Part shown: positions 1-40,479 of the stretch, piece after piece
Layout of the letters: each line of letters opens with the position of its first letter
How positions within the stretch are numbered: position 1 is the stretch's first letter
Assembly: GCA_964359225.1 (NCBI GenBank)
Contig: CAYHSI010000001.1
Location: 1 to 40,479 of the forward strand
Source: an uncultured Anaerolineaceae bacterium
Lineage (GTDB): Bacteria; Chloroflexota; Anaerolineae; Anaerolineales; E44-bin32
Direction: 5' to 3'
DNA: 40,479 nt
The notes under the pieces: generated by a model
Told to the model about the DNA's origin: nothing
Database searches by the model: none
Seen by the model: only the letters and a program-made list of their open reading frames with translations
Program-made: the position numbers and the translations under genes

Positions 1-182
1 AAGTTGAAGGGCAGATAGGCGTTTTCGATCGCGATCGTGATTTCTCGACCGTCGAGGTCGGGAAGCGCACCTTCTACCACCTCCGGCGGAGCCACAACCG
101 TCGCCGGTTCGGCTTGCTTACAGGCGGTCACCACGAAGGCGCCGAGCAGCAGCAAACTTGAGAGAAACACTAACCTCTTCAC
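1..182 (-). CDS. Amino-acid ABC transporter substrate-binding lipoprotein, N-terminal part only (gene runs off the left edge)
   Basis: Not in the ORF track. The reverse strand from GTG (182-180) reads VKRLVFLSSLLLLGAFVVTACKQAEPATVV...GREITIAIENAYLPFN. This is a lipoprotein signal peptide with lipobox VTAC, followed by the start of a family-3 solute-binding fold. A GGAGGAG SD (rc of 189-195) lies 6 nt upstream. The gene lies directly downstream of the permease gene. Confidence 0.7.
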   Translation of the reverse strand, partial: MKRLVFLSSLLLLGAFVVTACKQAEPATVVAPPEVVEGALPDLDGREITIAIENAYLPFN

Positions 183-207
183 GGATTTCTCCTCCTGGAT
201 TCTTTGC

Positions 208-238
208 ATTCTACGGTATGTAATGAACGGCGTGTCAA
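208..238 (-). promoter_or_regulatory. Candidate sigma70-type promoter for the binding-protein gene
   Basis: On the reverse strand: TTGACA (238-233), 19-nt spacer, TAGAAT (213-208). It lies about 25 nt upstream of the GTG at 182. The spacer is longer than optimal. Confidence 0.35.
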
Positions 239-318
239 CCGAGTCTGGGCGAATTCAGGCACCACCTCCTTTTGGCGTTGGTGAGGTAGGGTTGTGAGCG
301 TCAAATGCAGGATGAATT

Positions 319-1323
319 CTACCCTGACTTGAGACGCCTTTCCATTAACCGTACCAGCATCGACAACACAAGGGTCATGGACAGGTATACGAAGGCCAAG
401 GTGAAGTAGGTCTCGGGGAATTTGAAGGAGGCCGCGGCGTACTTCTTGCTGAGCTGGGTGATCTCACCGACTCCGATCGCCGACACGAGGGACGACTCTT
501 TGAGCATCGCAATGAAGTCGTTGCCAAGCGGGGGCAAGACCCTACGGATCGCTTGAGGGAGGATGACCAGGCGCAGCGACTGGAAGTAGCTGAGGCCGAT
601 CGATTGAGCCGCTTCGATCTGGCCCCGCTCGACGGATTGGATCCCGGCGCGGAAGATTTCCGATGAGAACGCGCCATAGCTGATGGCCAATGCAATTATG
701 CCTCGAGCAACAAAATCAACATTACGAACGTTCAGGCCGGAGAGCAAGTTGCCCGGGGGCAGGATACCTGCGCCGATGAGGGTCTGGCCCAGGGCATTAA
801 TCGCTTGGATGGCCAGCGGGACGACGACAAAGGCAACCGTGAAGATTTGTACGAGAATCGGGATCCCACGGACCACCTGGACGTAAAGCAGGGCACCATT
901 GCGGGCGAAGGTGTTCTTGGAGAGCTGCCCCAGGGAGGTTGTCAGGCCGAGCACGATGGCAATCGCATACGCACTCAGGGACACCAGAATGGTCAACTTG
1001 ACGCCGGCAACAATATTCGACAGCACCTCGCCATAGACCGCGTTGGTCGTGAAGTTGTAGATCAGGACCAGCCCGACAAGCGCGATCGCCAAGGCCCACC
1101 AGGGCAAATCCGCTAGGCGGGTGGTCAATCGAACTGGGACATCCGGAGCTGCCCGGGCCGTATGGCGGGTCAAGTCCAGCGAAGATCCGGTCGAGTTCAA
1201 GTTGGATTTGGGGAGGATTTCTGAATCATAACCGAGGTCCCCAGGGGTGACAAACGGGGCTGGGCCACGGCAGGCTTGAACCTTTGATCTGTGCAATTTA
1301 CAATCGCTGGGGTGAGCTTTCAA
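319..1323 (-). CDS. Amino-acid ABC transporter permease (HisM/GlnP-type, polar amino acid family)
   Basis: The translation contains the EAA-loop region typical of polar amino-acid permeases (IFRAGIQSVERGQIEAAQSIGLSYFQSLRLVILPQAIRRVLPPLGNDFIAMLKESSLVS) and several hydrophobic helices. The 5' end is uncertain. The longest ORF gives ~80 non-hydrophobic residues before the first helix and overlaps the divergent folC ORF, so the true start may be an internal TTG/GTG. Confidence 0.85.
   Translation of the reverse strand: MKAHPSDCKLHRSKVQACRGPAPFVTPGDLGYDSEILPKSNLNSTGSSLDLTRHTARAAPDVPVRLTTRLADLPWWALAIALVGLVLIYNFTTNAVYGEVLSNIVAGVKLTILVSLSAYAIAIVLGLTTSLGQLSKNTFARNGALLYVQVVRGIPILVQIFTVAFVVVPLAIQAINALGQTLIGAGILPPGNLLSGLNVRNVDFVARGIIALAISYGAFSSEIFRAGIQSVERGQIEAAQSIGLSYFQSLRLVILPQAIRRVLPPLGNDFIAMLKESSLVSAIGVGEITQLSKKYAAASFKFPETYFTLAFVYLSMTLVLSMLVRLMERRLKSG
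1276..1304 (+). promoter_or_regulatory. Candidate sigma70-type promoter of folC
   Basis: TTGAAC (1276-1281), 17-nt spacer, TACAAT (1299-1304). An in-frame GTG at 1312 sits 7 nt after the -10 box. Confidence 0.5.
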
Positions 1324-2649
1324 GAGGCGCTCGACTATCTGTACAGCTTCATCGACTATAGCCGGGAGCGCAGCTACCGCTACTCACCGGAAGTCTTCGA
1401 TCTTGGCCGAGTCAGGCGGCTGCTTGGGTTGCTGGGGGACCCCCAAGACAGCTTCCCGAGCGTCCATATCGCCGGCACCAAAGGAAAGGGCTCCGTGGCG
1501 GCGATGATGGAGGCCAGCTACCGGGCCGCCGGCTATCGAACCGGGCTGTACACCTCACCCCATCTGATTCGGTTCACCGAGCGGATCCGGGTCAACGGGG
1601 AGGAGATCGCCGAGCCGGACCTGGTCCGGTTGGTGGCGCGGCTCAAGCAGGTTGCGCCGGAGATCCCCCAGATCTCCACCTTCGAGCTCACGACGGCGCT
1701 GGCCTTCATGCATTTCGCGGAACGGGATGTGAATTGCGGGGTGATCGAGGTGGGCCTTGGTGGCCGGCTGGACGCAACCAATTTAGTCACCCCCACGGTC
1801 TGTGTGATCACTTCCCTGTCCTACGACCACACTCATTTGCTGGGGCAAAGCCTGTCCGAGATTGCCGGCGAGAAGGCGGGCATCATCAAGCCGGGAGTGC
1901 CGGTGGTGCTTGCTCCGCAGCAGACCGAAGCGGAGCAAGCGATCCGCTCGGTAGCCGAGCAGCGGGGCGCCCCGTTGCATCTGGTCAATCGGGATTGGCA
2001 CTATGCCGCGGAAGAGCGCGGGTTGACCGGGCAAACCTTTCGAGTGTGGAGGGAGGCGGGCGGCGCCGCGGTACAGCTGAGCATCCCGCTGCTGGGGCAC
2101 CATCAAGTCCAGAACGGCTGCACGGCGTACGTCGCGCTCCAGCTGGCAGCCGAGGCCGGGCTGCCAATCGGGTTCGAGGCGATCCGGGTGGGGCTGAGCA
2201 GTGTGCGTTGGGCGGGGAGGTTCCAGGTGCTGTCGGTTGGCCCGACCGTTGTGCTCGACTCCGCCCATAATCGAGATTCGGCGCTCCAACTGCGGATTGC
2301 ACTGGACGACTATTTCCCCGGCCGGCCGGTGAGGATGGTCTTTGGGGCCTCGAGCGATAAGGACGTCCACGGGATGCTGCTCGAGCTGTCGCCCCGGGTG
2401 TCGCGGGTGATCCTTACCCAAGCCGATCATCCCCGGGCGGAGGGGCCGGAGGCGCTGGCCGATCAGGTGCGCAGCTTCGGCCGGCCGGTGGAGGTCGTTG
2501 TCCCGGTGGCGGAAGCGCTGCGCATAGCCATGCTAGGCATGGAGGAGGATGAGGTCGTGCTCGTCACCGGAAGCATCTTTGTGGTGGGATCCGCACTGGC
2601 TGCCTGGGAGGCGGCACAGGGGCAGCTGGTTGCGGCCGGGCAGGGATGA
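1312..2649 (+). CDS. folC: Folylpolyglutamate synthase / dihydrofolate synthase
   Basis: Mur-ligase family P-loop HIAGTKGKGS, then TSPHL..F.ERI and the typical FolC layout. The ORF track starts at GTG 1291. I prefer GTG 1312 (MSFQEALDYLYSF...) because the TACAAT box lies between the two candidate starts. Confidence 0.9.
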   Translation: MSFQEALDYLYSFIDYSRERSYRYSPEVFDLGRVRRLLGLLGDPQDSFPSVHIAGTKGKGSVAAMMEASYRAAGYRTGLYTSPHLIRFTERIRVNGEEIAEPDLVRLVARLKQVAPEIPQISTFELTTALAFMHFAERDVNCGVIEVGLGGRLDATNLVTPTVCVITSLSYDHTHLLGQSLSEIAGEKAGIIKPGVPVVLAPQQTEAEQAIRSVAEQRGAPLHLVNRDWHYAAEERGLTGQTFRVWREAGGAAVQLSIPLLGHHQVQNGCTAYVALQLAAEAGLPIGFEAIRVGLSSVRWAGRFQVLSVGPTVVLDSAHNRDSALQLRIALDDYFPGRPVRMVFGASSDKDVHGMLLELSPRVSRVILTQADHPRAEGPEALADQVRSFGRPVEVVVPVAEALRIAMLGMEEDEVVLVTGSIFVVGSALAAWEAAQGQLVAAGQG

Positions 2650-3533
2650 TGAGACGCTGGGCCGCGGCGCTGGTGCTTGGGGTGGCGGCGACCGCCTGCC
2701 GCTCGTCGCTGGTAGAGTTTGGCATACCAGCGGACTCGCTGCCCCGGACGCCTAACTCGCCGGCAGCGGCTACGACCGAGGTCCGGCAGCCCACGATCGC
2801 GGCCCCGGCCGGATTCAGCTACGCGGTGGTGTGGGTGGAGGAAGGCCTCGCGGTTCGGCAACCAGCCGGGATCACCAGTTCAGAGGTCGCCTCGCTGCCC
2901 GCCGACCAGCGCGGAATCGGGGTGACCGGGCAGTCCACGTTGCTTGGGAGCTCGACCTGGCTGGAGATCTTCTTGCCGGAGGGCGGGACGGGATGGGTGA
3001 ATGGGTACAACCTCACCGAAGATGTCGATCCGGAGGCATTCTGCCAGGATCCACGCCTGGTGGATCTGGCCAACCGGTTCATTCTCGCCCTGGAGAGTGA
3101 GAGCGGCGAGCAACTCGCTCAGCTGGCCAGCCCGAAGCGCGGACTGATTATCCGACACGACTGGTGGAATCCCGAAGTAGTCACCGAACTCGGCAGTCTC
3201 TCGCACCTGTTCCAGGAAGCAGCCGAGCTTGACTGGGGAATCAATCGAGATAGCGGGCTCTCAATCACCGGCAGCTTCGGTGCGGTGATCTTGCCGCAAT
3301 TGATGGATGTCTTCTCCGCCCCGCCGGCTTTCGGCTGCAACCGGCTCGCCACCGGAAGCACAGCCGAGGAGGTTGCCTGGCCCTCGGAGTACACCAACCT
3401 CAACTTCATTTCTTTCCATCGAGCCGCCCCATCGCCCAGCAGTCTCAATTGGCGGACCTGGGCGCTGGGGATCGAGTATGTAGACGGAATTCCGTACCTG
3501 GCAGTAGTGGTTCAGTATCGGGGCGAGATCTAA
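2646..3533 (+). CDS. Hypothetical lipoprotein with a bacterial SH3-like segment
   Basis: N-terminus MMRRWAAALVLGVAATAC is a signal peptide plus lipobox. The segment VVWVEEGLAVRQPAG...GSSTWLEIFLPEGGTGWVNGYNL resembles SH3b domains. The start overlaps the folC stop (ATGA). Confidence 0.6.
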   Translation: MMRRWAAALVLGVAATACRSSLVEFGIPADSLPRTPNSPAAATTEVRQPTIAAPAGFSYAVVWVEEGLAVRQPAGITSSEVASLPADQRGIGVTGQSTLLGSSTWLEIFLPEGGTGWVNGYNLTEDVDPEAFCQDPRLVDLANRFILALESESGEQLAQLASPKRGLIIRHDWWNPEVVTELGSLSHLFQEAAELDWGINRDSGLSITGSFGAVILPQLMDVFSAPPAFGCNRLATGSTAEEVAWPSEYTNLNFISFHRAAPSPSSLNWRTWALGIEYVDGIPYLAVVVQYRGEI

Positions 3534-3549
3534 TGACCCCCTTCTCCGA

Positions 3550-6500
3550 TCAAGCCGGGCGCGCCAGTTCGCCTATTTCCCGAAGCAGTTCCAAGAGCCG
3601 ATCTTGCCAGGGTTCCCCCGTGAGCCACAAACCCCGCCGGCTGGCCCGGATATCTTCTCCGAGCAGCAGCGGATCGGGCGGCTCGACCCCAGGGGCAAGC
3701 TGAAGCAGGATCCGGCCGTTCTCTGAAGAGACGGAATTCACCTGGCTCTGGGCAGCCAGGATCTTGACCCGCAACTGATATAAGAGGTTTTCTGCTTCAA
3801 CCGGCGGCGGACCGAACCGATCCGAGAGTTCAACCCCCAGTTGATCCACTGCTTCCAGCGAGCGGAGGCCGGCCAACCTCCGATACAGTTGGAGCCGCAG
3901 CCGCCGATCGGGTACGTACTCTACCGTAAGCGCGCTGGCCAGCGGCAATTCGATCGAGACCTGGGGCGGCAGCCCTTCCAACGGGATCTCGATCCCCTGC
4001 TGCCGGCCCCGCAATCGTCGAACGGCTTCCGCCAGCAGTTGGGTATAGAAGTGAAAGCCGATGGCCGCGATCTGGCCGTGCTGTCGAACCCCGAGCAGGT
4101 CGCCGGCCCCCCGCATCTCGAGATCACGCAGCGCAATGCTGTAGCCCGCGCCCAGCTGGGTATGCTGGCCAAGGATCTCCAGACGCTCGAGCGCCTCCGG
4201 AGTCGACTTGAATCCCGGATGGTAGAAAAAGTAGGCGTAGGCCCGGACCGCGCCTCGCCCAACTCGCCCCCTCAATTGATAGAGCTGAGCCATCCCGAAC
4301 TGATCGGAGCGATCGATAACCAGGGTATTCGCATTCGGGATATCCAATCCAGATTCGACGATCGAGGTGCTGAGCAGCACGTCGATCTCACCGGCGGTGA
4401 AGGCAGACATGACGTCGGCCAATTGCTGCTCCGGCATCTGGCCGTGGGCCATCTCAACTCTCGCCTCAGGTAGCAGTCTCTGCAGCCGGAGCTGAACACT
4501 TGGGATGGTCTGAACCCGGTTATGGACGAAGAACACCTGTCCGCCCCGATCGATCTCCCGAAGTACCGCTTGCCTCACCAGACCCGGATCATATGGCCCG
4601 GTGTGGGTAACCACCGGCAACCGGTCCTCCGGCGCGGTATCGATGGTCGAAATGTCCCTTACCCCGGTCAGCGCCATATAGAGAGTTCGCGGGATCGGCG
4701 TCGCGGTGAGGGTCAGCACATCGACCTCCGACCGGAGGTCTTTAAGATGCTCCTTGTGGGACACCCCGAAGCGCTGCTCTTCATCGATGATCAACAGCCC
4801 AAGATCCTTAAATTGAACGTCCTTCTGCAGCAGTCGATGGGTCCCGATCACGATATCGATCTGACCGGCCTGGGTCAGTTCCAAGATTTGCTTGATCTCG
4901 GCCTTGCTGCGGAACCTGGACAGCATCTCGAGTTCGACGGGGAAAGCCGCCAGACGCTGTTGAAAGGTCCGGTAGTGCTGCTGGGCCAGCACGGTCGTGG
5001 GAACGAGCAGACCGACCTGCTTCCCATCCATGACCGCCTTGAAGGCCGCCCGCAAGGCAACTTCGGTCTTACCATAGCCAACGTCCCCGCAGATTAGCCG
5101 GTCCATCGGGCGTCCGCGCTCCATGTCAGCTTTGACGGCCTGCAGTGCAGATACCTGATCTTCGGTCTCGACATAAGGAAAGGATGCCTCCAGCTCATGC
5201 TGCCAGTGGGTATCGGGCGAGAATGCGTGCCCGACGGCGGTCACTCGTCGCGCATAGAGCTCGAGCAACTCGCGGGCGACCTCTTCCACGGCCACGGACG
5301 CCTGAGATCGGACCCGCTCCCATTCGGCGGTACCCAGTCGAGACAGTCTGGGTGTAGCCCCGTCCACTCCGATATAGCGCGTGATCCGATCGGCTGAGCT
5401 GATGGGAACGTAGAGCTGATCGCCCGCCTCGTAGGTGACGAGCAGGTATTCGCGTTCGGTGCCCTCCAGGCTTCGGGCGACCAGGCCCTCGAAAATCCCG
5501 ACCCCGTAGTCCACGTGAACGACCGGGTCACCGGCCGCCAGGTCGGCATAGGCGGATTCTGGGGCAGGCACCCGACTGCGGGGCCGCCTCCGCAGTTCCG
5601 GCCGCGACCAGCCAAAGACCTCGGCGTCCGTGAGCAGATGGAGCCGGGCCCCGTCGGCAAGCCCCAGGCTCCAACCTTCCGAAAGGGCCGCCTGCATGAG
5701 ATACAGCTCACCTACGGCCAGCTGAGCCGGGAGTCGTTCTAACAGCGGCCGCTGAGCGTTCTCGGCCGCCCAGAGATCCGCAAGGCGGGATGCCTGCCGG
5801 CTGACCAGGACGCAGGTTTCGTGCGCCAGGCGGCGCTCAGCCAGGAATTCGAGCAAGGGTCGCAGCTGCCCTCCGAAGCGCGGCCCGGGGATGAAGGCCT
5901 CGCCAAACGGCTCCGGTTCCAGGGAGTCAGCCGAGACCGTTCCAAGGTTGACCATGGCCTGCCGGTCCAACCCATCCAAGACCTCGTCCACGGTGAGGTA
6001 AGGCCGGGGGGCCTCGCGAGCCAGGTTACCGGATTCGACCTGCTTTGTGTGCAATTCGAGCGCCTGAGCCTCGAGTTCGCCGATGGCTACCTTGATTCCA
6101 GCCAGATCTTCGGCGAGCACCAGAGTCTCGGGGGGGAGGAAATCGAGCACAGTCTGCGGGTCGGGAGTCATCCAGGGAATGAAGAATTCCAGGATGGGTT
6201 GCGCCTCGGCGAGCGGGAGAGGCAGGTCGCTCGACTGCTTGTAGTACGCGGGCAGGCCCTCCCTAGCCGGGCCGACCTGCACCCCCTTCACGGGGTCTGA
6301 AGATCGCTGAGTTGCCGGGTCGAATCGCCGGATCGTCTCGATCTCGTCGGCGATGAGTTCGACCCGGACCGGAGCCGGGGCCGCGGTCGGCCACAGATCC
6401 AAGATGCCGCCGCGCCGGCTGAATTGGCCGCGCTCGGTCACGATGCTCTCCGGTTCGTAGCCTGAGCCGATCAAGGAATTGAGGAAAGAGTCCAGCTCAA

Positions 6501-6960
6501 GGGACGAACCCGCGACCAGCTGATGGGTGTGGGCCGCGAACTGCTCTGGGGAGATCGTCCGGGTCATGATGGCGCGGGCTGAGGTCAGGATGATCAGCGG
6601 CTGAGGTCCTCCTGGGTGGGTGAGTCGGGCGAGGGTTTCCACTCGGAGCTGGCGGCTGCGCGGTCCCCAGGGCAGCGGCTCGTAGAACAACGGATCCGGT
6701 TCTGGGAAGGTGATCACCTCGGTGGAGGGAGCCCAACTCGGGAGCTCTTGGGCGAGGGTGGCCACCCGGTCTGCCCGGGCGCAGATCATTAGCACTGGGG
6801 CATTGAATTCGGAGGCCAGGGCGGCCGCCATCGGTGGCCGGGCCGCGGCCAACATCGGGACGTGCCGACCGCGGGTTGGCCGGGCGGCGAGCGTCTCGCG
6901 CAGCTCCCGATACTGGGGGAGCGAACGAATCAGATCCAGAAGCGAGGAAAGTTCGATCAT
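3550..6960 (-). CDS. mfd: Transcription-repair coupling factor
   Basis: 1136 aa. It has an UvrB-homology N-terminal region, the RNAP-interacting segment ([14 protein letters not shown]), superfamily-2 helicase motifs ([36 protein letters not shown]) and a TRG/C-terminal domain. Confidence 0.97.
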
Positions 6961-7544
6961 TCCGCAGGGCGGGTGTTGCAGTCGGTCATCGCCTTCTCGA
7001 TCCCGGCCTCGAGGAACCGGCGGACGCAGCCCAGAGCTCGATCGAGCGTCTCAGCGACCAAGTCCAGTTCGTCGGAGGCAAAGTTCGACAACACAAAGCC
7101 AGCCGGGTCGAGCCGGCCTCGCGGCCTCCCGATTCCGATCCGCAAACGGGGGAATCCCTTGTCACCGAGATGGTTGATCAAGGAGCGCATTCCGCGGTGA
7201 CCCGAAGACCCGCCAAACGGCCGCATTCGGAGGGTGCCCAGCTCCAGATCCAGATCGTCGAACGCGACGAGCAAGTTCGGTTGCTCGACTCGGTGGAGTT
7301 TGACCAGCGCCGCGACCGCCCGCCCGGTTTCGTTGACGTAGGTCTGCGGTTTTGCCAGCAGAAAGCTCCTTCCGGCATGCGATCCGGCGGCAAGCAGCGA
7401 TTCGGATTGGTGAGTCTCCAGCCGCAGACCGAACTCACGGGCGATTCGGTCGATGAGCAGGAATCCCGCGTTGTGTCGGTTGTTCCGGTATTGTCGACCG
7501 GGATTCCCCAGACCGACGATGAGGCTGAGGGGGGAGTCGTTCAT
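6957..7544 (-). CDS. pth: Peptidyl-tRNA hydrolase
   Basis: Signature LIVGLGNPGRQYRNNRHNAGF. Size is 195 aa. The stop overlaps the mfd start by 4 nt, and pth-mfd linkage is common in bacteria. Confidence 0.95.
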   Translation of the reverse strand: MNDSPLSLIVGLGNPGRQYRNNRHNAGFLLIDRIAREFGLRLETHQSESLLAAGSHAGRSFLLAKPQTYVNETGRAVAALVKLHRVEQPNLLVAFDDLDLELGTLRMRPFGGSSGHRGMRSLINHLGDKGFPRLRIGIGRPRGRLDPAGFVLSNFASDELDLVAETLDRALGCVRRFLEAGIEKAMTDCNTRPAE

Positions 7545-8284
7545 CGCCTCGGAGGTCGTCCGGTTCTCCGATGCAATCGGCGCATTCGTAAGAACCCGGC
7601 GTGCGCTCTGGCCCGGGGGGCGAACAATTGGTAGAGGGCAAGCGAGCTTGTCAGCCCGACCCCGGCGACTGCCCCGACGGTCAGGGCCGTTCTGAACGGA
7701 TCCGGCCGGCTCTCCGCCGGGCGTTCGGGCTCAGGCGCTTCGTCGGGAAGCCGGGTGGGCTCGGGTTCGGCCGTGGCCGGCAGGCCGACCACGCCGGCCG
7801 GAGCCTCGGTAGGGGTGTAGTTGCGGACCCGCAGGTCCTGCACAATCGCAACCAACGGCTCGCCGTCCTGGATCCGGACTCGCAGGCGAAGGCGGTAGTT
7901 TCCGTCGCTGATCGGCCCGGTATCCCAGATGGCTAACCGGCCGTCCACCACGGGTGTGTCGACTGGCTCACCCAGGGCGAACCAGGTCTCGGTTGGGTCT
8001 GGATCAAAGCCAAATGCAAGGTCAAAAACCTCAAACTCAGGATGGGTGGCGGTGCCTCTAATCGTGACGATTCCCTGCAGGGCCTGCCCCTCTGCCGGCT
8101 GGACGATTTCGGCGAAGCCTGGCACGTCAATTTGGGATGCCACGCGGATCGCACCGCCAGCCGAGGTCGCCGCGAAACCCAGGATGGCTAGCCAAATTGG
8201 AAGGAATCTAAATCTGGTCTGCCCGAGTGCACACCCGGCAGACCGACCGAGAAACCGCCAGCTTGGGGGTCGGAGACCGCTCAC
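7541..8284 (-). CDS. Hypothetical membrane protein with an Ig-like/beta-sandwich ectodomain
   Basis: There is an N-terminal hydrophobic helix (FLPIWLAILGFAATSAGGAI). A beta-rich segment follows (GIVTIRGTATHPEFEVFDLAFGF...GRLAIWDTGPISDGNYRLRLRV), then a Pro/Glu-rich linker and a C-terminal helix plus basic tail. The GTG start is at 8284, and the stop overlaps the pth start by 4 nt. Confidence 0.6.
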   Translation of the reverse strand: MSGLRPPSWRFLGRSAGCALGQTRFRFLPIWLAILGFAATSAGGAIRVASQIDVPGFAEIVQPAEGQALQGIVTIRGTATHPEFEVFDLAFGFDPDPTETWFALGEPVDTPVVDGRLAIWDTGPISDGNYRLRLRVRIQDGEPLVAIVQDLRVRNYTPTEAPAGVVGLPATAEPEPTRLPDEAPEPERPAESRPDPFRTALTVGAVAGVGLTSSLALYQLFAPRARAHAGFLRMRRLHRRTGRPPRR

Positions 8285-8327
8285 GGCTCGATCAGGCGCG
8301 AACAGGTAAGTTTAACACGCGGGGCGA

Positions 8328-8356
8328 TTGACGATCGAAGCCTGGCCCGGTACAAT
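8328..8356 (+). promoter_or_regulatory. Candidate sigma70-type promoter for the hypothetical-gene/L25 operon
   Basis: TTGACG (8328-8333), 17-nt spacer, TACAAT (8351-8356), in a divergent intergenic region. Confidence 0.55.
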
Positions 8357-8364
8357 TTCCATTC

Positions 8365-8401
8365 GGGGCGTCACCCGGCTGCGGGTGAGGAGCCCCTTTT
8401 T
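8365..8401 (+). terminator. Terminator-like hairpin plus T5 run inside the 5' leader (putative attenuator)
   Basis: GGGGC (8365-8369) pairs with GCCCC (8392-8396). CACCCG (8372-8377) pairs with CGGGTG (8382-8387), with loop GCTG. TTTTT follows at 8397-8401. The structure lies between the promoter and the GAAGGAG SD (8411-8417). Confidence 0.45.
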
Positions 8402-8422
8402 GTGCACAGCGAAGGAGCATGG

Positions 8423-8896
8423 ATGACCGAATCAGAGGGCCGGCTTTCAGCGGATGTCATTCACCAGGAAGGCGGAGTTGTCGAACGGGTCACTGGGGAA
8501 GAGGTGCATGTCAGCCAAAGCGGAGTGAGGTCGATCAGCGGTGAGCAATTATCGGTCTGGCAGAGCGGGGTCTGGCACGCGGAGGCCCAAGATATTGAGC
8601 TGCAACAATCGGCCGTAGTCGGGGTGAGGGGCCAGAGCGTATCGCTCGAGAGCAGTGCCAGTGCGGTTTCGATCGCGGAATACGGAGAGCTTTCCAACTC
8701 GCGGGCCGGAATAGTGATCGGAGGCGAGCTGAACTTGAGCAACAGCCCAAGCCTGATTGTGCTTGCCCGCCGGGTCAACGGAAATGTCGAGACCGTGCTG
8801 GACACTCGGGGCGCTCTGCTGGCAGGGGTGGCGGCGGGCGTAATCAGTGGCGTATTCTATTTGCTCACCAGCATGCTGCGCGGGCCGCGGGACTGA
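8423..8896 (+). CDS. Hypothetical tail-anchored protein with ~15-residue periodic repeats
   Basis: I chose ATG 8423, 5 nt after GAAGGAG; the ORF track starts at GTG 8402. Six consecutive ~15-aa units are visible (VHVSQSGVRSISGEQ / LSVWQSGVWHAEAQD / IELQQSAVVGVRGQS / VSLESSASAVSIAEY.. / LSNSRAGIVIGGE / LNLSNSPSLIVLARR). A C-terminal hydrophobic helix follows (LLAGVAAGVISGVFYLLTSML). I do not recognise a family. Confidence 0.6.
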   Translation: MTESEGRLSADVIHQEGGVVERVTGEEVHVSQSGVRSISGEQLSVWQSGVWHAEAQDIELQQSAVVGVRGQSVSLESSASAVSIAEYGELSNSRAGIVIGGELNLSNSPSLIVLARRVNGNVETVLDTRGALLAGVAAGVISGVFYLLTSMLRGPRD

Positions 8897-8927
8897 ACTC
8901 GGGATATAGACAGGAGCGGAGAGACTC

Positions 8928-9617
8928 ATGACCGCGATCAAGCTAGAGGCCAACCGACGGACCGTACTCGGAAAGCAGAACCGGCGACTAAGGCGGGAAG
9001 GACTCCTGCCGGCCGTTATCTATGGGTCGGAATTCGGGTCGTTTCCGATTGAGCTCGACCGGCGCACTGCGAGCCGGCTCTTGGCGCGGGTCAGCCGCTC
9101 GACCCTCATCGAACTTGAAGTGGACGAGCAACCCCATACGGTGTTGGTGCGGGAAATCCAGCGGGATCCCCTGCGCGGGAGACTGCTGCACGTCGACTTC
9201 CTGAAAGTCAGGATGGACGTCCGGATCCGGGCCGAAGTCCCGATCGAGTTGGTCGGAGAGGCTCCAGCGGCCAAGATCGCCGGCGGAGTGCTGGTGACCG
9301 GGGTGGACGCTATCGAGGTCGAGGCCCTGCCGGCCGATCTGCCGGACCGAGTCACGGTTGACCTGGAAGCGCTGGCCAATATCGATGATTCGATCACAGT
9401 GGCGGACTTGTTCATAGGTGAGAACGTCCGGATCCTGACCGATCTCAACGAATTGGTTGCCCGAATCATCTACGAAGCCGAAGAGATTATCCCTGAGGCT
9501 GTGGTGGTGACAGAAGCTGTGGAAGGCGTGGCCGAGCTGGCTGAAGGGGCTGAAGCGGCCGCGCCCGAGGAGGCGGGCAAGGAAGAAGGAGACGAAGAAG
9601 GCGACGAACGGCGCTGA
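8928..9617 (+). CDS. rplY: 50S ribosomal protein L25 / general stress protein Ctc (long form)
   Basis: The N-terminus LEANRRTVLGKQNRRLRREGLLPAVIYG is the L25/Ctc signature. At 229 aa it is the long form, with an acidic C-terminal tail. A GGAGCGGAGAG SD lies upstream. Confidence 0.92.
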   Translation: MTAIKLEANRRTVLGKQNRRLRREGLLPAVIYGSEFGSFPIELDRRTASRLLARVSRSTLIELEVDEQPHTVLVREIQRDPLRGRLLHVDFLKVRMDVRIRAEVPIELVGEAPAAKIAGGVLVTGVDAIEVEALPADLPDRVTVDLEALANIDDSITVADLFIGENVRILTDLNELVARIIYEAEEIIPEAVVVTEAVEGVAELAEGAEAAAPEEAGKEEGDEEGDERR

Positions 9618-9618
9618 G

Positions 9619-10227
9619 CTACGCCGAGCTGCTGGCGAGCAAGTCCAACAGACTCTTGGTGATACGGGCTGTCACGCCCCAAATCACTTCACCTTCGTAC
9701 GGCTTGAAGGTATACACCTGGACGCTGAGTCCGGGAACTAATGGCTGGCGCGAGTGGACCTCCAGGTTTGCGGATTCGGCCAGCCAGCGGAGCGGCACCC
9801 CAAAACACTTGGCAACTTCCTTGTGATTCGGCCGCAGTGGATACGGCCAGGGAATCACTCCGATCACCGGGGTCACCACGAATTGGGTGACGGTGATCAG
9901 TGGGTTGAGCTGGCCGAGCACCCGAACATCCGCAGCCCGCAACCCGATTTCCTCCTCTGATTCTCGCAGCGCGGCCTCCGCCGCCGAACGGTCGCCAGGT
10001 TCAATCCTGCCGCCGGGAAATGCCACCTGCCCGCGGTGCACGTCCACCGAGTCGGTTCGGCGGGTGTACAGCAGGTTCCAATCGCCCTGGTCGAGGAAGA
10101 GCGGGATGAGCACTGCGGCCGGAGCGGCCTCCCACTCGGTCTGAACGCCCCCTGGAAGTTTGGAGAGCAATCCGGCCAGCCGGGCGGCCAGGTCGTCCGG
10201 CACCCTAGCCCTGCACCGCCCGGGCAA
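9619..10227 (-). CDS. Nudix hydrolase, CoA pyrophosphatase-like
   Basis: Nudix box GGRIEPGDRSAAEAALRESEEEIGL, preceded by LLYTRRTDSVDVHRGQVAFPGG, which matches the CoA-pyrophosphatase-type upstream motif. The ATG at 10227 overlaps the trmI end by 23 nt. An alternative GTG at 10203 lies 1 nt after the trmI stop. Confidence 0.85.
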   Translation of the reverse strand: MPGRCRARVPDDLAARLAGLLSKLPGGVQTEWEAAPAAVLIPLFLDQGDWNLLYTRRTDSVDVHRGQVAFPGGRIEPGDRSAAEAALRESEEEIGLRAADVRVLGQLNPLITVTQFVVTPVIGVIPWPYPLRPNHKEVAKCFGVPLRWLAESANLEVHSRQPLVPGLSVQVYTFKPYEGEVIWGVTARITKSLLDLLASSSA

Positions 10228-10978
10228 AAACCAGGTAGCCGGTGTGACCGATCATCCGGTCTTCGGGCCGGAACCGATCGGCCACCGTCTTGTAGAATCG
10301 CAAGAGGACTTCGCAGACCTCGACCATGCCGAACGAGTGCTGATCGAGGGCCGCGAGCAGCCGGCTAACCTGATTGGTGGTTGGCAGGATGGTGCCCAGT
10401 ACCCCGCCGCTCTGCATCGCTTGCCGGACCTGAGTCAAGTAGCGCTCCGGCTCGGGCAGGTCGAGGAACACGGCCGGAACCTCCCGAGGCTCGAGGCCGA
10501 ATTCGATATCTTGCAGGTGCAGGCTGACCCGATCCAGCAGCCCAAGCCGCTCCAGGTTGCGGCGGGCGAGCCCCTGCATGTCGTCCCTCCGGTCGTAGGA
10601 ATACACGCGTCCGCTCGCGCCGACTGCCCAGGCGAGGGCGCTGGTCAAGGCTCCGGAACCGGTTCCGGCTTCGAGTACCGTTGTTCCGGGACCTACCGAC
10701 ATTTTCAACATTGTGTAGCCGATGTCCTTGGGATACATGATCTGGGAGCGTCGCTTGGTGTGGAGCAGGATGTCCAGCAACGTTGGTTGGAATAACAGGA
10801 ACTCGTTGCCGCTGTGGCTCTTCACCCGGGAACCCCAGTCTCGCTCGATCAAATCGGTGTGGCGCAGCACCCCCCAATGGGTCTGTAACTTGTTCTCCGG
10901 GTTCAGCTGGGTGAGGAATTGTTTGCGGCCTTTGCCCACCAGCATGGCCAAGTCCCCCGCCTGACTCTTGATTCCCAT
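10205..10978 (-). CDS. trmI: tRNA (adenine-N1)-methyltransferase (m1A58), GCD14/TrmI family
   Basis: The N-terminal beta domain (GDLAMLVGKGRKQFLTQL...) is followed by IMYPKDIGYTMLKMSVGPGTTVLEAGTGSGALTSALAWAVG, typical of TrmI. An AAGGAGA SD lies 6 nt upstream. Confidence 0.85.
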   Translation of the reverse strand: MGIKSQAGDLAMLVGKGRKQFLTQLNPENKLQTHWGVLRHTDLIERDWGSRVKSHSGNEFLLFQPTLLDILLHTKRRSQIMYPKDIGYTMLKMSVGPGTTVLEAGTGSGALTSALAWAVGASGRVYSYDRRDDMQGLARRNLERLGLLDRVSLHLQDIEFGLEPREVPAVFLDLPEPERYLTQVRQAMQSGGVLGTILPTTNQVSRLLAALDQHSFGMVEVCEVLLRFYKTVADRFRPEDRMIGHTGYLVFARAVQG

Positions 10979-10979
10979 C

Positions 10980-11663
10980 CTAATCTCCTTTCAGGTCCCC
11001 TGCCTCCGGGTTGGATTTAGTAGCGCCGCCCGCGACGGCCAGAGGCTTAGTCCCGATGAACTGGACCACATTCGATCGCAGCACCGGGACGTCCAGCCTG
11101 CGAAGGTCGAACCCGATCTGAACCAGGGGTTCGATCCACTCCGACGGGATTTCGCCAGACTGACCGGTGACCCTAAAGAGCCAACTCGCCAGCCGATCGA
11201 TCGGCCGCCGGCTGCGGATCTCGGCCATGGCGACGATCACCAGCCTGGCGCCGGCCCGCAGCACCCGCCAGGCCTCCTGGATCGAGGCCGGCTCGAGGAT
11301 GTATTCTGCGGGAAAGGTTGACACCAGGCAGCCAAAACTCGCGGATCGGAACGGAAGCTCCTGCGAGCGGGCCCGCACCAGGCGAGGCTGGATCCCGGCC
11401 CGCCTCAACCTGCGTTGGGCGATCCGGGACATCTGCCGGGATGCATCTGCGCCAACGGCCCGAGGTCCAAGTCCCACCAGCAGATGACCGGGCCCGTGGC
11501 CGATTTCAAGCACCGGGAAGCTGGTCACCGCCTCCCGAGCAGAAAGCACCCAGGCATTCCACTGGCCGACGGATACCAGATAGGCGATCGCATCGTAGGT
11601 CCAAGCCAGGCTGGTGTAAAAGTGGAGAAAGAACAGCCGCAGCCCGGCCCGCAGCAGCCTCAC
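10980..11663 (-). CDS. Class I SAM-dependent methyltransferase
   Basis: Motif I VLEIGHGPGHL, plus the LVSTF and post-I features of the Methyltransf_11-like fold. The ORF track extends to 11885, inside mgtE. I prefer GTG 11663-11661, which overlaps the mgtE stop as GTGA. Confidence 0.75.
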   Translation of the reverse strand: MRLLRAGLRLFFLHFYTSLAWTYDAIAYLVSVGQWNAWVLSAREAVTSFPVLEIGHGPGHLLVGLGPRAVGADASRQMSRIAQRRLRRAGIQPRLVRARSQELPFRSASFGCLVSTFPAEYILEPASIQEAWRVLRAGARLVIVAMAEIRSRRPIDRLASWLFRVTGQSGEIPSEWIEPLVQIGFDLRRLDVPVLRSNVVQFIGTKPLAVAGGATKSNPEAGDLKGD

Positions 11664-13021
11664 TGCAGGTAGGGCAGAAACAACGATCCAAGGCCTAAAA
11701 ACAGGGCAAAGCCGATGCTGTCGGTGAAGGTCGTTACGATCACTGAGGAGGCTAGCGCGGGATCCAGCTTCAAGGACCTCAGGGTGATGGGTACAAGCGC
11801 ACCGACGACTCCCGCAACCAGCATGTTGCCCACGATGGCGACTGCCAGGATCAAGCCCAACGCCTGGTTCCCCTTCCACAGCCACACCCCCAGACCCACT
11901 GCAGTCCCGACGAATACCCCGTGCAGCAATCCAGTCAAGCCTTCTTTGAGTACTGTGCGCTTGGCTTTGCGTGCCTCCATGTCACCGAGCGCGATTGCTC
12001 GCACCATTAGGGTCAAGCTCTGGGTGGCCGTATTGCCTCCCATTCCCGCCACCACAGATTGAAAAACAGCCAAAACGGCGACTTGGGACAGCAAGGTCTG
12101 GAAATTCCCGATGACCCAGGCGGCAAAGAGGGCAGTGACCGCGTTGACGTAGAGCCAAGGTAACCGCCTCCGCACCGAGGTCAGCAGCGGGCTGTCGATC
12201 GACAGGTCGGAGGAGGGGAGGTTGGCCAATCGGTAAAGGTCTTCGGTCGCTTCCTGCTGGATGACATCCAGGAGGTCATTGTGTGAGATGACCCCCCGCA
12301 TCACAGCTTGATCGTCAACGACCGGGATGGCGCCCAGGCCGTAACGCGACATCAAGCGGGCGACGACCTCCTGGTCATCATTGGTGCGGACGGATTTCAC
12401 TTCAGATTTCATGAAGCTAGCAACCGCAGCCTCCGGGCTGGCCACAAGCAGGTCTCGCACCCCAACCACCCCGACCAACCGGCCTGCCTGGTCTTGAACA
12501 TACAAGTAGTAAGGAGTGTCGGATCCGGGCTCGACCTGCCGTAGCTGGTCGATGGCGCCGGCTGCGCTGATCGTTTCCGGGAAGGCGATGAACGAAGTGG
12601 TCATCCGCCCGCCGGCGGTATTGTCGGGAAAACCGAGCAAGGGTAGTACGCCCTTAGCCGCCTCCATCTCGGCCACGACTTCAGCGGCGCGGCGTGGATC
12701 GAGGTCGCCCAGGACATCCGCAGCTTCGTCGGGCTCCATCCGGTCGAGGGCGTCCGCCAACCGATCCGTGTCGAGATTCTCGGCCAGCTCGACCGCTTGC
12801 CTGTCACCCAGTTCAGTAAGCAGACGAGCGGTGGTCCGGGGACTGAGTTCGGGAAGCAGGGCCGCCACTTCATCGTCTTCGAGGTCGGTGAATGCCTCCG
12901 CCCGATCTGCCGGGTGGAGCTCCCGCAACGCATCGACTGCGGACTGAATCTGCCCAGTCGCCAGCGCGGATCGAATCCGCTCCAAGGCGTGTTCAATCTG
13001 AGAAGGGTCCACGGGTCTCAT
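11660..13021 (-). CDS. mgtE: Magnesium transporter MgtE
   Basis: N-terminal MgtE_N domain, a tandem CBS pair (..GRLVGVVGVRDLL.. / ..VMRGVISHNDLLDV..) and a C-terminal 5-helix MgtE membrane domain (GMGGNTATQSLTLMVRA, DSIGFALFLG). Confidence 0.95.
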   Translation of the reverse strand: MRPVDPSQIEHALERIRSALATGQIQSAVDALRELHPADRAEAFTDLEDDEVAALLPELSPRTTARLLTELGDRQAVELAENLDTDRLADALDRMEPDEAADVLGDLDPRRAAEVVAEMEAAKGVLPLLGFPDNTAGGRMTTSFIAFPETISAAGAIDQLRQVEPGSDTPYYLYVQDQAGRLVGVVGVRDLLVASPEAAVASFMKSEVKSVRTNDDQEVVARLMSRYGLGAIPVVDDQAVMRGVISHNDLLDVIQQEATEDLYRLANLPSSDLSIDSPLLTSVRRRLPWLYVNAVTALFAAWVIGNFQTLLSQVAVLAVFQSVVAGMGGNTATQSLTLMVRAIALGDMEARKAKRTVLKEGLTGLLHGVFVGTAVGLGVWLWKGNQALGLILAVAIVGNMLVAGVVGALVPITLRSLKLDPALASSVIVTTFTDSIGFALFLGLGSLFLPYLQ

Positions 13022-13099
13022 GGAGTTGGGCTGGGAGGCGGTAGGGAACCGCGAGCTTCTTAGGCTTGTGGGCCGGGCAGGGGTCAGCCCGCGCCTGGC

Positions 13100-13804
13100 T
13101 TAGTTTCTCCGCCGGCCGCCGCGGACGAAGCTGGCCCAGTACAGCAATTGCAGGATGGCGGCGGCCAGGGCTGCGACGTAGGTAAAGGCCGCTGCGGTGA
13201 GCACCGACCTGACCCCTTGCTGCTCTTCGCTGCTGCGCAGGATCCCGGCCTCGGAAAGCAGGGCCCGGGCGCGGGCCGAAGCGTTGAGCTCCACGGGTAG
13301 GGTCGCTAACGAGAACACGGCACCCAAGGCGAACATTCCCACACCGACCCAGGCGAGCTGAGTGCCGAGCACGCTGCGCAGCACTAAGCCAATCAAGATC
13401 AGGAACACACCCAGTCGGGACCCGTAATTGACGATTGGGACGAGGGCGGCCCGAAACCGGAGCGGAGCATAGCCGTGCTTGTCTTGCATGGCGTGCCCGA
13501 TTTCGTGAGCGGCAATGGCCAGCGAGGCGACCGAACGGCCATTGGCAACTCCGGCCGACAGCCGAAGGGTGTGGTTGCGCGGATCATAGTGGTCGGTCAT
13601 CTGACCTGGGATGGCGTCCAAACTGACGTCACTGACGCCCCCATACTGCAGCAGTCGCTTGGCGGCTTCCGCGCCGGTCAACCCCGACCCGTTTTCGACT
13701 TTGCCCCATTTCCGATAGGTCGAGCGGACCCACCACTGTGCCAGCATCACCAGGATGAAGGCCGGGAGCATGAACAGCAGGTATTCTCCAGAGAACAACA
13801 ACAA
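13100..13804 (-). CDS. Membrane zinc metallopeptidase (YugP-like, Zn_peptidase_2 family)
   Basis: An N-terminal helix, then GLTGAEAAKRLL, HYDPRNHTLRLS and the HEIGHAMQ zinc motif. Two C-terminal helices follow. The layout is typical of the family. Confidence 0.85.
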   Translation of the reverse strand: MLLFSGEYLLFMLPAFILVMLAQWWVRSTYRKWGKVENGSGLTGAEAAKRLLQYGGVSDVSLDAIPGQMTDHYDPRNHTLRLSAGVANGRSVASLAIAAHEIGHAMQDKHGYAPLRFRAALVPIVNYGSRLGVFLILIGLVLRSVLGTQLAWVGVGMFALGAVFSLATLPVELNASARARALLSEAGILRSSEEQQGVRSVLTAAAFTYVAALAAAILQLLYWASFVRGGRRRN

Positions 13805-13825
13805 CTCGCACCTCGCTTCTGCCGA

Positions 13826-15082
13826 CTACCCGGTTTGGGCGGCCGAACCCAACAGCAGCTCGATAGCCGCGTTGAGCTGCAGGTCCGCCTGCCCGTCCTC
13901 TGCCGCGAGCACTTCCACGTCCGGAGTCAGGCCGACCTCGTGGATTTGGCGCCCGTCGGGAGTATACCAGCGAGCGATGGTCACTCGGACTGCCCCCTGA
14001 TCGTCGTTCAGTTCAATCCAATTTTGAACCGAGCCCTTGCCGAAGGAAGTTTCCCCGACCAGCAGCCCTCGATCATGATCTTGAATGGCCCCAGCGACGA
14101 TCTCGGAGGCGGAGGCCGATCCTCCATCGATGAGGACCACAAGAGCGATCTGAGTGGCCCGACCGCCGCCCTCGACTTCATAGATCGTCTCCTGACCATC
14201 GCCGAAGCGCTCGCTGAGCACGACCCCCTCCGAAAGGAATTGGGAAGCAACATTCACCGCGGTGTGCAGGAAGCCGCCCCCATTTCCGCGCAGATCCAAG
14301 ATCAGGCCAAGCGGATCCTGGCGGAGCAGGTCGGCTAGTTCGCGATCCAAGTCATCGGCCGTCTGCGCTCCGAAACTCAAGAGACGGATGTATCCGATGT
14401 CTCCCTCCAACATCTCGCTTTCGACGCTCGCCAGGTCGATCCGCTCGCGAACGATCTCCAGATCGATCGGGTCGGGCACACCTTCCCGCCGGATTGTCAG
14501 CCGGACGGCAGTCCCGGCGGGCCCCAAGACCTTGCGGATGACCAGGTTGCCGTCGAGCCCAGTAACATCCTCCCCGTCGACCCCAATCACCTGGTCGCCC
14601 GGCTGAAGCCCGCCTCGCTCGGCCGGAGAGCCGGGCATGGCGGAGATAATCGTCAGAAATTCGCCGTCCGCATCCACCCAGGCGCCAATGCCTTCGTACT
14701 CGCCGTCCAGCGGAAGGTTTGCTTGCAGGTATTCATCCGGATCCATGTAGGATGAATGCGGATCGCCCAGCGAATCGACCATGCCTCGGATGGCTCCCTG
14801 CACCAGCGAGCCATCGTCTAGGGGCTGGTCGACAAACTCGTCATGCAGGATCTCCCAGGCCTCCCAGAACGGGGCCATGAGTTCGTCGCGGGAGGCTGGA
14901 GGCTGTGGGCCCGGTTCTGGCTGGTTGATTTGCGGCGGATTGAGCTCAAGCGGTGACGATTCCGACGGGCCCGACAGCCGCGGGATCACCAGTCCGGTGG
15001 CCAGGCCAGCCGAGAAGGCAAGGCTCGCGATGCCGATCGCCGCGGAGATGGCCAGCACAATTCGCCAAACAGTAGGTTTCAT
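13826..15082 (-). CDS. S41-family carboxyl-terminal processing protease with PDZ domain
   Basis: Signal-anchor, then a PDZ segment (GSPAERGGLQPGDQVIGVDGEDVTG). The S41 catalytic region includes LRGNGGG, DGGSASASEIVAGA and GETSFGKGSVQ. Confidence 0.92.
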   Translation of the reverse strand: MKPTVWRIVLAISAAIGIASLAFSAGLATGLVIPRLSGPSESSPLELNPPQINQPEPGPQPPASRDELMAPFWEAWEILHDEFVDQPLDDGSLVQGAIRGMVDSLGDPHSSYMDPDEYLQANLPLDGEYEGIGAWVDADGEFLTIISAMPGSPAERGGLQPGDQVIGVDGEDVTGLDGNLVIRKVLGPAGTAVRLTIRREGVPDPIDLEIVRERIDLASVESEMLEGDIGYIRLLSFGAQTADDLDRELADLLRQDPLGLILDLRGNGGGFLHTAVNVASQFLSEGVVLSERFGDGQETIYEVEGGGRATQIALVVLIDGGSASASEIVAGAIQDHDRGLLVGETSFGKGSVQNWIELNDDQGAVRVTIARWYTPDGRQIHEVGLTPDVEVLAAEDGQADLQLNAAIELLLGSAAQTG

Positions 15083-15173
15083 AGGCAGGCTCCTCTCGGG
15101 TTGGAACTTATCATGGATACCTAAGAGCGGAATGAACGTCGATGCAATGCGGCAATCGGGCTAGCCGAGGGGG

Positions 15174-15980
15174 CTACAGGGTTACCTGGTGGCGTGCCGC
15201 CCACTCGCGGATCAGCCTCGGATCGGCTCCGCCAGAATCGATATAGGCGAGTACGGCCTCTCCATCCAAGCGGTAGTTTGGATAACAGGAGGTGGGCCAT
15301 GCTCCCCCAGGAGCCTCGACAACGGCGGTGACGGCGTGGCCAAATACCTGAGCCGTCTCCAAGCGGGGAACCACTTGCTCGGCTGTGATGATTACTTTGT
15401 CCGCGACATACGCAAGTTCGCGGTCGACTCCCCAGTTCTGGCCGATATCCGCATTCCCATCATGATCGGCCCGCAACGCGTGAATGACCGCCAGATCGCA
15501 ACGGATCGGCGGGAATGCGGTCAGTATTTCGCCGCTATAGGGGTCGACGACCTCTTTGACATCCGGCCGCAGCCGGAGCAGATCGGTTCCCTGCCAGGCG
15601 TGGGAGGGCAAAAAGCCGACTCCGGAGAGGGCAGCCCGCAGGCCCAACGCCAGGCTGGCCTCTGTCTCTTCAACGACTTCAAGCGTCCCTTCGCCGGCGG
15701 CCTGGGTGAACCGGGGGGCCAGGCCAAAGGCCTCCAGTCCAAAATAGCAGGTCCTGACTCGGGAGATGATGCCCGCCCCGACCAGTAGGTCGCTCTCCAA
15801 GCCGGCAGTGAAGGTGAGCAGGGTGAGGGTGGGCCGCGAGGCCGAGGAGTTGAGCGCTGCCAGGAGCGCCAGGGTGAAGGCCATCGGGCGGCGATACAGC
15901 GTGAAACCACCGAGGCCCAGGCTGGCCTCTCCAGCCGGCAGGAGCGACACCGATTCCTGCAAGCTCATCCGCTTATCCAT
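15174..15980 (-). CDS. CoA-transferase family I, subunit-A-like protein
   Basis: The N-terminus KRMSLQESVSLLPAGEASLGLGGF matches the start of glutaconate/3-oxoacid CoA-transferase A subunits, as does the overall ~270 aa size. No B-subunit gene is adjacent. Confidence 0.7.
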   Translation of the reverse strand: MDKRMSLQESVSLLPAGEASLGLGGFTLYRRPMAFTLALLAALNSSASRPTLTLLTFTAGLESDLLVGAGIISRVRTCYFGLEAFGLAPRFTQAAGEGTLEVVEETEASLALGLRAALSGVGFLPSHAWQGTDLLRLRPDVKEVVDPYSGEILTAFPPIRCDLAVIHALRADHDGNADIGQNWGVDRELAYVADKVIITAEQVVPRLETAQVFGHAVTAVVEAPGGAWPTSCYPNYRLDGEAVLAYIDSGGADPRLIREWAARHQVTL

Positions 15981-16018
15981 TGGGTTGAAGGATGGGAGCC
16001 ACCTTTCGGGCCTGAGCC

Positions 16019-16252
16019 CTAGCCCGGGTCGTCGGTTTGATCCTCGGAGAGCTGCGCAACCCTCCGGTGCAGCTCACCCAGCGCATCGTCCTCGGCTTTC
16101 CAAGGGCTTTGAGCCGTTCGAGCGGCGGTACGCATCAACTCAACCTGGCGCTGCAGGCCGCCGCGGGTCAGGCCGAGGATCAGCAGCCCGTTGATGGCAA
16201 CGACCAGGCCTAACGCAAGACAAATGACGGTCGCGGGACTCAAGTCGGCCAT
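16019..16252 (-). CDS. Small hypothetical membrane protein (77 aa)
   Basis: One clear hydrophobic helix (ATVICLALGLVVAINGLLILGL) is followed by a charged helical tail. Third-position GC looks coding. It lies 38 nt upstream of the CoA-transferase gene on the same strand. Confidence 0.5.
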   Translation of the reverse strand: MADLSPATVICLALGLVVAINGLLILGLTRGGLQRQVELMRTAARTAQSPWKAEDDALGELHRRVAQLSEDQTDDPG

Positions 16253-16352
16253 TGAGCAGGCGGAGGTTAACTCGCGGGGTCAGTGCGCAGTATATGACGG
16301 TGGCCGAGGCCGGTCAACCTGCCGCCGGCGAAGTTGCGGGTGAGCCGCGCTT

Positions 16353-16358
16353 TATAAT
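16353..16358 (+). promoter_or_regulatory. Isolated TATAAT box upstream of mutL
   Basis: A perfect TATAAT lies 13 nt before the preferred mutL ATG (16372). I found no convincing -35. Confidence 0.25.
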
Positions 16359-16371
16359 CGGCCCGAGTCAG

Positions 16372-18072
16372 ATGCCGATCCGCCAACTCTCAAAAGAAGT
16401 CTCCTCGGCGATCGCGGCGGGGGAAGTGGTCGAGCGCCCAGCCTCGGTCGTCAAGGAACTGCTGGAAAACGCCATCGATGCCGGTGCCCGCTCGATCGAG
16501 GTCGTGATCGAGGGCGGCGGCAAGCGACTGGTGATGGTTTCCGACGACGGGGAGGGGATTCAAGCCAACGAGCTTTCACTCGCGGTCGGACGGTATTCCA
16601 CTTCCAAGCTTCAGTCGGTGGAGGACCTGAGGTCGATCCGGAGCCTCGGATTTCGTGGCGAGGCGCTGGCCTCGATCGGAGCTGTCTCCCGGATGGAGAT
16701 CGTCACCCGGGCCCGTGGTGCAGCAGCCGGCTCGCGACTCGTGGTGGAAGGCGGTCGAATCGGCGAGCCTGGGCCGGTCGGCGCTTCATTGGGTACGCTG
16801 GTGCGGGTCCAAGACCTCTTCTTTAACGTTCCTGCCCGCAGAAAATTCCTGAAGTCGGAGTCAACCGAGCTCGGCTGGATCGCACGACTCGTCAGCCGCT
16901 ACGCGATGGCCAATCCGGACCGGCGGATGAGCTTCGACGGCGAGGGCCGGGAACGGCTGCGTACCGGCGGCAGCGGCGATCGGCGCGAGGCGTTGGCGGC
17001 GGTCTACGGATTGCAGGATGCCCAAGCGATGATCCCGCTCATGGAACCCGTTGTGGATGGTTCCGGGTTTGCGCTCTCCGGCTTCATCGGCCCTCCCTCG
17101 ATCCACCGATCCAATCGACGAGAGATTACGGTATTCGTGAATGGGCGCTGGATCCAGGATGTCGGACTTGGCTCGGCGGTCACCCAGGCCTATCACGGCC
17201 TGCTCATGGTCGGGAAGTATCCGGTGGCGGCGCTGTTCCTCGAGATTGCCCCGGATCAAGTGGACGTCAACGTCCATCCGGCCAAAGCTGAGGTCCGGTT
17301 CGCCAATCCGCAACTCGTGTTCTCGGGGGTGCAGCGGGCAGTTCGGGCCTCGCTGCTTGGCCAGGTCCCGGTCCATCCGCTTTCCCTCGGTCCGTCGGGC
17401 CCGACCCCCGGATGGACCGGGTCGGCTCTCCCCGCCGAGCGGGCCGCGGCCCCGGAGCGGGTGATTCAACTACCTACTGAAGCCACTGGCCGGGTTCCAA
17501 TCCTTCGATCGGTCGGACAAGTTGGGGCGACCTATCTGGTTGCCGAGGGACCGGATGGGGTCTATCTGATCGACCAGCATGCCGCCCATGAGCGGGTGTT
17601 GTACGAACGCTTAATGAAGCAAGCCGACTCCCAGTCGCCGGAATCCCAGTCGCTGCTGGAAACGATCACCGTAGAGTTTGGGCCGAATGAGATGAACCTG
17701 CTTGAGCAAAACCTGGGCGCCCTCGGTGCGCTGGGCTTTCGAGTCGAACCATTCGGCCCCCAGGCCTATCGAGTGCGGGCGGTGCCCGCCGTACTTTCCG
17801 GGATCGCACCCGATCGGGCGCTGAGGGCAGTCGTCGAGGATTTCGAGGAGGACGAAACTCCGCTTGGCGAAGAAATGGAGGCGCGGCTGGCGGCTCGGGT
17901 GTGCAAACGAGCCGCCATTAAGGCGGGTCAGATTCTGTCGTTGGAAGAACAGCGAGAACTATTGCGCGACCTGGAGCGCTGCCAGGCTCCCCGAACCTGC
18001 CCGCACGGCCGGCCGACGATGGTCCACCTTTCGGTCGCTGCGCTCGAGCGGCAGTTTGGCCGGAGGGGCTGA
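16372..18072 (+). CDS. mutL: DNA mismatch repair protein MutL (endonuclease-type)
   Basis: I chose ATG 16372 because MPIRQLSKEVSSAIAAGEVVERPASVVKELLENAIDAG is the canonical MutL N-terminus; the ORF track start 16252 adds 40 unconserved residues. The GHKL ATPase motifs are present. The C-terminal endonuclease motif DQHAAHERVLYE and CPHGRPT are also present. Confidence 0.95.
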   Translation: MPIRQLSKEVSSAIAAGEVVERPASVVKELLENAIDAGARSIEVVIEGGGKRLVMVSDDGEGIQANELSLAVGRYSTSKLQSVEDLRSIRSLGFRGEALASIGAVSRMEIVTRARGAAAGSRLVVEGGRIGEPGPVGASLGTLVRVQDLFFNVPARRKFLKSESTELGWIARLVSRYAMANPDRRMSFDGEGRERLRTGGSGDRREALAAVYGLQDAQAMIPLMEPVVDGSGFALSGFIGPPSIHRSNRREITVFVNGRWIQDVGLGSAVTQAYHGLLMVGKYPVAALFLEIAPDQVDVNVHPAKAEVRFANPQLVFSGVQRAVRASLLGQVPVHPLSLGPSGPTPGWTGSALPAERAAAPERVIQLPTEATGRVPILRSVGQVGATYLVAEGPDGVYLIDQHAAHERVLYERLMKQADSQSPESQSLLETITVEFGPNEMNLLEQNLGALGALGFRVEPFGPQAYRVRAVPAVLSGIAPDRALRAVVEDFEEDETPLGEEMEARLAARVCKRAAIKAGQILSLEEQRELLRDLERCQAPRTCPHGRPTMVHLSVAALERQFGRRG

Positions 18073-19320
18073 TCAGAACCTTGGCCGGGTAGTCACTTCG
18101 GACATTGGACCGGAGGGCAGGTGGACCGAGAAGCTGCTGCCCTTCCCGAGCGCGCTCTCCACGGTGATTCGTCCGCCGTGGCTCTCTGCCACCTTCTTGG
18201 CGATCGCCAATCCAAGGCCGGTGCCCTGCACCTCGTCGTCGCCATCCGGGACCCGATAGAACTTTTCGAAAAGTCGGGTCTGGTTCTCAGGCGAAATTCC
18301 CCGCCCGGTGTCCCGTACTTGCATCAAGACTTCCCCTTCCTCGGGGCGTAAGGCGACGACGACCTTGCCGCCTTGGGAGTTGTATTTGATGGCGTTGGTC
18401 AGCAGGTTGAGCAGGAGCTGCTTAAGCAGTTTCCGGTCGCCGTAAACTGGGGCGACAGAGGCGTCGATCTCGCTCTCCAGCGAGATTCCCTTGGATTGGG
18501 CCTGGGCTCGGACCACCTCCAGCGACTCTTGGACCAGGCCACCCAAGTGCACCGGTTCGCGCTGGAAGTGGACCCGCCCAGACTCCAGCCGAGAGAGTTC
18601 CAGGAAGTCGGTCGACACATCGTTGAGCCGCCTGACCTCGGTGAGGATCGTTTCGCTGAGCTTCTGATGCTGCTCGAGGGGCAAGTCCACCCGCTGGAGC
18701 AAGTGGGCTGCGGCGGTCAATGCTCCCAGGGGGGTGCGCAGCTCGTGTACGATCTCTGCAATCAGGTCGCTTTGATTAAACAGCCGGCTGTTCTCGAGCG
18801 CGATCGCCGCCTGTGCGGCGAGCGTTTCTAGGATCTGCACGTCCTCGTCGGTGAAGAATCCTTCATGCTTGTTAACCGCTTCGATTACCCCCAAAATCTT
18901 GTCCTTGGTGCGCAGCGGAACGCCGAGGATGCTGTGGGTCTCGAAACGGGTCAGCACGTCCATCTCTCGGTAAAAACGCGGGTCGTTCAACACGTCGTCG
19001 GAAACGATCGGCTCGCCATGGGTAAAGACCCAGCCGGCGATGCTGTTGTCGGCCGGAATCGTCCGCTGACCGACCCCGCCCATCAGGGCACCGGTGGCGG
19101 CCTCGAAATAAAGCGAGTGGCTGGGGTGGTCGTACAACAGCAGGGAGGAGGCCTCGCTTTCGGTCAGCTCGCGGGCCGCGACGACGATCCGCTGCAGCAG
19201 GGTGTCCAGGTCGAAGGTGGCGGCCAGATCGGAAGTCAGCTCGAGCAGCTGTTGGTAGCGTGCAAGCAGCTTCGGATAATTCCGGATCGCGGTCTCGGGA
19301 CCGGCGGACTTAGTCGTCAT
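18073..19320 (-). CDS. Cytoplasmic GAF-domain sensor histidine kinase
   Basis: GAF domain (residues ~40-180), H-box IVHELRTPLGAL, N-box LLTNAIKYN, G-boxes DTGRGI and GTGLGLAIAK. No transmembrane segment. It lies immediately downstream of the REC-CpaE-like gene. Confidence 0.9.
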   Translation of the reverse strand: MTTKSAGPETAIRNYPKLLARYQQLLELTSDLAATFDLDTLLQRIVVAARELTESEASSLLLYDHPSHSLYFEAATGALMGGVGQRTIPADNSIAGWVFTHGEPIVSDDVLNDPRFYREMDVLTRFETHSILGVPLRTKDKILGVIEAVNKHEGFFTDEDVQILETLAAQAAIALENSRLFNQSDLIAEIVHELRTPLGALTAAAHLLQRVDLPLEQHQKLSETILTEVRRLNDVSTDFLELSRLESGRVHFQREPVHLGGLVQESLEVVRAQAQSKGISLESEIDASVAPVYGDRKLLKQLLLNLLTNAIKYNSQGGKVVVALRPEEGEVLMQVRDTGRGISPENQTRLFEKFYRVPDGDDEVQGTGLGLAIAKKVAESHGGRITVESALGKGSSFSVHLPSGPMSEVTTRPRF

Positions 19321-19349
19321 AAGTCACCATCAGCGGTGGGACAGATGAG

Positions 19350-20495
19350 CTAGCCGAGAGCCAGCTTGGTAGAAATCGTCTCAGACATCTTACGGATTTG
19401 ATCCCCGGTGAGGGTGTCCCGGTGCAGGATGACCAAAGGAGTGCCGCTTTGCGAGGCTTGCTGGGCGAGTTCCGGAGCGGGAGAGATAATCCCGGCCATC
19501 TCGATCCCCAGGTCCGCCTCCACCTGTTTCCAGGGAATGTTGAGACTGGTACGCTCGCGGGTGATCATCGCCATACTGGTGCGGCCGCGCTGCAGGCCGC
19601 TTGAGAACAGGTCATCCAGTACTGCTCGGGCGATGACGTTGGAAGGATAGACCGGCTCCACGACAACGATCACCCGATCGCTCGCCAACAGCAGTGGCTT
19701 CGAGTAGGGTCGCAGTCCGGCACCCAGGTCCAGCACCAAGACGGTGCACATGGAGGCCAGGTTCTTGACCACCGCCTCCATCTGGGCAACCGCCTGATCC
19801 AACTCGGATTCCTGGGGTTGGTAGGAGGCAAGCAGCAAGCGGACGCCACTGGGGTGGGTGACGATTTCCGATTCCACCGAGCGAAGGTGGATGTCTTTGA
19901 GGGAGCGGGAGAGCAGGGTCGTCAGGCCGGTGGGCGCACTGATATTCAAATCCAGGGCGATTGAGCCCTGGCCGGGGTTGAACTCGGCAATGATGACATC
20001 CAGCCCGTTCTGTTGCATCTGCACCCCGACGTTGAGAGCCAGGGTCGAGGTCCCGAGCCCGGCCCGGGTCCCGAAGAAGCTGACGATCTGGGCCTGTTCA
20101 GGAGCATCCTTGGTTGGAGTACCGGCCGATCGAGAGAGTACGGCCTTGACGTGGGCAGTCAGCTCTGCCGGGTGGGTCGGCTTGGTCAGGTAGTCATCCA
20201 CACCGGACTCAAACCCTTTCACCTTGTCATCCACCATGGTCTTGGCGGTGAACATGACGATCGGGATATGAGACAGCGACGGATCGGAGCGCAAGCGCTC
20301 CGTAACCTGATATCCGTCCATGTCTGGCATCATGACGTCCAACAAGATCAGGTCGGGGCGTTCCGAGGAAGCCTTGGAAAGCCCAATAGTCCCGTTGCTG
20401 GCGACCGCGATCTGATACCCCTGCCGCTCGAGCATGAGGCCGACGAGCTTCAGTGTATCGATATCGTCATCGATGATGAGGATCTTTTCAGCCAT
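19350..20495 (-). CDS. Response-regulator receiver fused to a CpaE/MinD-like P-loop domain with a degenerate Walker A
   Basis: REC domain: ILIIDDD, phospho-acceptor LILLDVMMPDMDG, VMFTAK, and conserved K in YLTKP. A ParA/MinD/CpaE-like fold follows, whose Walker A position reads GTRAGLGTST (nt 20043-20072), lacking both lysines. I chose the ATG at 20495; the ORF track starts one codon earlier at TTG 20498. Confidence 0.85.
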   Translation of the reverse strand: MAEKILIIDDDIDTLKLVGLMLERQGYQIAVASNGTIGLSKASSERPDLILLDVMMPDMDGYQVTERLRSDPSLSHIPIVMFTAKTMVDDKVKGFESGVDDYLTKPTHPAELTAHVKAVLSRSAGTPTKDAPEQAQIVSFFGTRAGLGTSTLALNVGVQMQQNGLDVIIAEFNPGQGSIALDLNISAPTGLTTLLSRSLKDIHLRSVESEIVTHPSGVRLLLASYQPQESELDQAVAQMEAVVKNLASMCTVLVLDLGAGLRPYSKPLLLASDRVIVVVEPVYPSNVIARAVLDDLFSSGLQRGRTSMAMITRERTSLNIPWKQVEADLGIEMAGIISPAPELAQQASQSGTPLVILHRDTLTGDQIRKMSETISTKLALG

Positions 20496-20522
20496 CAAGC
20501 TCGATTTGGCGAGAGCGAGGGC

Positions 20523-20551
20523 AGTCTAGCATAAAGCCCTATGCCGGGCAA
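20523..20551 (-). promoter_or_regulatory. Candidate promoter of the REC-CpaE-like / GAF-kinase operon
   Basis: On the reverse strand: TTGCCC (20551-20546), 17-nt spacer, TAGACT (20528-20523). It lies about 28 nt upstream of the ATG at 20495. Confidence 0.35.
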
Positions 20552-20622
20552 GGATTCGTACTTCCCACACCTTATGTCAGCATGGCCGGTGCCCGAGCGG
20601 GCCGGCTGGCCGGTCGCCCGAT

Positions 20623-20650
20623 TTCGCAAAGCGGAGCACGACTGTATAAT
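20623..20650 (+). promoter_or_regulatory. Candidate promoter of the large sensor kinase
   Basis: TTCGCA (20623-20628), 16-nt spacer, TATAAT (20645-20650). A GGAGG (20673-20677) and GTG 20682 lie downstream. Confidence 0.4.
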
Positions 20651-20681
20651 CCCGCCGCGCTTTTTTTCGGCCGGAGGCCGA

Positions 20682-23600
20682 GTGACTATCGCCGGCTGGG
20701 GACTTGAATCCGCGTTCTATCTGGGGCTCCCTACCCGAGAAGCAGGCTATCTGCTGCTTGGGTTCTATCTCCTGGTGGTCGCGCTCACCGTCCGCAAGCC
20801 GGCCATTCGGCTGCCGCGAAACCTCGGGCGGCTGCTGTTCGCATCGGCCGCGCTGCTGCTGGGCGCGTTCGTCCTTTCCGGCGCGATTACCATCCGAATC
20901 GTGACCGCCGCGGCGGCTCCGGAACAGCTGCAGGCAGGTGCCGGCCCAAGCTTTCCACTGCTCGGTGCGACCCCCTGGACGGTCGCAGCTGGCTTTGTGG
21001 GTGATCTTCCCGCTGCTCTGTTGGGGCTGCTCGGAGGCCTGGTCCGCGGGGGGTGGGGTACCCAGCGACTGCTGACCCCCTTTGGGTTAGCAGCCCAGGC
21101 GGCCCTGTTCAGCTGGTTGATCCGGCGCCCCTATTCAGAATGGCCTGGCCGTCTCGCCCGGCGTCCGCTGCCGCGCGCGCTGGCCACCGGTCTTTTTTTC
21201 GGTTTTCTGCGCTCGCTCGAAGACTTCGTCTATTTGCCCGGGGACTTCTTGGGTGCATTAGACCAGACCACGGCGACCCTCGGGCCGACCGTGCTGGCCT
21301 CGGTGCTCGAACTGGGATTCGCCGGCATATTGACCGCCGGCCTTAAGACGGCGTTCGCCAGTCACTGGCAAGCTCCGCGGCAGCTGATCCTGGGCCCCTA
21401 CAACCGGACTCTGGCGGCGCGGCTGGTTACCGTAGTGGTCTCCTTGGGCCTTGCGGGAGGGGCCGCGCTTACTTACGGCAATTGGCTGCTCTCGCGGGCC
21501 TCCGCCCAGAGCATCATCTCAGACCAGATGCTTCAAACCGCCTCGCAAGTGGCCGAAGGAATACCATTCTTCATCCAGACCGGCCGGACCGAGATCCGAT
21601 CGATAGCCGAGAGCCTACCGGAGCAAGGCGCTGCTCGGGAGATCTCGGCTGCCGCACTCACCGAGGCGATGGAGGACCGGGCCTACTTCACCCGGCTGGC
21701 AGTCCTGGATTCCGGAGGAGCTGCCTGGGCTGGCTGGCAAGGATCGGGCTCCACCCTGCCGCGGGAGATCGAAGTTGCGGCTCAGACTGGCGCGCCTCAA
21801 GAATTGGTGCTCGGTGGCGCGCTTCCAGGCGAAGGGGTCCAATTGGTCTTTCTCACCCCGTTGGCTAGCAGCGGTGAAGGGCCAGGCATGCTGGTGGGAT
21901 GGACCGACCTTGATCACAATCCGATTCTGGAGCCTCTCAACGCCCGGCTCCAGGCCTACACCGCCGGGGAAGCTTTGGTAGCCGACAACCGTGGCAGGGT
22001 GATCCTGCACCCCGACCCCGGCCAGTGGATGCGGCCGGTCATCTACCCGGATCCGGCGAGCGCGGCTTTCTTTCACGCCTCCGACTCGACCGGCAGCCGA
22101 TCCTGGGTCTACTCCCTGCAGGTCGAAGGTTACCCCTGGAGGGTGATCGTCAGCACTCCTCAAAGTGCGCTGGATGCGCTGGCGCTTTCAACCACCGTGA
22201 ACCTATTCCTGTTGCTGGTGAGCCTGGGGGGAGTCTTGATCGCGGCAGTTCACCTCATGAGCCGCCGGCTCACCCGGCCGTTGCGTGACATGGCCAGCAC
22301 GGCCGAAGCCATCGCACTGGGTGATCTCGACCGACAGGTGCCGGCCGGGGGCGAGGATGAGATCGGCCGATTGGCCGGCTCGTTCGAGCGGATGCGCCAG
22401 GTGCTGAAGGCGCGCCTCGGCGAGCTGAATCTGTTGCTGGCAACCAGCCGCCGGATGGCCGAGAGTTTTGACCTCGCGGAGGCACTTCCGATTGTGCTCA
22501 ATCGAGTTCGAGACCTGATGAACGTCGATTGCGTCCGGCTGGTGCTGAGCGGCTCAGAGGCTGAACTCGAAACCTATCAGGCGGGCACGCTCGGGAAGGG
22601 CTGGCAGAGCCTCGACCTGGGGATCCTGGAGCTTACCCGCAAGCGAGGGCAGTTTTCACTGGAGAATCCGGCCCGGGCCGGGGCGGTGCTGGACCTCGGC
22701 GGAATCTCAGACGGGTTGGAGGCCCTGATCGCCTTCCCGGTCAAACATGAGGCTGACGACCTTGGCGCGCTCTGGCTCGGGCACGGCCATCCCCGGGCGT
22801 TTACAAAGTCAGAGGTCCGGTTGCTGTCGATCTTCGCCGGCCAGCTGGCGATCTCGCTCGAGAACGTCGGCCTCTATCGCCGGGCCGAGCGAGAGCGAAG
22901 CCGGCTGTTGGCAATCCTCAGCTCGACTCCCGACGCGGTTATCGTCACGGACGCCCGAGGGCGGGTGTCGTTGGCCAATCCTGCTGCAGATGCCGTGCTG
23001 ACGGTGAGGGCAGAAGATGCAATCGGTCGGCCTATCGGCGAGCTGGTGCGATCCCCTGAGCTGGCCGCCCTCTTCACGGAGCCGCTCCCACCCAGCCGCT
23101 CGCTTGAGATCAAGATCGACGGAGGGCGGGTGCTGTATGCCTCGGCCTCGGATGTCCCGGGCGGGCAGCTCGGCAGGGTGTGCGTCCTTTCGGACATCAC
23201 CCACTACAAAGTCCTTGATGCCCTGAAGTCCGAGTTCGTCTCCACGGTGAGCCATGACCTGCGATCGCCGCTCACCCTGATGCGGGGCTATTCCAGCATG
23301 GTTGCCAACGTCGGAACGGTAACGACCCAGCAGCAGGAGCTGCTAGACAAGATCCAGACCAGCGTGGATCGAATGACCAAATTGGTGGACGACCTGCTCG
23401 ATCTGGGGCGAATCGAGGGCGGGATTGGCCTGAGCCTTGAAGCGGTGGAAATATCGGCAGTCCTCCAAGAAGTCCTGACCAATTTCCGACCTCTGGCGCT
23501 CAATAAGCAGGTTGCGCTCGAAGTGCAGCTCGGCTCAAGGTTGCTCCCGGTGCAGGCCGATCCGATCTTGCTGCGCCAGGCGATCGCCAACCTGGTGGAC

Positions 23601-23903
23601 AACGCGATCAAGTATTCTCAGCCCGGTGCTCGAGTGTTGCTGCGGGCCGATCAAATCGAAGGCCGCCAGATCGTTCAGGTTCAAGACTCGGGGGTGGGAG
23701 TCGCTTCAGCCGACCAGCCCCGGCTCTTCGAGAAGTTCTTCCGGGTCGGAGAGGGAAAGGGGGCCGGCCTTGGGCTCGCCATTGTCAAATCGATAATCGA
23801 ACAGCATCAAGGCCGAGTCAGCGTGGAGAGTCGGTTGGGACGCGGGAGCACCTTCACAATTGCCTTCCCGATGCGGGTAGAACGGGTCCGAGCAGCGGCC
23901 TGA
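20682..23903 (+). CDS. Multi-domain membrane sensor histidine kinase (polytopic N-terminal module, extracytoplasmic sensor, HAMP, GAF, PAS, HisKA, HATPase)
   Basis: About 270 aa of multiple hydrophobic helices come first. Then there is a helix-bounded ~230-aa loop (Cache-like by position) and HAMP (RPLRDMASTAEAIALGDLDRQV...GRLAGSFERM). GAF and PAS (PDAVIVTDARGRVSLANPAA) follow, then H-box VSHDLRSPLT, N-box VDNAIKYS and G-box GAGLGLAIVK. The ORF track start 20541 lies upstream of the TATAAT box and inside the divergent promoter, so I prefer GTG 20682. Confidence 0.88.
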   Translation: MTIAGWGLESAFYLGLPTREAGYLLLGFYLLVVALTVRKPAIRLPRNLGRLLFASAALLLGAFVLSGAITIRIVTAAAAPEQLQAGAGPSFPLLGATPWTVAAGFVGDLPAALLGLLGGLVRGGWGTQRLLTPFGLAAQAALFSWLIRRPYSEWPGRLARRPLPRALATGLFFGFLRSLEDFVYLPGDFLGALDQTTATLGPTVLASVLELGFAGILTAGLKTAFASHWQAPRQLILGPYNRTLAARLVTVVVSLGLAGGAALTYGNWLLSRASAQSIISDQMLQTASQVAEGIPFFIQTGRTEIRSIAESLPEQGAAREISAAALTEAMEDRAYFTRLAVLDSGGAAWAGWQGSGSTLPREIEVAAQTGAPQELVLGGALPGEGVQLVFLTPLASSGEGPGMLVGWTDLDHNPILEPLNARLQAYTAGEALVADNRGRVILHPDPGQWMRPVIYPDPASAAFFHASDSTGSRSWVYSLQVEGYPWRVIVSTPQSALDALALSTTVNLFLLLVSLGGVLIAAVHLMSRRLTRPLRDMASTAEAIALGDLDRQVPAGGEDEIGRLAGSFERMRQVLKARLGELNLLLATSRRMAESFDLAEALPIVLNRVRDLMNVDCVRLVLSGSEAELETYQAGTLGKGWQSLDLGILELTRKRGQFSLENPARAGAVLDLGGISDGLEALIAFPVKHEADDLGALWLGHGHPRAFTKSEVRLLSIFAGQLAISLENVGLYRRAERERSRLLAILSSTPDAVIVTDARGRVSLANPAADAVLTVRAEDAIGRPIGELVRSPELAALFTEPLPPSRSLEIKIDGGRVLYASASDVPGGQLGRVCVLSDITHYKVLDALKSEFVSTVSHDLRSPLTLMRGYSSMVANVGTVTTQQQELLDKIQTSVDRMTKLVDDLLDLGRIEGGIGLSLEAVEISAVLQEVLTNFRPLALNKQVALEVQLGSRLLPVQADPILLRQAIANLVDNAIKYSQPGARVLLRADQIEGRQIVQVQDSGVGVASADQPRLFEKFFRVGEGKGAGLGLAIVKSIIEQHQGRVSVESRLGRGSTFTIAFPMRVERVRAAA

Positions 23904-23940
23904 TAGGCGCAGGGAGGCGCTTCTTCACCCCATCTGAAGC

Positions 23941-23968
23941 TTGACAATCCGCTTCCGGACCGTATAAT
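23941..23968 (+). promoter_or_regulatory. Near-consensus sigma70 promoter of rpoC
   Basis: TTGACA (23941-23946), 16-nt spacer, TATAAT (23963-23968). It lies in a locally AT-richer intergenic region, about 160 nt upstream of the rpoC start. Confidence 0.65.
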
Positions 23969-24012
23969 ACAGGTTCACATGGCGTGTATTCGCCCCAGGA
24001 ATTGCGTGTGAG

Positions 24013-24047
24013 AGCGCTTGAGGCCAGCTGAACTCAAGCGTTCTTTT
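24013..24047 (+). terminator. Terminator-like hairpin plus T-tract in the rpoC leader (putative attenuator and/or terminator of the upstream kinase gene)
   Basis: CGCTTGAG (24015-24022) pairs with CTCAAGCG (24033-24040). The stem is extendable by G-U and A-U pairs (24013-24014 with 24041-24042). The loop is 10 nt, followed by TTCTTTT (24041-24047). Confidence 0.45.
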
Positions 24048-24130
24048 CGCACGTACCTGATCTAGCTCGTTTGTTCCATTTGGACCGACAAATCTCACCC
24101 AGTTTCACCAGAGAAGCCGGAGGGGACCGC

Positions 24131-27100
24131 GTGGAAGCCAAAGGTTTTCGTGCCCTGAAGATTAGTTTGGCGTCTCCGGAGACGATTCTCAGTTGGTCAT
24201 ACGGAGAGGTGCTTAAGCCGGAAACGATCAACTATCGCCGGCTGCGGCCGGAGAAAGACGGGCTGTTCTGCGAGGCGATCTTTGGACCGACCAAAGATTG
24301 GCAATGCTATTGCGGCAAATACAAGAACATCCGCTTTAAGGGCATCACCTGCGAGAAATGCGGCGTGGAGGTCACCCGGGCGTCGGTTCGCCGGGAGCGG
24401 ATGGGGCACATCGGGCTGGCCGCTCCAGTTGCCCATGTCTGGTACACCCGTCGGGTCCCGTCCTACCTCGGATTGTTGCTGGACATTTCGCGTCGGAATC
24501 TGGACCGGGTGCTCTACTTCGCTCAGTACATCGTGACCCACGTCGACGAAGAAGCTCGCCGGCGGGCGATCAAGCGGATTGACGACGAGATTGTTGCGCT
24601 GGACCGGGCTCAGCAAGAGGCGATGACCGCGCAGCTAAGTGAGATCAAATCGAGACGGAAAGAGGAGCTTGAGGAGCTGAAGGCCCGCCAGAAGGAACTG
24701 AAGGCCGAGTATGAAGAGCAGGTCGCCCAACTCTTCGATCCACTGATCCGAGAAGGGCAGCGGTTGGAGCGCGAGCTGCGGGAAAAAATTGGGAAGTCCG
24801 TTCGGGCCCCGATTCATTTCAAGGCGGTCAAGAAATCGATCGTGGACAAGGGGGAGACGGTCTCGAAGGAGCACGTCAGTCAAGTCCAGAAACTGGTCAA
24901 GCAGGAGCTCGAGGAAATCGAGGCCGGGGCCAAGAAGAAACTGGATCGGCAGCTCGACAAGCTCAAGGCTCAGCTCGAACAGATTAAGGAAGAATCGGAG
25001 CAAGAAGCCGACCAGGCGAAGGGCGCTCCTCAGGCGGAGAATCTGGCTCAAGCCGAGGCGCTTGCGAAGCAGCGCGAAGAACTTGAGACGATCAGCCAGA
25101 TGATGTTTCTGGGGGAAACCCGCTACCGGGAGCTTAAGTCCCAGTGGGGACAGGTCTTCCGGGCGGATATGGGCGCCGAAGCCTTCTACGAGATTCTGCA
25201 GCGGCTCGACTTGCCCAAGCTGGCCGAGGAACTCTGGGTGGAGGTGCGGACCTCCAAGAGCAAGCAGCGCAAGAAGAAGGCCACCAAACGGCTCAAAGTG
25301 GTGGAGGCCTTCCGCCGTTCCGGCAACCGGCCAGAGTGGATGGTTCTGACGGTGCTGCCCGTGATCCCACCGGATCTGCGTCCCATGGTCCAGCTGGATG
25401 GAGGCCGATTTGCGACCTCCGACCTGAACGACCTGTACCGCCGGGTGATCAATCGCAACAATCGGCTCAAGCGGCTGGTCGAGCTCGGGGCGCCGGATGT
25501 GATCGTGCGCAACGAGAAGCGGATGCTGCAAGAGGCGGTCGATTCGCTGATCGATAACGCGCAGCGCGGGAAGGCACTCTCCCGGCGTGGGCGGAGAGAA
25601 TTGAAGTCGTTGAGCGACATGCTCAAGGGCAAGAAAGGTCGCTTCCGACGCAACTTGCTCGGCAAGCGGGTCGACTACTCGGGACGATCGGTAATTGTGA
25701 TTGGCCCGCACTTAAAGCTCCATCAATGCGGGCTGCCCAAAGCCATGGCGCTCGAGTTGTACCGGCCTTTCGTGATCTCCAAGTTGGTTATGTACAACTA
25801 TGTGGCGAACGTTAAGGGCGCCAAGCGGATCATTGAACGCACCCGTCCCGAGGTTTGGGAGGTACTGGAAGAGGTCATCAAGGACCGGCCGGTGCTGCTC
25901 AACCGAGCTCCAACCCTGCATCGACTTGGGATCCAGGCTTTCGAGCCAGTGTTGGTCGAAGGCAAGGCGATTCAACTTCATCCGCTGGTCTGCGCCGCAT
26001 TCAATGCCGACTTCGACGGAGATCAGATGTCGGTCCACGTGCCGCTTTCCAAGCGGGCCGTAACTGAGGCCCGGGAATTGATGCTTTCCAGCAGGAATCT
26101 GCTGAAACCCGCCGACGGCGAACCGATCGTTGGACCCTCGAAGGACATGGTGCTCGGGGTGTACTACTTGACCATGGCGCAGGACGGGCGTACCCAGAAG
26201 GGCGCCGGACGAGCGTTTTCCGACTTGGAAGAAGTGGAAATGGCCTACGCCCTGGGCCAGGTCCAGGTCCACGCTCCGATTCGGCTGCTTACTCAGACCT
26301 GGTACGACGACCAGGGAGAGCGGCTCGCCCAACCTGAGCGGCGACTGATCGACACGACCGTTGGCCGAGTGCTTTTTAACGACGTCCTCCCGGAGGAGCT
26401 GCGCTTCGTCAACCGGGTGTTGGACAAGGAAGCGATGCAGGAACTGGTGGGCGACGTATACGACCTGCTGCGCGAGGAAGGGACTCCGGCGATTGTCGAC
26501 GCGATCAAAGACATTGGGTTCGCCTACGCCACTCGCTCGGGCACGACCATCGCGGTTTCGGACATCACGGTGCCGGAAGCAAAAAAGGCGATCGTCGCCA
26601 GAACGCTGGAAGAGGCAGAGGCGGTTCGGAAGGACTACCTGCGTGGTTTGCTGACCGAGCAAGAGCAGAACGAGCGGATCATCGAACTGTGGCAAAACAC
26701 GACAACCGAGGTCGCGGCGGCAGTCAAGAGCGGAATGGATCCGGCGGGCAACCTGAGCACGATGGCGATCTCCGGCGCCACCAAGGGAGGCTTCGGACCG
26801 ATTTCGCAGCTGGCCGGCATGCGGGGCCTCATGGCAGATCCGGCAGGCCGGATCATCCCGCTGCCAATTCGGTCCAACTTCCGGGATGGGCTCAACACGC
26901 TGGAGTACTTCATCTCGACCCACGGGGCGCGCAAGGGTCTGACCGACACTGCGCTGCGCACCGCCGACGCCGGATACCTGACTCGGCGTTTGGTTGACGT
27001 CGCGCAGGACATGATCATCAATTCGGATGACTGCGGCACCGAAGACGGAATGATGATCCGAACCGCCGACGATATCGCGGGCCAGGATTTCATCCTCCGC

Positions 27101-28429
27101 CAGCTGGGCAGGGTGCTGGCGAAGCGGGTGGCCGACCCGAAGACGGGGGAGGTGATCTTCGCCCGCGGCGCGCTGCTGGATGCTAAGGCTGCCAAGCAGC
27201 TGGCCTCGGCGGGCGTGGAGGAAGTTTTGGTTCGATCGCCGCTGACTTGCGAGTTGCAGTTCGGGCTCTGCGCCCAGTGTTATGGCATGGACCTGGGGCG
27301 GGGGAAGATGGTCGAGCTGGGGGCCGCGGTCGGGATCGTGGCTGCCCAATCGATCGGAGAACCCGGAACCCAACTGACCCTGCGCACGTTTCACACCGGC
27401 GGTGTGGCGGCGGGTGGCGATATCACCACCGGCCTACCCAGGGTCGAGGAGCTCTTCGAAGCCCGCAAGAAGCCGAAAGGCGAGGCGGTCACCTCCGAGA
27501 TCGAGGGAACCGTTCGGATTATCTCGGCGGATACTCCGAGTGGCCAGCGGGTGGTCCAGGTCTTGGAGAGCCAGCTGCTCAGAGACGAATACACGGTCCC
27601 AGGCAATTGGTCGCTGCGGATCGAGAACGGCGACAATGTAGAGACCGGCGCCACGTTGGCCAGCCGCGGCGAGTCGACGATCGCGGCCAGCCATGGCGGC
27701 AAAGCCCGGGTCAAGGACCGCAAGGTGACAGTCTCGTATGAGCAACGCGAGCAGGTCGAATACGAGGTGCCGGCCAGCGCCCGATTGCTGGTTGACCACG
27801 GCCAAAGGGTTTCGGCGGGCCAGCAGCTGACCGAGGGGTCGCTCAATCCCCACCGGATCCTGCGGATTCTCGGCCGGGAGGCCTGCGAAGTCTACCTGCT
27901 GACGGAAGTGCAAAAGGTCTACCGCTCGCAGGGCCAGAACATTAACGACAAACACTTCGAGGTGATCATCCGGAAGATGCTCTCGAAGGTCCAGATCTCG
28001 CAGCCCGGCGGGACGAGCTTGCTGCCGGGCGACCTGATCGATCGGCTCTACTTGCATCGGCTGAATGCTCGAGTGCTGGCCGAAGGCAAGCGACCGGCCC
28101 GAGCGATGCAGGCATTGCTGGGGATCAGCAAGGCCTCATTGAGCACCGAGTCCTTCCTCTCGGCCTCATCCTTCCAACACACCATCAAGGTGTTGGCGGG
28201 GGCCGCGATCGAAGGCAAGATCGACTACCTGCGGGGCCTCAAGGAAAACGTGATCATCGGCAAGCTGATTCCGGCCGGCACCGGTTTTCCCGGAGAAGAA
28301 GTCGTGCTCCACGATGAACGGCTAGATGGAGAGCGGCCGATCGGGCCGGTTGGTGAGCTGGAGCCGGTCGCCGAGTTGGTTGGGGAGGAGCCAATTCCCG
28401 AAGCTGCCGAGACGGTCGCCGCCGACTGA
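24131..28429 (+). CDS. rpoC: DNA-directed RNA polymerase subunit beta-prime
   Basis: Unmistakable beta-prime motifs are present. These include [26 protein letters not shown], the zinc finger CYCGKYK...CEKCGVEV, the catalytic NADFDGD, and trigger-loop/bridge-helix regions. I chose GTG 24131, 7 nt after GGAGG at 24119-24123; the ORF track start 24071 adds 20 unconserved residues. A ~180-aa charged insertion lies between conserved regions A and B. Confidence 0.97.
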
Positions 28430-28445
28430 TAGCCTGTTGGGAGGT

Positions 28446-28451
28446 TATAAT
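28446..28451 (+). promoter_or_regulatory. TATAAT box upstream of rplU
   Basis: A perfect TATAAT lies 50 nt before the rplU ATG, in the 72-nt rpoC-rplU spacer. The -35 is weak (CGACTG region). No terminator is visible after rpoC. Confidence 0.3.
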
Positions 28452-28501
28452 TCCTATTCGCGCCGTATGCGAGCGGGTGCTGGAGCCGATCGAAACAATC
28501 C

Positions 28502-29035
28502 ATGAAATACGCGATTTTCGCACACGGAGGCAAGCAGTATCTTGCAGAAGAAGGTGGCAAGATCGAAGTCGATCGCCTGGCGCTTGAAGTGGGCAAGCCA
28601 GTCGAGTTCGAGGAGATCTTGCTGGTATCCGACGGCAAGCAGATCGAGGTCGGATCACCGTACGTGACCGGCGCCAAAGTCAAAGGCACGGTCGTCGAAC
28701 ACCCTAACGGCAAGAAGATTATCGTCTTCAAACACCATCCCAAGCACCGCTATCGGCGAACGCAGGGTCAGCGCCGCCGGCTAACCCGGATCTCGATCGA
28801 GGCAGTTGGGGTCCTCGGCCCGGACCAACAGGCTCTCGAGCCGGCCCGGAAACCGGCAGCCGAACCGGCGGCCAAACCGGCGGCCAAACGGGCGGCCAAA
28901 CCGGCGGCCAAACGGGCGGCAAAGCCCCCGGCCAAACGGGCGGCCCTGAAGCGAAGTGCCCCGAAGCAGTCCGGGCAGACCCGCAAGACCGCCGGGAAGT
29001 CCAAGTCGCCTCGGGCGAAGAAGAAGCAGGGTTGA
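28502..29035 (+). CDS. rplU: 50S ribosomal protein L21 with a ~75-aa Lys/Ala/Pro-rich C-terminal extension
   Basis: [24 protein letters not shown]...[29 protein letters not shown] is a canonical L21 core (~103 aa). The remaining residues are [12 protein letters not shown] repeats and a basic tail. Confidence 0.93.
28853..28948 (+). repeat. Eight tandem copies of a 12-nt unit (CCGGCGGCCAAA and variants) inside rplU
   Basis: Read directly: ccggcagccgaa ccggcggccaaa ccggcggccaaa cgggcggccaaa ccggcggccaaa cgggcggcaaag cccccggccaaa cgggcggccctg. This encodes [32 protein letters not shown]. Confidence 0.9.
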
Positions 29036-29039
29036 TCTT

Positions 29040-29309
29040 ATGGCACACAAGAAAGGCGGGGGATCCACCCGCAACGGCCGAGACAGCCACTCCCAGCGTC
29101 TGGGAGTCAAGCGATACGCCGGCGAATACCTGCGTTCTGGCAACATCATCATCCGCCAGCGCGGAAGTCGGATCCATCCGGGGTTGAATGTCGACAAAGG
29201 CGGAGACGATACACTCTTCGCTACGGCCGATGGCGTATTGAAGTTTGATTTCGGGCCCGGCGGGCGCCGGCGGGCCAATGTCATTCCACAAACGGCGATC
29301 GTCCAGTGA
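29040..29309 (+). CDS. rpmA: 50S ribosomal protein L27
   Basis: [29 protein letters not shown]...IIRQRG is the L27 signature. I chose ATG 29040; the ORF track start 28956 lies inside rplU. There is no N-terminal pro-peptide. Confidence 0.95.
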
Positions 29310-29779
29310 GACCAGGCATTCATCCCAAGTACTTCCCGAACGCAACGGTGATTTGTTCCTGCGGCAACACCTGGACCACCGGGTCGACGGTCGAGCTGAT
29401 TCACACCGATGTCTGTTCCAACTGTCATCCCTTCTATACCGGGGAACAGCGGATTGTCGACACCGAAGGCCAGGTTGACCGCTTCTATCGGAAGCTCGAA
29501 GCCCGCCAGGGCTACCTGCAGGAGATTCGCGAACGGGAGGTGGCACGCACTTCGCCCTCGATTCCGATCTCCGAGTTGGAGTTGGGCAAGCGCGCCGAGC
29601 AGGCGCTGGCCCAGGCCGGGATTACCCAGGTCGGCCAGGCGCTGGAGCTCATGCAGCAAGGGGATCTTGCAATCTTGGCGATTGAGAACTTTGGTCGCAA
29701 GAGCCTCTCCGACTTGAAGCGCCGGCTCAAAGCGCGAGGATTCGAACTCCCCACCGCGGCAAAGGAGCCGCAGGTGTAG
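29306..29779 (+). CDS. rpmE: 50S ribosomal protein L31 (Zn-ribbon type) fused to an RNA polymerase alpha-CTD-like helix-hairpin-helix domain
   Basis: Residues 1-66 ([63 protein letters not shown]) are a full L31 with both CxC/CxxC pairs. Residues ~85-147 ([63 protein letters not shown]) align with E. coli alpha-CTD ([58 protein letters not shown]). The GTG start overlaps the rpmA stop (GTGA). Confidence 0.85.
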
Positions 29780-29811
29780 CTCAACGGCCCATTCCGGCAT
29801 GAAGTAGACTC

Positions 29812-29844
29812 AAGGCAGGTGCCACCCGCACCTGCCTTTTCGTT
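29812..29844 (+). terminator. Rho-independent terminator after rpmE
   Basis: GGCAGGTGC (29814-29822) pairs perfectly with GCACCTGCC (29828-29836), with loop CACCC. Flanking A-T pairs extend the stem to 11 bp. TTTTCGTT follows at 29837-29844. Confidence 0.75.
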
Positions 29845-29863
29845 CAGAGGAGAGATCAAACGG

Positions 29864-30424
29864 TTGACCGGTTCGATTGAAGTCATCACCGGGTCGATGT
29901 TCAGCGGGAAGACCGATGAATTGATCCGCCGTCTGCGACGGGCGACGATCGCCCGGCAGCAAGTTCAAGTATTCAAACCGCAGGTGGACACCCGCTATCA
30001 GGTGGACAGGCTGACCTCTCACGCCGGGAGTCAATTCGAGGCGACCCCGGTGGCCGAGGTGGACCAGATTCCGGGGCTGGTGGCAGCCGAGTCAACCGTC
30101 GTGGCATTTGATGAGGCGCAGTTTTTCGATCCGGCCATCATTGAAGTGTGCCGGGAATTGGCCGATCGAGGCTTGCGGGTGATTGTGGCCGGATTGGACA
30201 CCGACTTCCGCGGCGACCCGTTCGGCCCGGTGCCGGTCCTGATGGCGGTTGGCGAACGGGTAGATAAGCTGCAGGCGATCTGCATGGTCTGCGGGGAGGC
30301 CGCCAGCCGGACCCAACGGCTAATTGACGGCAGGCCGGCCCGCGCCTCGGAGCCGGTGATCGCGGTGGGGGCCAGTGAGCTTTACGAAGCACGCTGCCGC
30401 AAGCATCACGAGGTACCGAAATGA
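29864..30424 (+). CDS. tdk: Thymidine kinase
   Basis: P-loop [23 protein letters not shown], and the C-terminal zinc motif CMVCGEAA...ARCRKHH. The ORF track start 29819 lies inside the terminator hairpin. I prefer TTG 29864, 9 nt after AGAGGAGAG (29846-29854), which gives [17 protein letters not shown]. Confidence 0.88.
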
Positions 30425-30987
30425 GAGACTATCGCGAGTTCCTGGATGAGATCTTGATCAGCGAGGAGCAACTTCAATCGCGGATTCGAGAGCTCGGGGT
30501 CGAGATCAGCCGGGACTACAACGATCAGGATCTCCTGCTCATCTGCGTACTGCGGGGAGGGGTGCTCTTCCTCGCCGACCTGATGAGGCAGATCAGCGTC
30601 CCGCTCAGCATTGATTTCATGGCAGTCTCCTCCTACGGTGCCGGCTCCCGCCAGTCGAAAGGCCAGGTGCGAATCTCCCTTGACCTTACGACTTCAATTG
30701 AGGGCCGAAATGTCCTGTTGGTCGAAGATATCATTGATAGCGGGCATACGATCGCCTCGGTGCTGGAGATGCTCAGCCTCCGTCGGCCGAGCAGCCTGCG
30801 GGTGTGCGCCCTGCTTGACAAGGCCGAGCGGCGGGAAGTCGTCGTCCCGATCCACTATCGGGGCTTCATCATCCCGAACAAGTTCGTCTTCGGTTACGGC
30901 CTCGATCTCGACGAATACCATCGAAACTTGCCGTTCGTCGGAGTCCTGCGCCCGGACAAAGCTCCCTCGCTTGACCAAGCTGGCTGA
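30421..30987 (+). CDS. hpt: Hypoxanthine-guanine phosphoribosyltransferase
   Basis: PRPP-binding motif [13 protein letters not shown] and the typical N-terminus ([19 protein letters not shown]). The ATG overlaps the tdk stop (ATGA). Confidence 0.92.
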
Positions 30988-32509
30988 GCAGCTCGTCCAA
31001 CCTGAGATCCTGACCCTCGTGCGCCGGCATGCTGGGAACCGGGAGATCTGGCTGGTCGGCGGCGCGCTGCGGGACCACTTCTTGGGTCGGTCCCGACCTG
31101 ACCTCGATTTCGTAGTCGATCGCGAGGCGGCCAAACTGGCCCGCCTGCTGTCGGACGATTTGCAAGCCGGGTTCTATTCCCTGGACGACGAACGCGATGC
31201 GGCCAGAGTCATCCTACCCGACCAGGCTGGAACTCTCGATTTTGTCCGGAGAGCAGGGGCCTCGATTGAAACCGATTTGCGGGAGCGGGACTTCACGATC
31301 AATGCGCTCGCGCTTCCCCTGGTGGGCGACGAGCACTTGATCGATCCGCTGGGGGGCCTGCAGGACCTGAAGGACCGGCGACTGCGCCCCTGTGCAGCAG
31401 AAGCAGTCAGCCGTGACCCGGTCCGCGCCCTGCGGGCCGTTCGCTTGGCGGCCGAGCTCGGGCTGCACATGGAACCCGAGACGGTCGAACAGGTCCGAGC
31501 CGCGGGTGACCACCTGGCGGGGGTTTCGGCCGAGCGAGTGCGGGATGAGTTCATGAGGATGCTTGAGCCGTCCATTGCTCGGACCGCGGTCCGCTTGATG
31601 GATCATCTGGGGCTTCTCATCCGAGTTTGTCCGGAGCTCGACCAGCTCCCCGGTTCCGAGCATTCGGCTCGAGAACGAAGCCTGTCGACGCTGGACCGGC
31701 TTGCGGAGCTTGTGCAGCTGTTGGGTCTGCGAACCGACCGCAAGCGGGATGGGAACCTGGCGTTGGCCGAGGTCGCGCTTCAACTCGGAAGATACCGGGC
31801 GGGCCTCAGTGCCCACCTGGATGGGCGGCTGCGCGGGGGGCGGCGGGTCGCCCAACTCTTGAGCCTGGCGGCGCTCTACCTGCCGAGCGAGAGTAGTTCC
31901 GAGCCTAGTGCGGCCGCCTCCTCCGGAGCGGCGGAGCTCGCATTTCATCGCGGATTGGAGCTGCGGCTCAGCCGGCCGGAGGCCGCTCGGATTCAGACCA
32001 TCGTGCTCAATTACCGGAGGCTGGTGGACTTTTCGACCTCCGGGTCACCCAGCGACGGTGAGGTCTATCGTTTCTTTCGGGCGAGCGGGGAGGCCGGGAT
32101 CGAGCTGGTTCTCTTGTACCTGGCAGCCTCGCTGGCCCAGCTGGGCTCGGCTCCAGATCCGGTGGAGTGGAGGTCAAGGATTGGAATCGCTCGCACTCTC
32201 TTCCAAGCCTGGTTTGAGCGCGGAGATCTGGTGGTTCGACCGCGAAAGCTGATAACCGGCGATGAGCTCGGCACCGCCTTGGGTCTGCAGGCAGGGAAGA
32301 TTATCGGGGATCTGCTGGAAGCGATCCGAGAGGGCCAAGCCGATGGCCGGGTCCACGACCGGGACTCGGCGCTTCAGTTGGCGCGGGTACAGCTGGAATC
32401 CGAGCGGGCTCGGCTGCCGATCGGGCGGCCCTCGGAAGTCACGGATAAAGCTCAGTCAGGGTGGGTTCGTAAAAACAGCGGCAGTGAAGCGGATGAGAAC
32501 ACCCAGTAG
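30971..32509 (+). CDS. cca: tRNA nucleotidyltransferase (CCA-adding) / poly(A) polymerase family protein
   Basis: Head-domain motif IWLVGGALRDHFLGRSRPDLDFVV, then ...RDFTINALA... and DPVRALRAVRLAAELG. The ORF track frame is open from 30611 but overlaps hpt. The start is uncertain; TTG 30971 gives about 25 residues before the GG motif, as usual for the family. Confidence 0.8.
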   Translation: MTKLAEQLVQPEILTLVRRHAGNREIWLVGGALRDHFLGRSRPDLDFVVDREAAKLARLLSDDLQAGFYSLDDERDAARVILPDQAGTLDFVRRAGASIETDLRERDFTINALALPLVGDEHLIDPLGGLQDLKDRRLRPCAAEAVSRDPVRALRAVRLAAELGLHMEPETVEQVRAAGDHLAGVSAERVRDEFMRMLEPSIARTAVRLMDHLGLLIRVCPELDQLPGSEHSARERSLSTLDRLAELVQLLGLRTDRKRDGNLALAEVALQLGRYRAGLSAHLDGRLRGGRRVAQLLSLAALYLPSESSSEPSAAASSGAAELAFHRGLELRLSRPEAARIQTIVLNYRRLVDFSTSGSPSDGEVYRFFRASGEAGIELVLLYLAASLAQLGSAPDPVEWRSRIGIARTLFQAWFERGDLVVRPRKLITGDELGTALGLQAGKIIGDLLEAIREGQADGRVHDRDSALQLARVQLESERARLPIGRPSEVTDKAQSGWVRKNSGSEADENTQ

Positions 32510-32675
32510 TAGGCAGTCCCGGGACCGTCGCTTTCTCGTATTCCCCTTCCTGCAGCCGGCAGGCCGGGCAGGCATCATGAGCGACGATGACCCGAATGCG
32601 GCTCACCCGCGGGTTGTCCCGCATTCGGGAAAGGGCCCCTTCCTGGGGGCTGTCCATCGATTCAGGCGAGAACAC
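32439..32675 (-). CDS. Possible small Cys/His-rich protein (78 aa) with a phage Mu-F / SPP1-gp7-like C-terminal motif
   Basis: The translation ...RIRVIVAHDACPACRLQEGEYEKATVPGLPTTGCSHPLHCRCFYEP has the pattern D..CP.C....G......P....H...CRC...P. That pattern is known from the C-terminal part of phage head-morphogenesis (Mu F-like) proteins. A TACAAT box (rc of 32687-32692) lies 11 nt upstream of the GTG start. Its 3' 71 nt overlap the convergent cca gene, which lowers confidence. Confidence 0.4.
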   Translation of the reverse strand: MFSPESMDSPQEGALSRMRDNPRVSRIRVIVAHDACPACRLQEGEYEKATVPGLPTTGCSHPLHCRCFYEPTLTELYP

Positions 32676-32710
32676 GTGCGTTGCGGATTGTACCCCTCAG
32701 CCGGTTCGTG

Positions 32711-33868
32711 ATGACCCGAGCCGTTCTGCACGTAGACCTCGATGCGTTTTTCTGCTCGGTGGAAGAACTGCTGGCCCCTGAACTCAAGGGCCAGGCCTTT
32801 GTTGTCGGCGGTCGGCCGGAGGGGAGGGGAGTTGTGGCCTCGGCCTCCTACGCCGCTCGAAAGTTCGGGGTTCGATCGGCGATGCCGATGGCCCAGGCCG
32901 TGCGATTGTGTCCCGGACTGCAGATTGTCCGACCACGGCATGGAGAGTATTCGGACCATTCGGAACGCGTGATGCAGTATTTGCGCGATTCGGTTCCGGT
33001 GGTTGAACAGATCTCGATAGACGAGGCATTCCTGGATGCGAGCGACGACCCGCGGGGAGGCTCGGGCGCGGCCCGGGAGATGCAGACCGAAATCCGCAGC
33101 CGGTTTGGCCTGCCAAGCTCATGGGGGGTAGCCAGCAACAAGCTGGTCGCCAAGATCGCAACTGAAGTCGGCAAGCCCGGCGGGCTGATCGCCGTTCCCG
33201 GCGGCTCGGAGGCCCAGTTCCTCGCACCGCTCCCGGTTGGTATGCTCTGGGGGATCGGCCCCAAGTCCGAGGCCCGCCTTGCGGAGCTCGAGATCCGGAC
33301 CATCGGTCAGCTGACCCGCTTGTCGGCGGATCGGCTCGGAGCGACGCTTGGAGATTGGGGCACAGAACTTGCAGCCAGGGCCCGGGGACTCGACGACCGG
33401 CCTGTCGAGGATTCTTATGAACCGCGCTCGGTCTCCGCAGAGCAGACCTTTGCTAGGGATGTTTCATCCGAGGCGAAACTGCGCCGCTGTTTGCTGGAAT
33501 CGAGCGAAAGAGTAGGCCGGCGGCTGCGCCGAGCCGAATTGGCCGGATCGACGGTCCGGATCAAACTGCGCTGGCCGGACTTTGCGACGATCAGCAGGCA
33601 AATTCGGTTGGCTCAGCCAACGGATCAGGACCAGGAGATCTTCCGTGCCGCCTGGTCGCTGTTTCAGGCCAACTGGCGCCGGGGTCGGGCGGTCCGTTTG
33701 CTCGGGGTGGGCGTGTCGGATTTGGGCCCTCCCCTGCGGCAGCTTGAGCTATTCGACCGGGCCTGGGAGCACGACCGGAAGCTGCTGCAGGCGATCGACC
33801 GGCTGCGGGCAAAGTACGGTTCGGATGTGCTGACCCGCGCCGGCGAGTTGGCCGCTGATCGGGAGTGA
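32711..33868 (+). CDS. dinB: DNA polymerase IV (Y-family)
   Basis: The MTRAVLHVDLDAFFCSVEEL N-terminus, SIDEAFLD, the VASNKLVAKIATEVGKPGG motif and the little-finger region are present. I chose ATG 32711; the ORF track TTG 32681 adds 10 residues. Confidence 0.93.
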   Translation: MTRAVLHVDLDAFFCSVEELLAPELKGQAFVVGGRPEGRGVVASASYAARKFGVRSAMPMAQAVRLCPGLQIVRPRHGEYSDHSERVMQYLRDSVPVVEQISIDEAFLDASDDPRGGSGAAREMQTEIRSRFGLPSSWGVASNKLVAKIATEVGKPGGLIAVPGGSEAQFLAPLPVGMLWGIGPKSEARLAELEIRTIGQLTRLSADRLGATLGDWGTELAARARGLDDRPVEDSYEPRSVSAEQTFARDVSSEAKLRRCLLESSERVGRRLRRAELAGSTVRIKLRWPDFATISRQIRLAQPTDQDQEIFRAAWSLFQANWRRGRAVRLLGVGVSDLGPPLRQLELFDRAWEHDRKLLQAIDRLRAKYGSDVLTRAGELAADRE

Positions 33869-33918
33869 GCGGGGATTGCAGGCACGAACCCTGGGTGAGG
33901 GTGCAAGGTAACTAAGAA

Positions 33919-35019
33919 ATGACGCTGCTTGGCAAAGGCTACTACATCTGGCAGATCTGGAATTGCGAGGGGGGTGATCCGAGCGCGATCGCCTCTAAGG
34001 CCAAGTCCGCCGGCTTATCGCATGTTCTGGTAAAGATCGCGGATGGGACGCTGCTGTACAACGTGGACAAGAACAGCAAGCAAGACTTGGTGCCCCCGCT
34101 CATCGCCGCCTGTCGGAAGGAGGGCATCCAAGTCTGGGGCTGGCATTACATCCGTGGCAGTAACCCGATCGGAGAAGCCCGGATCGCCGTTCAACGTAGT
34201 CTGGACCTGGGAGTGGACGGTTATGTCATCGATGCCGAGGGAGAATTCCAGACAGGGAGGAAGCAGTCCGCGGCCCGCCGCTTTATGCAGGAGCTTCGCG
34301 CGGGTCTGCCGAATCTCCCGGTGGCCCTCAGCACCTACCGTTTCCCAAAGCGCCACACCCCATTCCCATTCGCCGAGTTTCTGGAGGGTTGCGATTACGC
34401 CATGCCGCAGGTGTACTACGAGCAAGCCCACAATCCAGAGGCCCAACTCGAATTGTGCGTGGAGCAATACCTGGCCCTCAACCCAGCTCGACCGGTCATC
34501 CCGACTGCCCCGACCTACGGCCGCGGCAGCTGGCGGCCGACCGCGGAGGAGACCACTCGGTTTCTTGCTAAAGCCAAGGAACTTGGCCTGAGCGCGGCGA
34601 ACGCCTGGAGCTGGGATGTCGCCTCGCGCGACGCATACAGCGACCTGTGGGCCTCAGTGGCGGCCTTTGAGTGGCCTACCGAACCCCCGGTTGCCGACAT
34701 GCCTGAACGGCTGGTCGGCCGGCTGAACGAGGGCGACGGCAATTTGGTGGCAGATCTCTACGCCGAAAACGCGGCACATGTCACCGGGGAGCGGATGGTA
34801 TTCTCGCGGAGCGCAATCGCCGACTGGTATCGCCAGCTACTCGGCGAATTGCTCCCAGGGGGGGAATTCGCAGTCACCGGAAAAGCGGGATCCGGCTCAA
34901 CCCGCCACTACACTTGGACCGCCCGCAGTCCGAGGGGGCAGGTCTTGAATGGCAACGACACCCTGGGTCTCCGCGAAGAACAGATTCAGTTCCACTTCAG
35001 CTACTTTACAATTCGCTAG
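33919..35019 (+). CDS. Hypothetical cytoplasmic protein: TIM-barrel glycoside-hydrolase-like N-domain plus NTF2/SnoaL-like C-domain
   Basis: The N-terminal ~230 aa alternate beta/alpha. Landmarks (SHVLVKIADGT, IQVWGWHYI, GYVIDAEGEF) are reminiscent of GH25-like lysozyme barrels. The C-terminal ~110 aa (LVGRLNEGDGNLVADLYAENAAHV...IQFHFSYFTI) looks NTF2-like. There is no signal peptide. The assignment is tentative. Confidence 0.6.
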   Translation: MTLLGKGYYIWQIWNCEGGDPSAIASKAKSAGLSHVLVKIADGTLLYNVDKNSKQDLVPPLIAACRKEGIQVWGWHYIRGSNPIGEARIAVQRSLDLGVDGYVIDAEGEFQTGRKQSAARRFMQELRAGLPNLPVALSTYRFPKRHTPFPFAEFLEGCDYAMPQVYYEQAHNPEAQLELCVEQYLALNPARPVIPTAPTYGRGSWRPTAEETTRFLAKAKELGLSAANAWSWDVASRDAYSDLWASVAAFEWPTEPPVADMPERLVGRLNEGDGNLVADLYAENAAHVTGERMVFSRSAIADWYRQLLGELLPGGEFAVTGKAGSGSTRHYTWTARSPRGQVLNGNDTLGLREEQIQFHFSYFTIR

Positions 35020-35058
35020 ACTCGGCATCATTCAACGCATGCTCTGCTGTCCAGCTCC

Positions 35059-35865
35059 TTGGCGGCGATGCTGACAAATCTCTCGATTGACCAGAGAGTC
35101 GCCCTGTTCGTAGGGGTTTTGACGTTGGTGATGCTAGGCCTGATCTGGCAGGGTTACCGTCGGGTCCAGGCCGCCCAACAGCTCCCGTACTTTACGCTTC
35201 GGCACCGTAGGCTTCGGGAAGGCTGGCGCTTGATCCTCCTGGGATTCGCGATCGGCAGCTTCGGCCTGCTTACCCGCCTTTTTGGCACACGGGCGGTTCA
35301 GGTCCTGATCACTCCGACCCCCTCACTCACTCCCACTCCCAGCTCGACCCCGACCCCCACGGTCACCCCAACCCCTTCCATCACGCCGACTCCTTCCATT
35401 ACCATGACGCCGAGTACCACTCTGACCCCGAGCGCGACTCCGACGCCAGGAATCCCCGACGCGCTGACGGTTCTCTTTCGCGAGACAGTCACCCCAAGAC
35501 CGGAAGCCGTCTTCAGCCCGCTTGAGTTCAGCCCCCGATTGGATCGGCTGAACCGGGCCATCGGGGCCGAAGAGGCTTTTGAGAACCCGGTCGGGATTCT
35601 CTACGGAGCATTTACCTACGACGCGATGAACGATGGAGTTCGCTGGACCGCCCTCTGGTACCTCGGAGCCGAGATCGTGTGTTCCGAGACCAAACCCTGG
35701 GACGGTGGGACCGGAGGTTACGGGTTCACCGAGTGTGATCCCCCAGAAGGGTTCCAGCCGGGGGAGTATGAAGTCCGAATGTTTCTGGGGGAAACCTGGA
35801 AGGTTTCGGGCCGATTCCTGATCATCGGATCGGCCTCTCAAGCGACGGCGACCGGAACCCCCTAG
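35059..35865 (+). CDS. Hypothetical membrane protein with Thr/Pro/Ser linker and a C-terminal globular domain
   Basis: Two hydrophobic helices are followed by a ~45-aa TPTPS-type linker. A ~130-aa domain then ends ...GEYEVRMFLGETWKVSGRFLIIG. The start may be TTG 35059 or ATG 35068. Confidence 0.6.
   Translation: MAAMLTNLSIDQRVALFVGVLTLVMLGLIWQGYRRVQAAQQLPYFTLRHRRLREGWRLILLGFAIGSFGLLTRLFGTRAVQVLITPTPSLTPTPSSTPTPTVTPTPSITPTPSITMTPSTTLTPSATPTPGIPDALTVLFRETVTPRPEAVFSPLEFSPRLDRLNRAIGAEEAFENPVGILYGAFTYDAMNDGVRWTALWYLGAEIVCSETKPWDGGTGGYGFTECDPPEGFQPGEYEVRMFLGETWKVSGRFLIIGSASQATATGTP
35311..35447 (+). repeat. Low-complexity ACN-CCN repeat region encoding the (T/S)P linker
   Basis: Read directly. 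It encodes TPTPSLTPTPSSTPTPTVTPTPSITPTPSITMTPSTTLTPSATPTP. Confidence 0.85.
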
Positions 35866-35900
35866 CCGCCGGTCTGAAGATCGGGCCTAGGCAGCGGGGA

Positions 35901-36998
35901 TCACGGACGGTCGTCGAGCAGAAACGCCGCTTCCATCAGCTGGACCAGCGACAGGTAGCCGCGGCGCATCGGGCGGATCTCAATGTATTCGTGCAGGGTG
36001 TGCGCCTCGCCGCCCTTGGTCAGCCCGACACAGATTCCCGGCAACCCGCGATTCAGCGGGACGCTGGCGTCGGTCGAACCGGCTTCCAAAATCCGATCGC
36101 GTTCTCCATTGAGCCGGAGTGACTCGCTCGCCGCTAGGACGAGTGGATGGTCAGTTCCCAGGTCGCCCCCGGGGCGCGAACCCACCAGGTCGAGCCTGAT
36201 CACTACCGACTCATCTTGATGTCGACTGATGGTCTCCTGGATGCGCGCTTCGAGCTCTTCCAGGGTGCGATCAGATTCAGAACGGAGGTCGAGCTCCAGG
36301 CTGGCCTCGTCGGCGATCGTGTTAATTGAGCGCCCGCCATTCATGGTTCCGATGTTCAAGGTTGTGCGAGGTTCGCGCGGCAACGGAATTCGAAGCAGTT
36401 GCTCTCCGAGCCGCAATAGTTTGTGCAGGGCGGAGGGGCGATCCCAATGAATCCAGGCGTGTCCGCCCCGAGCCCGGGCCTGCAGCCGATAGCGGCGTAC
36501 CGGCAGTGCCCGATGATAGATATGGCCCAATGCCATCCCCTCCAGGACCAAATAGGCCGCGACCGATTTCCCGAAGCGCCCAACGACCTCAATCATTCCG
36601 CGCAGGTTACCCAACCCCTCCTCGCACACATTAGCAACCAGCCATATGTCGCCGGCCGGCGGTCGATCCCGGAAGTCGAACGCCAGCTCCACCAGGGCGG
36701 CCAGGGCAACCGCATTGTCGCCGATCCCTGGGCCCGTCAACCGGGTCCGGGAGCGTCGGTGAGCGAGATCGGTGGCGGTAGAGAACACGCTGTCCAGATG
36801 CGCCGACACGACCAGCGGTGGGCGGTCATTGCCGGGAACCCGGGCATAGAGGTTGCCGAGTGGGTTGAGCTCGACTTCCCGCAAGCCCGCCGAACGGAAT
36901 TCTGTCATCAAGTAGCGTGCGCGCGCCGCCTCCTCGAATGTTGGCGCGGGGATGCCCTGCACGGTCAGCGTCCGTTGGATCCAGCGTTCCAGGTCCAT
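35901..36998 (-). CDS. M20-family metallopeptidase (ArgE/DapE/peptidase-T-like)
   Basis: Metal-ligand regions VVSAHLDSV, GIGDNAVALAALVE and NVCEEGLGNLRG, plus the dimerisation-domain insert, are typical of M20. I chose ATG 36998; the alternative TTG 37004 overlaps the PfkB stop by 4 nt. Confidence 0.85.
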   Translation of the reverse strand: MDLERWIQRTLTVQGIPAPTFEEAARARYLMTEFRSAGLREVELNPLGNLYARVPGNDRPPLVVSAHLDSVFSTATDLAHRRSRTRLTGPGIGDNAVALAALVELAFDFRDRPPAGDIWLVANVCEEGLGNLRGMIEVVGRFGKSVAAYLVLEGMALGHIYHRALPVRRYRLQARARGGHAWIHWDRPSALHKLLRLGEQLLRIPLPREPRTTLNIGTMNGGRSINTIADEASLELDLRSESDRTLEELEARIQETISRHQDESVVIRLDLVGSRPGGDLGTDHPLVLAASESLRLNGERDRILEAGSTDASVPLNRGLPGICVGLTKGGEAHTLHEYIEIRPMRRGYLSLVQLMEAAFLLDDRP

Positions 36999-37000
36999 GC

Positions 37001-38005
37001 TCAACTCAACCTGACCGCGGGCCGAAGGGTTTCCAGCCTGGCCTGGGCCAGCCCCGGCGCGGCGCCGAGAAGGTAGAGCGGTCCGTGCCCCTCGACTGCC
37101 AGGGAAGCCGACACGTTTCCCCGCAGCCCGGCTTCAACCGCATCTCCGGTCTGTTCCAGCCCGACCAGAAATCCTCCGCAGTAGGCATCGCCAGCTCCGG
37201 TGACATCGATCACTCGGGCCGGGGTGGCGGGAATGTGCCAGCGGCGTTTGGCATTGTTATCCCACAGATATTGCCCGGCCGCCCCGCGCTTCACCAAGAT
37301 GATCGGGCATCCAAAGCTGGCGAATTCCTCCGCCATTTCCCAGAGGCCGGGCGGACGGGGCTGGAAGAAGGAGCGGGCTTCGGCCTCGCTTGGCAAGAAC
37401 GCAGAGAGGCCATTGACCAGGATGCGGAGCTTGTGTCGAAAGTCCGGCTGCATGTAGCGAATCGAAGGATCGACTGTGATCAGTCTGAGGCCCGATTCTC
37501 GGAGCCGAGTGGGCACAACGCTGTGGGTCAGATAGTCCCCCGGCGCCAGGTGGGCGCCGGCCGCGGCCTCTAGCCCGGCGGGAAGATCGCTGGGCCGAAT
37601 CGCGAGCGGGCCGAATTCGTCTTGGTTGTCCTGGCCTTCGGTTGATGAGCGGTAATCGGCCAACCCCAACGGTAATGGGATGCCGGCCCGCAGGAAGTGG
37701 GCCGCCGGATTGGTATCGACCCGTTCCTGAAGTGAGAGATACTTGTAGAAAGTGCGAGTGTCCTGGTGATCCGGCAGCACCCTAATCCCATCCGTCTCGA
37801 TTCCGGCCGTGCGGATCCGCTCTAGCCACTCAGCCGGGTAGTTAGAACCCACCCGACCGACGATGCCCACCGATCGAGACCACACGGCCGCTCCGGCCGC
37901 TGCGTAGGCCGCGTTGCCCCCAATAACTCCCAGGAAGGCCTGATCCGCGTGGGTGATACAATAATCTTCCCGCAGACCTCCGAGGATCAGATATCGGGAG
38001 GGCAT
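37001..38005 (-). CDS. PfkB-family carbohydrate/sugar-derivative kinase
   Basis: The N-terminal GG motif region (YLILGGLREDYCI...IGGNAAYAAAGAA) and C-terminal ATP/anion-hole motif VIDVTGAGDAYCGGF are present. I chose ATG 38005; the ORF track 38281 start adds 92 non-homologous residues that overlap the divergent SIS gene. Confidence 0.85.
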   Translation of the reverse strand: MPSRYLILGGLREDYCITHADQAFLGVIGGNAAYAAAGAAVWSRSVGIVGRVGSNYPAEWLERIRTAGIETDGIRVLPDHQDTRTFYKYLSLQERVDTNPAAHFLRAGIPLPLGLADYRSSTEGQDNQDEFGPLAIRPSDLPAGLEAAAGAHLAPGDYLTHSVVPTRLRESGLRLITVDPSIRYMQPDFRHKLRILVNGLSAFLPSEAEARSFFQPRPPGLWEMAEEFASFGCPIILVKRGAAGQYLWDNNAKRRWHIPATPARVIDVTGAGDAYCGGFLVGLEQTGDAVEAGLRGNVSASLAVEGHGPLYLLGAAPGLAQARLETLRPAVRLS

Positions 38006-38032
38006 CGGCCAAATTATACCGAGAGCACTGTG

Positions 38033-39142
38033 ATGGCCAGTTCGTTGAGCGAGCAAACCGCGATGGCCGCGGAGTTTATCGAACGAGCATGGCCCCAGGC
38101 AAAGGAAGCTGCTTGGGGCCTTTTTGATCGAACGGACCAGGATATCCGGCAGGTGATCATCTGCGGCTGTGGGGACTCGCACCACGCCGCCGGCAGCCTG
38201 AGCTGGGCCATTACGAACTGGACCGGCCTGCCCGCAGTCGGGCTTACTTCGATGGAGACCGCCCGATACTTGATCCCCCATCTGAAGTCCGAGCCGGGTA
38301 GAGTCTTGCTTGTGGCGATCTCGTCCTCCGGCGCGACTGTCCGCACCCGCGAGGCGGTTGGCTTGGCGAAGGCGGCCGGCGTGGCGACCCTGGCCGTGAC
38401 CTCAGTCCCCGGCGGGCCGCTGGCCGCTGAGGCGGATACATCTATTCAGCTGGAGCTGCCGCCGGAGGCCGCCGGCCCCGGCCTGCTCAGTTACTTGGCA
38501 TCGCTGATCGTCGGATTCGCGCTCGGCGCGCGGCTTGCACCGCCTGGTGTCCAAGAACTAGTCAACGAAGGCTTGAAAGGGATTCCTGGGTCGCTGGCCC
38601 TGTGGCAAGTCGCCCAGGCCGGCCCGGTGGCCGAACTGCTGGAGCGGTTCGACCCGGCCTGGCCGCTCGTGTTCCTCGGATCCGGGCCCGCCCACGGCTC
38701 GGCCAGGTTCGCCGCCGCGAAATGCATAGAAGCCAGTGGGCAGGTAGCGTGGGCCCAGGACATCGAGGAGTGGGCCCACCTTGAATACTTCTGTGAACCA
38801 GCAGAGCTGCCGGTCTGGATCTTGAGTGGAAAGGGAGCAAGCGCCGGCAGAGAGCGGGAGGTCGCCGAAGCTGCCAGGAGGATCGGCAGGACCCTGGCGC
38901 TGAGCGAATGGGAGCCTTCCATCCCAATGCCGGGCTGGCTCAGGGAAAGTCTGGCGCCGCTCGTGCTGTGGTCGGGGCCGGTGATGTTCGCCGATCAGTG
39001 GATGACCCGAATTGGACAGGAACCATTTCGCGGGTTCGGGGGAGGTCGCAGCCGCGAACAAGGAGGAGGGATCAGCCGGATTCGCAATGGCGCGCGACTC
39101 TCCTCAATTGCTGAGTTGTACGCATTCCAAAGTCGGAACTGA
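38033..39142 (+). CDS. Double-SIS-domain sugar-phosphate isomerase/deglycase-like protein (GlmS-isomerase / FrlB / AgaS class)
   Basis: The first SIS motif is VIICGCGDSHHAA ... LLVAISSSGATVRTREAVGLAKAAG. The second SIS half is VFLGSGPAHGSARFAAAKCIEA. There is no glutaminase domain. I chose ATG 38033, which leaves only 27 nt to the divergent kinase start. Confidence 0.8.
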   Translation: MASSLSEQTAMAAEFIERAWPQAKEAAWGLFDRTDQDIRQVIICGCGDSHHAAGSLSWAITNWTGLPAVGLTSMETARYLIPHLKSEPGRVLLVAISSSGATVRTREAVGLAKAAGVATLAVTSVPGGPLAAEADTSIQLELPPEAAGPGLLSYLASLIVGFALGARLAPPGVQELVNEGLKGIPGSLALWQVAQAGPVAELLERFDPAWPLVFLGSGPAHGSARFAAAKCIEASGQVAWAQDIEEWAHLEYFCEPAELPVWILSGKGASAGREREVAEAARRIGRTLALSEWEPSIPMPGWLRESLAPLVLWSGPVMFADQWMTRIGQEPFRGFGGGRSREQGGGISRIRNGARLSSIAELYAFQSRN

Positions 39143-39149
39143 AGTCACA

Positions 39150-39179
39150 TTGTATGGTCTCAACAAACCTGGTTATAAT
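39150..39179 (+). promoter_or_regulatory. Candidate promoter of the orphan response regulator
   Basis: TTGTAT (39150-39155), 18-nt spacer, TATAAT (39174-39179). Confidence 0.4.
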
Positions 39180-39190
39180 GACGCGACCGT

Positions 39191-39213
39191 GGCAGCGAAA
39201 TCGTCACGCTGCC
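39191..39213 (+). promoter_or_regulatory. Leader hairpin upstream of the response-regulator gene
   Basis: GGCAGCG (39191-39197) pairs with CGCTGCC (39207-39213), with a 9-nt loop. The following sequence GAGTTCTCTT is only weakly U-rich. Confidence 0.3.
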
Positions 39214-39243
39214 GAGTTCTCTTAGCTGGGGGGCCCCACAGGG

Positions 39244-39909
39244 ATGACTATCGCCAGCGTCCTGCTGATTGAGAGCGGCCGGCCGAGCGCCCCCTCCTTC
39301 GCGTCAGCACTCGAAAAGAAGGGGTTCTCGGTCACGGTCCAGCATGAAGTGGGACCGGCAATCAAGTCGGCTTCGAAGAGCCCTCCGGATGTACTCATTC
39401 TTGACGCAGCCTCGATGCGGACCAGCGGGAGCCGACTGTGCCGGACCGCCAGAGCCAATCTGGACGGCGTACCGATCATCCTGATTTCGCCTGCGGGGAC
39501 CGGATCGGAATCGGCGAACGGTTCAACCGTAAACCTGGTTCAGCCGTTCACGGCTCGCAAGCTCGTGAACCGCGTGTACCGGCTTTTGCCGGGCGACGAC
39601 CGGTATTCGCTCCAGGCCGGACCGATTAAGCTCAATCTCGTTCAACGTAAAGTCAAAGTGCATGGGCGAGAAAGTCGCCTAACTCCAAAGCAAGCCAAGC
39701 TGCTCGAACTCTTCATGCATAATCCGGGAAAACTGCTCACTCGCAAGCAGTTGATCCGGGAGGTCTGGCTCACCGACTACACCGGCGACACCCGGACTTT
39801 AGATGTCCATATGAGCTGGCTGCGGCACGCGGTGGAGGGGAACTCGAAGAAGCCGCAGTTCCTGCGAACCATCCGAGGCATGGGCTACCGCCTCGACGTC
39901 CCAAGTTAG
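39244..39909 (+). CDS. OmpR/PhoB-family response regulator with an atypical receiver domain
   Basis: The C-terminal winged-helix motifs are clear (LTPKQAKLLELFMHNPGKLLTRKQLIREVW...TRTLDVHMSWLRHAV...LRTIRGMGYRL). The receiver keeps the Asp in VLILDAAS. However, it has ES instead of the DD pair, and QPF instead of the conserved KPF. Confidence 0.85.
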   Translation: MTIASVLLIESGRPSAPSFASALEKKGFSVTVQHEVGPAIKSASKSPPDVLILDAASMRTSGSRLCRTARANLDGVPIILISPAGTGSESANGSTVNLVQPFTARKLVNRVYRLLPGDDRYSLQAGPIKLNLVQRKVKVHGRESRLTPKQAKLLELFMHNPGKLLTRKQLIREVWLTDYTGDTRTLDVHMSWLRHAVEGNSKKPQFLRTIRGMGYRLDVPS

Positions 39910-39935
39910 AGTCAACAACTGGAAATTGCCAAATC

Positions 39936-39975
39936 CGGCTCATCCGACTGGATGAGCCGCCTGCGCGTAGGCGGA
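39936..39975. terminator. Two overlapping GC-rich hairpins between convergent genes (possible bidirectional terminator)
   Basis: CGGCTCATCC (39936-39945) pairs with GGATGAGCCG (39950-39959), loop GACT. CCGCCT (39957-39962) pairs with AGGCGG (39969-39974), loop GCGCGT. Only the reverse-strand reading has a T-containing trail (GGATTTGGCAATTTCC). Confidence 0.45.
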
Positions 39976-40479
39976 TTAGCTCAGCTGGATTTCCTTGGCC
40001 ACCCAGCCGACCCCGCCTTGGGCGGTCATGACTTTGGCGGCCAGCGTGTAGCGGCCCCGCCGGCTGTAGCGATTGGACAGGACGGGGATGAACTCGTCCG
40101 AGCGCCAACGACGGACCGATTGGGATCGGCTCCGAAAGAGGCGATCATCGTAATCCCAGTCCACCTCGAATCCGGTTAACCCTTCAGTGTCTGAATCTCC
40201 AACCCCGATCAATCTTGCCTGCACTTGCCGGCCCGTGACCCGAACCCGCATCCGGGGCTTCACTACTGGTCCGACCGGAATCGAGGGATCTTCCCAGACG
40301 CCGAAAGATCGCCCGGCGGGCTGCAACAGCAAGCGGCGGCGGGTGGTTCCGATCGCCAAGCGAGAGATATCGCAGGCCAGCCAACGCCGATCCAGCCGGT
40401 CCGCCACCACCGCGGTCGTTCCGGCGCCGCAGAAGAAATCTGCGACCAGGCCGCCAGCCTGGCTCGAAGCCGCGACGAT
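39976..40479 (-). CDS. Beta-class (N6-adenine or N4-cytosine) DNA methyltransferase, C-terminal part only (gene runs off the right edge)
   Basis: The reverse frame is open to the window edge. It reads IVAASSQAGGLVADFFCGAGTTAVVADRLDRRWLACDISRLAI..., the FxGxGTT motif I plus the R.w.g.D segment that ends PF01555-type methylases. A ~110-aa beta-rich extension follows. The ORF track shows only the internal GTG at 40410. Confidence 0.8.
   Translation of the reverse strand: MVAASSQAGGLVADFFCGAGTTAVVADRLDRRWLACDISRLAIGTTRRRLLLQPAGRSFGVWEDPSIPVGPVVKPRMRVRVTGRQVQARLIGVGDSDTEGLTGFEVDWDYDDRLFRSRSQSVRRWRSDEFIPVLSNRYSRRGRYTLAAKVMTAQGGVGWVAKEIQLS

Follow-up and report, generated by a model that had tools for sequence, protein, structure and literature searches.

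Ribosomal protein bL31 fused in frame to an RNA polymerase alpha-CTD-like domain in Anaerolineae-type Chloroflexota

Throughout the Anaerolineae group of Chloroflexota, ribosomal protein L31 is carried as a fusion with an extra, conserved C-terminal domain that resembles the C-terminal domain of the RNA polymerase (RNAP) alpha subunit, RpoA. The example described here is encoded on contig CAYHSI010000001.1 of an uncultured Anaerolineaceae bacterium, within a stretch of 40,479 nucleotides (the window). It is fully supported that a complete zinc-type L31 is fused in frame to an alpha-CTD-like domain. The gene is a genuine rpmE of Anaerolineae-type Chloroflexota and encodes one polypeptide, which is not an RNAP subunit because it has no alpha N-terminal domain and has bL31 in its place. 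Re-reading the open reading frame and its translation returned exactly the 157 amino acids reported in an earlier note on this DNA; the frame begins with GTG, the coordinates include the stop codon, and the product is 17.6 kDa. The gene and its parts are as follows.

29306..29779, plus strand: rpmE, bL31 and alpha-CTD-like fusion, a single open reading frame with orthologues in about 80 species-level genomes.
29306..29503, plus strand: bL31 domain, residues 1-66 (PF01197, NF000612; the closest PDB sequences are 70S bL31 chains).
29504..29557, plus strand: connector, residues 67-84, ending in a T-S-P motif (AlphaFold secondary structure, alignment).
29558..29752, plus strand: alpha-CTD-like (HhH)2 domain, residues 85-149 (PF03118, AlphaFold, Foldseek).

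Searches of the translation with the Pfam profiles for both domains scored above the curated cut-offs. PF01197 (Ribosomal_L31) matches residues 1-63 with 95.7 bits against a cut-off of 27 (E 1.9e-27), and two L31 equivalog models, TIGR00105 (85.2 bits, cut-off 38.35) and NF000612 from NCBIfam (94 bits, cut-off 70), match as well; together the L31 profile matches span residues 1-67. The zinc ribbon is of type A, CxC...CxxC, with C17, C19, C37, and C40 all present, and these cysteines together with the Pfam and NCBIfam matches bear out the earlier description of residues 1-66 as a complete zinc-type L31. In the alignment of 79 family members the ligands are nearly invariant.

29354..29362, plus strand: first pair of zinc ligands, C17-x-C19, kept in 78-79 of 79 family members.
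29414..29425, plus strand: second pair of zinc ligands, C37-x-x-C40, kept in 79 of 79 family members.

Residues 1-66 therefore correspond to a complete model type A bL31 (RpmE) with its CxC...CxxC motif; however, model bL31 proteins of both type A and type B (YkgM/YtiA) end at about 65-85 residues, while here there are about 90 more. None of the bL31 chains in the PDB aligns to the query past residue 79. bL31 spans the only known protein-protein bridge from the 50S central protuberance to the mobile 30S head. Within this bridge, B1b, the N-terminal domain of bL31 contacts uL5 at the central protuberance, its C-terminal part contacts uS13 at the 30S head, and its C-terminal residues contribute to subunit association (PMC10931766). 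From this homology and from the rplU-rpmA-rpmE operon described below, we infer that the window protein is a component of the 50S subunit and 70S ribosome at bridge B1b.

The C-terminal part matches PF03118 (RNA_pol_A_CTD) over residues 80-142 with 40.9 bits against a cut-off of 23.8 (E 1.7e-10), and the match covers profile positions 7-66 of 67. Eight NCBIfam RpoA models align locally, to residues 70-152, with 18-42 bits against cut-offs of 228-523, and when residues 71-157 were compared with PDB sequences every significant match was RpoA. The AlphaFold model has a pLDDT of 84-90 over residues 81-150, and this part superposes on solved RpoA alpha-CTDs with TM scores of 0.74-0.92. The Foldseek matches include 7vpd_S (TM 0.92, 1.1 A), 8y5t_A2 (TM 0.79, 2.1 A), 7khc_A (1.7 A), and 3n4m_C (TM 0.74); the query was the full-length model, so that only the per-target TM values are meaningful, and its global TM is poor because the two domains are independent. 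The alpha-CTD-like assignment made in the earlier note thus agrees with the profile match, the fold match, and the comparative evidence. The domain shares with the RpoA alpha-CTD the (HhH)2 fold of four to five helices, at 28-36% sequence identity, and both sit on a connector at the C-terminus of their carrier; however, the carrier here is bL31 in place of the alpha N-terminal domain, a helical connector is predicted, and there are extra conserved basic residues, K139 and R142, on the last helix. Among the 79 sequences, mean pairwise identity is higher in the extra domain (0.53) than in the connector (0.41) or the tail (0.30), and the mean net charge of the domain is about +1 (range -6 to +4).

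The connector had been described as a charged linker of about 18 amino acids that is flexible. The charge is confirmed, residues 67-84 being net basic with a mean net charge of +2.7 over the 79 sequences, but the model does not show a disordered linker, as AlphaFold places residues 56-81, including the connector, in one long helix (pLDDT about 70-84). The serine of the T-S-P motif, S83, is conserved in 68 of the 79 sequences. The connector also contains a Shine-Dalgarno-like run.

29535..29542, plus strand: SD-like GGGAGGTG, codons R77-E78-V79, inside the connector and not an internal start.

Both the presence of this run and the lack of a properly spaced start codon after it had been reported, and both are correct. 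The sole in-frame start-type codon nearby, GTG at 29540 (V79), abuts the run, and V79 is present in one of the 79 sequences. No conserved Met, Val, or Leu start candidate was found at residues 72-90 of these sequences. An internal translation start after the run was rejected, the spacing being wrong and a conserved start codon being absent; the run is explained by the codons of a conserved Arg-Glu.

About 80 species-level genomes of Anaerolineae and Thermofontia, including complete chromosomes, encode full-length orthologues, at identities down to 43%. Both Pfam domains are found in 119 of the best 120 clusters at 90% identity, with lengths of 155-185 amino acids. An artefact, in which a frameshift, misassembly, or gene-calling error merges a short rpmE with a distinct gene downstream, could be suspected from the unusual protein length and from one 79-amino acid gene call (P0126) that corresponds to residues 80-157 alone, which is most simply a fragment. 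The open reading frame is, however, uninterrupted in independent NCBI, ENA, JGI, and Logan assemblies at 43-99% identity, complete chromosomes among them, and in the 79 sequences conservation at the amino acid level continues across the junction between L31 and the alpha-CTD-like domain, with no conserved internal start. Because the same single open reading frame recurs in hundreds of independent assemblies, the artefact was rejected, and its probability can be considered negligible. The fusion is also encoded by metagenome-assembled genomes assigned to genera with cultured type species (Anaerolinea, Leptolinea, and Pelolinea). The databases label these proteins plain L31, and full-text literature searches, with inspection of PMC3353972, PMC10931766, PMC7203096, and PMC9297842, turned up no description of an L31-alpha-CTD fusion.

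The surrounding genes are those of a ribosomal protein operon. As previously noted, rpmE is the third gene after rpoC (24071-28429), following rplU and rpmA.

28502-29035, plus strand: rplU (L21), same operon, upstream (Pfam).
29040-29309, plus strand: rpmA (L27), same operon, upstream (Pfam).
29306..29309, plus strand: GTGA overlap of the rpmA stop codon (TGA, 29307-29309) with the rpmE start codon (GTG, 29306-29308) (sequence).
29812..29844, plus strand: terminator-like GC-rich hairpin of 11 bp, followed by UUUUCGUU, downstream of rpmE (RNA fold).

The GTGA overlap suggests translational coupling of rpmA and rpmE, and an identical four-nucleotide overlap between gene calls is found at related loci L081 and L084-L086. 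The hairpin has a folding energy of -27.1 kcal/mol (z = -2.6); a scan for promoter and terminator consensus sequences around rpmE found none on the plus strand and did not flag it. A scan of the window against Rfam gave no family above threshold and no leader element. The L21 encoded in the window also has a 70-residue tail rich in K, A, and P. Among 80 related loci, each with one L31 gene, the conserved order is rplU-rpmA-rpmE-tdk-hpt; L21 and L27 are upstream of the fusion gene in 78, and the rplU-rpmA-rpmE-tdk operon, in which tdk encodes thymidine kinase, is conserved in 78. The gene rpoC is directly upstream of the operon in five of the 80 genomes, and a meaning for its adjacency in the window was largely rejected for that reason; 11 loci have rpoB or rpoC no more than about 6 kb from the operon, and in 31 the gene of a response regulator found beside rpoB in the window is 3-6 kb downstream of the operon. 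When the window and the 80 loci (918 kb) were searched for rpoA or further alpha-CTD genes with an approximate Bacillus subtilis RpoA query, the L31 fusions alone matched, through their CTD part.

How far the domain retains the contact residues of the alpha-CTD was read from the HMMER alignment of the window protein to the Escherichia coli domain (PDB 1coo), with family counts taken from the 79 sequences. In E. coli the DNA-contacting "265 determinant" consists of R265, N268, N294, G296, K298, S299, and E302, while contacts with activators and sigma are made by the "287" surface (285-289) and the "261" determinant (D259/E261).

29591..29593, plus strand: R96, which aligns with the minor-groove arginine R265 of E. 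coli alpha (Arg in 74 and Lys in 4 of the 79 sequences).
29687..29704, plus strand: second HhH hairpin, N128-F-G-R-K-S133, equivalent to E. coli N294-L-G296-K-K298-S299 (alignment to 1coo).
29654..29662, plus strand: Q117-Q118-G119, an insertion of three residues relative to RpoA where the "287 determinant" would be (gap in 5 of the 5 RpoA alignments shown).

The alignment agrees with the earlier reading that R265, G296, K298, and S299 are kept and that N268 becomes Q; at the N294 equivalent the window protein has N. Two helix-hairpin-helix motifs with turns of the Gly-hydrophobic-Gly type are recognizable, as expected of an (HhH)2 domain, and one distant family member also matches HHH_5. The first hairpin is A-G-I, with G105 in 70 of 79 sequences, and the family form of the second is G-F-G-R-K-S, with G130 in 79, K132 in 65, and S133 in 58; the GhG hairpin is present in 77. 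The equivalents of R265, G296, K298, S299, and E302 are conserved in 73-100% of sequences (R265 as R in 94%, G296 in 100%, K298 in 82%, S299 in 73%), with E302 replaced by Asp in 82% of the family. At the position of N268 the family has Asp or Glu in 63% of sequences and Asn in 10%, and 96% have Gly at that of N294, which gives the canonical GhG turn found in non-specific HhH DNA binders. The RpoA signature R-S-x-N-C-L-K is lost, the C269 equivalent being Ala here. An intact surface for activators and sigma was not found in the family: the insertion, with G119 conserved in 74 of 79, separates the positions that align with residues 285 and 286, and the position of E261 is occupied by Glu in 42% of sequences and by Gly in 35%, although that of D259 is acidic in 95%.

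The rpmE genes of sister lineages, in the same operon slot, have other appendages: DUF4332, itself an HhH domain, or long charged tails rich in K, A, P, and E. The L31-DUF4332 set is narrow (26 full-length clusters and a truncated one, with identities of 80% or more), and DUF4332 is also abundant as a stand-alone 134-amino acid protein unlinked to rpmE. These forms share with the fusion the slot L21-L27-L31-thymidine kinase and the attachment at the L31 C-terminus, and all appear to be of nucleic-acid-binding type (HhH/H3TH-like or polycationic), although the modules differ. In one sister lineage an L31 without the zinc cysteines keeps the alpha-CTD-like domain; in contrast to Zur-type L31 paralogues, this gene is in the main operon and not at a separate locus. 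The presence of DUF4332/HHH_5 or charged tails in sister rpmE genes suggests that the appendages are interchangeable modules of nucleic-acid-binding type, which points to generic binding of nucleic acid or polyanions over RNAP-specific contacts and would make a ribosome-tethered, non-specific nucleic-acid binder near B1b the likeliest function.

We give about an even chance to the proposal that the domain is such a tethered binder, recognizing duplex nucleic acid without sequence specificity. The zinc-ribbon bL31 part would take its usual place in bridge B1b, as expected from known bL31, and from the end of the bridge at the 30S head the basic helical connector would project the 65-residue (HhH)2 domain, probably an ancient paralogue of the C-terminal domain of RpoA. 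Conserved R96 and the canonical G-F-G-R-K-S hairpin would make the contacts, with the conserved basic residues K138, K139, and R142 adding to them, and the ligand could be RNA at the ribosome (head or central-protuberance rRNA, or mRNA) or nearby DNA. The architecture, the fold, the class-wide conservation, the operon context, and the gain or loss of alpha-CTD contact residues are observed; incorporation of the fusion into the ribosome, its position there, and its binding to nucleic acid are proposed. The retained equivalents of R265, G296, K298, S299, and E302, the greater conservation of the domain than of the connector and tail, and the retention of the domain on the Cys-less L31 in the same slot all support a binder. 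Against this, the Asp or Glu common at the N268 equivalent would sit badly near a phosphate backbone, N268 being essential for UP-element binding in E. coli, and the net charge of the domain is only about +1. HhH motifs classically bind B-form DNA and not A-form RNA, so rRNA is not the obvious ligand.

The earlier note had proposed a physical link between ribosome and transcription machinery. In such a transcription-translation coupling adaptor, the bL31-borne alpha-CTD would bind partners of the RNAP alpha-CTD (NusA, sigma region 4, regulators directed at the alpha-CTD, or DNA just upstream of an RNAP engaged in transcription) and thereby tether the transcription complex to the 30S head. The domain keeps the fold and the R265/K298/S299 patch; in E. 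coli, DNA and the acidic AR2 domain of NusA both bind to this patch. The fold matches include TTC-B expressome entries from E. coli in which an alpha-CTD is modelled (8y5l, 8y5t), which indicates that alpha-CTDs can lie in ribosome-RNAP assemblies. The loci with rpoB or rpoC within about 6 kb (11 of 80) and those with the rpoB-flanking response regulator downstream (31) are also consistent with coupling. However, N268 and N294 are not conserved, the "287" surface has an insertion, the E261 equivalent is Glu in a minority, rpoC is immediately upstream in few genomes, and sister lineages swap in DUF4332 or low-complexity tails unrelated to RNAP. The expected anchor near uS13 is also some distance from the mRNA entry site: it is on the interface side of the head, while RNAP in known expressomes docks at mRNA entry. 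The known bridges (the KOW domain of NusG or RfaH to uS10, and NusA to uS2/uS5 in E. coli TTC-B) likewise consist of a small domain on a flexible tether, potentially linking ribosome and transcription complex, but those are transcription factors that bind the ribosome, whereas here a ribosomal protein bears an RNAP-type domain. It seems unlikely, though with an appreciable chance, that Anaerolineae ribosomes hold the DNA of the transcribed gene, or NusA or RNAP, via their own alpha-CTD copy on bL31; if true, these ribosomes would encode a coupling device of their own, different from the NusG-uS10 and NusA-uS2/uS5 bridges. In a more extreme version, the bL31-borne domain might share or take over functions of the RpoA CTD in Anaerolineae.

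There is a small chance that the domain is purely a protein-protein or architectural module, which would dock on a ribosomal protein or on a factor for ribosome assembly, hibernation, or subunit association and make no contact with nucleic acid, its HhH features being merely inherited. Lineage-specific extensions of ribosomal proteins commonly pack onto the ribosome surface, and the acidic N268 equivalent and near-neutral charge are compatible with a protein interface, as is the aid to subunit association given by the bL31 C-terminal residues (PMC10931766). Nevertheless, the best conserved exposed residues belong to the HhH hairpin or are basic ones of the sort that usually contact the backbone, and the swap with polycationic tails is easier to reconcile with a polyanion ligand than with a specific protein site. 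Alternatively, fusion protein that is free of the ribosome might regulate by binding DNA or RNA, perhaps controlling its own operon, rplU-rpmA-rpmE, or taking part in a response linked to zinc. In E. coli, bL31 represses its own translation and a paralogue is regulated by zinc (PMC10931766), and the added domain is of a DNA-binding type; but no Rfam element or leader was found in the window, the gene context gives no hint of regulation, the domain persists in the Cys-less orthologue, and class-wide conservation in the primary rpmE fits a ribosomal role more simply. An extraribosomal role is therefore considered very improbable.

If the domain is only a structural decoration, it adds modestly to the known extensions of ribosomal proteins. 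Other clade-restricted accretions that are annotated as the plain protein include chloroplast bL31c and extended ribosomal proteins of Actinobacteria and Bacteroidota, but most extensions of this kind are unstructured tails, while the extension here is a folded domain with a recognizable donor family, RpoA. Since metagenome-assembled genomes placed in genera with cultured type species encode the fusion, cryo-EM and biochemistry may be feasible. The DUF4332 and charged-tail versions suggest a general, unrecognized role of the L31 C-terminus in Chloroflexota. A folded domain of RNAP origin and DNA-binding type at the bL31 position, conserved across an abundant and poorly studied class, is a test case for how ribosomes gain new functional modules, and for whether ribosomes outside the model phyla are linked to nucleic acids or transcription in ways unlike those of E. 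coli or Bacillus.

The rpmE ORF (29306-29779, + strand) encodes 157 aa, as in the earlier note, and has a GTG start and a TAG stop; alignment with Thermus bL31 is residue for residue from Met1, so the start codon is correct. The two domains proposed there, L31 and the RpoA C-terminal domain, both score above their Pfam cut-offs: Ribosomal_L31 (PF01197) covers residues 1-63 with 95.7 bits against a cut-off of 27, and RNA_pol_A_CTD (PF03118) covers residues 80-142 with 40.9 bits against 23.8 (E 1.7e-10). In NCBIfam, L31 equivalogs exceed their own cut-offs and eight RpoA models match locally, over residues 70-152 only. Among PDB sequences, residues 1-67 resemble bL31 chains of many 70S structures, and residues 71-157 match RpoA alpha-CTDs only, the best from Streptomyces (E 1.4e-5), followed by E. 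coli (1coo), a cyanobacterium, Caulobacter, B. subtilis, and Mycobacterium; no PDB bL31 chain aligned past residue 79. A weak NCBIfam match (E 0.0023) pairs residues 73-152 (about 29522-29761) with an internal stretch (785-864) of PglW, a BREX kinase, which suggests that alpha-CTD-like HhH modules may also lie inside this defence protein.

An AlphaFold2 model, with 51 homologues as input, has two independent parts: a Zn-ribbon part of modest confidence and a C-terminal part with pLDDT 84-90 over residues 81-150. A helix is predicted at residues 56-81, which leaves the “linker” without predicted disorder. In Foldseek searches of the PDB the N-terminal part retrieved bL31 chains and the C-terminal part RpoA alpha-CTDs, namely 7vpd_S (TM 0.92, 1.1 Å, 59 columns), 7khc_A (1.7 Å, 65 columns), 8y5t_A2 (TM 0.79), and 3n4m_C, which is bound with CAP and DNA (TM 0.74). 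The superposition on an alpha-CTD, put forward in the earlier note as a check that could refute the fusion, thus supports the predicted fold (TM 0.74-0.92).

The architecture is real and clade-wide. In a search of 5.8 billion proteins, the best 120 clusters listed are 69-99% identical to the fusion protein, and 119 have both Pfam domains and are 155-185 aa long; all are named only “ribosomal protein L31” and the taxon, where given, is Chloroflexota. When a single genome from each species was scanned, 80 loci were found (43-74% identity); three are cut short or incomplete, and all the others encode both domains in full. Most bear the names Anaerolineae, Anaerolineales, or Anaerolineaceae, with MAGs assigned to Anaerolinea, Leptolinea, Pelolinea, and Ca. 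Villigracilis among them; about 28 carry the label “uncultured Chloroflexia bacterium,” a few are given just as Chloroflexota or Chloroflexi, and the remaining one is a chromosome from Phototrophicaceae (NCBI class Ca. Thermofontia). This single ORF in 119 of the 120 listed clusters and nearly all loci excludes an assembly or gene-call artefact, a frameshift included. No internal start codon is conserved across the 79 aligned fusion sequences, and the SD-like GGGAGGTG (29535-29542) is the codons of a conserved Arg-Glu pair. Among the representatives of a 50%-identity library, only 20 reached 1e-30 or lower, so the family is compact, consistent with a single origin. Mean pairwise identity is 0.71 in the L31 core, 0.53 in the alpha-CTD-like domain, 0.41 in the connector, and 0.30 in the tail; the domain is therefore clearly constrained.

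In E. coli, roles are assigned to alpha-CTD residues by the 265, 261, and 287 determinants. HMMER alignment of the window protein to 1coo gives R265=R96, N268=Q99, N294=N128, G296=G130, K298=K132, and S299=S133, in agreement with the five equivalents first proposed (R265, N268 to Q, G296, K298, S299). Relative to all RpoAs aligned, the fusion protein has a three-residue insertion, Q117-Q118-G119.

Equivalents of E. coli alpha-CTD residues in 79 fusion sequences
R265: R 94%, kept
G296: 100%, kept
K297: R 77%, Q 23%, kept
K298: 82%, kept
S299: 73%, kept
E302: Asp 82%, kept
D259: acidic 95%, kept
Hydrophobic core: kept
N268: Asp/Glu 63%, Asn 10%, changed
Cys269 (RpoA signature): Ala, changed
N294: Gly 96%, changed
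E261: Glu just 42%, changed
285-289 surface: insertion with conserved Gly, changed
Last helix, basic residues: K138 (78/79), K139 (72/79), R142 (72/79), gained

Since the N294 equivalent is Gly, the N-L-G of RpoA becomes G-F-G, a turn canonical for non-specific HhH DNA binders and found in 77 of the 79. Mean net charge of the domain is +0.8.

In order, the window carries mutL, a histidine kinase, a response regulator (minus strand), rpoB, rpoC, rplU, rpmA, and rpmE, then tdk, hpt, a CCA/poly(A) polymerase-type enzyme, and dinB; for rpoB and rpoC the identification rests on ORF size and sequence, for the other neighbours on Pfam.

24071-28429, +, rpoC ORF, 1452 aa
28502-29035, +, rplU (L21), 177 aa, Pfam L21 at residues 3-101
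29306-29309, +, GTGA, four-base overlap of rpmA (L27) stop and rpmE start
29812-29844, +, GC-rich, 11-bp, terminator-like hairpin between rpmE and tdk, then UUUUCGUU
33919-35019, +, 366-aa ORF downstream of dinB

L21 and L27 lie upstream of the fusion gene in 78 of the 80 loci, and tdk (72/80) and hpt (61/80) downstream. The earlier placement three genes after rpoC holds in the window (rpoC, rplU, rpmA, rpmE) and is lineage-specific, as rpoC is upstream in only five loci; rpoB is about 4 kb downstream in six others. A 4-nt L27/L31 gene-call overlap recurs in related loci L081 and L084-L086, and the overlap implies probable translational coupling. The hairpin (-27.1 kcal/mol, z = -2.6) was not flagged by a consensus terminator scan. 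The listed tdk GTG start (29819) falls within it, a TTG at 29864 sits 9 nt after GAGGAGAG, and in the ORF as listed the Pfam TK domain starts at residue 18; the TTG seems the more plausible start. The C-terminal ~70 residues of rplU are a K/A/P-rich repeat tail, and the L21-to-L31 distance ranges from ~500 to ~1000 nt across the 80 loci, suggesting that the tail comes and goes within Anaerolineae. The rpoC ORF has a long E/K/Q-rich, coiled-coil-like insertion (roughly residues 150-340); its annotated TTG start adds a stretch before the conserved beta-prime start, and the true start may be further downstream. No Pfam family matches the 366-aa ORF at E ≤ 1e-5, and this ORF is kept beside dinB in the five closest loci (L001-L004, L055).

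Related lineages have other C-terminal appendages on rpmE in the same L21-L27-L31-thymidine kinase operon.

L081 5001-5723, L31-DUF4332 fusion, L21-L27-L31-thymidine kinase slot
L087 2903-3577 (P0159) and L088 4001-4873 (P0186), K/A/P/E-tailed L31
L084-L086 6001-6450 (P0143), Cys-less (non-zinc) L31 with alpha-CTD/HHH_5-like domain, primary L21-L27-L31 slot

The 240-aa L31-DUF4332/HHH_5 fusion (P0145, P0318; proteins P0145, P0309-P0334) is narrow: its 26 full-length clusters and a single truncated one share at least 80% identity. Its DUF4332 part is 64-73% identical to stand-alone 134-aa proteins, abundant in Chloroflexi and unlinked to rpmE (L082, L083). Low-complexity K/A/P/E-rich tails of 100-220 residues replace the folded domain in the same slot, also in P0144, P0158, P0165, P0193 (named Chloroflexota), and P0207. 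Loci L084-L086 are from a Chloroflexota lineage (contigs 1.5-4.6 Mb), with relA/spoT and dinB nearby. Because such varied appendages share one slot, the L31 C-terminus is an accretion hot-spot in Chloroflexota; its modules are of nucleic-acid-binding or polycationic type.

bL31 forms bridge B1b by contacting uL5 (central protuberance) through its N-terminal domain and uS13 (30S head) through its C-terminal part (PMC10931766). From this placement the connector and alpha-CTD-like domain would emerge at the 30S-head end of the bridge. The favoured reading, to which we give about an even chance, is a ribosome-tethered, sequence-non-specific duplex nucleic-acid binder, whose inferred ligand would be RNA at the ribosome or DNA; it is favoured by the conserved Arg and HhH hairpin patch, by the shift of the hairpin to canonical GhG, and by the interchangeability of the domain with DUF4332 and charged tails. 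The earlier note had proposed that the domain could couple the ribosome physically to the transcription machinery. The fold and the R265, G296, K298, and S299 equivalents stood; however, N268 and N294 are lost in the family, the activator surface (285-289) is remodelled, linkage to rpoC is rare (5/80), and the same L31 position can hold modules unrelated to RNAP, and coupling is unlikely. A purely protein-docking role for the domain appears rather improbable, and an extraribosomal regulatory role for the fusion very improbable.

Precomputed Pfam annotations already show the architecture, but every source says plain L31; a full-text literature search, with most subscription journals outside its coverage, found no description of the fusion. 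It is of the same kind as known ribosomal proteins with a lineage-specific accreted domain. Its interest lies in the apparent RNAP origin of the domain and in the position it would occupy on the ribosome.
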